Positions 1 to 64,000 are shown, numbered from the stretch's first letter. The stretch: 64,000 bases of DNA from Candidatus Heimdallarchaeota archaeon (GCA_018238545.1 JABCTC010000017.1:8836-72835); one strand, 5' to 3'. A program made the numbers and translations. Notes: a model not told the origin generated them from the letters alone.

Positions 1-57
1 TATATGAAAGAAAAACGAGAGAAATATTTAGAACAAAAGCTCGAAGAAACATTATAA
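1..57 (+). CDS. 3' end of a gene entering the window (YMKEKREKYLEQKLEETL*)
   Basis: Open frame from base 1 to TAA at 55-57. Confidence 0.5.
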   Translation, partial: YMKEKREKYLEQKLEETL

Positions 58-113
58 CTTGATAGTTCAAAACTTGTGAAAGTTTTTATTAAAGCATTGT
101 AAAAATCATACTT

Positions 114-1489
114 ATGACTAATGAAGTACCTTTAGGCAGAAATCTTGCATACGCTACCGGAGAAATAACTGATGCAGTAGCCTATCATGTATTCTCGTTT
201 CTTATTTTTACTTTTTATTATGCGTTGTTGGGATAGAAATTAAGTATATCATGCTGATGTATATACTTTGGTCTGTCTATAATGCCTTTAATGATCCTAT
301 CCTTGGAGGTTTATCAGATAAAACTAGAACAAAGAAATTTGGTGGTGGAAGAAGAAGGTCTTGGATGGTCGTAATGCTGATTCCTCTAGCGTTGATAATG
401 TTCTTCTTGTTTACACCTTTTGCAACTTATGCGGAAGCTCCAGTTTGGACAGTAATCTACTTCTTCTTAATTATCTGTCTTTTTGACACAATTTATACTG
501 CTTTTTCTCTTAGTAGAACTTCACTATACCCTGAAATGTTTAGAACTGACAGAGCTAGAGAAGAAGCTGGAATGGGAAGGAGAATTATGATGGTATTTGG
601 CTTGATAGTTGCAATGGTTGTACCTACCTTAATCATTCCAGATTTAACCATATCCACTCAAAGTAATATCTACAATTATTGGATTGCTGGTGCTGTTTTA
701 GGAATTATTGCTTTCATTACAGGATTTATCAATATTAAGTGGGGTGTAAAATAACCTCCTGTTGAAGAATTAGAACAAAAGGATACCATGGGTGTATTCC
801 AATCAATTTGGTACACAATCAAGAACTGGAAATTTGTTGTTTTTGCATTATGTTCAACTATGAACTGGTATGTGTTCGGCATGTTTCCAATGATAATTCC
901 AATATATACAAAATTCGCACTTGGAATGCCAGAAGGCATATACGCTAGCATCTTACTCTTAGTAGCGTTTATTAGTTCTGCCCCTGGAGTCGTTCTCTGG
1001 ACGTTTGTAGATAGAAAATTAGGTAGTAAAGTTGGTTTTATTATATCCCAAGCATTTTGGATAGCTGTTCTTATTCCAATGTTTTTCATAACAGATTACA
1101 CTATTGCATTGATTATGTTTGTTTTCAATGGAATTGCATTGGGTGGTTCACCCTACTTCATTGATAGAAATATTTCAAATATTGTAGACGAAGATGAATT
1201 GAAAACAAACCAAAGAAGAGAAGGTTCCTACTATGGTGTTCATGCACTATTTGTTAGATTGGCTGCAATTTTAGGTATTGTATCAGTTACTGTGATTCTA
1301 TCAAAATACGGTTGGTCACTATTTAACCCTGAAAATGTTACCGGGGATCTATTAGCGGGATTAAGGTCATTAGTATCAATCTTCCCATCAGTAGCATTAG
1401 CTTTGGGAATAACCTTTCTATTATTCTTCCCAATTAACAAAAAAACCATTGCAGAAATACACGAAAAAACTAAACCGAAGAATCTTTAA
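114..1489 (+). pseudogene. GPH-family (MelB-like) MFS transporter with a frameshift and an in-frame stop
   Basis: ATG at 114 gives MTNEVPLGRNLAYATGE...; frame change near 224; NAFNDPILGGLSDKTRT..GRRR motif; TAA at 752-754 is in frame with the 788..1489 ORF (DEDELKTNQRREGSYYG). Confidence 0.8.
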
Positions 1490-1545
1490 ATTCTTCATTT
1501 TTATTCTTTTTAATCCTTTATTATAAGTGAAAGATAAGGAAGTGA

Positions 1546-2514
1546 TTACTTTGTAGTAAATCTTGCTTCCAAATATTCAGCTGCTGTTAAAGCTGCTATA
1601 GTTGCTAAACCAACTGAAGTTGTTACTTGACGACTTAGTGGGTTTTTTATCTTTGAAGTTACATCTCCAGCTGAGAATACACCCGGAACATTTGTTTGGC
1701 AATCATCATCTATTTTGATTAACCCACCTTCAAGTTCAACGTCTAACATTTCTGCAATTTCAATATTAGGGATGGCACCAATTTCTGCAAAAATCCCATC
1801 TACTTTGAGGGATGTTCCATCTTGAAATAGAACTTCTTCCACAGTATTCGTTCCTTTGATTTCAGTTACTTGTTTGCTATACAATATCTCTATATTTTCT
1901 TTAGCATTGGCACGCTCTATATAGATTCTTTCACATTTTAAGTAATCAGAACGTGAAACCCAGAAAATCTTCTTTGCACCAACAGACGATAGAGCTAAAG
2001 TTCCAGTTGCTGCTGCATCACCACTACCTACTACAATCACTGTTTTTTCTTTAAAGAAAGCTGCGTCACATGTTGCACAGTAACTAACACCTTTTCCAAC
2101 GAATTCCTTCTCACCTGGAACATTAAGTTCCATATGTCTTCCACCAGTTGCTAAAATAAGTGCTTTAACAAGATAGTTACCCATATCAGTTTTTATAAGA
2201 AAACGGTTGTCCTTAGTTTTTTCAGCTTTTTCAACTTCACCAAAAACAATTGTAGTACCAAACTTTTCAGCTTGATCTTTCATCTTATCAGTTAATTCAA
2301 TTCCAGAAATATTTTCGAATCCAGGGTAGTTTTCAATTTCTAAGGCTAAACCCATTTGTCCTCCATAATCTCTTCCAATACAAACTACGTTTATACCTGC
2401 TCTAGACGCGTAAATTGCTGATGTTAAACCAGCTGGTCCCAAACCTATAATTCCTAATTCAAATTCTTTTATTTCTGTACTTTCTTCTTCTTCTTTTGGA
2501 GATAATATTAACAT
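1546..2514 (-). CDS. trxB: Thioredoxin-disulfide reductase
   Basis: GxGPAG FAD motif, IENYPG, GVSYCATCD active site, GVFSAGDV. Confidence 0.9.
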   Translation of the reverse strand: MLILSPKEEEESTEIKEFELGIIGLGPAGLTSAIYASRAGINVVCIGRDYGGQMGLALEIENYPGFENISGIELTDKMKDQAEKFGTTIVFGEVEKAEKTKDNRFLIKTDMGNYLVKALILATGGRHMELNVPGEKEFVGKGVSYCATCDAAFFKEKTVIVVGSGDAAATGTLALSSVGAKKIFWVSRSDYLKCERIYIERANAKENIEILYSKQVTEIKGTNTVEEVLFQDGTSLKVDGIFAEIGAIPNIEIAEMLDVELEGGLIKIDDDCQTNVPGVFSAGDVTSKIKNPLSRQVTTSVGLATIAALTAAEYLEARFTTK

Positions 2515-2590
2515 TTAATCACTTTGTCTTACTTTGTACAATCTAACTTATTTATTTTCTCTATACTCCTTTTAAAGAATTAAGTTATTA

Positions 2591-3367
2591 CTAAATATTT
2601 TTTCTTACTGGTTCTTTCTCACTTTCAAATAAAATTATTGTAATTGTGATAAAAACACATCCGAGAATAAATAGTACGACACAGTTCAAAGCTATTACCA
2701 ATGGAGTAAAATCTCTAAGTAGTAAGTTTGTCGATAATTGGAAAGCATTGTAGTTGATTATACTATCAAAGGCAAGAAACGATGTCACTAAGGAGATAAC
2801 TAACACTATTCCTGCTGATATTGCCCCAGCAGAGATTTGACTTTTAGCTATGGTTGAGATTAATATTCCTATACTCATATACACAAACAGAATTAAAGCG
2901 TAAACAGCTAATGATAGAAGAAGTGATACTATCTCAACAGGTCCTACAAGCAGAGAAGTAATAAAGTAAGCAAACAGTGTCCCAATAATTGTTCCTATTA
3001 ATATGATAATATATCTAGCAAACAATTTTGTCAAAATAATCGAGTAAACAGGAATGGTTTTAGTTCGAATAAGAACTAATGTATTTTTTTCTCTTTCTCC
3101 CGCAATTGCATCTGCACAAAGGATAACAGCTAATATTGAAACTATGCTGTTAACGTTGCTCATATAACTTTGAATAGCCATTTCAGGTGTCAATTCAGGC
3201 ATAAGACCTTCTATCATGGGTATAATGTCTGGTAATATCATCAGCATCCCTATAGTTAGAGCACCAAAAATTGCTAGACCTATAGATAAAGGTAGAATTC
3301 TCCCTCGATTGTATATCCACTCTTTCTTAATAAGAGCATAGACTGGATTAGTTTTTGAAGAATTCAT
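2591..3367 (-). CDS. ABC-2 type exporter permease
   Basis: About 6 TM helices, IAGEREKNTL motif, downstream of an ABC ATPase. Confidence 0.85.
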   Translation of the reverse strand: MNSSKTNPVYALIKKEWIYNRGRILPLSIGLAIFGALTIGMLMILPDIIPMIEGLMPELTPEMAIQSYMSNVNSIVSILAVILCADAIAGEREKNTLVLIRTKTIPVYSIILTKLFARYIIILIGTIIGTLFAYFITSLLVGPVEIVSLLLSLAVYALILFVYMSIGILISTIAKSQISAGAISAGIVLVISLVTSFLAFDSIINYNAFQLSTNLLLRDFTPLVIALNCVVLFILGCVFITITIILFESEKEPVRKNI

Positions 3368-4284
3368 GATGCAGTCACCATCCTTGTAAAAATTTGATCT
3401 AAATCTGGAATATTTGGACCAAAAGAAACTATTTCAAAATCCTTCATTATATCCTTGATGACCTCAGATATCAAATCTTTGTTTTCAGTTTTGAACAAAA
3501 GCTTATCATTTTGAATGCCAATCACCGAAACTTTAGGATAATTTTCTAGATATTCTTTGATTGCTTCTAATCCCATTTTTACAGTTAAGAAATAAGAATC
3601 ATCACTCATCTTGGAAAGAATGTTTTCGGGTTGATCTTCAACTATTAGTTCACCTTGATTTATAACAAAAATTTTTTCACATAATCTCCATATATCAGCC
3701 AAGATATGACTTGAGAAGAGAACTATCCGATCTTTAGCAAGCTCTCGCATAAGTTTTGTAATATGTTCTCTATTTATTGGATCTAGACCTGATAGACTTT
3801 CATCAAGAATTAAAATTTCAGGATCATGTAGCAGTATGCTAGCGAATAATAGCAACCTTCTTTGACCTGTAGATAGATACTTGACTATCTTGCTAGGGGG
3901 ATAGTTAATACCAACGAATTCAACAACTTCTTTGACCTTATTTTTTCTTTCTTCTTTAGGAATGCCATGCATACCTGCCATAATGTGAAGAAATTGTTTA
4001 GCTGTTAGCTTTTCATATAAACCAGAATCTTCAGGTAGAAAACCTATTTTCCTTCTCACAGCGAAGTTCTTAGGTTTAACAAGATTACCATTAATGTATA
4101 CTTCTCCAGATGTTGGTACAAGAAGACTTGAAACACATTTGAGTAGGGTCGTTTTGCCAGCCCCATTTGGACCAATCAGCCCATAAAGACCAGTTTTCTC
4201 TATTTTTAGAGTAACCCCTTTTAGTGCTTGGATGTCTTGGAAGGACTTTTGTAAATTTTCTATTTCAATCCCATGATTCTTCAT
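3364..4284 (-). CDS. ABC exporter ATP-binding protein (probable start MKNHG at 4284)
   Basis: GPNGAGKTT Walker A, LSTGQ signature, LILDE Walker B, SSH switch. Confidence 0.9.
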   Translation of the reverse strand: MKNHGIEIENLQKSFQDIQALKGVTLKIEKTGLYGLIGPNGAGKTTLLKCVSSLLVPTSGEVYINGNLVKPKNFAVRRKIGFLPEDSGLYEKLTAKQFLHIMAGMHGIPKEERKNKVKEVVEFVGINYPPSKIVKYLSTGQRRLLLFASILLHDPEILILDESLSGLDPINREHITKLMRELAKDRIVLFSSHILADIWRLCEKIFVINQGELIVEDQPENILSKMSDDSYFLTVKMGLEAIKEYLENYPKVSVIGIQNDKLLFKTENKDLISEVIKDIMKDFEIVSFGPNIPDLDQIFTRMVTAS

Positions 4285-4495
4285 CTTCAGATTTCTCCAC
4301 AGGTAACCTTCCAAACAAGAAGTATAATATCCAACCAAACATGTTAACAAGAGCGATAGCCACTAACCATCCTATTTTGTTTACGTCACTTCTTTTATCA
4401 AACGACTTAATCAAATCATAAATTGCATAAACTTTGATTGCTAAATCAACCACAGCAATTGGAATAACAATTGCCAAAATAACCCAATCAACCAT
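4265..4495 (-). CDS. Small PLDc_N-type membrane protein (YxlE-like) heading the ABC operon
   Basis: Two TM helices, K..W..I...N.FGWILY..FGR pattern. Confidence 0.75.
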   Translation of the reverse strand: MVDWVILAIVIPIAVVDLAIKVYAIYDLIKSFDKRSDVNKIGWLVAIALVNMFGWILYFLFGRLPVEKSEDEESWD

Positions 4496-4583
4496 TATTA
4501 TCTTGACAATCTTGAGATTCAACAATATAAATATTCTCAAATGTAAAATAAAAGAGTAAAAAGTTCAGCAAAATGAAACAGCA

Positions 4584-4958
4584 CTATTTTTCATATGAGA
4601 ACAGCTGTGTTATCATCTTTGCAAGTTTCAGAATACTAAATGGTTTTTGTATGAACTGTGAGACCCCCAATTTACTAGCTTCTTCCCTAACTGTTGGATC
4701 TGCCGTAATGAAAAGTATTTTTGTCTTTTTAGGTAAATCTTGGAAGTACATTTCTTTCAGAGTATCCAATCCATTCTTGATAGGCATCCGATGGTCTATG
4801 ATAATTACATCAGGATAATTTGGTAAATCACCAATTTCTTGAAGAGCTTGATGACCATTATACGCTGTGCCAATGATTTCATGTCCCTCCAAGGCTAATC
4901 CTTCCTTGTAGAGATATTGAATGGTCTCTTCATCATCGATTATGTATACTTTTGCCAT
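4584..4958 (-). CDS. Stand-alone response regulator receiver
   Basis: IIDDE, D.RMP.KNG, FITA, KPF motifs. Confidence 0.9.
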   Translation of the reverse strand: MAKVYIIDDEETIQYLYKEGLALEGHEIIGTAYNGHQALQEIGDLPNYPDVIIIDHRMPIKNGLDTLKEMYFQDLPKKTKILFITADPTVREEASKLGVSQFIQKPFSILKLAKMITQLFSYEK

Positions 4959-4960
4959 AT

Positions 4961-6847
4961 TTATCCCTCTAATAGAGTTATTACGACTACAGTGCCTTTT
5001 GATGGGTCATCAGCAACACGATTCTCAAATCGTATTTCACCATTGTATGATTCAATTATTGTTTTTGAGATATAGAGACCTAATCCTGTTCCTTCGTGAA
5101 ATCGACTATCACCACGCGATAAGGGTCTGAAAAAAGTTTCTCTAATTTCTTCGGGAATACCACTACCATAATCTGCTATTCTACATTCAAAGAATTCTTG
5201 ATTTTCAATTTCGAGTGGTTGGCAAGAAATTTCTATCACTGCTTCTTCTGATTTGTTGTGTTTTATAGCATTATTAATAATATTTTCAAAAACTGTTTGT
5301 AAGAGATCTCCACCAATTACAGAAATGTTATGTGGGGTTTTCATATCAATCTTAATTTTTCGATCTGGGAAAAGATTTTGTTGTATTTCAATTGCATTTT
5401 CTAACATAGCAATTGCAGGAACGCTTCCCTTTGTTTTTCTCTCCTGCTGAATCTTGAGTAATTGTTGAATAGTTTCAAGTATCCTTTCTCCTCTATCTAC
5501 AACACTAATGCTTCTGGTTAAATAATTTTTAATTTTGTCTGAATCCATATTTTCGAAATTTTGGTCAAGAAGCTCTAGATAACCTTGTACTGAAGTGTTA
5601 GTGTTGAGGAAATCATGTGATAAAATATCTAATAAAACTGAAACAAATTGTCGTTCCAACTCACTTTCCATATAAAGAAATTGATGTTCATAGTTTAATG
5701 TGATTTGATTTCCAAAAGTTAGGTATAAGTCAACATCTCCTGGTACAAAGAGATTTTTAACTTTAGAACCTATAATCATAAAACCTGCAGGAAGATTGTT
5801 CAGATGTAAAATCGAAACAATTGCAGATCTGCCATCTTTGTAAAGTTTACAGCCTCCATTTTTATAGTGCTTAACAAGATTCCCTTCTTTTGTTAAATCT
5901 TCTAACATTTCTTGAGGTGAAAAATCTTCATTTATCTCTCCATTTTCTGCAACTACATCTCCATCTATAAACACTAATCCACAATCAGCTGAAAAAATAT
6001 CTACTACATCCACAATAACTTTTTGCCAGAATAAGGAGAGATCTCTATATTTTGAGTAAAGAGCATACTTATTGAGTGTTGAAACGATTAATGATAATTT
6101 TTTTGTAGGTTCAATATTCGTAAAAAAACCAACTGATCCAATAACATTTTGGTTCTGATCATGCAGTAAGGATCCAACAACACTAAATGTTATGGGGCGT
6201 CCATCTTTATTGATTAAAATCAACTCGTAAGAACTAGAGCCTTTACTACCTTCAAGCCGATCTCTTGAAATTTGATGATACAAATCTCTAGAAGCTGGAT
6301 GGAAGAAATCAGTAATTGATTTGGTTTTAATTTCTTCAAAGGGGTATCCAAGAACTTCACACATTTTGTTATTAATGTAGATAGTGTTGCCTTTGATATC
6401 ATCAACCCAAAAACCAAGTTCACTGCCAATTGAAATTGCGTCCAGTAGAGACCGAATAAGTTCAGGAGGTTGATGCATTAGTGCTTTTGAACTTATATCG
6501 TGAGCATACCATAATCTTGCTGGCTTTTCGTCAAAAGTTATATCATTAACTTTTACGAAAACTAGAGAGACTGACCCGTCTTTATGCATTATCCGGACTT
6601 GGAGCTCAGCAGGAACTTTGCCTCCTTTATCTAAAATCTTTTGTCTCTCAAAGAAAATATGCTTGTCTTCTTCATGAACTAGATCCATTATATGTTTAGC
6701 TTCCATATCTGATGCAGAATACCCAGAAATCTCATAAAAAGCCGTATTTGCGAATGCCAAATCCCAGCTATGCATTGTAATGAACACAGCACTTGGCAAC
6801 ATATTAAGAGCTGTTTTCAAAGCTAAAGATTCTGGTGATTCATTCAT
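4961..6847 (-). CDS. PAS-PAS-GAF histidine kinase
   Basis: Two PAS repeats, SHD H-box, NIINNAIKH N-box, DYGSGI and GTGLGL G-boxes. Confidence 0.9.
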   Translation of the reverse strand: MNESPESLALKTALNMLPSAVFITMHSWDLAFANTAFYEISGYSASDMEAKHIMDLVHEEDKHIFFERQKILDKGGKVPAELQVRIMHKDGSVSLVFVKVNDITFDEKPARLWYAHDISSKALMHQPPELIRSLLDAISIGSELGFWVDDIKGNTIYINNKMCEVLGYPFEEIKTKSITDFFHPASRDLYHQISRDRLEGSKGSSSYELILINKDGRPITFSVVGSLLHDQNQNVIGSVGFFTNIEPTKKLSLIVSTLNKYALYSKYRDLSLFWQKVIVDVVDIFSADCGLVFIDGDVVAENGEINEDFSPQEMLEDLTKEGNLVKHYKNGGCKLYKDGRSAIVSILHLNNLPAGFMIIGSKVKNLFVPGDVDLYLTFGNQITLNYEHQFLYMESELERQFVSVLLDILSHDFLNTNTSVQGYLELLDQNFENMDSDKIKNYLTRSISVVDRGERILETIQQLLKIQQERKTKGSVPAIAMLENAIEIQQNLFPDRKIKIDMKTPHNISVIGGDLLQTVFENIINNAIKHNKSEEAVIEISCQPLEIENQEFFECRIADYGSGIPEEIRETFFRPLSRGDSRFHEGTGLGLYISKTIIESYNGEIRFENRVADDPSKGTVVVITLLEG

Positions 6848-7011
6848 TAAATATAAGAGGTTAAAATTACATATAAACTATATGAAAAAGGCTATGGGCT
6901 ATCTTTGTTAAGTTATTGGAAATTTCAGCAAGAATAAATGAAGCTAATAGATATATGCAAAGCTAAGATAGAAATAAAGAAAGACAAAATATATACATAA
7001 GGGGAGAAATT

Positions 7012-7860
7012 ATGCAATTCAATAAATCAATTGTTGAAATTATCACTAAACGCAGATCTGTTAGGACATATGATGCGACCAAAGATGTTGAAAAGGATAA
7101 AATTCAGATTATCGAAGAAGCTATGGTTGTAGAGAGAACAGAAGGTTTTCGATTTGTTATAGTTACATTTAATGAATTAAAATCAAGAAAAGAAAGGTTG
7201 GGGACATATGGTTTCATTCAGGGGGCGAAACTGTTCATGGTGGGGATAATGAGTGAGGATTATAGTGATAGAAAAAACCAGTCAATTAGCTTTGGTAGAA
7301 CATTTGAGAGAATTATTTTGAAAGCTACTGATTTAGGATTAGGAACTTGTTGGATGGTTTCAACATTTAATCGAAAGAAACTAAGCAAGAAAATAGGTTT
7401 AGGAGACCATGAAAATATTGCCATAGTATCACCTTTAGGTTATTCAGCTTTGAAGAAAAGACCTGTAGAAAGAATAATGCGTCAGATACCAAAATCAGAT
7501 CAAAGAAAAATTTGGGGAGAACTCTTCTTTCACAATGATTTCAAAACACCTCTTAATAGAGAAGATACAGGTCAATATAGAACTGCACTGGAGATGTTGA
7601 GATTGTCACCATCAGCAGCAAATACGCAACCGTGGCGAATAATTAAACAGAACGATGGATATGATCTATACGTAGTTAAAGATAATAGGGGTGCACGGCA
7701 TGTGATAGATTGTAACTACAATGATGTAGGAATAGCTATGTGTCACTTTGAATTGACAGCAAAAGAGATTGAATTATCTGGAGAATGGAAAATAGACCCC
7801 TTAAAAAATAATGCTCTAAAAAACAAAATGGAGTATGTTAGCACTTGGAAACCAATGTGA
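7012..7860 (+). CDS. Nitroreductase family protein
   Basis: RRSVRTY, GLGTCW, SPSAANTQPW. Confidence 0.85.
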   Translation: MQFNKSIVEIITKRRSVRTYDATKDVEKDKIQIIEEAMVVERTEGFRFVIVTFNELKSRKERLGTYGFIQGAKLFMVGIMSEDYSDRKNQSISFGRTFERIILKATDLGLGTCWMVSTFNRKKLSKKIGLGDHENIAIVSPLGYSALKKRPVERIMRQIPKSDQRKIWGELFFHNDFKTPLNREDTGQYRTALEMLRLSPSAANTQPWRIIKQNDGYDLYVVKDNRGARHVIDCNYNDVGIAMCHFELTAKEIELSGEWKIDPLKNNALKNKMEYVSTWKPM

Positions 7861-7919
7861 AAACTTTCTTAATTAGCGGCGTTTTCTGAAAAATAAAGAA
7901 AAAAGAAAAAAGGGGGGTT

Positions 7920-9296
7920 TTATTCGATAGGAGGTTTAATAAAACCGTTATCCATCAAACTTTTTGTTAGACTACGGGCTTCATCAATACGTTCTTTTGC
8001 AAGAGCATAGATTTCTTCCTCAGTCAGTATTGTACGAGCAACACCTTGTTCGATAGCTTTCATACCTACTTTAGATGCTACGTATGGAAAAATCTCAACA
8101 TCATCCATTGAAGGAATCACGAAATCATCTCTAAGACCCTTCTTCTCTGCAACTTCAGCAATAGCACGAGCAGCTTCGACACACATCTCGTCAGTAATGG
8201 TATTAGCATTAACATCGAGTGTTCCTCTGAAAATACCTGGAAAACCAAGACTATTATTGATTTGGTTTGGAAAGTCACTTCTACCAGTACCAACAACTCT
8301 TGCACCAGCTTCTTTGGAATCCCAAGGCCAAATCTCAGGAAGAGGATTAGCACAAGTGAAAACAATAGAATCTTTTGCCATGTTGGTTATCCATTCTTTT
8401 TTGATTGTACCTGGCTCAGACTTAGAAGCTGAAATGAGAACATCAGCACCTTGGAGAGCTACACCGAAATCACCTGTAATCCCATTTGGGTTGGTCTTTT
8501 GAGCTAAATCATACTTGAAAGTATCATAATCTTTTTGCTCAATAATGTCAGGACGATTTTTGGTAATTATGCCCTTGGAATCGCACATAATTATGTTCTC
8601 AAACGGAGCACCAGCAGCATGAAGAACGTAAGCTGTTCGAGTATTAGCTGCACCTACACCGAGCATAGCAATCTTAACTTCTTCAAGTTTCTTACCAACG
8701 TGTTTCAAAGCACCAAGAACTCCAGCTGTTACAATTGCAGCGGTTCCTTGAGCATCATCATGCCATACCGGAATAGTAATTTCAGGATCATTACGTAATG
8801 TTTCTAAGACTTTGTAGCATTTTGGTTTTGATATGTCTTCTAAGTTTATACCACCAAATGAAGGTTGTATCAATTTAACAAACTTGATTATTTCATCAGG
8901 ATCTTTTGTGTCAATACATAATGGTACTGCATCAACGCCACCTAAATATTTGAACAATAACGCTTTTCCTTCCATAACAGGCATTCCTGCCCCAGGTCCG
9001 ATGTCACCTAACCCGAGAACTCTTGTTCCATCAGAGACTACTGCGATAGTGTTTGCTCTGTTTGTTTGTCTGTAAGATTCTTCGGGGTCTTCTTTTATTG
9101 CTTTACAACTAGCTGCAACTCCTGGTGTATACCAAACACCAAAAGCATCGAAATTCCATATACTACATTTGGGAACAACTTGAATTTTTCCTTTGTAGAA
9201 AGGGTGTAACCTTAACGCATCAGCTGAAGGTTTATGTGCTCTAGCAAGCAATTCTTCTTTTGTAAACTTTTTTTCTGTCATAACTAACATCTTCAA
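7920..9296 (-). CDS. NAD(P)-dependent malic enzyme
   Basis: YTPGVA, SDGTRVLGLG, VMEGKALLFK, NLEDI, HDD.QGTA, GRSDFPNQINN. Confidence 0.95.
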   Translation of the reverse strand: MKMLVMTEKKFTKEELLARAHKPSADALRLHPFYKGKIQVVPKCSIWNFDAFGVWYTPGVAASCKAIKEDPEESYRQTNRANTIAVVSDGTRVLGLGDIGPGAGMPVMEGKALLFKYLGGVDAVPLCIDTKDPDEIIKFVKLIQPSFGGINLEDISKPKCYKVLETLRNDPEITIPVWHDDAQGTAAIVTAGVLGALKHVGKKLEEVKIAMLGVGAANTRTAYVLHAAGAPFENIIMCDSKGIITKNRPDIIEQKDYDTFKYDLAQKTNPNGITGDFGVALQGADVLISASKSEPGTIKKEWITNMAKDSIVFTCANPLPEIWPWDSKEAGARVVGTGRSDFPNQINNSLGFPGIFRGTLDVNANTITDEMCVEAARAIAEVAEKKGLRDDFVIPSMDDVEIFPYVASKVGMKAIEQGVARTILTEEEIYALAKERIDEARSLTKSLMDNGFIKPPIE

Positions 9297-9447
9297 AAAT
9301 TAATAGTTACTTCACATCAAAACATTCACCAATATATATGTTAGTATCAGACGATAAATTTGATGGCTTTCCATATATTGGTAATTATGTTGCTTATTGA
9401 GCATAAGATTTATTGACTTTTAATCACTTCAATATCAATGATGCGAA

Positions 9448-10143
9448 CTATTTGAAATAAGTCATTATCCTTTCTTTGTCTTCTTCCTCTAACTCATCTA
9501 AACCAGTGGTGTTTTGTTGACCAATTTTCTTCCAGAAAATGTACTTTTCATGATTCCATCTATAATTCAGATGGTCATCATAATAATAAGGTTCTCCAAC
9601 TCTAACCTTCCCCTTTTCAATTTTCATCCCACAAGATTTACAAGTAGATCTTCTACTTTTTGCATACTCGATTTTCCATTTCTCTTCTTTCTCTTCCATA
9701 CCCGGTGTTCCATTCTGCGTTATTTCCATGATTACATCATGTGGGTTTTTACCTTCTAGAAGATTGTCTGAGATTTTTAGATGGAAAGTATCATGTTTGT
9801 TCATAACAAAAGCTAGTTGAGCTGCCTTATCTTTTTTAAGTTCTTTTTCTATTTTTACTTTTGGAGGTAAATCATCATTCATCAAGATATATTTTGCACA
9901 AGCTTCTGACAATAATTTGGTTATTTCTTTTTTATTCATTGGTTGAAATTTGTTTCCTTCAACAATCCCGTATGTAGATTGAACGACTGTTCTACCAATA
10001 TCTTCAATGTATTCTTTTTCTTTTATGTTTACAAAAGAACCCGAAGGGATATCCTCTTCGATTTTATATATTTTGAAAGTATCAGGTTCGATGAACCATC
10101 CCCACTCATTCTCTGGATCTATTTTCATTTTCATTTCAAACAC
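9448..10143 (-). CDS. Protein with C-terminal PARP-type zinc finger
   Basis: EYAKSRRSTCKSCGMKIEKG..RVG...RWNH matches the zf-PARP pattern. Confidence 0.75.
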   Translation of the reverse strand: MFEMKMKIDPENEWGWFIEPDTFKIYKIEEDIPSGSFVNIKEKEYIEDIGRTVVQSTYGIVEGNKFQPMNKKEITKLLSEACAKYILMNDDLPPKVKIEKELKKDKAAQLAFVMNKHDTFHLKISDNLLEGKNPHDVIMEITQNGTPGMEEKEEKWKIEYAKSRRSTCKSCGMKIEKGKVRVGEPYYYDDHLNYRWNHEKYIFWKKIGQQNTTGLDELEEEDKERIMTYFK

Positions 10144-10351
10144 TTTTTTCCATTTTTATCAGCTAATTATTCGATTTTATTTTTATATTCATCTTTAGTG
10201 TGACACATTAACCAAAGTGATGACAATATTGTAAATTTAAAAGTGTTTTCAATTTATAAAGAAGGAATATTTTGCTAAGAGATTCATCTAGAATAGGTGA
10301 AAAAACTATCGTTTTATTTCCAAATGTTCTTTGTAAATGCTTTGCATTTTC

Positions 10352-10391
10352 GAGCGTAAGATTTATTGACTTTTGATTTTCTTTACTATTA
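10352..10391 (+). promoter_or_regulatory. Probable archaeal BRE/TATA promoter of a leaderless transcript; near-duplicate at 9399-9440
   Basis: TAAGATTTATTGA about 30 bp upstream of ATG 10392; 22/23 bp copy at 9399-9421. Confidence 0.5.
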
Positions 10392-11690
10392 ATGAAGAAA
10401 AAAACTCTACTTTTTCAGGTTATTCTGGCTATTTTACTTACCAATTCTATTTTAATGAATAATTCGTCAAATCTGATTTCCGCTACTTTAGACAATAGCG
10501 ATTCGGCTCCATCTAAACTTACAAACTATAATGCTACATCTTCAACAGAGTATTTTAACGAAACATCTCATCCGCGTTATTCTTTAGCATCCCGACCTAT
10601 AGACCTCATCACTTATCCTCATAAGGGCTATCCTGAGATTATAATTTTCGATGAATCCCTTACAGTTCTTGTAAATACTACATCTGATGCTTCTGATTGG
10701 GAATTCTATCTCAAATCTGGAAATGAAACCGTTTTCTTGAATATTTTACATACAAAGTATGAAGGTGGTTTGTGGCATTTCGATCTAAAACCAAGTATAA
10801 ACTCTGCAGGTTTGTTCGATTTACAATTGAATTGTAGTGCAGGTTCTGATTATCAAACACATTCAGTTAAAATTATGGAAGAGAAATCCTACCCCTTCAC
10901 ATTTGTTCATCTTTCTGATACTCACTTCCCCGCTTATGATATCTATAATACCACAGATATTTGTTTGAGGAATATAGCAGAAATTAAAGAACAAGATATA
11001 GATTTTGTAATATTTACAGGAGATTTGATTAATGGTCCAAGTTGGATGTTTGTTGATCCTCTTACTCAAAGACCACTTGCTGCTGAAATTGGTATGAGGT
11101 TAGCTTTATGGGTTATGGATCTTTTAGATTTGCCAGTTTATATGATTGCTGGGAACCATGACCTCGATTCTTCTACAATTTTACCAGATGATCCTGCAAC
11201 AATCTGGAAGAAATATCTGGGTGAGAACCCTGTACTGAATTATTCTTTTCTAGATTGGTCATTTATAGGATTTGGCTCCACTAAGGAAGGTCTTGATCAA
11301 AATGATTTTAATTTTCTTAAATCTGCAGTAAGTTCACGTGCAAATTCACCTAATGTTCTATTCTACCATTCTAACTATAAAGAGCAAGCTTCAACGATTA
11401 GGAATAGCTACAATATTGAGGTAATGCTCTATGGTCATGAGCATAAAGAAATTCTATCTGTAAAAGATCACACCTTATATTACTGTCAAGCACCTCTCTT
11501 TTATAATGCATCAACAATATTCACTGTGTTAAATGAAACACATCTAGAAATGAAAGAGAGTACATACGATTTCACTATACTACTTGAAGAAGTAACGGAA
11601 TCATCTTACACTTTAACGTTATTTACATCAATGACTCTGTTTGCTATTGTTTATGTTATTATAAGGAAAAGGAAGGAGAATTTGTCCTAA
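10392..11690 (+). CDS. Secreted, C-terminally anchored calcineurin-like metallophosphoesterase
   Basis: Signal peptide; SDTH, TGD, GNHD, GHEH motifs; C-terminal TM + KRK. Confidence 0.85.
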   Translation: MKKKTLLFQVILAILLTNSILMNNSSNLISATLDNSDSAPSKLTNYNATSSTEYFNETSHPRYSLASRPIDLITYPHKGYPEIIIFDESLTVLVNTTSDASDWEFYLKSGNETVFLNILHTKYEGGLWHFDLKPSINSAGLFDLQLNCSAGSDYQTHSVKIMEEKSYPFTFVHLSDTHFPAYDIYNTTDICLRNIAEIKEQDIDFVIFTGDLINGPSWMFVDPLTQRPLAAEIGMRLALWVMDLLDLPVYMIAGNHDLDSSTILPDDPATIWKKYLGENPVLNYSFLDWSFIGFGSTKEGLDQNDFNFLKSAVSSRANSPNVLFYHSNYKEQASTIRNSYNIEVMLYGHEHKEILSVKDHTLYYCQAPLFYNASTIFTVLNETHLEMKESTYDFTILLEEVTESSYTLTLFTSMTLFAIVYVIIRKRKENLS

Positions 11691-11996
11691 ATTATTCAAT
11701 AAGTGCCGATAATCGATAAATAAGTCTTTAAGTGTGAAATATTTTACTTTAATAGAGCTAGTCTTTCACTTTGTTTCATGTTTCTCACCAAAATTTGAAC
11801 TAAGTATCGCTAGCTCTTTTAATTTCACATAACTTCTCATAAAAAGCTTTTATACAGAAAGAATATTTCTCAAATTCTCGATGTTTTTATTTTCAACGAA
11901 AACCTTTAAACCTAGTTGACCAATTATTTTTTTCATAAGTAAAACAGCTATTGAGACCTATATTAAGCCGCAAAAAATTATTTAGAGGAATGGTCC

Positions 11997-13169
11997 ATGA
12001 GTAAGGGATTTAATAATCAAAGATCAAAGAAACGTAAGAAGAGAGTCGGTTTTCCAAGAGGATTACTTTATTATTATTTCAAGGATATGTGGGAAACATT
12101 TTTTGTAAAATTAGGTGCTGAAGTAGTACTTTCATCTCCTACTAATAAAATAACCAAGGAACGAGGGGTGTTAGAGACTCTTGATGATGAATGTTACTCA
12201 ACCAAATTATATCATGGTCATGTCTTAGAACTTGAAGACAAAGAGTTAGATTATTTATTTGTTCCTCGATTTGCTAGTAGAAAAAAACTGGAAGTTGGTT
12301 GCCCAAAATTCGTAGCGCTAGCTGATATCCTAAAATATACAAAGAAAAATCTACCACCAATAATAGGTCCATATTATAGCACATCCAGAGAAAATCATGG
12401 ATTCTGGCGACTTACTAAAATAGTATTTGAAATTGGTTTTAAATTCACAAAAAACCCTTTAAGAATTATACGTGCAGCTATTCTAGCCTTAAGAGCACAT
12501 AGAAAGGCACAAGATGAACTAATCATTAGCGAAGAAACGTTAGAGAAATGGGAAAGATCTGAAATTTTATTAAATGATCCTCCAATAAATAATGATGGGG
12601 AGGATTTGTTGAAAGTAGCATTAGTAGGGCACAATTATGTTTTGAATGATGACTACGCATCGTTAGGTGTTAGAAAAAAGTTGCAAAAATTAGGTGTAGA
12701 TCTAATTACTTCTCAACAGATGCCAAAAAATCTGATTAAAAGACAACTATTACGTTTATCAATGATAGATTACGGTTTAGAATTTCCAGAACCAGAGAAA
12801 TTACCATTACAAGAATTAGAAAAACATCTAGTTGGAAGAAACGATTATCTCTATTTTGAATTTGAACATGATATAGTTGGAACAGCTATGCATTATCTTG
12901 AAAACCAAAAAATTGATGGGATCCTTATGCTTGTGAATTTTATCTGCGGACCAGTTTCAGTTTCAATGGAATATGCAAAACATTTCGCAAAGAAAATACA
13001 ATCTGAAACTCCTTTATCTATATTAACACTTGATGCTCATACCGGTGAAGCAGGATTCCAGACTAGATTAGAAGCGTTTTGTGATATACTTCGAATGAAG
13101 AAAAATAAAGGGTTTGTTCCTGAAGCAGCAGAAAAAGAATCTGATCTACTTCTAAAAAATTGGAGCTGA
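11997..13169 (+). CDS. 2-hydroxyacyl-CoA dehydratase/activase-related protein (DUF2229-like)
   Basis: VGFPRGLLYY, ECYSTKLYHGH, GCPKF, F.CGP, GEAGFQTRLEAF. Confidence 0.8.
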   Translation: MSKGFNNQRSKKRKKRVGFPRGLLYYYFKDMWETFFVKLGAEVVLSSPTNKITKERGVLETLDDECYSTKLYHGHVLELEDKELDYLFVPRFASRKKLEVGCPKFVALADILKYTKKNLPPIIGPYYSTSRENHGFWRLTKIVFEIGFKFTKNPLRIIRAAILALRAHRKAQDELIISEETLEKWERSEILLNDPPINNDGEDLLKVALVGHNYVLNDDYASLGVRKKLQKLGVDLITSQQMPKNLIKRQLLRLSMIDYGLEFPEPEKLPLQELEKHLVGRNDYLYFEFEHDIVGTAMHYLENQKIDGILMLVNFICGPVSVSMEYAKHFAKKIQSETPLSILTLDAHTGEAGFQTRLEAFCDILRMKKNKGFVPEAAEKESDLLLKNWS

Positions 13170-14317
13170 AATTTGTGTCTTATATAACCTATCCTCACTT
13201 TGGTCCAATGACTCTTCTGTTCAAATCGATTTTCCAAGAAATGGAAGTTCCTGAAGAACGTATTATTAATCCTCACACACCTAATAAACACACACTTGAT
13301 ATTGGATCAAAACACTCTCCAGAATGGATGTGTACTCCATTTAAATTGAGTCTAGGTTCCTTGATTGAGTGCATAGACAGGGGAGCGAATCATGTTTTTC
13401 AGATTGGAGGGATAGGAACTTGTAGAGCTAGCTGTTATGGACCGGTTCAACGGGTGATAACAGAAGAATTAGGGTACAAAGTTAAGTATACCAATATTGA
13501 TTATCACAAACCCATGGACATGCTGAGAGATTTACAATCAGTTAGCAATAATTTTAACACATGGCAAGCTCTTGGAGCTCTTCGTAAAATATGGGTAAAA
13601 AACTATTCTCTTGATCTAGTTGAGCATCTGATAAATTTCTATCGTGGAGTGGAACTAGAAAAAGGGGAGACAGATAGAGTAGCGAAAGAAGTTCATAATA
13701 AAATATTTAGTCTTCATAGAGTTAAAGAAATCAAAGAATTCCATAAACTTATACCAAAAATGTTTGAAGATCAAGTGGAAATAGATGAATATGCAGATCC
13801 TCTGAAGATAGGAATTATAGGAGAAATATATGTGGTACTTGAACCAATGCTACATCTGAACCTATATCGAAGATTGAATGATCTGGGAGTAATCTGTCGA
13901 AACACTGTCTCTTTAAAGAAATTTACAGATTTGCCAGCAAAAGTGAACCCTTTTGTAAAAGAATATTATAAGCTTTATAGAGATAAAGCACGTCCGTACA
14001 TGCAACAATATGCAGGAGGGGATGGACAAGAAAGCTTAGGAGCAACAATTTTACTTCGGGAAATGGGTTGGGATGGAATGGTACATGTCTGGCCATTCAG
14101 CTGTATGCCGGAATTGAGTGCTCAAAGTATCATTCCAAGTATCAGTGATGACTATGGAATGCCTGTTTTACCATTGATTGTAGATGAACAAACAGGAGAA
14201 GCAGGATTTCAAACAAGACTGGAAGCATTTATCGATATGTTAAAAATCAAACGGGAAAGCGAACGAAATGGAAAACCTGTAGAGAAAATTAGTTGGAATA
14301 CTTTCAACTATGATTGA
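13160..14317 (+). CDS. 2-hydroxyacyl-CoA dehydratase D-component-like protein
   Basis: C.PFK, G.CR..CY, IGIIGEIY, PFSCMPE, DEQTGEAGFQTRLEAF. Confidence 0.8.
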   Translation: MELKFVSYITYPHFGPMTLLFKSIFQEMEVPEERIINPHTPNKHTLDIGSKHSPEWMCTPFKLSLGSLIECIDRGANHVFQIGGIGTCRASCYGPVQRVITEELGYKVKYTNIDYHKPMDMLRDLQSVSNNFNTWQALGALRKIWVKNYSLDLVEHLINFYRGVELEKGETDRVAKEVHNKIFSLHRVKEIKEFHKLIPKMFEDQVEIDEYADPLKIGIIGEIYVVLEPMLHLNLYRRLNDLGVICRNTVSLKKFTDLPAKVNPFVKEYYKLYRDKARPYMQQYAGGDGQESLGATILLREMGWDGMVHVWPFSCMPELSAQSIIPSISDDYGMPVLPLIVDEQTGEAGFQTRLEAFIDMLKIKRESERNGKPVEKISWNTFNYD

Positions 14318-14401
14318 GCTAAACTCTTTTTGCCTTACATCTTTTCTATCCTACCTTCTTGTAAACTATCTTTTCAGATGGGGTTCTATGTAACAAGTGG
14401 C

Positions 14402-14434
14402 GTTTAACAACTGTTTAACGGGTGTTTAACACCC
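14402..14434. repeat. Three GTTTAAC units at 11-bp period, ending in a GGGTGTTTAACACCC near-palindrome
   Basis: GTTTAAC at 14402, 14413 and 14424. Confidence 0.7.
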
Positions 14435-14602
14435 TTCTAATATGAACTCTTTTGAGAACTTCCACAATCGGATTTTTACTGCTTTGTGTTACCTTTAATT
14501 CAAAGAGATTTAAAATTCAGTTTCTAAGGATCTTCAAACAAAATTACTTAGTTTTAAGATATATTCATTCTTGTATTTACTACTGTTTTGCAGAAAGATT
14601 GC

Positions 14603-15574
14603 CTATTTCTTCTTTTTTTCTTCTTTTTCTTGTTGTTGAATAATAATGGGAGTTACTTGCTTTATGTAAGCTTTTCCTTTGTGATTTTCAATGATTTTAA
14701 TAGCTGTAGTTCCATCAAAAGTATGTGTTGTGGCATGGAATAATGATAAAACTAGATCTTGAAATGTTTGATCATCCTCAAGGTGTTCAATTATTAAGCC
14801 TAATGCTTCAGCCTGATCTCTATCAATATGACGTCCATGACTTTTGTATGTAGAATGGTCAGCTAATTTCTCAGCAATATCTTTTGATATTTCGTCTTTA
14901 TTTTCGCTATCTTTAAACATGTAATCATTAAGGAAAGTTGCAACTAAATCTTTTGACAAATCTAAAGCATTTTGACATTGAATCAATAGAGCTGGACCAT
15001 ATTGACCTAGAATTGGCATCCATACTCCCATGTTTTTTGAATCTTCCTTGCATTCTGCTGAAGCTTTATCAAATTGATCAAGAATAGCTTGAGCAGGTAT
15101 AGAACTCACTCCTAAAGGGGTCGATAATATTATCTGAGAATCAATAGGACCAAGATAAGAATGCTTCCCCATTACAATCTTATCTGCTGCACAAGCTAAC
15201 ATTGTAGCAGCAGACATTGCCCCTTGAGGTATGATTGCTCGTATGTAATCATATTTTGTTCTTAGGTATTTAACAAAACTTTCAGTAACTTCAGCAGATC
15301 CACCAGGACTGTGAATAATCAGATCAAGTTCTTTTCCATCTAATCCATGAATAACTTCCATTAAACCTTGAATATCGTCTTCTGTAATACTAATTAGTTG
15401 TGGTGAAATATTAATACTTGCTTGTGTCCATTTTGTTGCATAGATTATTGTATCCCTTTCAGTAAATTCATTAAGCTTGTAGAGATATCGTCGTCGAATC
15501 GAATCATAAGGTGTTTTGGAACCCTTATCTTTCTTTTTCTTTAATTCGTTTAATATTCCACTCCACGTAGGCAC
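14603..15574 (-). CDS. ClpP-class serine protease, SDH_sah/S49-like family
   Basis: LDLIIHSPGG, AMSAATMLAC, LGPIDSQ, SHGRHI. Confidence 0.85.
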   Translation of the reverse strand: MPTWSGILNELKKKKDKGSKTPYDSIRRRYLYKLNEFTERDTIIYATKWTQASINISPQLISITEDDIQGLMEVIHGLDGKELDLIIHSPGGSAEVTESFVKYLRTKYDYIRAIIPQGAMSAATMLACAADKIVMGKHSYLGPIDSQIILSTPLGVSSIPAQAILDQFDKASAECKEDSKNMGVWMPILGQYGPALLIQCQNALDLSKDLVATFLNDYMFKDSENKDEISKDIAEKLADHSTYKSHGRHIDRDQAEALGLIIEHLEDDQTFQDLVLSLFHATTHTFDGTTAIKIIENHKGKAYIKQVTPIIIQQQEKEEKKKK

Positions 15575-15589
15575 TTTGTTCCCTCACTG

Positions 15590-15778
15590 TTAATTGATAC
15601 TAGTACTATCTGATACTGAAACCACACTCTTTGGCTTGGTTTCGTTTAGGTATCGATTGGAAATTTCAAGTAATTCTATATAATTACCATAAACAATCGT
15701 TAGCTCCTCTAATCCTGGTTGTTCTTCTAACTCTTTAATAAATGATTCAATCTCCTTTTTTCTACCCTTCTTTCTCAT
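15590..15778 (-). CDS. Small hypothetical protein upstream of the SDH protease
   Basis: 62-aa ORF ending 15 bp before the protease start; GAGG-type RBS in the gap. Confidence 0.6.
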   Translation of the reverse strand: MRKKGRKKEIESFIKELEEQPGLEELTIVYGNYIELLEISNRYLNETKPKSVVSVSDSTSIN

Positions 15779-15856
15779 AATTTTAGATTCTTTGTGGAAA
15801 CTATTAAGTTTTTTGTAAGAATATCTATAGTTCTCGTATTAAATACAAAAGACATA

Positions 15857-16018
15857 TTATTTGCTATTTATTTCCTTTTCATACAGAAAGCGTAAAGCTG
15901 TTCTAATGATTTCGGATCTATCCATATACTTGCCTGAATCTTCTAATTCCTGCAGCATTATCTTCAGCTTGGTGGGAAGTCTTACACCTATAATCTGTTT
16001 TTCTGCTTCAATCTCCAT
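15857..16018 (-). CDS. 53-aa CopG/Arc-type ribbon-helix-helix regulator (absent from the ORF track)
   Basis: MEIEAEKQIIGVRLPTKLKIMLQELEDSGKYMDRSEIIRTALRFLYEKEINSK; starts 2 bp after the helicase stop. Confidence 0.85.
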   Translation of the reverse strand: MEIEAEKQIIGVRLPTKLKIMLQELEDSGKYMDRSEIIRTALRFLYEKEINSK

Positions 16019-16020
16019 TC

Positions 16021-18222
16021 TTAACCACCCCTTACAAGTTTAAGCTTACTAGCTGTAGGTTGAAATAGTATCCCTTCTTGTAGAAGCTTTGAAACAATTT
16101 TATCAACTGAATCTTCACTGATTTTCTTATCCTTTATTTTTAGATATTTAGTTAGATCTCTCCGATTAAATGGTCCTTTATGGATCTGTTCTAAATCTTT
16201 GCAAGCTTCTATAACAGGTTGAATAATTAGCTCTTTCTCGGTCGTTTGCTGTCGTTCAGCCTGTTGGTGAATATTTGCATCTTCAGCTGATTCAACAGAA
16301 TTATTTTTTATATGCTTATTTTGTGTTCGGTTGTACGGTATATTCTGTTTTGTTGTTTCAGACAGTTTAGCTCGAGATTTCTTCATTTTTATACCGAACA
16401 TTCGGTATTGTTCGGGGTGTACGGTATCAACTAGTTTCTTATCTAAAAAGTGCAACTCTTTTAGATGTTCAAGAAAGATTTTTCCTTCCAGGTAATCAGG
16501 ATTACTCTTTTCAATTGCTGCAAATTTTTCTTGTGATAGATCAGTTAGGTTTATTTCCCATATCTTTTCTATTCTTGTTAAATCAAGCTCTATAACTGAA
16601 TCTATTGCTTGTGATGTCAAATAATAAAGATAGGTTCGTTTATCCTCTGAATCTTTCTCGTACGTTAAATAATTCTTTTTACATAAAGTCTTGAGATATA
16701 TCCTGATAGTATCCTTTGATTTGGTCTTTATTCTTTTATGCAATCGCTTAATAGTCGTATGATCTTTTCCGCTTTCTTTAATCTCATTAACTATTTCTTC
16801 GTATAACTCTCTGTGCCTTTTATCTACTTCACTTATTGTTTCTATTAAGATCTCTCTGAACAGCTCTAAAGCTAGAAGAATATCCGCAGGTTCGATAATA
16901 ATCAATTTCTTTTTCTCTGCTTGAATAATCGGTCTTTCATTAATTATTGCAAAAGCAAAAGAATATCTCCTAATTTTTTTCCAATGTCTAATAATGCTTG
17001 GATTAGCTGTAGGTAAGTTTAGAACTTTAGGATGAAAGAACGGACAAATCCACCCTTCTATTTTTCTTCTTTTTTCTATCAGCTCTTGAGACCAAGCTTT
17101 AAACGTTTCCAAGTATTCGTAATTATCAGGTTTTCCCCCAATTGCATCATACGAAGCTTCATACTCTAGAATACTCTCTGTTTTAACTTGTGTTTCTTCA
17201 ACTGAAACAAATATCCCCCTATTAATGTTCTCAGGATTAATCTCTCCTAAAGTCATAGTAGTCCAGAAAGAAACTTTAGGAAAAGTTAAAATTCTAGAAA
17301 CATTTCTCCCAGATCTGTCTTTATCTACTGTAGAATAAGTAAATTCTTTATCTTCTTCATTTGTAGCTAGACGCATAAACATATCTCGATAATCAGATGA
17401 TTGTTTAATTGTCTCATGCAGACACCAGATTTCAGCTTCTTTCATTTCTTCCTTATTATCTGCATAAAGATACAGTGGTGATTTGTCGCTGAATGAGCTA
17501 GCATCAAAAACATAATTATCAGGGTAAAGCTTTAGAACATTATTCATCAAATGACTTTTTCCTGCACTCGTATTTCCAGCTATATAGACCATTCCTGCAG
17601 AATTACCAAGAATACCTGTAAGATACAAAGCGATCTTATTTTTTGTTTCTCTTATGATTCCAACATCTTCACAAGCTTTGTTAATGGCAGCAACAGGATT
17701 AGCTTTAATCTCTTTCAGAATCTCTTGATTAATATTAAATTGTAGCTCAGTATATTTTTGGTACTTTTGTTTTTCCTTTCTTTGTTCAAGATAGAATTCT
17801 AGCTCTCCATCAATAAATATGCTAGCTAGCTCTTGGTATAGTTTTGCTATCATATCATAAGCTACTGATTCAATAGTTCCTGTCGTTTTGTATTTTCTCT
17901 GTCTTATTGCACTCTGCAGGATCTTGGACAAATGATATTTTTTTTCATTTAAGATCTTCTTAGCTTGAGTTTCACCATTGATGGTATCATTATAGAGTAT
18001 CTTTGTTTTTTCTCCTGGTTTAGCTTCTTGTACTAAGAAATATAATTGCTCTTTTTCATCTACATCTATCAGATAATAGAAAGGACATTCAACTGTATGA
18101 TCACCTTTTTTATGCATGAAAGGATCTAATTCTTTGTCAAATTGAAAGAACGGATGAATCTCCCCTATCCTGTTGCTAGTATTTGATGAGATAGTTTCTT
18201 TTGTTTTTGTTTTTGTATTCAC
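16021..18222 (-). CDS. AAA+/MCM-like P-loop helicase of mobile elements, with C-terminal wHTH domains
   Basis: YIAGNTSAGKS Walker A, IWCLHE Walker-B-like, SFWTTMT...PENINR sensor/Arg-finger region, wHTH-like C-terminus. Confidence 0.7.
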   Translation of the reverse strand: MNTKTKTKETISSNTSNRIGEIHPFFQFDKELDPFMHKKGDHTVECPFYYLIDVDEKEQLYFLVQEAKPGEKTKILYNDTINGETQAKKILNEKKYHLSKILQSAIRQRKYKTTGTIESVAYDMIAKLYQELASIFIDGELEFYLEQRKEKQKYQKYTELQFNINQEILKEIKANPVAAINKACEDVGIIRETKNKIALYLTGILGNSAGMVYIAGNTSAGKSHLMNNVLKLYPDNYVFDASSFSDKSPLYLYADNKEEMKEAEIWCLHETIKQSSDYRDMFMRLATNEEDKEFTYSTVDKDRSGRNVSRILTFPKVSFWTTMTLGEINPENINRGIFVSVEETQVKTESILEYEASYDAIGGKPDNYEYLETFKAWSQELIEKRRKIEGWICPFFHPKVLNLPTANPSIIRHWKKIRRYSFAFAIINERPIIQAEKKKLIIIEPADILLALELFREILIETISEVDKRHRELYEEIVNEIKESGKDHTTIKRLHKRIKTKSKDTIRIYLKTLCKKNYLTYEKDSEDKRTYLYYLTSQAIDSVIELDLTRIEKIWEINLTDLSQEKFAAIEKSNPDYLEGKIFLEHLKELHFLDKKLVDTVHPEQYRMFGIKMKKSRAKLSETTKQNIPYNRTQNKHIKNNSVESAEDANIHQQAERQQTTEKELIIQPVIEACKDLEQIHKGPFNRRDLTKYLKIKDKKISEDSVDKIVSKLLQEGILFQPTASKLKLVRGG

Positions 18223-18572
18223 TCTTTCACCTCATTAACTTCTAGGGGTATACCTCTATTCTTCAAAGTTTGAACAAAATCTTCAAGTATGATCTTGTTC
18301 CCCTCAAAAACCCATGCTTTTTCTAATGCATCCCAATAACATTTGAAAGAAACTATTTGACGTAACTTGTCTCTTTCTTCTTTGAATTCAGCTAGTTTGT
18401 TGTAATCAAAGACCAGATTAGCTTTAATTTCATCTTTATCCTGCTCTTGATTCTGTGAAGAGGATAAAATCTCTTTAAGTATTCTCTCAATTCTTAATAG
18501 AGTATGATGTGATCTTTCATTATGATCAACCCTGTCATTATCGTACTTTTCTCTATTGTCTTTAAGATACAT
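18219..18572 (-). CDS. Hypothetical protein with a W-D-x3-K-A-W motif (DUF5710/HARP-like)
   Basis: KCYWDALEKAWVF; 4-bp overlap with the helicase start. Confidence 0.55.
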   Translation of the reverse strand: MYLKDNREKYDNDRVDHNERSHHTLLRIERILKEILSSSQNQEQDKDEIKANLVFDYNKLAEFKEERDKLRQIVSFKCYWDALEKAWVFEGNKIILEDFVQTLKNRGIPLEVNEVKE

Positions 18573-18573
18573 T

Positions 18574-19041
18574 TCATTCCCCCCTTTCGCTTTTCAGATT
18601 CTCTAAAGCAGTCTTACTTAAAAAAGGCATAAGATAAGCTAGTCTTTCTTCCTCAGGAACAGTTACTAAGCTGTAGATGAATACCCTTCTACTTCTAACG
18701 TTCGGGGCAAAGAATTTCTCAGCTCTAAGCAAACCCAAATCAACCAGAGAATCAAGTAAATCTGCCTTATTATATTGTAGTTTGTATTTGTTTAATGCTA
18801 TTCTTAATCCCCTGTTATGAAAAATTCTTTCATCTACTATGTACTTGATTCTTTCTAAGTTATTGGCCTTATTCAAAAATTCCATGATTTCTTTGAGATC
18901 AGCTCTTATTCCCCAATTGGATCGGATAATAATCTCGTGGATTCTTTCAGGTCCGTATGCTTGTTTAAAAAAATCTTCAGCTGATTCATCCCCATTAGTT
19001 TTGAAGGCTGTAGATTTATTAAGTTCTTTATTTTTTTTCAT
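18574..19041 (-). CDS. Probable winged-helix DNA-binding protein
   Basis: LLDSLVDLGLL...RRVFIYSL wing pattern; GAGG RBS. Confidence 0.55.
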   Translation of the reverse strand: MKKNKELNKSTAFKTNGDESAEDFFKQAYGPERIHEIIIRSNWGIRADLKEIMEFLNKANNLERIKYIVDERIFHNRGLRIALNKYKLQYNKADLLDSLVDLGLLRAEKFFAPNVRSRRVFIYSLVTVPEEERLAYLMPFLSKTALENLKSERGE

Positions 19042-19180
19042 TTCTATTTAATACCTCTATTTTCACTTTTCAGAGAAGCAGAAAGCTAGGCTAAACATTT
19101 AAGAGCAAAAAAAAGATTGTATTAACAAGAGAGGATGAAAATTCTTACTGGGAAGTGGGATTTTTCTCTCTCTTACTTTG

Positions 19181-19348
19181 TTAATTCTCTTTTTCTGGAT
19201 CTTGTTGATTAGCTAGATATTGCTTAACTGCTTGATCTATTACTGTTTTCGCACTTCTGAAGTTTTTATGCTTCTTAAATGCAAATTCTTGAAGCTGATG
19301 ATACAGCTTTTTATCTATTCTTGCTAATGTACTAGACATAGTAATCAT
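19181..19348 (-). CDS. Ribbon-helix-helix regulator
   Basis: TLARIDKKLYHQLQEFA...VIDQAVKQYL; exact start uncertain. Confidence 0.7.
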   Translation of the reverse strand: MITMSSTLARIDKKLYHQLQEFAFKKHKNFRSAKTVIDQAVKQYLANQQDPEKEN

Positions 19349-19389
19349 TAATAAGTTTGTAAACAAGTAAATATAAAGATTGTCGTCAC

Positions 19390-19448
19390 TTTGTTTGACA
19401 AAAAAACTTATAACTTGTTAGCGAGTATACTAAATTGTGTCAAACAAA
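19390..19448. promoter_or_regulatory. 11-bp inverted repeat (probable operator) between divergent RHH genes
   Basis: TTTGTTTGACA (19390-19400) / TGTCAAACAAA (19438-19448). Confidence 0.55.
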
Positions 19449-20111
19449 ACAGACAAGCTCTTGCAGAGAGTAGCTTTTAGACTACCTAATGAAAAATATG
19501 AGAAAATTAATTCGGTTTTAGAAGATGGAAAGTATAATAGTCAATCTAATTTCTTAAGGAGTGCTGTGGACCTATTATTGTTCTGGGAAAAAAAAATCAA
19601 AAGAAATGATGTAACAGACTCTAAATTACGAGAGAGTATCGGTGTTCGTATTGCTGAAGTTGGTCAAGAACATGACAGACTTCTAGAACTCAGAGAAGAA
19701 TTACGTAAACAGGCCGAAGAAGATCTGAAAACTCTTAAAGAACTGAAAAAAGAGACTGAAGAAAGAAAAGAAGCGGGAAAATACTTTAAAACGTATTTGC
19801 CATTAGTGAACGAACATGAAAAAAGAATTAGGAGAGAGGGTCTGGAAATAGTTGCATTCTTTATGCAATTGATAAAGAACTTATATTCACAGTTTGAAGA
19901 TGAAGATTCACCACTTAAAATTAAGGCATGGGAATTACAAACCCTGACTGAAGCTAAACGAATTTTAGAAAATGTTTCAACTGAAGAAAACAAGAAGACC
20001 CCAAAAAGCAATCTTAAAAGAAATAAAGCTTCAAAAGGTTTAACTGCAAAAGATTTCTTTAATACCGTAGATTCATCTCAGTTCAAAAAGAAAGAAAAAA
20101 AAAGTAACTAA
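19437..20111 (+). CDS. RHH regulator with C-terminal coiled coil
   Basis: QRVAFRLPNEKYEKINSVLEDGKYNSQSNFLRSAVDLLL; charged heptads follow. Confidence 0.75.
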   Translation: MSNKTDKLLQRVAFRLPNEKYEKINSVLEDGKYNSQSNFLRSAVDLLLFWEKKIKRNDVTDSKLRESIGVRIAEVGQEHDRLLELREELRKQAEEDLKTLKELKKETEERKEAGKYFKTYLPLVNEHEKRIRREGLEIVAFFMQLIKNLYSQFEDEDSPLKIKAWELQTLTEAKRILENVSTEENKKTPKSNLKRNKASKGLTAKDFFNTVDSSQFKKKEKKSN

Positions 20112-27944: not shown

Positions 27945-27962
27945 TTATTCCACGTGGAATAA
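27945..27962. repeat. Perfect 18-bp palindrome TTATTCCACGTGGAATAA (same 12-bp core as 26470)
   Basis: Read directly from the sequence. Confidence 0.85.
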
Positions 27963-28006
27963 TTTCTGTTTTCTTGATCAAGTTATTCTAACCATTCTTT
28001 TATTTC

Positions 28007-28144
28007 TCATTGGTCCGAACAAATCAGCTTAAATTTACATTTCTGACATTTTTTAGAATAAAAATTCCATCTAGAACAATTGCTGGCTTTAGCTTTTTCA
28101 ATTGTTGGTAGATCCTTGTAAGTTAAATTAGCAGCAGGTTGCAT
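28007..28144 (-). CDS. 45-aa Cys-rich micro-protein (C-x9-CxxC-x5-C), absent from the ORF track
   Basis: MQPAANLTYKDLPTIEKAKASNCSRWNFYSKKCQKCKFKLICSDQ; ATG abuts the TAA of the upstream gene; AGGAAGG RBS. Confidence 0.65.
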   Translation of the reverse strand: MQPAANLTYKDLPTIEKAKASNCSRWNFYSKKCQKCKFKLICSDQ

Positions 28145-29464
28145 TTAGTTTCCTTCCTTTATTCTGTAAATCTTCTTTCTAGCTCCTTTGCCTTCTCGTT
28201 CTTCTTTGAGAGCTGTTATTTTTCCTAAATCTACTAGCTTCCTGATATGATAATAGATCCGATTATAATCTAATTGTAAAGTTGTCATAAAGTCCTGGAG
28301 AGTATAGCTTTTTTCAGCAAGTAGTTTAAGTATTTCTGTCTGTAAGGAGTCACTCCTAGCTTGGTTAGTTCTACTTACTTTGAGAAGTTGTATTTCCTCA
28401 GCTAGAAATTCACTCTCTTTTTTCATATTTGTATCATGATTCAGGATAAGATCAGCTTGATGGTCCATTCTCTGCAGTAGCATTAAATCATTAGTTGCTG
28501 TTTGTAGCTGGTATTGGGCTAGCTGATTGACATTATTATCAACTCTTCTTAATAAATTATGATTTTCATAATAATCACTATCTAGCTGTTGGACCACATT
28601 TCTATTGTAATCTAACACAGAATTAAGTTTAGAAAAACTTTGATTGCTCGAGATTGTAAATTGCTTAAGTACAGTATTCATTTTATTGAAAACAGTCCCA
28701 ATACCTAAGTCTCTCTCATTCCTTTCAAGCTGTTTAATCATTCTATCAACAGGTATATCTACACGGCTTAATTGGACTTCTTTTCGTAGTCCTTCTTTCT
28801 TATTGTAAGCTGTTAAAAGAATATTTTCAAAAGCTTGCACACTAATATAATTAGCTCCTGCTATTCTCTGAAAATCATAATCTTGGTTCAAATCTAAATT
28901 TACTAACTGCATTTTATTATGATCGCTCTTTATACTTTTCAAGTGTAAGACCGTATCAATTGCAACAATCAAAGAGCGGAATTGATAACAATCTAAAGCT
29001 TTCTTCCATCCACTACATTTGAGATCTATCCTGATACTTTGAGTAGCTTTGTAAAAAGAAAAACGGATAGGTTGATTAAGTTCTAAAAAGGGGACATCTA
29101 ATTTTTCATCTTTTCTTACAGGGACAGCTCGAATCATAATCATTACTCGATGAATGAATAAAGGTTCATCAGGATTGAAAAAGGAATCTAACTCATAAGG
29201 GATCTGTTCAAGAGGCTTAGGTTTGAAATGATAGTAGAGATATGGTTTTGTTTCTGTTCTAGCTATAGAGTATTTTGAGCTGGTTGTTAATCTTGTTAAT
29301 ATTCTTCTAATACTCGAAGCTTTACAATCAGGATAAAGCTGTTTAATGGCTTTCACTATTTCCCCACAAGTAAGCTTATGATGAGAAGATTCAATTACTG
29401 CAATGATAGCTGTAGTTAAGGAAGAATGAATATTCTGTTGAGCTGTATCTTTTACTTCTAACAA
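28145..29464 (-). CDS. wHTH + Rep_trans-like replication-initiator core + coiled coil + wHTH
   Basis: LVNLDLNQD and AYNKKEGLRKEVQL resemble the Rep_trans DxxxD and YxK..RxE motifs; GGAGGT RBS before TTG at 29464. Confidence 0.55.
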   Translation of the reverse strand: MLEVKDTAQQNIHSSLTTAIIAVIESSHHKLTCGEIVKAIKQLYPDCKASSIRRILTRLTTSSKYSIARTETKPYLYYHFKPKPLEQIPYELDSFFNPDEPLFIHRVMIMIRAVPVRKDEKLDVPFLELNQPIRFSFYKATQSIRIDLKCSGWKKALDCYQFRSLIVAIDTVLHLKSIKSDHNKMQLVNLDLNQDYDFQRIAGANYISVQAFENILLTAYNKKEGLRKEVQLSRVDIPVDRMIKQLERNERDLGIGTVFNKMNTVLKQFTISSNQSFSKLNSVLDYNRNVVQQLDSDYYENHNLLRRVDNNVNQLAQYQLQTATNDLMLLQRMDHQADLILNHDTNMKKESEFLAEEIQLLKVSRTNQARSDSLQTEILKLLAEKSYTLQDFMTTLQLDYNRIYYHIRKLVDLGKITALKEEREGKGARKKIYRIKEGN

Positions 29465-29497
29465 TTTGAATGACCTCCTGAAGTTGAAATGATAAAT

Positions 29498-29543
29498 GAG
29501 CGACAAGCGACATAGGGAGATAGGTTAATTGTCGCTCTTTTTT
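29498..29543. other. 9-bp GC-rich stem-loop upstream of the Rep-like gene (nick site or terminator candidate)
   Basis: GAGCGACAA-22nt-TTGTCGCTC followed by a T-run on the + strand. Confidence 0.5.
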
Positions 29544-30052
29544 CAAAAATTTTGAAAGTGATAATCTGTTGAATAAGAACCTTTGAAACAATAAATAAGC
29601 TAATAATTGTTACTAATATTTTTAAAGAATGTTTTTCAAAAATATAGGTAGTTGAGACAATTACTTTTTCAAAAATAATCTGTTTAACCTTCCTTTTTAG
29701 AAGGTAGTGTTTACATACGAAATACGGGTGAATAACAACAGTAGAGCTTATTAAACCCTTAATTTCCTCTGGACAATGATTCAAAGGATCTACTAGATGG
29801 TTAACTAAGTTATTCAAAGTGACAAGAAGGTATAAAGTCGTTTTAGAACCTCTGAAGCTCTCTGCCTTACATTTTCCTATTATACCCTTATCAGAAGGTA
29901 ACTTATTAGAAGGAGTTCTAATTAAGAAGAGAGTACCTTGACTTCGAGTGGAGAAATTTTTGGATTTGTAAGGAACTAATGTTAATAAGTCTCTGAAGGT
30001 ATGTTTTCTTAGTTCTAAAAGTGGTTCTATGAGATTTGTTAACCTTAAAAAA

Positions 30053-31126
30053 ATGCTGATCAGGTTATTAATCCTAATTCTTGTTTTAGGCATAGTCAGC
30101 GGAATCTCAATAGGATTGTTATTTTCTGGAACTACTTATTATGATTATACTGATTCAGATTGGGAGAATTTTTCTTTTACTCCTAGATACAATGAAAGTA
30201 ATTGGAACCTTCTCTTGGATGGACACTCTCACACCCATTTTTCTGATGGTAGCTTGACTCCTAGACAAAATATTCTTTGGCATCTTTCCTTAGGCTATAA
30301 TGCTATTGCAATAACAGATCACAACACTTTCACTGGGGCAGAGGAAGCTAGAGAAATTGCTCGAACAGAATTTAATGATACAATCAAGGTTCTCATTGGT
30401 GTCGAATTGACAACTGCTAGATGCCATTTAGACCTTATACTTCCCCCCAACGTTCAAAAAGAAAATTACAGTAAACTACTAGATGCAAAGAAAGGTATAT
30501 CGTATACTCCAACAGATGAAGAGATGCAGAACATTATCTCTGAGACACATAATTTGGGTGGAATAGTTGTAGTTAACCATTTCTTATGGTCAGAAGAATT
30601 TCTGAATGACCACCCTACAAGGCAACAATACTATGAATGGGGTGCTGATTATATTGAAGTTATTAATGAAAATGCTCCTGATTCAACATCAATAGAGTTT
30701 TGTCAAGATAATGGTCTAGGTATTATTACCGGAACTGACATGCATCAACCTGGACCTGTTTACTCTTGGACAACAATCAACATTACAGAATTTACTGAAG
30801 AAGCTATTTTTATGGAACTAAAGGAGAAACGAACATATTATATCTTCAATGGTTTCAGTTCTCCTTATGATGTTGAACATCAAATTGATCCATTATATAT
30901 TGTATTATATCCATTCATAAAAATAGGTGAAATGTTTGATGAAATGTATAGAAGAGAGGTTTACAGAGTACAATTTATTGTCTTTCTACTTTATATATTT
31001 GGAGGATTTGCTTTTTCAGAGCTCATTAGAATGACGTATCGGTTGTTAAAATGGAGATATAAGAAAAGAAAGAAAACAAAAGAGATTCAAGAGGAAAAGG
31101 TAAATCACGATCAAGTGAAAAAATAG
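30053..31126 (+). CDS. Membrane-anchored PHP-family phosphoesterase
   Basis: DGHSHTHFSDG, ITDHN, GVELT, NH, GTDMH; TM at both ends. Confidence 0.85.
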   Translation: MLIRLLILILVLGIVSGISIGLLFSGTTYYDYTDSDWENFSFTPRYNESNWNLLLDGHSHTHFSDGSLTPRQNILWHLSLGYNAIAITDHNTFTGAEEAREIARTEFNDTIKVLIGVELTTARCHLDLILPPNVQKENYSKLLDAKKGISYTPTDEEMQNIISETHNLGGIVVVNHFLWSEEFLNDHPTRQQYYEWGADYIEVINENAPDSTSIEFCQDNGLGIITGTDMHQPGPVYSWTTINITEFTEEAIFMELKEKRTYYIFNGFSSPYDVEHQIDPLYIVLYPFIKIGEMFDEMYRREVYRVQFIVFLLYIFGGFAFSELIRMTYRLLKWRYKKRKKTKEIQEEKVNHDQVKK

Positions 31127-31145
31127 AAACACTAACAAATATTTT

Positions 31146-34097
31146 CTATTTGCTAGGGATTGTAATTCTGAAATTAGTAAGTTTTTCTTTTGTATCTATT
31201 GAGATGTCCCACCCATGCCCTTCAACTATTTTCTTAACTATAGAGAGCCCTAATCCAGTACTAACTTTTTTAGTTGAATAACCTCTATCAAATACTTTTT
31301 CGATGAGTTTCTCATTAATTAAAATTCCATCATTACTAATTGAAATCACTATTTTACCTTTCTTTTCTGTTCTAGAAACACTCACTTTGCTCGGTTTTCC
31401 ATGTATTATTGCATTTTCAAACAGATTTTTGAAAACTTGAGAAAGTTTACCATTATCTCCTTTAATCGTTCCTAATGTAGCTTTCTTGAATTTAATTCTT
31501 TTTGGAAGTATAACATCAGCTACTGTTTCAACTAGTCTATCCAAATCAACTTTGTCTTTTTTCTCTACAGTAGTTCCTGCTTCTGCTAGTTCAATAGAGT
31601 GCTCTAATAGGTTTCCTACATAATTTGTTCTTCGAAGAATTTTCTCAAAATATAGATCTTCATATTTTTCCTTTAGTTCTTCAACATATCCCTCAATTGC
31701 AGTTAAACTATTTCTAATATCGTGACCCATAAAGTGAGCAAAATCGCTTAATTCTTCTTTTTGTTTACTTATTTCTTCTTCTACTTTCTTTCTTTCAGTT
31801 ATGTCAATTAAAGAAGCGAGAAAGTTTGTAGTTCCTGGAACATTTTTAACAGTGAGAATAATATCTCTAATTCTTCCATCACCGCTAATGAATCTACTTT
31901 CATATTGAACAGGAACCTTTGTAGGGTCTTCTTTTCGGATTTCATTAAAATCCATCATCATGTCAAGTTCAGGTTTTGGTATGAACTCTAACCATTTTCT
32001 CTTTCCTTCAACCTCTTCTTTCTTGTAACCTGAAATACTTTCCATTCTTGTATTAAAGAGAAGTATTGTTCCCTCTTCATCAAAAAGTAGGTTTGCGGTT
32101 CCTGTTGTTTCAAATAGTATTCTATAGAGATTGTATAATCTTTGAAGTTCCTCTTCTCTGCTCTTTCTTTCTGAGATGTCTCTGACTAAAGAAAGCATGA
32201 CTTGTTTTCCTCTGAAATCGAAAATGTGGGCACTTATTTCAACTGGGATGATTTTTCCTTCTTTTGTTTTATGTGAAGCCTCAAAAGTCATTTGTTTCTT
32301 CTTAATAACTTCTTTCACGATTCCTGATACTCTTTTTACAGTAAATGAATCTGGTAAATTTGTTGGAGACATCTTTAGAAACTCCTCTTTTGTGTATCCA
32401 AGCATTTTTGATGCATTATCATTTACTTCTAAAAACTTTCCAGGCATCCCATTTTTAGTAATAGAATAAAGATAAATTGCATCATTTGCATACTGGAAAA
32501 TATATCTGAATTTCTCTTCACTTTCCATCAGTTTCTTTTCAGCTTCACTTTGTTTTGTAATATTTCTAGCTACTGTTAAAATGACTTTTCTTTCCCATAA
32601 AGTGAAATTATGAGAGCTAAATTCAATAAATCGAGAATTGCCATTCTTATCTACTATGTGACCTTCAAAAACGATTTTTCCTGTTTTTCTGTAAATTTCA
32701 CCGATATTTTTATTTCTCGCAAATATTCCTTCCTTATCTAACTCATAAGGTGTCATTTCTAGTAATTCTTTCCGAGAATAACCTGTCCATTCGCATACTA
32801 CATCATTTACTTCAATAAATTTACCTAACTTATTATTTTTGTCTAAATAATGGATAAACATACCATCTTTCGTACTGTTAAATATTTGTCTGAATTTCTC
32901 TTCGCTTGCTCTAAGTTCTTTTTCCGCTTCATTTCGTTTAGAGATATCTCTACTATTAGACATAATAATTTGTTTATCACCAAGATTTACTAGATTAACA
33001 TTAAGTTCCATGAGGTAAGGAGTACCATCTCTTCTTTTTGCTAGAATCTCACAAGTAATGTATTTCTCTTTTACGATATCTTGTAGAATACTTTCCGAGA
33101 ATTCTGGATCAACATAGGTATCGAAATCTAAAACGTTTTTACCCACCATCTCAGACCTTTTGTATCCATACCTATCTAAAGTACTCTTGTTCACATCAAT
33201 AATTGTTCCATCAGTGTCTATAATAGAAATGCCGTCAAATGAATTTTCAAAAATCAACCTATATCTCTCTTCACTTTCTCTAAGTTCCTTTTTGGCTTCC
33301 TTTTGTTCAGAAATGTCAATTCCTATCCCACCAATCCAAGAGGTTTTTCCTTTCAAATATATTGGAAATTTGATTGTGTTAAAAGCTTGACCAAATCTTT
33401 GCTTATCTGTTCGAGTTTCTGTTGTAATAGTTGTTCCCTCTTCTCTTATTTTCTTATCTTCTTCTTCAATAGTTCTAGCCAATTCTGCAGGTAATAATTC
33501 ACCTACTGTTTGACCTAGTGAATCTTTAATTCCAGTTTGTTCTTTCATGTATTTGTTAATAAACCACATTTTTCCCTTGTCATCTTTTATCCAAGCTATC
33601 GCAGGTAAATTGTCCATAAAGTGAGAAAATCTTTCTTCACTTTCTCTTAGAGCTTCTTCTGCTCGTTTACGTTTTACAACATTTTTAATATCATTAATCA
33701 GTTCGGTAAACTGACTTTTAGCATCTCCACCTTTTCTTAAATATGAATCTGCTCCAAGGTTAAGAGCTTGAATTACGACTTCTTCTCTGCTTCGACCAGT
33801 AAAAATAATAAAAGGAATGTCAATATTTTTTACTTTAATACACTTTAGTAAACCCAATCCATCAATTGAAGGCATTAGATAATCACAAACAATAACATCA
33901 TACTTATTCTTCTTTAAAACTTCCATAGCTTGAGAAGAATCAGAAAGTGAATGTATTTGAATCTCTTCTTTGGCTATATGTTCTACAAACTCTTTGGTTA
34001 AAGTAAGAAAATCAATCTCATCATCAATATGCAATACTTGAATTGTACCATTCTTTTGATGGTTTTTCACCTTTTTTCCTGCGACTGGACTATCCAA
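31146..34097 (-). CDS. REC-multi-PAS histidine kinase (probable TTG start near 34097)
   Basis: VLHIDDE receiver, five PAS/PAC repeats, GHDIRN, NLFENAIIH, TGLGL. Confidence 0.9.
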   Translation of the reverse strand: MDSPVAGKKVKNHQKNGTIQVLHIDDEIDFLTLTKEFVEHIAKEEIQIHSLSDSSQAMEVLKKNKYDVIVCDYLMPSIDGLGLLKCIKVKNIDIPFIIFTGRSREEVVIQALNLGADSYLRKGGDAKSQFTELINDIKNVVKRKRAEEALRESEERFSHFMDNLPAIAWIKDDKGKMWFINKYMKEQTGIKDSLGQTVGELLPAELARTIEEEDKKIREEGTTITTETRTDKQRFGQAFNTIKFPIYLKGKTSWIGGIGIDISEQKEAKKELRESEERYRLIFENSFDGISIIDTDGTIIDVNKSTLDRYGYKRSEMVGKNVLDFDTYVDPEFSESILQDIVKEKYITCEILAKRRDGTPYLMELNVNLVNLGDKQIIMSNSRDISKRNEAEKELRASEEKFRQIFNSTKDGMFIHYLDKNNKLGKFIEVNDVVCEWTGYSRKELLEMTPYELDKEGIFARNKNIGEIYRKTGKIVFEGHIVDKNGNSRFIEFSSHNFTLWERKVILTVARNITKQSEAEKKLMESEEKFRYIFQYANDAIYLYSITKNGMPGKFLEVNDNASKMLGYTKEEFLKMSPTNLPDSFTVKRVSGIVKEVIKKKQMTFEASHKTKEGKIIPVEISAHIFDFRGKQVMLSLVRDISERKSREEELQRLYNLYRILFETTGTANLLFDEEGTILLFNTRMESISGYKKEEVEGKRKWLEFIPKPELDMMMDFNEIRKEDPTKVPVQYESRFISGDGRIRDIILTVKNVPGTTNFLASLIDITERKKVEEEISKQKEELSDFAHFMGHDIRNSLTAIEGYVEELKEKYEDLYFEKILRRTNYVGNLLEHSIELAEAGTTVEKKDKVDLDRLVETVADVILPKRIKFKKATLGTIKGDNGKLSQVFKNLFENAIIHGKPSKVSVSRTEKKGKIVISISNDGILINEKLIEKVFDRGYSTKKVSTGLGLSIVKKIVEGHGWDISIDTKEKLTNFRITIPSK

Positions 34098-34193
34098 AAA
34101 GAAAACCTCACGTATATAAATACTAAAACAAGTATAAATTTCTTCTTTCTGTTCCATTAGCTAAACATTAAATAATTTGTTTTAGAATCAAAG

Positions 34194-34511
34194 TTGTACA
34201 AGAGAGGATTTATTTTGTTTCTAAAAGATGAAGTTGGTAAGAAAATTACTATAGAGGGGAAAATTTCAGATATCCCTTGGCAACATATGATTAAGGATGT
34301 AGAAAACCATAATCACATTTATTATTTTGATTTAGAGGACGGAAATCAGATAGTAATTTATTCGAAAGCAGAAATAAATTGCTCTAGATCTCTTTTAGTT
34401 ACTGGAGAAGTAATAGAAGTAAGAGGAAAATCAAAACGACCAGGTAAGATAGATGATACTACTTATGTAGAATATCACATTATCATAGAAGATTGGGAAT
34501 GCTTAATTTAG
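34194..34511 (+). CDS. Small OB-fold-like protein
   Basis: GKKITIEGKI...VTGEV beta-strand pattern. Confidence 0.55.
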   Translation: MYKRGFILFLKDEVGKKITIEGKISDIPWQHMIKDVENHNHIYYFDLEDGNQIVIYSKAEINCSRSLLVTGEVIEVRGKSKRPGKIDDTTYVEYHIIIEDWECLI

Positions 34512-34604
34512 GATGTTTATATTTGGAAATGTTGATTAATCCAAAATGACAACAATATTTAGGATTAATACAAAATCAAGAAAATGTGATGAAGTTGTGA
34601 TAAA

Positions 34605-35450
34605 ATGCTTGATGAGGATGATATGACGTATCTTTTGGAAAGTTTAACGGATGAAGATCCTCATGTTCGTGTTTTTACAATAAACTCAATCGTTGACAAT
34701 AGTAAAAGGGAATCTGCAGTTGATGCAGTAATCAACTCTCTTTTAGACGATAATGCTGAAGTTAGGGCTAGAGCTGCTTGGGCTTTAGGTAAAATTCAAA
34801 GTAAAAGTGCTATAGAATCTTTAATTCAGTCTCTAAATGACGATGATTATAATGTTAGAAAGAATAGTCTTAGATCATTAGGAGAACTTGTTGCTATAGA
34901 TTCAATCCAAAATATTTTAACAAAATTAGAAGATAAACATTGGGAGGTAAGAAATGAAGCAGCTGTTGTTCTTGAATATTTAGGGTGGGTACCAGGAAAC
35001 GATAAGGAAACAGCGTACAACTTAATAGCTAAAGGAAGATGGGGGAACGTGCTTCAAATCGAGAACCTATCTGTCGAATTGTTGTTTCCCTTTCTAAATG
35101 ATGAAAATAGTGAAGTGCAAGGATATATAGCTTGGATTCTAGGTGAAAAAAGGAATTCTCTAGCAGTTCAACCTCTTTATGATCTCCTTATGACTGCAAA
35201 ACTTCACGATGTAAAAGAAAAGGTTTCAGTAGCTATTGGAAAAATAGGCGGGAAAGAAGCTGTTGAATTATTACAAGTTGCTTTACATGACCCAAATTGG
35301 TTTATTAGAAAATGTGCTGTAACGTCTTTAGGTTTGATAAAAGATAAGTCAATTATAGAAATCCTGAAGCTACATATAAATGATTCTAACAGATTTGTAA
35401 GTCAGAGTGCTAGAGAAGCACTAGAACGAATCGACGAGAAAGATAGTTGA
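34605..35450 (+). CDS. HEAT/PBS-lyase repeat protein
   Basis: Repeated L.D....VR..AA.ALG. Confidence 0.9.
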   Translation: MLDEDDMTYLLESLTDEDPHVRVFTINSIVDNSKRESAVDAVINSLLDDNAEVRARAAWALGKIQSKSAIESLIQSLNDDDYNVRKNSLRSLGELVAIDSIQNILTKLEDKHWEVRNEAAVVLEYLGWVPGNDKETAYNLIAKGRWGNVLQIENLSVELLFPFLNDENSEVQGYIAWILGEKRNSLAVQPLYDLLMTAKLHDVKEKVSVAIGKIGGKEAVELLQVALHDPNWFIRKCAVTSLGLIKDKSIIEILKLHINDSNRFVSQSAREALERIDEKDS

Positions 35451-35556
35451 ATCTTTTCACATCTTCTGAGAGATATATTTAAAATAATCACATGCTTTTT
35501 TAGAATAGATAGAAGAAAATATCATAATTAGTAAAACCTCTTGGAGGATAAATATT

Positions 35557-36840
35557 ATGGAAGACATACGCAAAAAACTAGCAATTTCTCAAGAAAACTT
35601 GCAATCTGTTCAAAACTTCTTCATGGATGAAAACAATCCTTTCATCACTGATCTAATTCAAGTTATAGATAAATATGGTGGAGTAGAAGAAATTAACAAG
35701 AAGTATACAGAATCCAGAAAACTAGAACACATCTACAAAGAACTCGAAAAAGTTAAACCTGAATATATAGACGATTTAGAGTGGCTGATTAAACAGAGAG
35801 ATAATGATGCGTTTATCAGTGAAAGTGAATATAGAAGAAAGATCCTGGGAAATGCTGTAGATCAAATGGAATTCGATGATTCATTTGCAGTTACACTAGA
35901 ATTGTCAGCATGTCAATATTTTCCGTTTTTGATTAAAGGCGCAGAAGTAATGATCAAGAAGAAAGATCTGATGCCAGGCAGGATAATTCGTGTTCGAGCT
36001 ATGAAAGAACAAGAGGAAGATGGTGATTTATTAGCAATGACAGGTGCAGTAGATATCATCGGGGCATCAAGAGTAGAGACTCTCGATACCAAAGGTACTT
36101 CTCCTGGACCTGATGGAATGCCAGTAAACATTCATCTTGGAGGTCCAGCAACAATAACTGGTTACTTTGGAGGTGTGGGTCAGCCTAATGAATTTGCCTT
36201 AAAGTGGGTGGATGAATTTCTCTATTACTACACAAATTATGGAGTTAAAAGTGTACTAAATATCAACCCTGGAACAGTAATTTTAGGTTATTTATTGTAT
36301 AAGCTTGGAATAAATAATGAATTCAAAATTTCTGTTTATATGGGTAATGACAATCCTTATTCTGTGCTTTGGACTTTGATGACTGCAAAACTATTTGCTA
36401 GAGCTGATGGAACTAGTCCTCTTATTGGATTCAACCTCTCGAATGCTGTTAACAATTGGTCAATCGAAATGAGTTCACATATTCGCAAGAGTTTTGGTTT
36501 TGAAGATGTTGTTCGTCTTGAACATCACATTATTGAAACATGGAAATCAATAGTTCGTCAACCATATGATAGAACACAAGAACTCCTAGAGCTTGCTAAA
36601 AAAGTTAAAAACATAAGTGCAAAACATGAAGGCGGTCCTGTAGATATTGATCCAACTCGTGAACATCCTTCTGATATTCTTGATTATTTCCTTTCAAAGG
36701 AACAGATTACTGAGCAAGGAATCTGGGATGGTCTTATGCAAAATTACTATGACAGGCAAACTTCAATCAATAATACAGCCAAAGCTCTAACTGAAAATGG
36801 CACAGCTTTTATTGCAGCTAGAAAACTTCATCATAAATAA
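35557..36840 (+). CDS. Enzyme-like protein of unknown function
   Basis: 427-aa ORF with a strong GGAGG RBS; first gene of an operon. Confidence 0.7.
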   Translation: MEDIRKKLAISQENLQSVQNFFMDENNPFITDLIQVIDKYGGVEEINKKYTESRKLEHIYKELEKVKPEYIDDLEWLIKQRDNDAFISESEYRRKILGNAVDQMEFDDSFAVTLELSACQYFPFLIKGAEVMIKKKDLMPGRIIRVRAMKEQEEDGDLLAMTGAVDIIGASRVETLDTKGTSPGPDGMPVNIHLGGPATITGYFGGVGQPNEFALKWVDEFLYYYTNYGVKSVLNINPGTVILGYLLYKLGINNEFKISVYMGNDNPYSVLWTLMTAKLFARADGTSPLIGFNLSNAVNNWSIEMSSHIRKSFGFEDVVRLEHHIIETWKSIVRQPYDRTQELLELAKKVKNISAKHEGGPVDIDPTREHPSDILDYFLSKEQITEQGIWDGLMQNYYDRQTSINNTAKALTENGTAFIAARKLHHK

Positions 36841-36846
36841 AATTGG

Positions 36847-38016
36847 GTGAAATGGATGAAAGAACTTGCTACAGGAATGTATAAGATACTTGGTGAAGGA
36901 GCATTTGAGTATCTTGCAAAAGCTCAAGCTGAAGAACGGAAAGGAAAAAAAATTCTCCATTTTGAAATTGGTCAACCTGATTTTCCTACACCTAAACACA
37001 TAAAACAAACAGCTTATGAGGAAATTAAAGGAAATTATACTGGATACGTTTCTGCAACAGGTATTCTTGAATTGAAGCAAGCTATCCAAGATGAAATCGA
37101 ACAAACTAGAGGATATCGTCCAAGTATTGAACAAATTCTTGTACTTCCAGGAGCCAAACCTGGAATTTTCTTTACTATGTTAGGTCTTGTAAATTCTGGT
37201 GATGAAATAATGTATCCTGATCCTGGTTTTCCTACCTATGGTTCTGTTACTAAATATCTTCAAGCAGTTGATGTTCCAATAGCTCTAAAAGAAAAGAATC
37301 AATTCAAACTAGATCCCACAGATGTTGAAAACAGTATAACACCCAAAACTAAGCTAATAATTTTGAATAGTCCTCAAAACCCAACAGGTTCTGTAATGAC
37401 TAAAAATAGGCTATATCAGATAGCTGAATTAGCTGAGAAACATGACATCTATATTCTTGCAGATGAAATATACTCGAAAATGCTATATGAAGCAGATTTT
37501 CACTCAGCAACAGTTCGAGATGAAGCAAAGAAAAGAACCATTTTACTAGATGGATTCTCAAAATCCTATTCTATGACTGGATGGCGTCTAGGCTACTTAG
37601 TTGGCCCTGAGACACTAATTGAAAAGATGGGGTTAATTATGATAAACGCTTTATCATGCACTACTTCGTTCGTTCAAAAAGCTGGAATAACTGCTTTGAA
37701 AGGTGATCAAAAACCATTGAAGAAAATGATGGAAGCTTTTAAGGAGAGAAGAGATGCTATTGTTAAGGGACTAAATGGGATACCTGGTTTTTCATGTTTA
37801 ACTCCTCAAGGAGCATTCTATGCTTTTCCAAACATAAAGGAAACAGGAATGAACTCGAAAGAAATAGCTGATCATATACTATACAAAGCTGGTGTCTGCT
37901 GTCTTCCTGGTTCCGCATTTGGACCAAATGGAGAAGGTTATCTGAGATTTAGCTATGCAACATCAGTTGAGAATATTCAACAAGCAATGAAACAGATCAA
38001 AGAATCTTTCGATTAG
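36847..38016 (+). CDS. PLP-dependent class I (aspartate-type) aminotransferase
   Basis: IGQPDF, NSPQNPTG, DEIY, SKSYSMTGWRLG. Confidence 0.9.
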   Translation: MKWMKELATGMYKILGEGAFEYLAKAQAEERKGKKILHFEIGQPDFPTPKHIKQTAYEEIKGNYTGYVSATGILELKQAIQDEIEQTRGYRPSIEQILVLPGAKPGIFFTMLGLVNSGDEIMYPDPGFPTYGSVTKYLQAVDVPIALKEKNQFKLDPTDVENSITPKTKLIILNSPQNPTGSVMTKNRLYQIAELAEKHDIYILADEIYSKMLYEADFHSATVRDEAKKRTILLDGFSKSYSMTGWRLGYLVGPETLIEKMGLIMINALSCTTSFVQKAGITALKGDQKPLKKMMEAFKERRDAIVKGLNGIPGFSCLTPQGAFYAFPNIKETGMNSKEIADHILYKAGVCCLPGSAFGPNGEGYLRFSYATSVENIQQAMKQIKESFD

Positions 38017-38148
38017 CTTACTTGAAAGTATCAACTCCACTCATAATATTTCTTTTTTTCATTTTACTTTTTTGTGCTTACAATGTTTTGACAGCAAACT
38101 TATAAGTTGTGTTTCTAAAAGTTGGCTGATAATAATAATAGATGATTA

Positions 38149-39189
38149 ATGATGGAATTTAGAATTGCATTTATTGGATTTGGAGTTGTTGGACAGGGAT
38201 TAGCTGAGATACTTGTTGAACAAAAACAAACACTGAAAGAGCGATATGATTTCGATTTCAAGGTAGTAGCTATATCAGATACTATGAAAGGTTCAGTTTT
38301 TGAAGCGCAAGGTTTAGATTTAGAGAAATTACTTGCTTTGGTTAAAGAAACAGGTAAAATAGACGATTACTCTGAAGGGATTAAGGGTTGGGATTCTCTT
38401 AAAACTATCACCGATACTAATGCTAATTTAATACTAGAAGTTGCCTGGACTGATTTGAAAACAGGTGAGCCTGCTATTACTCACGTTAAAACTGCTTTGA
38501 AGAATAAGAAACATATAGTTCTTACGAACAAGGGACCAATTGCTTTAGCAGTTAAAGAATTATTAGCTTTAGCGAAAGAAAACAACGTTGAAATGAGATT
38601 TGAAGGAACAGTTCTTAGCGGAACACCTGCATTAAATTTAGGTTTATACAATCTTGCTGGATCTGGAATAACCAAAGCTAAAGGAATAGTTAATGGGACT
38701 ACAAACTATATTCTAACAGAGATGGAAGCAGGATTAAGTTATGAAGCAGCTTTGAAGCAAGCTCAAGATTTAGGTTATGCTGAAGCTGACCCTGCTGCTG
38801 ATGTTGAGGGTTATGATGCTTTAGGAAAAATAGTTATTCTAGCTAATACTGTTATGGGAGCTAATTTGAGTAAAGATGAACCACCCTGTGAAGGGATAAC
38901 AAAAATTACATCAGAGGACATTAAAAAAGCAAAGGCCGAAGGTTATAGATGGAAATTAATTGCTGGAGCTGAAATCAAAGAGGATGGTTCAGTTGAAGCC
39001 TACGTGCGCCCAGAAAAAATACCTCTTGATCACCCATTAGCCAATATCATGGGTCCAACCAACGCCCTAACCTATACTACAAAATATCTAGATGACGTTA
39101 CAATAGTTGGTCCAGGTGCTGGACAAGCACCTACAGGATACGCTTTACTTACAGATATCTTGGACATAAATAGAATCGTTAAGGAATAA
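38149..39189 (+). CDS. hom: Homoserine dehydrogenase
   Basis: GFGVVG, NKGP, GIVNGTTNYIL, GYAEADP..DVEG.D, GPGAG. Confidence 0.95.
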   Translation: MMEFRIAFIGFGVVGQGLAEILVEQKQTLKERYDFDFKVVAISDTMKGSVFEAQGLDLEKLLALVKETGKIDDYSEGIKGWDSLKTITDTNANLILEVAWTDLKTGEPAITHVKTALKNKKHIVLTNKGPIALAVKELLALAKENNVEMRFEGTVLSGTPALNLGLYNLAGSGITKAKGIVNGTTNYILTEMEAGLSYEAALKQAQDLGYAEADPAADVEGYDALGKIVILANTVMGANLSKDEPPCEGITKITSEDIKKAKAEGYRWKLIAGAEIKEDGSVEAYVRPEKIPLDHPLANIMGPTNALTYTTKYLDDVTIVGPGAGQAPTGYALLTDILDINRIVKE

Positions 39190-39209
39190 ATTCTTCGGAG
39201 AAGATCATT

Positions 39210-40997
39210 ATGGGTTATATGCACAAATATCTGGATGTTGATTTATCTACCCAGAAAATATTTGAGAAGAATCTTGACACTAAACTAGCAGAGAAATTTA
39301 TAGGTGGCAAAGGTCTAGGGGCTAAAATTCTATATGATACCTTAAAACCTGGAATTGACCCATTAGGACCAGAAAACATTATTCTTTTTATGACTGGACC
39401 TCTATCAGGTACTTCAGTTGTTACATCTGGAAGATGGTGTATAGTAACTAAATCTCCTCATACAGGAATATTTCTAGATAGCCAGATTGGTGGGAAATTC
39501 GGTCATCGATTGAAAAGGGCAGGTTATGATTTTATCTTAGTGCGGGGAAAAGCTGATTCTCCTTGTTATCTTCATGTTTCTTCAGAAGGTTACGAAATAA
39601 TCTCGGCCTCTGAATTGTGGGGTAAAGGAACCTTTGAAACAGAGGAATTTCTCAAACAAAAGTATCCAAAGGCTGAAGTTGCTTCAATAGGACCTGCTGG
39701 AGAAAATCTTGTGACTTATGCTAATATAATGACAGATAAATCTCATATGGCAGGAAGAGGTGGGGCAGGCGCAGTGATGGGATCCAAAAATCTCAAAGCT
39801 ATAGTTGCTGGAGGTACATTGAAAATTGGTTCCGTTCATGATAATTTCAAAGAACTAACTAGAACCTTCAGAAATAAAGTTCAAAACGATCCTGGTGTCC
39901 AAAATCGTCACAGAATTGGAACAATGATGTGGGTTAACATGGCAAATCAAGCAGGTTTTCTGCCAACAAGAAATTACCAATCTGGTGTTTTTGAATCAGC
40001 TGAGAAAATCTCCGGAGAAAAAATGATAGAGGAAAACACTTACGCACACAGAGCATGTTATAATTGCTTAATAGCTTGTGGCAAAGCAAACAAATTTGAT
40101 GAAGGTAAATATGCTGGTTTAGATGTTGAAGGGCCAGAGTATGAAACAACTGCACTTCTAGGCTCAAATTGTGGAATAACAGATTTAGCTGCTGTAGCAA
40201 AAGCAAGTCAAATATGCGATGATTTGGGAATTGACACCATTACTTCGGGAGCAACAATCAGTTTTGCAATGGAGTGTGTTGAAAAGAAAATTTTGAAACA
40301 AGATAGTGTAGAAAATTTGGTGTTTGGGAATGATGAAGCTGTACTACAAATGCTTCAGTTAATTGCTCACAAAGAAGGTATCGGAGTATTATTTTCTAAA
40401 GGATCAAGAGCTGCAGCAGAGAAACTTGGTAATAATTCAAGTGACTTTGCAATTCAGGTTAAAGGTTTGGAATTAGCTGGAGTAGAACCAAGAGGTTCTT
40501 TTGGTATGGCTCTTGCTTACTCAACAGCTGATAGAGGTGCATGCCATCAAAGGTGTTGGACACCTTCTGCAGAGCTTCGTGGAGATTTAACCCGTTTTTC
40601 AATGGAAGGCGTTCCTAAATTTGTTAAAGAATCACAGGATGAAAGAGCAGCATGTTTTTCATTAGTTGTTTGTGATTTCTTACCGTTTGATGTACCAGAG
40701 ATGATAGAAATGCTCAATGCAGCTACGGGTTTTTCATATACTCCTGAAAGTTATATAACAACGGGAGAAAGAATCTGGAATACAACTCGTATGTTCAATG
40801 TTCGTGAAGGTATAACAGCTCAAGATGATGTCCTCCCAAAAAGATTCTCAAAGGAAGCAATGCCAGAAGGTCCTGCAAAAGGTAAGATTCTATCTGAAGA
40901 AACACTTGAAAAAGCAAAAGCTGAATACTATACTCTAAGAGGATGGGATTCAAATGGGATTCCCACAAAAGAGAAATTGAATGAGCTAAAAATCTGA
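39210..40997 (+). CDS. aor: Tungsten-type aldehyde:ferredoxin oxidoreductase
   Basis: KSPHTG, GRGGAGAVMGSKNLKA, CxxCxxxC, EYET, DDLGIDTI, DRGACH. Confidence 0.9.
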   Translation: MGYMHKYLDVDLSTQKIFEKNLDTKLAEKFIGGKGLGAKILYDTLKPGIDPLGPENIILFMTGPLSGTSVVTSGRWCIVTKSPHTGIFLDSQIGGKFGHRLKRAGYDFILVRGKADSPCYLHVSSEGYEIISASELWGKGTFETEEFLKQKYPKAEVASIGPAGENLVTYANIMTDKSHMAGRGGAGAVMGSKNLKAIVAGGTLKIGSVHDNFKELTRTFRNKVQNDPGVQNRHRIGTMMWVNMANQAGFLPTRNYQSGVFESAEKISGEKMIEENTYAHRACYNCLIACGKANKFDEGKYAGLDVEGPEYETTALLGSNCGITDLAAVAKASQICDDLGIDTITSGATISFAMECVEKKILKQDSVENLVFGNDEAVLQMLQLIAHKEGIGVLFSKGSRAAAEKLGNNSSDFAIQVKGLELAGVEPRGSFGMALAYSTADRGACHQRCWTPSAELRGDLTRFSMEGVPKFVKESQDERAACFSLVVCDFLPFDVPEMIEMLNAATGFSYTPESYITTGERIWNTTRMFNVREGITAQDDVLPKRFSKEAMPEGPAKGKILSEETLEKAKAEYYTLRGWDSNGIPTKEKLNELKI

Positions 40998-41033
40998 ATG
41001 ATGAATTTGCATTAACAAATATATCTCAATTTC

Positions 41034-41486
41034 TTAGCTTTTTTTATCCTTTTCTTTTTCTATGAATTCATTGAATTTCTCCTTCAATGCTTCAGGAACC
41101 CAGCTAAAATCTGCTTCTTTCTCTCCTTTAGCCTTTTCTTTCCCTATGTATTTTACAAATTCTTTTCCTATGGCTTTGCTGAAGCCTTCCTTCGCTTTTC
41201 CTGGAATCCAATCAAAGTCTCCTTTTTCTTCATCATCTTCCTTTTTCTTACCTTTAATTGTGGCTGATCCTATAGCCATTACTATGATGAAAAGTATGAA
41301 CATTCCAATGAATAGAGGGATGTAGAGCAGAATTATAGTTATTTTATTACTTACAAGACTTGCTGTATCATTCCATGTAGAGATACCCCAAATTGTAAAT
41401 ACAAACCAAGAACTAGAAACACCTAACAAAATTAAACTTGATATTAGTTTTCCTAGTTTACCCAATAGTGTTTCTTCTTTACCCAT
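41034..41486 (-). CDS. 2-TM protein with a duplicated C-terminal motif
   Basis: DFDWIPGKAKEGF / DFSWVPEALKEKF. Confidence 0.7.
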   Translation of the reverse strand: MGKEETLLGKLGKLISSLILLGVSSSWFVFTIWGISTWNDTASLVSNKITIILLYIPLFIGMFILFIIVMAIGSATIKGKKKEDDEEKGDFDWIPGKAKEGFSKAIGKEFVKYIGKEKAKGEKEADFSWVPEALKEKFNEFIEKEKDKKS

Positions 41487-41686
41487 TTATTTCACCTTAC
41501 TATTACGTTTTATGCGAATGAATTTATGCTAGATAAATATTGGCCATTCGAATATTTAAGTTAATGTTTAAATCAAATTATTAATTCCATACGGCTCCTA
41601 TGCCATAATGAGTGTAGATTTCCGAGAACATTTGGTTGAAATTTCATTTCTTGATTTTCAGAAGGATTTTAATATTTCCGTTTTGA

Positions 41687-43147
41687 ATGTCAAAAAAAGT
41701 TGCTGAGCTACTATATATGACTACTGAACCTGATTCAACGAAAAAAAACCTAGATCGTATTTTCGCACTTATTATCATATCTATTTCTTCTTTCATTTCT
41801 GCTTTCAGTGGTTCAGCTTTTACTCTTGCTGCACCTTCAATGGCAGCTGAATTGAGTATTAATGATGCAAATCTCAGCTGGATAATGACTATATACATAC
41901 TTGCAACAGCTATGCTCCAAATACCCTTTGGTAAAATAGCAGATAACCATGGAAGAAAAAAAATCTATTTCATTGGAATGCTGATTTTTTCCTCGTCTGC
42001 TCTAGTACTGGGCTTTATGGACACAGCTAATGGAATAATGATAATGAGGTTCGTTCAAGGAACAGGTGGAGCACTTATATTCGCTACAGGAACAGCAATT
42101 CTCACTTCAGTTTTTCCCCCTGAAAAAAAAGGATTCGCTTTTGGAATAAATATTGGTTCTGTTTATTTGGGTCTAACTGCTGGACCATCATTAGGCGGGT
42201 TCATAACAGACACTCTGGGATGGAGGTGGATATTTTTTATTGTTGTACCAATTGGAGCAGTGCTCGCAATATTGGTGATGACTCTTCTAAAAGGTGAATG
42301 GAAAAGTGAAAAGAAGGAGAAGTTTGACTGGATTGGAACAACACTTTACATAGCTACCTTATTCATGCTTCTCTATGGTTTTAGATCTATACCTGAACTT
42401 TATAGTTATATCTTAATAGGGTGTTCAATCATCACACTAATTGTCTTTGTATGGTGGGAATGGCGAATTGATTACCCAATTTTACAGTTCCGATTATTTC
42501 GGAAAAATAGATTTTTCACATTTGCTAATTTAGCTGCATTCACGTACTACACGGCAACAGCTGCAACAACGTTTCTACTAAGTTTATTTTTGCAGAACAT
42601 CCAAGGTTATACAGCTTCAATAGCTGGATTGATATTACTAGCTCGTCCAGGTATTCAGGCGATATTGTCTCCTATAGGAGGCACTCTTTCAGATGTAATA
42701 GATCATAGAATCATAACAACCTTGGGGATTAGTATAGGGACTATTGGTCTTGTATTGCTAATCTTTTTAGAAGCAAATTCTCCATTAGTTCTTATTATTA
42801 TGAGCTTACTTTGTGGTGGGATAGGTTTTGGTCTATTTTCATCACCAAATGCCAATTCTATTATGAGCTCAGTTCCAAGAAAAAATTATGGTGTAGCTTC
42901 AGCGCTAGTAGGAACAATGCGAACAATAGGTCAAACAATGAGCTTAGGTTTTGTAACACTATTATTTACAATCATCCTTGGGGATATAACACCAGGAGCA
43001 CCAAATTATAGTGACCTATTTCTAAAGAGCACAAAAATTGCATTTATTATATTCTCGAGCATTGCCTTCATAAGTTTAATAATCTCCTTTATGAGGGGAA
43101 AGAACAATTTTTATCCTCAAGAAAAAATCGAAGAAATTGAATTATGA
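41687..43147 (+). CDS. DHA2-family (14-TM) MFS transporter
   Basis: GKIADNHGRK, RFVQGTG, GPSLGG, WRWIF. Confidence 0.9.
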   Translation: MSKKVAELLYMTTEPDSTKKNLDRIFALIIISISSFISAFSGSAFTLAAPSMAAELSINDANLSWIMTIYILATAMLQIPFGKIADNHGRKKIYFIGMLIFSSSALVLGFMDTANGIMIMRFVQGTGGALIFATGTAILTSVFPPEKKGFAFGINIGSVYLGLTAGPSLGGFITDTLGWRWIFFIVVPIGAVLAILVMTLLKGEWKSEKKEKFDWIGTTLYIATLFMLLYGFRSIPELYSYILIGCSIITLIVFVWWEWRIDYPILQFRLFRKNRFFTFANLAAFTYYTATAATTFLLSLFLQNIQGYTASIAGLILLARPGIQAILSPIGGTLSDVIDHRIITTLGISIGTIGLVLLIFLEANSPLVLIIMSLLCGGIGFGLFSSPNANSIMSSVPRKNYGVASALVGTMRTIGQTMSLGFVTLLFTIILGDITPGAPNYSDLFLKSTKIAFIIFSSIAFISLIISFMRGKNNFYPQEKIEEIEL

Positions 43148-43151
43148 GAAA

Positions 43152-44615
43152 TTATATGATAATTCCCCATTCATGTAGAATAAAGTTCGTGGTTCCAGCT
43201 AAAATATTCGATTTAGGTTGTAATAGTGAGTCGTAGTATAGTTGCGTATCACTGAAAATATAGGCAAAGAAAATTCTATTTGTTGTATACTCTTGTTTAG
43301 TTTCTATCTGAAAATTATTCTCAATCCATGAGCTCTCATATTGAACTAAATAATGATATCCATCCTCAGTAAACAATGGTTCAACTTCAAACCAAAAATC
43401 AATGAAATCATTAACTTCTTTATCATATAACCCAATATTTCTAAGTCGCAAGTACAACTGATCTTTTAATGAATGCAGTTTGTATTGGTTATCATCAAGA
43501 ACATAATTTTCTTTTTCTTTTTTGATTTCCCATCCTCTGTTGCTTAAAAAGGCTTTAAAGTGAATTTCCGCCTCATAAAAAAGATGAGTATAAATCTTGT
43601 TTTGATAGACTATTTTACTGCCGGGGTAGACTTCTAGATTATTCCATGATATGGTAGAACCTAAATGTACAAATGGGATAGTTATAGTCGCAAACCCATT
43701 AGTAATATGAATAGATAAAGAATCAGTAAAAACCTCACCGTTTGAATTATACAAATAAATAGCAGGTTTTCTTGCTGCGGACGTAAACAGATTTATCCAA
43801 TGATGGATAGTTATGTTATTTGTAGAAAGCTCTTTGTCTACAACTACTAATGTCAGGTTATCAACAATGTTGAGATTATTTACCTCTAATGGAGGTTTAA
43901 TCATATATACTAAATCGGATCGCGCTTGTAAAATTGTTTCAACATAATAACATTCACCTTCTAGGTGAGTGAGCTCAATTATCTCCCTGTCATCCCACAA
44001 TACATTGTACAACACAGTGAATTGGTAATATGGCATTATCCATAATTCTACATGAGTTGGTGCTTCTTCGCTAATATTATATTTAACGTAGTTCAAGTCT
44101 GGTGGTGGTTCGTCCCAGAGAACATTGAGTTGCAATGTGATATCTTCAGTAAAGGTTTCCCACCAGTGTAAAGAGATATTGTTAAGAAGCTGATGTGTGT
44201 CTATTTCTCTACATGTATAATCATGATAACGTATCTCGTTTCTTTCTTGAGGAACTTTAATGTAATAATAAAAACCCTCGTGGTATTCAATGTACGTGTA
44301 TCCTCTATATACATCCTCATTAACATGCTCAAGATCAACTATTTTTACCAAATTCCAATCCTCACCATAGATGTCTACAGGAATTGGTGATCCTGTCCAA
44401 TTTGGTTTTTCTTTCTTATAAACTTCTACATAATCTGGTGTAACTGAAGATTTTATGTGATTTGTGTTGGTTGGATTATCCCAAATAACTGTAATCTCGA
44501 TATTAGGTTTTTTGAAAGAATCGCTGTTTATAACGATGAAATATGTGCCTACTCCAATCCCTGATAGAACAATAATCGAGCTAATAATAATTGCTATTAG
44601 TTTTGATTTATTCAT
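43152..44615 (-). CDS. Membrane-anchored extracellular protein: two tandem domains + KPAIYLY domain
   Basis: ITVIWDNP...NNISLHWW repeated as LNVLWDEP...NNITIHHW; KPAIYLY...LFYEA...LHEWG. Confidence 0.7.
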   Translation of the reverse strand: MNKSKLIAIIISSIIVLSGIGVGTYFIVINSDSFKKPNIEITVIWDNPTNTNHIKSSVTPDYVEVYKKEKPNWTGSPIPVDIYGEDWNLVKIVDLEHVNEDVYRGYTYIEYHEGFYYYIKVPQERNEIRYHDYTCREIDTHQLLNNISLHWWETFTEDITLQLNVLWDEPPPDLNYVKYNISEEAPTHVELWIMPYYQFTVLYNVLWDDREIIELTHLEGECYYVETILQARSDLVYMIKPPLEVNNLNIVDNLTLVVVDKELSTNNITIHHWINLFTSAARKPAIYLYNSNGEVFTDSLSIHITNGFATITIPFVHLGSTISWNNLEVYPGSKIVYQNKIYTHLFYEAEIHFKAFLSNRGWEIKKEKENYVLDDNQYKLHSLKDQLYLRLRNIGLYDKEVNDFIDFWFEVEPLFTEDGYHYLVQYESSWIENNFQIETKQEYTTNRIFFAYIFSDTQLYYDSLLQPKSNILAGTTNFILHEWGIII

Positions 44616-44696
44616 CTAATATACAATAATTTGTACAATTAATGACTTTTCTTAACAATAAATTCTCGGTGGGCGTGAGTAATCTATCTGCTACAA

Positions 44697-45542
44697 CTAG
44701 GATAATAATGAAATAATCTCTTGATTTCTTTCGTTTCTTTTTAGCTTCTGAAGAGCGTATCTAGAATCTGAATTATCCATCTCTAGAAGTTTCTTAACAA
44801 TCTCTAGTCTAATTTCCTTATCATTTTCTTTATGAACATAAGTTGATAGGAAATAAGAAATATCTTGGTCACCTTGAATCTGCATAATGTAGTACAGGAT
44901 AAGTTTTCTCATCTCTTTATCTGGTCTTCCCTTCAATGATTGTATAAAAACATCGATTACTCTAGGATTTTCTATTTTATCGCTCAAAGATCTAACTAAC
45001 CATAATTTTATCTTTTTAGATTTCTCATGATGTCTAAGTCGTCGAATGAGAACTTCTTGAATTTCCTCTTCATCAACAATAGCCCTTAATGACCAAACTG
45101 CCCAGAGTCTGACAGTTTGTGAACTATCTCGTAATTTTCTAATTGTAAGCTCTTTTACCTTTTTATCCATCAAAGATTCAGAAAGAAAAGATACTGCTTT
45201 TGCCCTACAAAGAGGGTACTTATCATTAATTGCAATATCTATCAATGCAGAAATAGTTTCTTCATACTTGAGATAATCGATTAATTTATCAATTAAATTA
45301 GTTCTATCTTTGTTTCTTGTTGTAGATTCAATTTCAAGCAAAATTTTCTGCAATTCTAGTAATCCTTCGGTCTTACCAACAATTTCAAATTCTTCATGTT
45401 CTGCTTCTAGAACATCAATTACAGGAATCTCTACTATTTCTTCAAATCCCTCTTGTTCCCCTTCTGATTTAAATGCGTCTGAGATTTCAGGGGTATCAAC
45501 AATTTTGATTTCAAAATCCTTTTTAGATCTTTTCTCACTCAT
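44697..45542 (-). CDS. HEAT-repeat protein
   Basis: D....CRAKAV, D.SQTVRLWAV, EIRLEIV repeats. Confidence 0.75.
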   Translation of the reverse strand: MSEKRSKKDFEIKIVDTPEISDAFKSEGEQEGFEEIVEIPVIDVLEAEHEEFEIVGKTEGLLELQKILLEIESTTRNKDRTNLIDKLIDYLKYEETISALIDIAINDKYPLCRAKAVSFLSESLMDKKVKELTIRKLRDSSQTVRLWAVWSLRAIVDEEEIQEVLIRRLRHHEKSKKIKLWLVRSLSDKIENPRVIDVFIQSLKGRPDKEMRKLILYYIMQIQGDQDISYFLSTYVHKENDKEIRLEIVKKLLEMDNSDSRYALQKLKRNERNQEIISLLS

Positions 45543-45619
45543 ATGATGTTCCTACCATAAGCATTGAAATATATGTTAACTTAATCAATGGTGATTAAAA
45601 AAGATATCATTTTAACTTT

Positions 45620-45799
45620 TCAATTTATTTTCTTCAATTTATGTGCGATAATTGCGTATAAAAAAGCCCCTGCGAATAATATCAGAAAGATTATCCACGG
45701 TGAATTATCAGTAATAGTATTATCCTGTACAGCATAAGCAGATATTGCATCCAATATGATGAATATGTTCATGACTAGAAATATATGGACTTTTCTCAT
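45620..45799 (-). CDS. Small membrane protein
   Basis: Signal-like N-terminus and a C-terminal TM. Confidence 0.5.
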   Translation of the reverse strand: MRKVHIFLVMNIFIILDAISAYAVQDNTITDNSPWIIFLILFAGAFLYAIIAHKLKKIN

Positions 45800-45886
45800 C
45801 TTCAAAAAGGCATAATTTCAACACTTTAATAATTTATCTTTATTCCTTTACGAAGAGCTTAAAAATATAGTAATTGATTGCACTCA

Positions 45887-46528
45887 ATGAGTAATTTTCA
45901 GTTAGATTTAGAGATTACCGGTCCTTTGAAAACAAACTGTTATTTGCTATATGATAAAGAATCAGGAGACGCGGCTCTCTTTGACGTTGCTGGTGAGATA
46001 GGAAAGCATCTTAAAACTATAAAAATAGAAAATCTTACAGTAAAATATCTGTTCTGTACTCACTTGCATTTTGATCATGTTATGGGTATAGAAGAAGTAA
46101 GAACACTGTTCCCTGACGCCAAACTTGCATGTAATGAAAAAGAACTTGACGTGCTAGAAAATATGGGGAAATTTGCACGAATCTTTCAATTTGATCCTGC
46201 CTCTTTAGGAAAGTTTGATATTTTTATTGAGGATAATCAGAGCTTTGAACTTGGGAAATTAAAGATTAAAGCCATTCTATCTCCAGGTCATACACCAGGT
46301 AGTATATGTTTTTACTTTGAAGATAGATTAATATCAGGAGATGTACTATTTAACCGAGGCGTAGGAAGAACAGATTTTTACGGAGGTTCGTTTTCTGAAT
46401 TAGAAAAATCAGTTAGAAAGTTATTTACTTTACCAGAAGACACAGTTGTCTATCCAGGACATGGTGAAATGACCGATATAGGGTCTGAAAAAAGAGAAAA
46501 TCCTTTTATTAGTTCCAGTATTTTATAA
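45887..46528 (+). CDS. Metallo-beta-lactamase fold hydrolase (glyoxalase II-like)
   Basis: THLHFDH, PGHTPGS, SGDVLF, YPGHG. Confidence 0.9.
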   Translation: MSNFQLDLEITGPLKTNCYLLYDKESGDAALFDVAGEIGKHLKTIKIENLTVKYLFCTHLHFDHVMGIEEVRTLFPDAKLACNEKELDVLENMGKFARIFQFDPASLGKFDIFIEDNQSFELGKLKIKAILSPGHTPGSICFYFEDRLISGDVLFNRGVGRTDFYGGSFSELEKSVRKLFTLPEDTVVYPGHGEMTDIGSEKRENPFISSSIL

Positions 46529-47176
46529 AAATCGTTTCTCTATATCTTCTTTGATTTTTGAGAAACTATCGAAAACTTGAAGCTTGCTATCTGCTTCTAA
46601 TTTCTTGGCTAAATCTTCATTATTCCTGGCATAAATGATATCTGCTAGTTCAGTTGCTGGAAAGATGTCTGATAAACCATCTCCAATATATATTATTTTG
46701 TAGCCTTCATTCTTCAGTTTCAACACATGAGAATATTTACAATTTGCACAACCATGTTCACATTCAGGAGTATTGAAGCTGAGCTTTAATTTGTTATCTA
46801 CTAAATCTGCATCATTTGCTAAAATATCTAAGCTCTCTACTTTTATTTCGTGATTTTCTAGAATTCTATTGATGTACTTTTGAAAGCCATCAGAAAGGAT
46901 GAGGAACTTAATATTTTTTTGCAACATCCAATTATAAAAATCATAGAATGAAGGATCAATTTTCATCGTATCAACAATAGTGAAAATCTCTTCCCATGTA
47001 GTATGTTCTATCATCCCCCATTGTTTAATAAGAGCCTCTCTTGTGCCAATTTGACCGTCTATAACAAACTTATCAACAGCTTGCCAGTCCCCTTTTGTCA
47101 GCTTAGAAAGAAGAGTTTTACCTGTATCCATCAACGTGATTGTTCCATCAAAGTCACAACATATAGCAATAGGCAT
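46523..47176 (-). CDS. HAD-IB phosphatase, MtnX-like
   Basis: CDFDGTIT, LSDG, C..CK, YIGDGLSD. Confidence 0.85.
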   Translation of the reverse strand: MPIAICCDFDGTITLMDTGKTLLSKLTKGDWQAVDKFVIDGQIGTREALIKQWGMIEHTTWEEIFTIVDTMKIDPSFYDFYNWMLQKNIKFLILSDGFQKYINRILENHEIKVESLDILANDADLVDNKLKLSFNTPECEHGCANCKYSHVLKLKNEGYKIIYIGDGLSDIFPATELADIIYARNNEDLAKKLEADSKLQVFDSFSKIKEDIEKRFL

Positions 47177-47245
47177 TAGTTTGATGAATTCTATACAAAA
47201 GAAAAGGTTTGCTGTTGATAATTAAATTTGTTAACTCAACAGATC

Positions 47246-47347
47246 TGGGTTACACTTGAGGGTACATGGAGAGTTAAGGAGACATTCATAAATTTTTCAC
47301 CAGGTTACATTTGGTTTTTATGTTTATCACGTACCCTCAATAACCCA
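47246..47347. other. Long intergenic stem-loop
   Basis: TGGGTTA+TTGAGGGTAC (47246-47265) complementary to GTACCCTCAA+TAACCCA (47331-47347). Confidence 0.6.
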
Positions 47348-47503
47348 TTCTTTAAACTGTCACTAAAGTGGTTTTAGTTAACATGTTGCTATCTAATTAC
47401 AAACCTATTAAAATGCTAACATAATATGATGATTGCACAGTACCATATTTGGCTAGTTATATATATGTCAAAGATAAAGAAACATCTGAAAGGGGTGTAA
47501 CCT

Positions 47504-48871
47504 ATCGATTCACTTGATAACTTACTCAAGATTGCAGAACAGCAAGGAACCTCTTATTCAGATATCCGTTTTGGAAGAATTGAGGAGAAAAAAATACAAG
47601 CTATTAATGGCGAGATTGTCAATGAAATAAATTGTATTAGCTCTGGATATGGTATGCGGATGCTGTCTGAAGGAATCGTTACTTTCACTTCTACACCTGA
47701 TTTGAAATACGCAGAAGAACATATTAAGAAAGCTGTAAAGACTGCTAACCTTGTAACTAAGTGGAAGAAAGGAATTACCTCATTAACGGAAGTACCTATC
47801 TCGGATTCCACTGTAATAAGAGAAGCAAAAATTAACTGGAAAGATCTCGATAAAAGTGAATTCAAGGAAAAGATAAAAACATTTCAAAAACACATTGAAG
47901 AGAAATTAAAAGTAAAAGCTCTAATTGAAACTGATATAGTATTCCTAAATTGGTCTGAACGATTTGCAAGTAGTGAGGGATCAAAAGTTTATCAAGAATA
48001 TCCTTATGCAATTTTGACTTTAACAGGTCGAGTAATGCATAATAACACACAAGTAAAATATTACAAAAATTATGGAGGATTAGGTGGAGTAGATGTATTA
48101 CCTTTTGACAAACTAGACGAAACTGATAGTTTTGTAGAAGTAATCAATAACCTCCCTTCTGCTAGATCTATATGTCAAGGAACTACTAAAGCCGTTTTAA
48201 GTGAAGACATGGCTTGGACATGTTTACATGAAGTACTGGGGCACTCATTAGAAGCAGATAACGTTCTTTCAGGTCGTTCTTTTTCAGCAGGCATGCTAGG
48301 GATGAAACTCGCTCCCTCTATTGTTAGTGTCATTGATGATCCTTATATTGAAACAGTTGGGTATTATGAATATGATTCTGAAGGGATTAAAGGAAGAGGG
48401 ACCTTATTAGTAGATGAAGGTATATTGGTTGATTTTCTACATAGTCGAGAAACAGCTGCTGCTATGGATAGTGAGCCTTCCTCTAATTATCGTGCTTTTA
48501 GTTTTGAATTTTTACCTCAGGTTCGAATGAGCAATTTCTTCTTTGAGCCAAAGGATTATTCCGAAGAGGAATTATTTGAAAATGTTAGAAAAGGCATCTA
48601 TATAGGTGAAGGATTAGCGGGATCAGCAGAACCTCAAACTGGTGAATATAATTTCGATGCTCAATATGGAAGAACAATAGAAAATGGTGAGCTTACCGAT
48701 TACATTCTTCAATTTCAGATTAGTGGTCGTATGACTGAAACTTTGTCAAAAATCGAGTGTGTTGGAGATAGACTCCTTGCTCAACCAGGAAGTTGCGTTA
48801 AGAATAATCAACGAATTTTTGTTGGTTCTGTTTGCCCTAAAATAGCTGTTTCTGAGATGAGAGTGAGCTAA
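47504..48871 (+). CDS. tldD: TldD metalloprotease subunit; likely ATC start at 47504
   Basis: HEVLGHSLEAD, YDSEG, RMSNF; N-terminal YSDIR segment lies in frame upstream of the first ATG. Confidence 0.85.
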   Translation: MDSLDNLLKIAEQQGTSYSDIRFGRIEEKKIQAINGEIVNEINCISSGYGMRMLSEGIVTFTSTPDLKYAEEHIKKAVKTANLVTKWKKGITSLTEVPISDSTVIREAKINWKDLDKSEFKEKIKTFQKHIEEKLKVKALIETDIVFLNWSERFASSEGSKVYQEYPYAILTLTGRVMHNNTQVKYYKNYGGLGGVDVLPFDKLDETDSFVEVINNLPSARSICQGTTKAVLSEDMAWTCLHEVLGHSLEADNVLSGRSFSAGMLGMKLAPSIVSVIDDPYIETVGYYEYDSEGIKGRGTLLVDEGILVDFLHSRETAAAMDSEPSSNYRAFSFEFLPQVRMSNFFFEPKDYSEEELFENVRKGIYIGEGLAGSAEPQTGEYNFDAQYGRTIENGELTDYILQFQISGRMTETLSKIECVGDRLLAQPGSCVKNNQRIFVGSVCPKIAVSEMRVS

Positions 48872-50224
48872 ATGTATACAGATGAAGAGTTAAAAGATAC
48901 AGCAGTTAGAGTGCTTCGAAAACTTGAACAGAAGTACAAATTCGAATGCGCTGAGGTATACATTCAATCTCTTGCGCATATGATGGGTGGAACAGAATAC
49001 CGAACTCCCAAAGTTTTTCAATCCACTCACCGAGCAGGTTGTGCGCTGAGATATTTTAAGGATAATGAGTTGTTTTTTGCTTGTTTTCCATTACCGACAG
49101 TACTCACAGAAATTGATAATTTACTTGATATTACAAGTTTTCCTATATCATCAAAAAAGTTTGAGTTTCCTGAAATCAGTCTAGGTTCTTCAAGAATTGA
49201 AAACATCTACGATAGAAGAATTGCTTCTATGAATGAGGAAGAAATATTCAATTTATCTTATTCTCTTAATCAAGCCGATGAAAGCTTCAAGGAGATAATT
49301 CTTGATGGTTCTCTTATGCTATCATTAGAACGAAAAGTTATTGCAAATTCTTCGCAAGCTGTAGCATTTGAAAAAAGTACTTGGTTTGATATTGATACCA
49401 GAGCTATATATCGCGGTTATGATATGATTTCAAGTTCTGAGAAGCATCTTACAAGTAGACAGATACCTGCATCTATTAACAGTATTATTGATGATCTAAT
49501 CTCTGAGACAATACAAAAAACCATCCATGCTGATAAAATTGAAAATATTGAAGTTCCAATAGTATTCTCCCCAATGGCATTCTCTCAGATATTTTCCTTT
49601 TCTTTTGTTCCCCTTTTAAGTGCAAGTTCAAGTAATAAATTATCTTTAGAGTTATCATCGAACTTCAATTTAACAGATGATGGTACCGTTCCAGGTCTTC
49701 CAAATTCCACTGCTTTTGACGATGAAGGAGTAAATCAAGCGAAAACAATTGTAATTAAGAACGGTATATTTGAACAATCTCTAAATAGTTCTCAGTTTTT
49801 GAATTCAGGTGAAGAAAGCTCTGGGAATTCTTTCCGCGTAAAAATGTTTGAATATTTTCCAAGAAATTATCAAGCTTATCCATCCATATTTCCTTCTAAT
49901 CTTTTAATAGGTGAAGGGGAGACTTCATCAGAAAATATTATTGCAGAAATATCTGATGGAATATTCATCAATTCCACACAAGGATATATGACTGCAGACT
50001 ATCATTCTGGTGCCTTTAAGGTTTCAGCAAATGATGCTTATAAAATTTCCAATGGAGAAATTATTGGTACACTAGATACATTTGATATTATTGGCAATAT
50101 TTTTGAACTACTTTCAAAAGACACATTATTCTCTAAAGACAGGAGAGTTGTTCGTCCAAGCAATACTCCTTATAGCATTGTGTCACCTTTTGTTGCTACT
50201 GATGAACTAACAATCTTCCTTTAG
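48872..50224 (+). CDS. pmbA: PmbA/TldE family protein
   Basis: AEVY, FDDEG, TGN-like segment, no HExxH; directly follows tldD. Confidence 0.8.
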   Translation: MYTDEELKDTAVRVLRKLEQKYKFECAEVYIQSLAHMMGGTEYRTPKVFQSTHRAGCALRYFKDNELFFACFPLPTVLTEIDNLLDITSFPISSKKFEFPEISLGSSRIENIYDRRIASMNEEEIFNLSYSLNQADESFKEIILDGSLMLSLERKVIANSSQAVAFEKSTWFDIDTRAIYRGYDMISSSEKHLTSRQIPASINSIIDDLISETIQKTIHADKIENIEVPIVFSPMAFSQIFSFSFVPLLSASSSNKLSLELSSNFNLTDDGTVPGLPNSTAFDDEGVNQAKTIVIKNGIFEQSLNSSQFLNSGEESSGNSFRVKMFEYFPRNYQAYPSIFPSNLLIGEGETSSENIIAEISDGIFINSTQGYMTADYHSGAFKVSANDAYKISNGEIIGTLDTFDIIGNIFELLSKDTLFSKDRRVVRPSNTPYSIVSPFVATDELTIFL

Positions 50225-50327
50225 TCGTTTAATCATCTCTCTCTGTATTTTTAAATAAAAACAAGTTCGAAAAAGTTTAAAAATACAAATGCTTTCCCAA
50301 CTTTGAATATAAAGCCCCCATTTAACG

Positions 50328-51851
50328 GTGATTTCATTGGTAAAAAAACGAACGTTCTCAGCTATAACAATATTAGTTTTGATGTGTAGTATGAGTATTA
50401 TAACCCTATCTCAAAGCAAGATTGAACAACCTTCGACTCTACCCAGATTCGATGCAGCATATAGACCTATATATGCTGGAGGAGATGATAATACAACAGT
50501 AGTGGTTGCAAGAAATGATGCAGTATTTAACGGCTCTATAATAAAAGCTGATGCACCTCTTTACTCAAATATGACAACAAATGTAACTATCTGGTACAAA
50601 TTTAATGGGGGAGATAACGAGTCAGCGCCTTTATTGTTTGGTGATGAAGGAACAACTATTCCTGATGGTTTAAGCTGGAACGATCCAACTTTAATGACTT
50701 ATGATAACGAATCCACAGTTGAAATTGGTTTTGATGTTTATGCGTATTATAATTATACATTTAACTTAAACTCCTCATTTATATCATTCTACGCAAGGTA
50801 TGGTGAATATGAAGATGATTTCAAAATACCAAATATTATCACCACAGGTGTATGGTTAGAATCCTATTTTGTTCAAGAAGAATACACCCAGTATGAGGAT
50901 ATTGAGTTAGATATTATTTTACATGATTACAATATCACCGAATATGGTTTAATGTATAGAGAAGTAGAACCAACACATAGTCTCCCATTTGAGAATGTAA
51001 CATACTCTCTTTCTGATGAAGGTGTTCAGACAAATGTAACTGCAGCAATTGCTCATTCTTTTGAGGTTGGAACTGAATTAGAAATTAGATCATTTATTGT
51101 TCACTATGATAACATAACTTCAGAAAACAGGATTCTAAGAGAAAACAAAGTTCGTCTAATTACTCTAGTCGATGGTAATCCTGATTTAACAATTGACACA
51201 GAACTCTTCACTAATTCTAGAGAAATAAGCATTAATTGGTATGCTGAAGCCATTAACTCGAATATTACAGCTGTTGAAGTTGATTGGGATGACGGTACAG
51301 GTGTAGAATCAATTTCTAATGTATCGATATTTATTATTGCCCACGAATATGCTAGTAGTGGTGAATACAATATTTTTGTAACTGCTTATGCAGGACTTGG
51401 AGTTACAACAGAGAATATCACTATTCTAATAGAGACTATAGCACCAACGGGGACAGTTTTCATTATTGATGAAGCAGGAAATTCAATTGCACCAAATGCA
51501 ACGGATACTGTTGATATCATCGTTGAGAAAAAGGAACTTAGGTTCAATGTTTCAGGTGTTGACGAAATAGGTGGTAGTGGTGTAGAAAAACTCGTCATTG
51601 AGACTGATGAAGGTAATATTATTGAAAGTCCAGTGGACAAAGTGATAACTATACCATTCCTCGAATATGGTTTCCATGTTATAACCTTCAAAGTAGTAGA
51701 TTTCGCAGGTAATGAATATTCTTTTGTTGTTTATGTAAAATTAATTGAAAAAGAATTACCAACTTATGCCGGTGTTCCATTTCCATTTGGGTTGGTTACT
51801 GTTGTAGGTCTTATTGCTGTTACTTTGATTTATCTCAATAAAAGAAGATAA
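50328..51851 (+). CDS. Cell-surface glycoprotein with PKD/Ig-like domains and C-terminal sorting TM
   Basis: Signal peptide, many N-x-S/T sequons, DWDDG..HEYASSGEY, VPFPFG-TM-KRR. Confidence 0.75.
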   Translation: MISLVKKRTFSAITILVLMCSMSIITLSQSKIEQPSTLPRFDAAYRPIYAGGDDNTTVVVARNDAVFNGSIIKADAPLYSNMTTNVTIWYKFNGGDNESAPLLFGDEGTTIPDGLSWNDPTLMTYDNESTVEIGFDVYAYYNYTFNLNSSFISFYARYGEYEDDFKIPNIITTGVWLESYFVQEEYTQYEDIELDIILHDYNITEYGLMYREVEPTHSLPFENVTYSLSDEGVQTNVTAAIAHSFEVGTELEIRSFIVHYDNITSENRILRENKVRLITLVDGNPDLTIDTELFTNSREISINWYAEAINSNITAVEVDWDDGTGVESISNVSIFIIAHEYASSGEYNIFVTAYAGLGVTTENITILIETIAPTGTVFIIDEAGNSIAPNATDTVDIIVEKKELRFNVSGVDEIGGSGVEKLVIETDEGNIIESPVDKVITIPFLEYGFHVITFKVVDFAGNEYSFVVYVKLIEKELPTYAGVPFPFGLVTVVGLIAVTLIYLNKRR

Positions 51852-51916
51852 ACTCTTCTCCTTTCTCTTTTTCTTTTGTAAAACCTTTTTAGTATCTTCT
51901 GACTATAATTATTAGC

Positions 51917-52477
51917 ATGTCTAGTAAGTATAATCCTAACCAGTTGATGAGTGAGGAAGAAATTGTGAAGTATTTACTTGACTCATTAGATGATGATAGA
52001 AAGGACTTTAGCATTTTTGCTATCAGACAACTTAAACATTATCATTCATCGAAGATAATAGAAACATTGCTAGAGATTGTAGAAAGGGACGGAGATATAG
52101 ATAAAACAATTGCAGCTCTAGGTTCTCTGCAGAAACGAAAACCCAATTTTTATGCTAAAAATATAATCCTAAAACAATTATTATCTCCTGAGGAAGAAGT
52201 CCGGACGGAAGCAGCGCATATTCTCCTAGAATATGATGAAAGCATAATACCCGATTTAGAAAAAATATACTGTAATGATACACCAAATTATGCCATAGAT
52301 AAAATCGTTTGGTTACTAGGTAAGGTTGGAAATCCTGATACTCTGGAAACATTAAATGATTATGAAGAAACCATACAAGAAAAAAACCGGTCTACACTAG
52401 AAGATGCAATTGAGAATATTAAAAGAAAGTACACTAAATTGATGTTCAAAGAGATAGAAAAAAAAGATGAAGATTAA
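51917..52477 (+). CDS. HEAT-repeat protein
   Basis: EEVRTEAAHIL, WLLGKVG. Confidence 0.7.
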   Translation: MSSKYNPNQLMSEEEIVKYLLDSLDDDRKDFSIFAIRQLKHYHSSKIIETLLEIVERDGDIDKTIAALGSLQKRKPNFYAKNIILKQLLSPEEEVRTEAAHILLEYDESIIPDLEKIYCNDTPNYAIDKIVWLLGKVGNPDTLETLNDYEETIQEKNRSTLEDAIENIKRKYTKLMFKEIEKKDED

Positions 52478-52864
52478 CTATTCCTTCCACGCAATTGCAG
52501 AAATTTCTACATCAACATCTAAAGGTAGTCTAGCAACTTCAATAGCGGCCCTGGCAGGAGGTTTTTCACCAAAAAATGACCCATAAACTTCATTCATTTG
52601 TTTAAATTCATCCATATTTTTAAGATATACCCTACATCTTACTAGATCATCCATAGAATAACCTGCTTCCTCTACTATTGCTTTCAAGTTTTCCATCACT
52701 TGCTTTGTAGCGCTTTGTATATTACCTCTAATTATATCTCCTGTGGAAGGATTTGCAGGGATCTGTCCAGCAATAAATAAGAATTCACCAGCTTGAATAG
52801 CTTGTGAATATGGACCAACAGGAGAAGGTGCATTTTCTGTTAAAATTACTTTTTTAGATGACAT
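52478..52864 (-). CDS. ridA: RidA (YjgF/UK114) enamine/imine deaminase
   Basis: [30 protein letters not shown]. Confidence 0.9.
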
Positions 52865-52905
52865 GTTCTAAAATTTGCTTTTGATATAATAAACATTATC
52901 CTAAA

Positions 52906-53781
52906 TCAATTATCTGTAAGATTCTGAAGAATGAAATAGATTAAACCAACCGCAAAATTAAGAACAATTCTATCTTTTCTAGAATATTTTGTTTCAACTA
53001 TATCAACATATATTGTCTTAGGAAGGATGATTTTAATGACTTCCATCAATAATTGAGGAGTAAGTCCAAAAGGTTCTGCTGTTGCTAGAGTTGGCACAAA
53101 GGCTTGATCTAGAGTATCGAGGTCGATTGAAAGGAATATTCGATCAAACTTTTTAACAAAATTCTGTATGACCTTTAATGATTTATCTTTCTCAGAAAAT
53201 AGTTTGTGCGTAGGCATAAATTCGATATCATCACTACTTAATTTTTCGTGTTCTTGTGATGTCTGTGTATATGCATGGCCACCAATAAGGAGCATCTGAC
53301 TTGCATCTAATTTCAAATCTTTCTTAAGATTAGCAAAAACCGTACCATGTGAATAAAAAACATTTGGAGGGTATTCATCATTTAGATCTGCATGTGCATC
53401 TAGCCAAATAACAGCAGTTTTTTCATCCCAAGGCGCAGCTGAAAGCATATCAAAAGTTATGCTGTGATCCCCTCCTATAGCTATTAGTTTATTGTTATTG
53501 CTCGATACTTTTTTCCAAAGCTGATTTATTTTACTAGTTTCCTTGATAGAATCAATATCTCCGATGTCATAAAAACTAGTTTTGCATTTGGAAATATTAA
53601 ATTCAGAAGAAATACCACTGAATTCGAGTGACTGTTTTCGAATTTCTTTTGGAGCTTTTCTAGAACCTCTACGAGTAGTCTTTGCTTTCTCTATCGGAAC
53701 TCCTACCAGTATGATTGAATCCTTCTCATTGAATTTAGAGAAATCTTTTACTGGATAAAAACCAACAAATGTTCTAGTCAT
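52906..53781 (-). CDS. Arginase/agmatinase family ureohydrolase
   Basis: GGDHSIT, DAHAD, SHG, SIDLD.LD. Confidence 0.85.
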   Translation of the reverse strand: MTRTFVGFYPVKDFSKFNEKDSIILVGVPIEKAKTTRRGSRKAPKEIRKQSLEFSGISSEFNISKCKTSFYDIGDIDSIKETSKINQLWKKVSSNNNKLIAIGGDHSITFDMLSAAPWDEKTAVIWLDAHADLNDEYPPNVFYSHGTVFANLKKDLKLDASQMLLIGGHAYTQTSQEHEKLSSDDIEFMPTHKLFSEKDKSLKVIQNFVKKFDRIFLSIDLDTLDQAFVPTLATAEPFGLTPQLLMEVIKIILPKTIYVDIVETKYSRKDRIVLNFAVGLIYFILQNLTDN

Positions 53782-53830
53782 CTTCTATCTTTCCTTTGTA
53801 TAAGATATCTCAAAGAGTCCATTGATATAA

Positions 53831-56335
53831 CTATTTCTCACGAAGATAATAATCCGGTGATGCTACGAACCTTTTATCCTCGTCAACATCTCCTTCTTCA
53901 ATATCTGAAGCTATTTCATCCATTATTTCCTTATCACTAATATCTGCAAGAATTTTTTGTTTCTCAACTGTGATAATTCGACTTAGTTCTATAGTTCTAG
54001 GTTTGAATTTAGCCATTGTTTCTTCTATTTCCTCAATTCTAGATATCTTTCCTATGAGGTTCATAAAGGTCATAACCATATCTGGACGAAGAGCTACCTG
54101 TGGTGCGATACTCATAAGTTTTCCAATTGAAATCGCTAAATTATCAATGAAATTGTTGTCTTCTTCAAACAACTTCTCAGGGTTGGAATCAACGAATGAA
54201 GCTATAAGAAGCAAATCAATTGAAGTCCATAAGTTTAGAATAGGTTTTTCTTTGAGTTCTAAATTATGGATAACTCCAAGCTCAGTGCCTTTTACATTCT
54301 CTACAACCTTTCCTTGTATGTCAAAAACATCAGCTATGGTGAATTTTGGTGTTCCAAAATCTAATAAAATGTGGTCACTTACAATTTTTAGACCCCCAAT
54401 AGAATACAAATCATATTTAGAGCTCTCTACAATGTTTGGTAAGATACCGGTGTTTTTCTCTACTAATATTTTCTTCAGAAGTTCAGGATTCTCGATATCT
54501 TTTGCAGACATACCAAATTCATTAGATAATTTATCAATGACAATTTTCTTTTTGTCTGCTGAAAAAATCTCTGTCCCATCAGTTGTGTCATCTAAATAGA
54601 GAAAATCATAAACAAAATCAAAAAGATCGTTAGATAAGTTTAATCTCTTGGATACAAGAAAATAGCCTTTACTTGGATGATATATCACAGAATTAGCTGT
54701 TCCAACAATCTGATTGAATATATTCTTAATCTGCAAGCCTTGTTTTTCTGAAAGTAAGCTAGTGAAATTATTGCTCTCAGTAGAATTATAAAATGGTAAT
54801 AAATCACCACTTAATACAATATTTTCATTGTTGATTCTGATTTCACGTTGAGTTTTTGAGGTAGATTCAAGAGGAACAAAGAGATAATTGTCTGGTTGAC
54901 GCATAACTTTCTTTAGGTCTCCAGTTAATTCCACATCCTTTCTTTTACAATATTCAATTATAGCCTCAGGTATGAGGAAAGTGAAAGGAACTTGAGGAAG
55001 GGTCTTAACTAATTCACTCAAGATATATTCTTTCTTATCTTCTTCAGTTTCTTTACCTTCTGATTCCTCGGGAGATATAATATTATCATAAATTCTCCTT
55101 ATCATTGAAAGGGAAATCTCTTGTTGTTGAAGAATTAGTATTCCATACTTTTCATTTAGCTTAGCAGGTCCAATTAAGAAACCAACTAAATCGTTTTGTT
55201 CATCAATTACGGGTTTTCCTGTAAACTTCCAAAGTGTTCTTAATTCAGATAAGACCATATAGTCCAAATCTTTGGTTTCAGTACTGGTAGCTATGGAAAC
55301 TTTGTTTTTCATTTGCTGAAAACTAACAACTTCACTATAACGTTGTATCTTAGCTTCTATGTCAATAGCTAGATCTTTGAAATAGGGTGTAACTATTTCT
55401 TGAAATCTCAGATGTTCTCCATATATCTGATCCATTGCATCTATATCATGTGTATAATCGTTTATATCATCGTCAAGAAGTTCTTCATAGATTTCAAACT
55501 GCTTCATGTCTCGTTTTATAATTTCTTTCTGTTTTTGAGTAAGTTTTTCTTTGTTAACCTCATAAAATAGAGCAAACCTTTCTTTCTCTTGTAAAATACT
55601 CATTTTCCATTTAAGGGTATCTTGAGCTGCTTTGCGAAGAATCGGTCTATTACGGAGAACCCTATCATTAATTTCCAATATAATGCCTTTCAATTCAGGT
55701 TTATCTGTTTCTACTCCTCTTAAACGGTTAATATTTTCGCTAAGTTCATTGTTAAAGAGAAGAAAATTATTATGAGTATTTTTGAACAAATGATTTTTTG
55801 AAACTGAAAAAAGGAGCTCAGATAATTTGTAAAAATGCTGGAATATTTTGTGTTGTTTAGCTTCTACTTCATTTTTGTAAGTCATATGTTCTTGATCATC
55901 TAATTTTCCAGAAATATACTCTTGTTCTAATTTCATCTCCTCTTCAAAGGTTTTTGTAGCAGCTTTAATGGCCATATTCATGACGTAACGTATTTTTAAT
56001 TCTTCAATTTCAAGAATAGGCATAATCTTTAATTCCATCTTTGGAAGTTCCAAGGTTCTTTGAGGAACTGATGGAGGGGATGTATCAACTATTGCCTGGT
56101 CAATTTGCTGGATATCTGATTCTAGTTCTGGAAGAGTTTTCTTAGTTTCTGCGATTTTTTTTGTTTCTTCATCAGATTTCAATGATGTTGGGAGACCAGT
56201 TAGGATTTCTTGATATTTGTTCTTAAGAGTTTGATAGGTCCTCCTATCTATGGACCCTCGAATATAGCGAAGATCTAAATCTCTGATGAATCTGAGAATT
56301 CTACGTTTCTTAACAGTGGTTTCTTCGGCAGACAT
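53831..56335 (-). CDS. Large protein: coiled-coil N-half + three PRC-barrel-like repeats
   Basis: GKPVIDEQNDLVG, GLQIKNIFNQIVG and GKVVENVKGTELG recur with similar downstream patterns. Confidence 0.55.
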   Translation of the reverse strand: MSAEETTVKKRRILRFIRDLDLRYIRGSIDRRTYQTLKNKYQEILTGLPTSLKSDEETKKIAETKKTLPELESDIQQIDQAIVDTSPPSVPQRTLELPKMELKIMPILEIEELKIRYVMNMAIKAATKTFEEEMKLEQEYISGKLDDQEHMTYKNEVEAKQHKIFQHFYKLSELLFSVSKNHLFKNTHNNFLLFNNELSENINRLRGVETDKPELKGIILEINDRVLRNRPILRKAAQDTLKWKMSILQEKERFALFYEVNKEKLTQKQKEIIKRDMKQFEIYEELLDDDINDYTHDIDAMDQIYGEHLRFQEIVTPYFKDLAIDIEAKIQRYSEVVSFQQMKNKVSIATSTETKDLDYMVLSELRTLWKFTGKPVIDEQNDLVGFLIGPAKLNEKYGILILQQQEISLSMIRRIYDNIISPEESEGKETEEDKKEYILSELVKTLPQVPFTFLIPEAIIEYCKRKDVELTGDLKKVMRQPDNYLFVPLESTSKTQREIRINNENIVLSGDLLPFYNSTESNNFTSLLSEKQGLQIKNIFNQIVGTANSVIYHPSKGYFLVSKRLNLSNDLFDFVYDFLYLDDTTDGTEIFSADKKKIVIDKLSNEFGMSAKDIENPELLKKILVEKNTGILPNIVESSKYDLYSIGGLKIVSDHILLDFGTPKFTIADVFDIQGKVVENVKGTELGVIHNLELKEKPILNLWTSIDLLLIASFVDSNPEKLFEEDNNFIDNLAISIGKLMSIAPQVALRPDMVMTFMNLIGKISRIEEIEETMAKFKPRTIELSRIITVEKQKILADISDKEIMDEIASDIEEGDVDEDKRFVASPDYYLREK

Positions 56336-56537
56336 TATTAATAATGATTACACAATTACACCTAAAAATATATTCCTAAACATCCGAAGAAAATACCTCG
56401 AATTTTTTAGCTGAATTTCTCAATATTTAATGAAGCCTTAGTAATGAGCTCATCAACTTCACACCTTAGAAAGAATAGGACTTCAAAGACTTAAGTAAAT
56501 TCTTTTAAATTCCTCATTTTCTTTGTTGTTGTTATTA

Positions 56538-57221
56538 ATGGAAACTGTATCTATAATTCTGTTAGTGTTATTAATTTTCTTTTCTTTATTGCATCTACTA
56601 GGTGAATTCCTTATTGATATTGGAAAAGAGAAATTCATAATTGTTAGATATCTTACAAAACCCTTTCTCATGCCGTTACTTCTATTATTCTATGTTATTG
56701 GGAACGTCAATATCAATTGGTTAATCAGTATTGCTATAATCGGTGGATTTGTTGGCGACATCTTCTTGATGCTACCTGATCCTGATAAAACTCGCAAATG
56801 GTTAAGAGTAGGTCTAGTCTCCTTTCTTTTAGGAAATTTGTTATACATTTCTGCTTTTATCTATATAGCAGGAGATTTTGTTCATTTTGTCTGGTGGAGT
56901 GTTTTACTTGCGATACCTTTTGTAATTGCAGCAATTATGATCCATCCACGTTTGACTAAACATACTGGCAAAATGACAACAGCTGTAACTATATACATTA
57001 TTGTAATTGGGTTAATGGGAATAAGCACAACCCTTCTTTTTGGCTATGGAACATTAGAAGGGATAATACTTCTATATGTAGGAGCATGGTTGTTTATAAT
57101 TTCTGATATACTAAATGGATATGCAAAATTTGTAACTGTGTTTAAGTATGAACGAGTAATTACAATGTTTACATATATTGCAGGTCAACTAATGATTGTG
57201 CTTGGTGTTATATTTTTATAG
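56538..57221 (+). CDS. YhhN/lysoplasmalogenase-family membrane protein
   Basis: TKP..MP, GDIFLM, F.ISD, TYIAGQ. Confidence 0.85.
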   Translation: METVSIILLVLLIFFSLLHLLGEFLIDIGKEKFIIVRYLTKPFLMPLLLLFYVIGNVNINWLISIAIIGGFVGDIFLMLPDPDKTRKWLRVGLVSFLLGNLLYISAFIYIAGDFVHFVWWSVLLAIPFVIAAIMIHPRLTKHTGKMTTAVTIYIIVIGLMGISTTLLFGYGTLEGIILLYVGAWLFIISDILNGYAKFVTVFKYERVITMFTYIAGQLMIVLGVIFL

Positions 57222-57348
57222 ATCAACATTATCTTTGTTTCTTTTCAAGTATAACAAGCGTTGAACATCAGTTATCAGATTGTTTTACCTACTAATATTG
57301 AGTAAGATTTAAGCACTAAGAAATCTAATATTACTTTGATGAAATAGT

Positions 57349-57909
57349 ATGCCTGATTTAGCAACACATTTTGGATTATCTCTACTAGTTAATATGGCAA
57401 TCTTTGGAAGAAAAGAAAAAAAACAGTGGTTATGGATAATTCTTTTATCCCCTCTGTCTGTTTATCATGATATAGATATCTTGCTTAAGCATAGAGTTAT
57501 TTTACATTCCTTTTTTATTCAAGCTTTAGTTGTTGTAGCTGTTTTTCTCCTAACAAAAAGAAATCTTTTCATCACTGGAGTTGTCGCTGTTAATGTTTTT
57601 AGTCATATATTGATGGACATGAGCCAATTTTATGTTGCTTGTTTTTGGCCATTATCTAATGGTGTCTTTTCTTTCCATTTTGATATATTTGTAAATATGT
57701 TGGACCCTTATATGATCGATTTTGATATTTCTGGAAATTTTGAGAACAATTTTCCCAGCACAGGACTTGAACAGTGGGGGACTCTACTCTCCACTTTAGG
57801 GTTGTTGATATCTTTTTGTGCTGTTCTTGTATGGATTATACACTATTACAGATTGTCAAAAGATCATAAGAAAAAAACAGTTACGAAATCTGATAGTAAA
57901 TTAGTTTAG
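57349..57909 (+). CDS. Membrane-bound metal-dependent hydrolase (YdjM-like)
   Basis: TH, DID, HR..LHS, SHILMD, FWP. Confidence 0.75.
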   Translation: MPDLATHFGLSLLVNMAIFGRKEKKQWLWIILLSPLSVYHDIDILLKHRVILHSFFIQALVVVAVFLLTKRNLFITGVVAVNVFSHILMDMSQFYVACFWPLSNGVFSFHFDIFVNMLDPYMIDFDISGNFENNFPSTGLEQWGTLLSTLGLLISFCAVLVWIIHYYRLSKDHKKKTVTKSDSKLV

Positions 57910-58163
57910 ACTCTTTACATTATGTTAAGAGGTTCACGAGTGTTCTGAGATTTACAACAAATGAATCTTGGAAGAACTGGATGGGTTGGATATTAGTGAA
58001 CTGGTATGGGATGTAAGAAAAAGTAGCATCAGATGAGGATTACCTTAAGAGAAAAAATAAAATAGAGGAAGAAAAAATATAACATGATATTAAGGCGATT
58101 TAAAATGAGGTTTGAAGGGAAATAGTTTTATCTTAATTCTACTAATTATTTCAGAGTAGCAAA

Positions 58164-59540
58164 ATGAAGTCTCTAAAAAAGATATGTATCATCTGTGGTG
58201 AAAATAATCATCATAATAGGATGTACTGTAAGAAGTGTGGTGTTTTAAGCATATCTAAAGAGATTTTGTGTCCTGAATGTAATGAACCAATAGAATTGAA
58301 AGATAAGAAATGTTTCGTATGTGGAAATGTGTTTGAAGAAACTAAAGAAGATATAGATGAGAAAAATAATCTATTCGAAAGCGAAAAGGAAGAATTCATA
58401 GATTTTTTTAGAAAACGAAGATATGGTATTGAGACTGATTTTCTATTAGATGAATTAAGAAATAAACTCCAATCTTATCCAACAGTAACAATATTGTTTT
58501 CAGATGATTGTCCAGAGGAGCTTGAAAACTACTACAATATAAAGAATAAGGAGAATACAGCAGAAAAATTGGAAGATTTAGCAAAGTCTTTTTTCAAAGA
58601 AGTTATGAAAATACCCCTAATGGCAGGCAGATATGTAAATATTGTCGAATCAATAATCTGTTATCTAGGAGAGAGAAGGATAGAAAGCGAAGAAGCGATA
58701 AGAAAAGCAGTTTCAGTTATATTAAGATGCAATGAAGAATATTATAAGAATCTTTTAATGATGACAGAAGAAAGGGATGCACAAATTTTCATTATTAAAA
58801 GTTGGACAATAAATTGTACCATGCAGATGAACTATAGAGTTGATATGAGAAATATCGCAAATATAGTATCTACAAGAGCAGGATTAATGTTTAGATTAGG
58901 AGAGATTTTTAAAAATAATAGATATAAAAAAGAAGAATTCAAACATCTTTATGTAAACTCTTTTTTTGGTTATATTTCTGCAATTGATGGGTACTGGTTT
59001 GATAAAGATTATAGAAATGCAAATGGATTATTGAAAAGAGTTTCATCTTTAATTCTACAAAATGAATCACACACTAAAGAGGGAACATCATACGAATGTG
59101 CTGAGAGAATATTAACTATTATGCGAGATTCAGTTGAGGAAGCTTTTTTTGAGATAAATTTACCAGAACAATATTATGAAGGAGTAAACATAGCATTAAA
59201 TTTTGTATTAGAGATACTAAATCTGGAAATACATTCAGGAGAATCTGCTGGTATTGTTGTTGGTTCTATGATGATTGTTGAAAAATTGATGGAAATGGAT
59301 CCATTGAGAATATTTGAGTCAAAAATCATTAATAATTTTGTTCAAATTCTTCTGAGATATTATAAAGAAAGTATAAATTCATTCGTTGATTATATTGAAG
59401 AATTAGGTGAGAAAATTGAAAATAAGTTTAAGAAAAAACTATTAATTCTGGTAGTGGATACTGTAAACGAATCAGATTCTATTAAAACAGAAGAAAAAAA
59501 TAAGATTATAAAAAAAGTAAAAGAAAAACTATTAGAATAG
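58164..59540 (+). CDS. Protein with N-terminal double zinc ribbon and a helical body
   Basis: Four CxxC pairs within about the first 55 aa. Confidence 0.7.
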   Translation: MKSLKKICIICGENNHHNRMYCKKCGVLSISKEILCPECNEPIELKDKKCFVCGNVFEETKEDIDEKNNLFESEKEEFIDFFRKRRYGIETDFLLDELRNKLQSYPTVTILFSDDCPEELENYYNIKNKENTAEKLEDLAKSFFKEVMKIPLMAGRYVNIVESIICYLGERRIESEEAIRKAVSVILRCNEEYYKNLLMMTEERDAQIFIIKSWTINCTMQMNYRVDMRNIANIVSTRAGLMFRLGEIFKNNRYKKEEFKHLYVNSFFGYISAIDGYWFDKDYRNANGLLKRVSSLILQNESHTKEGTSYECAERILTIMRDSVEEAFFEINLPEQYYEGVNIALNFVLEILNLEIHSGESAGIVVGSMMIVEKLMEMDPLRIFESKIINNFVQILLRYYKESINSFVDYIEELGEKIENKFKKKLLILVVDTVNESDSIKTEEKNKIIKKVKEKLLE

Positions 59541-59558
59541 GATATGGTCAGAAATTTG

Positions 59559-60092
59559 CTATTTAGTTCTCCTTTTCAGATAAAACCAAATGCCTACTCC
59601 AGAACCAGCTAAAATAGCTACAGAACCGATCACTAAACCAATTATCAAACCAATGTTAATAGTTCCAAGAAAAGTAACAACAACATCAAGTTGAGCAAAT
59701 GTAGAAGGATTAGTATGAAGAATAGCAAGGTAGTAAGAACCAGCAGGACCAAGCTTAACAGTATATTTTTTAGTAACAAGCTGGTTTGTTTGCCCTTCAA
59801 TTTCGACAGCAAGGTAGAAGTTTTCTTCTGGAATATCGTAACCAGATACTAAACGGTTATAGTCAACAGAAGAGAGAACGAAAGGGATAGCTTCATCTCC
59901 GTTAAGAGTAATCTCAACGGATATTCTAGAATTATCTTCATTAAAATTATGTGACCAAGTCCATCGATCTTCGTAACTGAGGGTAATAGAAGTATTGAGA
60001 AGAACCTCAGAGGCGGAAGTAGAATAGATGGGAAGGAAGAGAAATAGAGAGAGAATGAAGATTGGTAGTAGTTTGTATTTTTTATTTTTCAT
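59559..60092 (-). CDS. Secreted beta-sandwich protein with C-terminal TM
   Basis: Signal peptide, GSYYLAI strand, TM + KRRTK. Confidence 0.65.
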   Translation of the reverse strand: MKNKKYKLLPIFILSLFLFLPIYSTSASEVLLNTSITLSYEDRWTWSHNFNEDNSRISVEITLNGDEAIPFVLSSVDYNRLVSGYDIPEENFYLAVEIEGQTNQLVTKKYTVKLGPAGSYYLAILHTNPSTFAQLDVVVTFLGTINIGLIIGLVIGSVAILAGSGVGIWFYLKRRTK

Positions 60093-62733
60093 TTTTTATC
60101 AACTCCTTTTTATTTATAGATTTTAAAACATTTTTTAGACATAATTTAATCACAACAATAATCATCATAATTAGAGGAAAAACAACAATATTCAAGGAGG
60201 ATACATTATCAGTGATAGATGGGGAAAAATGTATTAGCTCAGAAGGAAAAGAATAGAAGATAAAATCTTCAAATTCAAAACAAATGATAGAGTAATAATA
60301 ATCTTGACTGAAATTAGAGCAGTCTAGAAAACCGGAATAAGTATTCAGATCCAGAGAGTGAAGGGAGAAAGAAGAAACACACATCTTATCAGAATTATAG
60401 ATAAAAGCGTGAATACTAGAAGAAGGTAAAATCTCATCTATAAGACTAGAGGGGAAGAGAGTGAGATTAACAGACACTTGAAGTTCCATAGAAACATTAT
60501 CAAGGAAAATAAGAGGTCTAGATAGTTCCAAATCAAGAGAAAGAGTAATGCAAGATAAGTAAGAATAAAGAGAAAAATTACCCGTGGTGATATTTAGAAA
60601 CAAATCATAACTTCCAGGGAGGAGAGAGGAGAGAGACCAACAGCCACCCCAGCCAAAATAGTTTCCTAAATCAAAAACTGGAAACCAAGAATCATTAGAA
60701 ATTGAACCTATAACGGAAATTACAACTAAATCTGTTTCTCCCCCAAAGAAAATATCTGTACCATTTAAAAACAAGATATGCAAATCATACAAGGAAAAAT
60801 GGGTTTTATTTTGAAGAATTGTAGGATAAGAATAGTGAAGTTGGAATGGATTAATAGTTTGTAAAGAAATAGGAACAAAGTCACCCAAACCATTATTTCC
60901 AGCTTTCAAGGGATAGAATTCATCAATATGAGAGAGAGAGATAAGAATAGAAGTAGTAGAGGGAGTTGTAACAACATCAATAGAAGAGTTTGAAGTAGTA
61001 AACCACTGAAAATCAATCAGATTTGTTCCTGAAAAAAAGAACAACGTGATACCAATATTTTTTCTTTGAGAATTAATAAGAACGATATCAAATGAAGTAG
61101 AAGAAATATCTACAAGAACACTGTAAAAACCATAGTAAGGGATAGAATAATACTTGACAGTTTCATCTGAAACAAAAGACAAAGGAGAGAGAGAAAAGTC
61201 AAGATTAGTGAAACTAAGGGAATTAGAAAGAGAGAGATGATCAAGAAATAAAGACAATTGCCAGTTGAAGAAGAAATCGTTGAAAGTCAAATTTACAGTT
61301 GAAAGAAATGTAGAGAGACTGACAATGGAGGAGTAAGTGTCATTAACGATGGTTGTTAAAACTCCAGAACCAAATTGCTCATAGAAATAAAGTAGGAAAA
61401 GATAAGCACCGCCATAATCAATTCTAACATCATTACCCCCAGAAGAGAGATAATTCCAAAAGACAAGAGAATCGTCATAACTGTATTGGAAGTAGTTGCG
61501 AGCAAAGTAAGAGAGATTATCCCATTCAGTAGGCATAGTATTAGTTAGATAACCTGCTAATTCAGCACAACCTTCATCGAACCAAGTGAGTTCGTCTTGA
61601 TCGTGATTAAAGTGAATAAGGTGTTGATACTCATGAGCAAGAGTAGTCTCAAAACGTTCAAGAAAATCTAATATTACCATTTCAAACTCGTTAGATTTGT
61701 AAATGGAAAGACCTTGACTATCAAGAAAAGATTGGGAATATTCGTTAAAAGGGTCAAAGTAACCAGCAATACCTGAAGGAAGGTTAGCAAAAAGAATGAT
61801 TACTTTACCATCACCGATATTACCAAGATTACCCTCAATATTACCGAAAACAGAATATTCAACAGGATAAATCTGATTTTCAAAAATCTCTTTCTGTTCA
61901 TCCATGACATTGAGAATAAAATCATAACCATAAGCAGAGATAATTCCTTGTTCAACAAAGAAATAGGCATGATCTGAAATAGAAACAGCTTGAGCAGAGA
62001 GAGTTCGGTAAGAAGTTAAATCATTAGCAAGACAATAGAAAGAACGAATATCATCAAGAACGTAAGAAAGTGTAGATGGAGAAACAAAAGGTGTTAGAGA
62101 AGATTTGGAAAGATGATTGTTAAGAAATTCTTTGTGTTTGTGGTAAATAGACCAAACAGGGGAAGTAGTAGAGGGATACCAATTAACAAAATCCCATAGC
62201 TCTTTAAGTGAAAGGTTGGTTTGAACAGATTTGAGTTCATTAGAATTTCTATCAAAAAGATGAAAACTAGGAACAAAAGAGAGTCCAAGAGTGGAATAAG
62301 TGGAGTAATCAATACGACCAACTAACCAAGTAACATTATTAGAGATATAATAATCGAGAAGTTCTTTCTGAGTTGATAAATCAATAAAGAGTGTCAGGAG
62401 AACTATGCTTTCATTAGAAGAAGAAATAGTCTCCCAGAATTCATCTAGAATAGGGAGTTGAGTAGAACAATCAAGACAGTTAGTAGAAGAAAACTCAAGT
62501 AATAGAATCGATCCTTCAAAATCATTAATAGTCCTTACACTTTCGTTTACAAGTACAAATGAAATGTTGTCCCATACTGATGAATCAACAGAAGATAGAT
62601 CTGAATTGTCGCTCAAATCAGAACAATCAGAACAATCTCTCGGTAAGAGAAGAGCCAGAGAAACAGAAATAGATATCACAACAATCGATAGAATAAAAAC
62701 TCCAATAATTTTAGTCTTATATTTTACTACCAC
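60082..62733 (-). CDS. Membrane-anchored thioredoxin-like domain + HExxH metallopeptidase
   Basis: LLEFSSTNCLDC; TLAHEYQHLI...WFDEGCAE; TM at both ends. Confidence 0.75.
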   Translation of the reverse strand: MVVKYKTKIIGVFILSIVVISISVSLALLLPRDCSDCSDLSDNSDLSSVDSSVWDNISFVLVNESVRTINDFEGSILLLEFSSTNCLDCSTQLPILDEFWETISSSNESIVLLTLFIDLSTQKELLDYYISNNVTWLVGRIDYSTYSTLGLSFVPSFHLFDRNSNELKSVQTNLSLKELWDFVNWYPSTTSPVWSIYHKHKEFLNNHLSKSSLTPFVSPSTLSYVLDDIRSFYCLANDLTSYRTLSAQAVSISDHAYFFVEQGIISAYGYDFILNVMDEQKEIFENQIYPVEYSVFGNIEGNLGNIGDGKVIILFANLPSGIAGYFDPFNEYSQSFLDSQGLSIYKSNEFEMVILDFLERFETTLAHEYQHLIHFNHDQDELTWFDEGCAELAGYLTNTMPTEWDNLSYFARNYFQYSYDDSLVFWNYLSSGGNDVRIDYGGAYLFLLYFYEQFGSGVLTTIVNDTYSSIVSLSTFLSTVNLTFNDFFFNWQLSLFLDHLSLSNSLSFTNLDFSLSPLSFVSDETVKYYSIPYYGFYSVLVDISSTSFDIVLINSQRKNIGITLFFFSGTNLIDFQWFTTSNSSIDVVTTPSTTSILISLSHIDEFYPLKAGNNGLGDFVPISLQTINPFQLHYSYPTILQNKTHFSLYDLHILFLNGTDIFFGGETDLVVISVIGSISNDSWFPVFDLGNYFGWGGCWSLSSLLPGSYDLFLNITTGNFSLYSYLSCITLSLDLELSRPLIFLDNVSMELQVSVNLTLFPSSLIDEILPSSSIHAFIYNSDKMCVSSFSLHSLDLNTYSGFLDCSNFSQDYYYSIICFEFEDFIFYSFPSELIHFSPSITDNVSSLNIVVFPLIMMIIVVIKLCLKNVLKSINKKELIKNEK

Positions 62734-62827
62734 AGTTTACACCTATACTTTGATGTAAAGTGGGTATAACAAAATAGGCAAGATATATTTCACAAAGAAG
62801 TATAAAAATTTACCTCCTAGAATTTAG

Positions 62828-63598
62828 TCACAATTGTTTTTGAGATTTATTCCTTTTATATTTTCTATAAATCAATATGATTAAAATACCCAAAACAACA
62901 ATACTCAGTCCTAGAATCCATTTTGGGATTAAGAAGAATTCACTGAAAAAATCAACTATTGCAAATAAACCTCCAGCTATCAATCCACCTGTTATTAAAT
63001 CCCCAATAATCATCTGCTCTTCAGGAGTATATTGAATGATCTGTCGAGGAAGTTTTTCATCTGAAACTTGAAGAGATTCAATAACTACTTCTTTAGTTAA
63101 TTTTCCATCATCTTCAATTATTTTGTTTCTGTATTCAGTTCCCAAAGATATATCTAGATACGAAACCAAAGCTATGTCTTTTGAAATAATTGAACCTTTA
63201 GCTTCATGAATGATATAAATTTCATCAGTATGATATTGCCAAACGCCGATATCCGAGTCTCTATCACTACGTTCTATTGGAAATTTAGTTTTGGTAGTAC
63301 TAATGTAAACACCAATCCAAATATCAACTTTCTTTGAATATTCTATTTCATCTTTGTGAATCATATAGTAATATATATCTTTTAATGCCTCTTCCCAAGA
63401 TTGTTGAATTTGATCCCACGACATTTTTGTCCATTTATTTAGAAAGCGAAAACCATAAACAATACCTTCAGGTGAGGTAGCAATAAGATCAATATGTGAC
63501 TGACTCACTCGAACACTTCTTTGCAGTTCTGACCAACCATTTTTCGACAGATATTTCATGAAATCTTTTGTATGATACGGTTCAACACTCATTTTCAT
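62828..63598 (-). CDS. PD-(D/E)XK-like N-domain with two C-terminal TM helices
   Basis: YL..NGW...HIDLIAT pattern; two hydrophobic helices at the C-terminus. Confidence 0.45.
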   Translation of the reverse strand: MKMSVEPYHTKDFMKYLSKNGWSELQRSVRVSQSHIDLIATSPEGIVYGFRFLNKWTKMSWDQIQQSWEEALKDIYYYMIHKDEIEYSKKVDIWIGVYISTTKTKFPIERSDRDSDIGVWQYHTDEIYIIHEAKGSIISKDIALVSYLDISLGTEYRNKIIEDDGKLTKEVVIESLQVSDEKLPRQIIQYTPEEQMIIGDLITGGLIAGGLFAIVDFFSEFFLIPKWILGLSIVVLGILIILIYRKYKRNKSQKQL

Positions 63599-63745
63599 AA
63601 TTTTAAATTACGAATCTATATTATAAAACAATATAGATAAATTAGATAGCGATACATTGTCTAAAGTATATATCCCAGATATTATTCACGTTTTCAAGAA
63701 AAAAAGAGGAGAAATTCTTGTAGAAACAGTATTCTAAGAGTGGAT

Positions 63746-64000
63746 ATGATGACTTACGCGAAGCTAACCAAGGCATGCAAAGAACTAAACATGGACTACT
63801 CACCAATAGAGAAGTCAGTAGAGATAAAAGAAGATAAAATATTACTGTACAGGGAGAAATTGGTAGTAGAGAAACATGTAAGCTACAACGAAGTAGATGA
63901 AATAATAGAGAGACAACAAGAGTATTTTAAAGAAAGAATGATAGTGTTCTACAAATGTTCGAAAGGGTATAGTAAAGACATAGATGAACCAGTGCAAACC
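63746..64000 (+). CDS. Hypothetical protein running off the window
   Basis: 85 open codons from ATG 63746 (MMTYAKLTKACKELNMDYSP...). Confidence 0.55.
   Translation, partial: MMTYAKLTKACKELNMDYSPIEKSVEIKEDKILLYREKLVVEKHVSYNEVDEIIERQQEYFKERMIVFYKCSKGYSKDIDEPVQT

What the first reader, a model, noticed from the sequence alone, without database searches (positions are those of the whole stretch)
28145..29464. Double-wHTH Rep_trans-like protein: second replicon or array-associated effector
Architecture: N-terminal wHTH, a core with H..., D-L-N-Q-D and Y-N-K...R-K-E motifs recalling Rep_trans rolling-circle initiators, a long coiled coil, and an ArsR-like wHTH. With the helicase operon this gives two replication systems. 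26.4-29.9 kb may therefore be a separate ~3.5-kb mini-replicon (Rep + origin + CRISPR guides) co-integrated with, or parasitic on, the helicase/recombinase element.
Basis: partly seen in the sequence, partly recalled or inferred. Interest (0 to 1): 0.7.

Follow-up and report, generated by a model that had tools for sequence, protein, structure and literature searches.

The report
Asgard element's Rep_trans-like initiator candidate
A 439-residue protein at the end of a 15.5-kb mobile element integrated in a Heimdallarchaeial genome has two DNA-binding winged helices, a coiled coil and a core that most likely is a very divergent relative of the Rep_trans nicking enzymes that start rolling-circle replication, a kind of initiator hardly documented in Asgard archaea.

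Summary
The gene is real: window 28145-29464, minus strand, 439 aa, TTG start behind an AGGAGG ribosome-binding site. The described architecture is there too: N-terminal wHTH, a beta-rich core, a helix of about 110 residues, and an ArsR-type wHTH.

The family is small, with about a dozen homologues. Full-length copies occur only in one Heimdallarchaeial genus and related metagenomes, always in mobile-element or virus-like contexts.

No sequence profile (Pfam Rep_trans, Phage_CRI, DUF7845; hhalign) reaches significance. Four weak lines still converge on the Rep_trans/gpII clan:
- TBP tops the Foldseek list for the core.
- Weak structural matches point to Inoviridae Rep and G2P clusters.
- Language-model neighbours are all Phage_CRI/Rep_trans (0.93 for a 33%-identical homologue).
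- Five invariant motifs are colinear with Rep_trans catalytic motifs (H105, D147, D191, Y220-N-K-K, R227-x-E229-x-Q-L).

Best reading (about 0.55): a nicking or origin-binding replication initiator of the integrated element.

I found no support for a separate 3.5-kb mini-replicon (no circular contigs; comparison with an uninterrupted site shows one 15.5-kb insertion). An obligate CRISPR-array partnership is not supported either, since arrays lie near only 3 of 8 homologues.

The scan's first-stage readers flagged look-alike proteins in two other genomes.

The parts
28145..29464 (-). Gene for the 439-aa wHTH / Rep_trans-like core / coiled coil / wHTH protein
   Evidence: ORF and translation; identical protein P0002 and 11 homologues; conserved TTG start and Shine-Dalgarno sequence
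29228..29431 (-). N-terminal winged helix (residues 12-79)
   Evidence: AF2 secondary structure and pLDDT; DUF7669 at its cut-off; weak MarR/TrmB hits in P0014
28760..29179 (-). Beta-rich core (residues 96-235) carrying H105, R145/D147, D191/D195, Y220-N-K-K and R227-x-E229-x-Q231-L. This is the candidate nicking domain.
   Evidence: Core model; TBP tops the Foldseek PDB list; BFVD and Atlas shape matches; language-model neighbours; motif comparison with pT181 RepC and other Rep_trans proteins
28370..28702 (-). Long Gln/Asn-rich helix (residues 255-365), probably a coiled coil for oligomerisation
   Evidence: A single helix in the AF2 model; weak matches to coiled-coil chains. Oligomerisation is inferred.
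28160..28351 (-). C-terminal ArsR/PH1932-type winged helix (residues 372-435)
   Evidence: HTH_5; 1uly E 2e-5; Foldseek wHTH matches
28007..28144 (-). 45-aa Cys-rich (C-x2-W ... C-x2-C ... C) small gene that starts right after the stop codon. It is a conserved partner gene.
   Evidence: ORF. Homologues lie directly downstream in L001, L005, L006 and L007, and nearby in L002 and L030. DNA conservation. No Pfam hit.
29473..29560 (-). Conserved non-coding promoter/operator. It holds the Shine-Dalgarno sequence (29473-29479), an inverted and direct repeat GAGCGACA ... TGTCGCT-TGTCGCTC (29498-29537) and an A/T-rich TATA-like tract (29538-29558).
   Evidence: DNA alignment of 7 loci has invariant columns and indels that are not multiples of three, so the overlapping ORF 29458-30093 is probably spurious
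27948..27965 (.). Perfect 18-bp palindrome TTATTCCACGTGGAATAA about 40 nt after the two-gene operon, with a second copy of the core at 26473. Candidate protein-binding or hairpin site.
   Evidence: CCACGTGG-centred palindromes with different, still self-complementary flanks follow the operon in L007.
26597..27267 (.). Conserved non-coding blocks (26597-26778 and 27079-27267) shared with the elements in L030, L006 and L007. Candidate origin or ncRNA region of the module.
   Evidence: blastn; repeats D2 and D4
27349..27692 (+). Palindromic leader element (27349-27378) and a cas-less mini-CRISPR array (27426-27692; four 37-nt repeats, three spacers). This is facultative cargo of the module.
   Evidence: The leader palindrome recurs in L005, and leader-like sequence recurs in L030. 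The repeat is found nowhere else in the 92%-complete assembly.
14443..29901 (.). Integrated mobile element of about 15.5 kb that contains the gene as its last gene at the right end
   Evidence: G014:C132 joins 14442 to 30022 across about 0.8 kb, and G026:C157 is homologous down to 29902. Serine recombinase at 20108-20857. P-loop plus wH protein at 16021-18222.

Best explanation
The protein is the replication-initiation (or DNA-processing) protein of a family of Heimdallarchaeial integrative elements. Its core (residues about 96-235) is a very divergent member of the TBP-fold Rep_trans / gpII / Rep-Arvir superfamily of tyrosine nickases.

Inferred mechanism:
- The two winged helices recognise sites in the adjacent non-coding module and its own operator, giving autoregulation.
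- The long helix dimerises the protein.
- Y220, next to a metal site made by H105, D191 and E229, nicks one strand at an origin in the excised circle and primes rolling-circle or nick-primed replication.
- The element's own P-loop/winged-helix NTPase (16021-18222) or a host helicase would unwind the DNA.

Shown: the gene, its domains, motif conservation, its mobile-element setting and its terminal position. Inferred: homology to Rep_trans, catalysis, dimerisation and the origin.

For: 2. BFVD. The best rows include A0A345M-series proteins of unconfirmed identity (prob up to 0.94), a 'GST REP' of Inoviridae, and giant-virus TBPs. This is the same pattern reported for RepSNJ2.

3. ESM Atlas by shape. 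A G2P/Phage_CRI cluster matches at TM 0.48, 107 residues, rmsd 3.6.

4. Language-model features. The core of the 33%-identical homologue P0014 scores 0.93, and every named hit is Phage_CRI or Rep_trans, alongside one unnamed cluster labelled 'site-specific topoisomerase activity for nick site'. The window protein's core gives the same clan at 0.78.

5. Colinear invariant motifs compared with Rep_trans:
- LFIH105RVMI against S[IF]D46..T[IV]
- IRID147LKCS against R[ILV][DE]FNPNK
- VNLD191LNQD195 against [FY][TS]R.D142[LIV]A.D
- TAY220NKK against IR.Y191NKK
- R227-K-E229-V-Q231-L against WR[LV]E214[LMI][QE]L
D46, D142 and E214 are the metal ligands and Y191 the catalytic Tyr of RepDE; K193 is needed for religation.

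6. Context. The gene is the terminal gene of an integrated 15.5-kb element. It sits next to a conserved non-coding module with palindromes. The distant homologue P0014 lies just downstream of a tyrosine integrase on 30-40-kb virus-like contigs, as in the int-rep arrangement of SNJ2.

7. Distribution is patchy: 5 full-length copies in 24 genomes of one genus, plus one truncated copy.
Against: No sequence profile supports the link:
- Pfam hmmscan of all 11 cores at E up to 10 gives no Rep_trans, Phage_CRI or DUF7845 hit.
- Six-frame genome searches with PF02486, PF05144 and PF25227 find nothing.
- hhalign against pT181-type RepC, and against a more diverse 8-sequence Rep_trans alignment, gives probability below 1% and P 0.13-0.3.
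- A profile search of PDB sequences finds nothing for the core.

Structural and other weaknesses:
- AF2 puts Y220 at the end of a low-confidence helix rather than on a strand.
- His stands where Rep_trans has Asp46. R189 has no counterpart.
- The Tyr-to-Glu spacing is 9 residues instead of about 23.
- A feature score of 0.93 arises in 4-10% of shuffled queries.
- No conserved origin hairpin common to all loci was found.
Confidence: 0.55

Rival explanations
1. A non-catalytic DNA-binding protein of the element, such as a transcriptional repressor, an origin- or centromere-binding protein, or a DNA-bridging protein. It would use two winged helices and a TBP-like DNA-binding core, be dimerised by the coiled coil, and have no nicking activity.
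For: Both wHTH domains are well supported. A conserved palindromic operator lies in its own promoter. TBP-like folds often simply bind DNA. No significant match to any nuclease family was found. NCBI names homologues as wHTH regulators.
Against: The core keeps about 15 invariant polar residues (H105, E120, R145, D147, K176, N189, D195, N205, Q210, Y220, N221, K222, R227, E229, Q231) down to 33% identity, which is more typical of an active site. Their order matches Rep_trans catalytic motifs. Language-model and shape neighbours are nickases, not regulators.
Confidence: 0.27
2. An accessory factor of the cas-less mini-CRISPR arrays. It could be a repeat- or leader-binding regulator in the manner of Cbp1, or an effector that uses the element's crRNAs.
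For: Mini-arrays lie 0.45-3 kb downstream of the homologue in the window, L005 and L030, with a shared palindromic leader element. A solitary repeat-like sequence follows the operon in L002.
Against: No array was found within the DNA held (1.3-10 kb downstream) at L001, L002, L003, L006 and L007, nor on the contigs of the distant homologues P0014, P0016 and P0018. The arrays belong to two unrelated repeat families, and the leader-array unit is inverted relative to the gene between the window and L005. The protein has no similarity to any Cas family in the Pfam scans.
Confidence: 0.07
3. The gene belongs to a separate small (about 3.5 kb) replicon consisting of Rep, origin and array. That replicon would be co-integrated with, or parasitic on, the helicase/recombinase element.
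For: The gene, the small Cys-rich gene and non-coding blocks recur as one module beside otherwise unrelated cargo. Two homologues sit on short contigs of 3.7 and 4.6 kb.
Against: None of the contigs checked has overlapping ends. Comparison with an uninterrupted site shows a single insertion, 14443-29901, with no internal junction detected. G+C content shows no break around 26-30 kb.
Confidence: 0.08

Closest known systems
Rep_trans (PF02486) rolling-circle initiators: RepC/RepD of pT181-family plasmids and RepSTK1 (PDB 4CWC, 4CIJ)
   Same: TBP is the only or top structural neighbour for both. The ordered motifs are shared: a strand with a metal ligand, R-h-[DE], h-D-h-x-x-x-D, Y-N-K-K and R-x-E-x-[QE]-L. 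A DNA-binding HTH-type domain is attached to the catalytic domain, and both are carried by mobile DNA.
   Different: No profile-level similarity. The core is about 140 rather than about 190 residues. His replaces Asp46, there is no Arg189 equivalent, and the loop between Tyr and Glu is about 14 residues shorter. There is an extra N-terminal wHTH and a coiled coil of about 110 residues. The host is archaeal, and the element is a 15.5-kb integrative one rather than a small plasmid.
Rep-Arvir (DUF7845, PF25227), e.g. RepSNJ2 of the pleolipovirus SNJ2 (PMC13107129)
   Same: An archaeal mobile-element initiator whose relation to Rep_trans is visible only by structure. Catalytic domain plus wHTH, with some members carrying a second wHTH. 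It lies next to the integrase or at the provirus end, and hairpin-forming DNA lies downstream.
   Different: No DUF7845 match. The catalytic domain is N-terminal and about 300 aa in Rep-Arvir, but internal and about 140 aa here. The motif around the Tyr differs (KHYYM in RepSNJ2, AYNKK here). The Rep-Arvir paper reports only one unverified Asgard homologue.
Filamentous-phage gene II / Phage_CRI (PF05144) replication proteins
   Same: They are the nearest neighbours by language-model features (0.93 for P0014) and by shape in the ESM Atlas (TM 0.48).
   Different: No HMM match. They are bacterial or phage proteins without the flanking winged helices and coiled coil.
PH1932-type ArsR winged-helix regulators (PDB 1uly)
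   Same: The C-terminal 65 residues match at E 2e-5.
   Different: This covers only the last domain, and those proteins lack the core and the coiled coil.

Membership tests
Rep_trans (PF02486) | Significant match to the family profile | tested here: not met
   No hit at E up to 10 for any of 11 cores. The six-frame genome search at E up to 1 found nothing. hhalign against RepC-type and mixed Rep_trans alignments gave probability below 1%.
Rep_trans (PF02486) | Catalytic domain built on an extended curved beta-sheet whose only structural neighbour is TBP | tested here: inconclusive
Rep_trans (PF02486) | Catalytic Tyr in a YxxK motif (Y191, K193 in RepD) | tested here: met
   Y220-N-K222-K223. 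Y220, N221 and K222 are invariant in 11 homologues, and the four residues are identical to the IYNKK of RepC. Catalysis itself was not tested.
Rep_trans (PF02486) | Three carboxylate metal ligands on three separate strands (D46, D142, E214) | tested here: inconclusive
   Colinear candidates are H105 (a His, not an Asp), D191 (His in P0014) with invariant D195, and invariant E229. H105 and D191 lie on separate predicted strands, while E229 lies in a low-confidence stretch.
Rep_trans (PF02486) | Site-specific nicking with a covalent 5'-phosphotyrosine link; single-stranded replication intermediates | not testable with these tools
   This needs biochemistry.
Rep-Arvir (DUF7845, PF25227) | Match to DUF7845 and an N-terminal catalytic domain followed by a wHTH | tested here: not met
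   No DUF7845 hit. The domain order here is wHTH, core, coiled coil, wHTH.
CRISPR-array-associated factor | Consistent co-occurrence with arrays | tested here: not met
   Arrays lie near 3 of 8 independent close homologues and near neither of the two distant homologues whose contigs were scanned for arrays.
ArsR/PH1932-type wHTH | Winged helix-turn-helix matching HTH_5 | tested here: met
   HTH_5 E 4e-4 here, just under the cut-off, and 1.3e-6 in P0014. 1uly E 2e-5. This applies to residues 372-435 only.

The most novel reading that the evidence does not exclude
This is a third, Asgard-specific family of TBP-fold (Rep_trans-like) tyrosine nickases with a new wHTH / nuclease / coiled coil / wHTH architecture. 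With a small zinc-ribbon-like partner and an adjacent non-coding origin module, it forms the replication cassette of a family of Heimdallarchaeial integrative elements that also carry cas-less mini-CRISPR arrays. In the integrated state the gene sits at the element's end. Excision would place it directly downstream of, and co-directional with, the NTPase-protease operon at the other end, as in the excision-restored replication operon of SNJ2.
Probability: 0.4. Interest if true: 0.65.

Novelty: new variant of a known kind. Interest (0 to 1): 0.55.

Why it matters
How Asgard mobile elements replicate is almost unknown. The 2026 Rep-Arvir study found only one unverified Asgard homologue of the archaeal Rep_trans-like initiators.

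If this family is a nickase, three things follow. It extends the TBP-fold rolling-circle initiator superfamily to Heimdallarchaeia with a new domain architecture. It gives a marker gene for finding such elements. It also offers a compact replication cassette (gene, small partner gene, non-coding module) that could seed vectors for Asgard archaea.

It also shows that the mini-CRISPR arrays are cargo of a replication module and not partners of the protein.

Tried and rejected
Searches that found nothing for the core:
- Pfam, PHROGs and PDB-sequence searches gave nothing usable.
- Foldseek with the whole model returned only wHTH regulators.
- hhalign against RepC-type and mixed Rep_trans alignments was not significant.
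- Six-frame genome searches with PF02486, PF25227 and PF05144 were negative.

Other checks:
- One database search with pT181 RepC returned only near-identical proteins and added no diversity.
- The terminal-overlap test for circular contigs was negative for all loci checked.
- A search for att-like direct repeats at the element ends found only a 12-mer.
- The upstream ORF 29458-30093 was considered as a partner gene and rejected. Its conservation is at the DNA level, with indels that break the frame.
- The hits in another Heimdallarchaeial family (ORFs of about 325 aa) share only the ArsR-type wHTH, which is N-terminal there.
- HUH and primase-polymerase readings were considered from the motifs and dropped: there is no HUH motif, and the order of motifs does not fit.
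- No conserved hairpin common to all loci was found downstream of the operon.

Full report
**The gene and its host**

The window has about 33% G+C. It carries anaerobe-type metabolic genes, among them aldehyde ferredoxin oxidoreductase and CoA-enzyme activase. The closest named homologue of the target is from a Heimdallarchaeaceae archaeon.

The ORF at 28145-29506 on the minus strand is open. The 439-aa form begins at TTG 29464, 7 nt behind AGGAGGT. It is identical to a protein already in the public collection, P0002.

The ORF that overlaps upstream (29458-30093) is probably not a gene. Seven loci share that stretch at the DNA level with frame-breaking indels. The conserved part is an A/T-rich tract followed by GAGCGACA ... 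TGTCGCT-TGTCGCTC, which looks like a promoter with a palindromic operator.

**Architecture**

The AF2 model from the 11-sequence alignment (mean pLDDT 69) shows four parts:
- a helix-helix-helix-strand-strand winged helix at residues 12-79
- a beta-rich core at 102-221
- one continuous helix at 255-365
- a second winged helix at 372-435

Pfam gives DUF7669 at its cut-off for the first domain and HTH_5 for the last. The family profile hits the ArsR homologue PH1932 (1uly) at E 2e-5. Foldseek with the whole model returns only ArsR/PadR/MarR regulators.

**Family and distribution**

An exhaustive HMMER search of 1.84 billion cluster representatives finds only 8 proteins at E up to 0.001. Four have E up to 1e-30; two of them (P0011, 45% identical, and P0014, 34% identical) are full-length clusters distinct from the window protein's own, and a third (P0012) is a 261-aa C-terminal piece.

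P0016, P0018 and P0013 share only the coiled coil plus the C-terminal wHTH. That part is therefore a separable module.

Among 82 Heimdallarchaeial species genomes, full-length copies occur in 5 of 24 genomes of the window's own genus, with one truncated copy. Elsewhere only the generic wHTH matches. The window's assembly holds one copy.

**Setting**

G014:C132 carries the left flank up to window 14442 and the right flank from 30022 only about 0.8 kb apart. G026:C157 is homologous down to 29902. So 14443-29901 is one insertion of about 15.5 kb, and the target is its last gene, with its promoter facing the right boundary.

The element also has:
- a serine recombinase (20108-20857)
- a ClpP-like protease
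- a 733-aa protein with a Walker A motif, weak AAA_16/AAA_22 hits and winged-helix hits that include an MCM-type one

In G022 another, partly related element sits at the same left junction. In L003 and L030 the homologue lies 0.8-1.3 kb from a host RagA-like GTPase gene, which is consistent with a terminal position there too.

The distant homologue P0014 lies about 0.4 kb downstream of a tyrosine integrase on 30-40-kb contigs whose genes all face one way and which also carry a giant ParB_N protein. P0016 sits on a similar virus-like contig. Other genes of the window's element are mostly not shared with the other loci.

A 45-aa Cys-rich gene (28007-28144) follows the target directly. It is conserved in six other loci.

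The non-coding stretch 26.4-28.1 kb shares several blocks, in the same order, with the G022 element and in part with L006 and L007. The gene, its small partner and the non-coding DNA thus form a conserved module. No contig has overlapping ends, and nothing indicates a separate small replicon.

**Is the core Rep_trans-like?**

Sequence profiles say nothing. There is no Rep_trans, Phage_CRI or DUF7845 hit at E up to 10 for any of 11 cores, none in six-frame genome searches and none against PDB sequences. hhalign against a RepC alignment finds only the YNKK motif. Against a more diverse alignment built from staphylococcal, enterococcal, Weissella and Lactobacillus Rep_trans genes, it gives a colinear but non-significant alignment with P 0.13.

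Four other lines point the same way.

2. *Viral structures.* In BFVD the top rows include A0A345M-series proteins whose identity I could not confirm (prob up to 0.94), an Inoviridae 'GST REP' and giant-virus TBPs.

3. *ESM Atlas by shape.* A G2P/Phage_CRI cluster appears at TM 0.48 over 107 residues, with rmsd 3.6.

4. *Language-model features.* The window protein's core has Phage_CRI and Rep_trans clusters as nearest named neighbours at a weak 0.78. The core of P0014, only 33% identical, scores 0.93, and every named hit is Phage_CRI or Rep_trans, alongside one unnamed cluster labelled 'site-specific topoisomerase activity for nick site'. The tool's own calibration says 0.9 or more arises in 4-10% of shuffled queries. 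This is evidence, not proof.

**Motifs**

The Rep_trans alignment shows the family's conserved blocks. Each has a colinear, invariant counterpart here:

| Rep_trans block | Residue of note | Counterpart here |
|---|---|---|
| S[IF]D..T[IV] | Asp46 | LFIH105RVMI |
| R[ILV][DE]FNPNK | | IRID147LKCS |
| [FY][TS]R.D[LIV]A.D | Asp142 | VNLD191LNQD195 |
| IR.YNKK.E | Tyr191, Lys193 | TAY220NKKEG |
| WR[LV]E[LMI][QE]L | Glu214 | LR227KE229VQ231L |

Asp46, Asp142 and Glu214 bind the metal, Tyr191 is the nucleophile and Lys193 is needed for religation.

The differences are real:
- His stands in place of Asp46.
- There is no Arg189.
- The Tyr-to-Glu spacing is 9 residues instead of about 23.

If K223-E-G225-L forms a tight turn (Gly225 is invariant), Y220 and E229 would be cross-strand neighbours. 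That is my inference. AF2 models this stretch with low confidence and as the end of a helix.

**Arrays**

A four-repeat array lies 450 nt downstream of the gene. Its repeat occurs nowhere else in the 92%-complete assembly.

L005 has a three-repeat array of an unrelated 28-nt repeat about 540 nt downstream. L030 has several arrays of both repeat families. A 30-bp palindrome precedes the array in the window and in L005. The leader-array unit is inverted relative to the gene between these two loci.

Five other close-homologue loci and the distant homologues have no array in the DNA held; L002 has a single repeat-like sequence. The arrays are therefore optional cargo of the module, not obligate partners of the protein.

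**Verdict**

The most likely function is a divergent Rep_trans-superfamily nicking or origin-binding initiator of the integrated element (about 0.55). A purely DNA-binding role is the main rival (about 0.27).

If the element circularises, the minus-strand NTPase-protease genes at the left end would come to lie directly upstream of this gene and co-directional with it, an arrangement reminiscent of SNJ2. This is inference only.

The 'second replicon' and 'array effector' readings are not supported. The scan's first-stage readers independently flagged look-alike proteins in two other genomes; those notes are unchecked.

Noticed in passing
window 28007-28144 (-): A 45-aa Cys-rich (zinc-ribbon-like, C-x2-W..C-x2-C..C) gene starts right after the target's stop codon. 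It is conserved beside homologues in six other loci. A similar Cys-rich ORF lies about 1 kb downstream of the distant homologue P0014 (L037, roughly 12560-12710). It has no Pfam family.
   Followed up: partly
L030 11369-13975: The G022 element carries four separate arrays of two unrelated repeat families: three units of two repeats and one six-repeat array. The single 'spacers' of two units with different repeats, and the sequence after the last repeat of the long array, share a near-palindromic motif of about 25 nt (GGYTGTACCCACWGTGGG...). That is unexpected for independently acquired spacers.
   Followed up: no
window 27349-27378; L005 2329-2358; L030 about 12274-12308: A 30-bp palindrome (GACCT.CGT.GACAAT.TGTCTAT.CAGGT) precedes the mini-array in the window and in L005, whose arrays have different repeat families; a related sequence lies beside a mini-array in L030. 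None is expected by chance in the window. It may be a leader, promoter or protein-binding site.
   Followed up: partly
window 26473 and 27948; L007 1100, 2764, 3212 (plus TCTTCCCACGTGGGAAGA at about 2731): Perfect palindromes centred on CCACGTGG have flanks that differ between copies yet stay self-complementary. They bracket the non-coding module and follow the two-gene operon in two elements.
   Followed up: partly
L030 13000-13075: A second, reversed copy of the target gene's promoter and left operator half lies beside the non-coding 'origin-like' blocks in the G022 element. It points into non-coding DNA, so it may drive a non-coding RNA.
   Followed up: no
window 14329-14442: The 114 bp just inside the left flank recur at 83-93% identity, partly as shorter 58-74-bp pieces, on several contigs of related genomes (G014, G021 four places, G023, G030). 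This may be the recombinase's target or a small repeated element.
   Followed up: no
window 16021-18222 (-): A 733-aa protein with a Walker A motif (GNTSAGKS), weak AAA_16/AAA_22 hits and two C-terminal winged helices, one weakly MCM-type. It is a putative replicative NTPase of the element and is not found next to the other homologues.
   Followed up: partly
L037/L038 (contigs of 29.6 and 40.7 kb): The 34%-identical homologue P0014 lies on virus-like contigs whose genes all face one way. These carry a tyrosine integrase, an RNase_T exonuclease, a 1143-aa ParB_N protein and several 470-1700-aa proteins of no known family.
   Followed up: no
L032 (G017:C14) 582-1082: A truncated copy of the gene (residues 81-247 only) in a related genome, probably a decayed element.
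   Followed up: no
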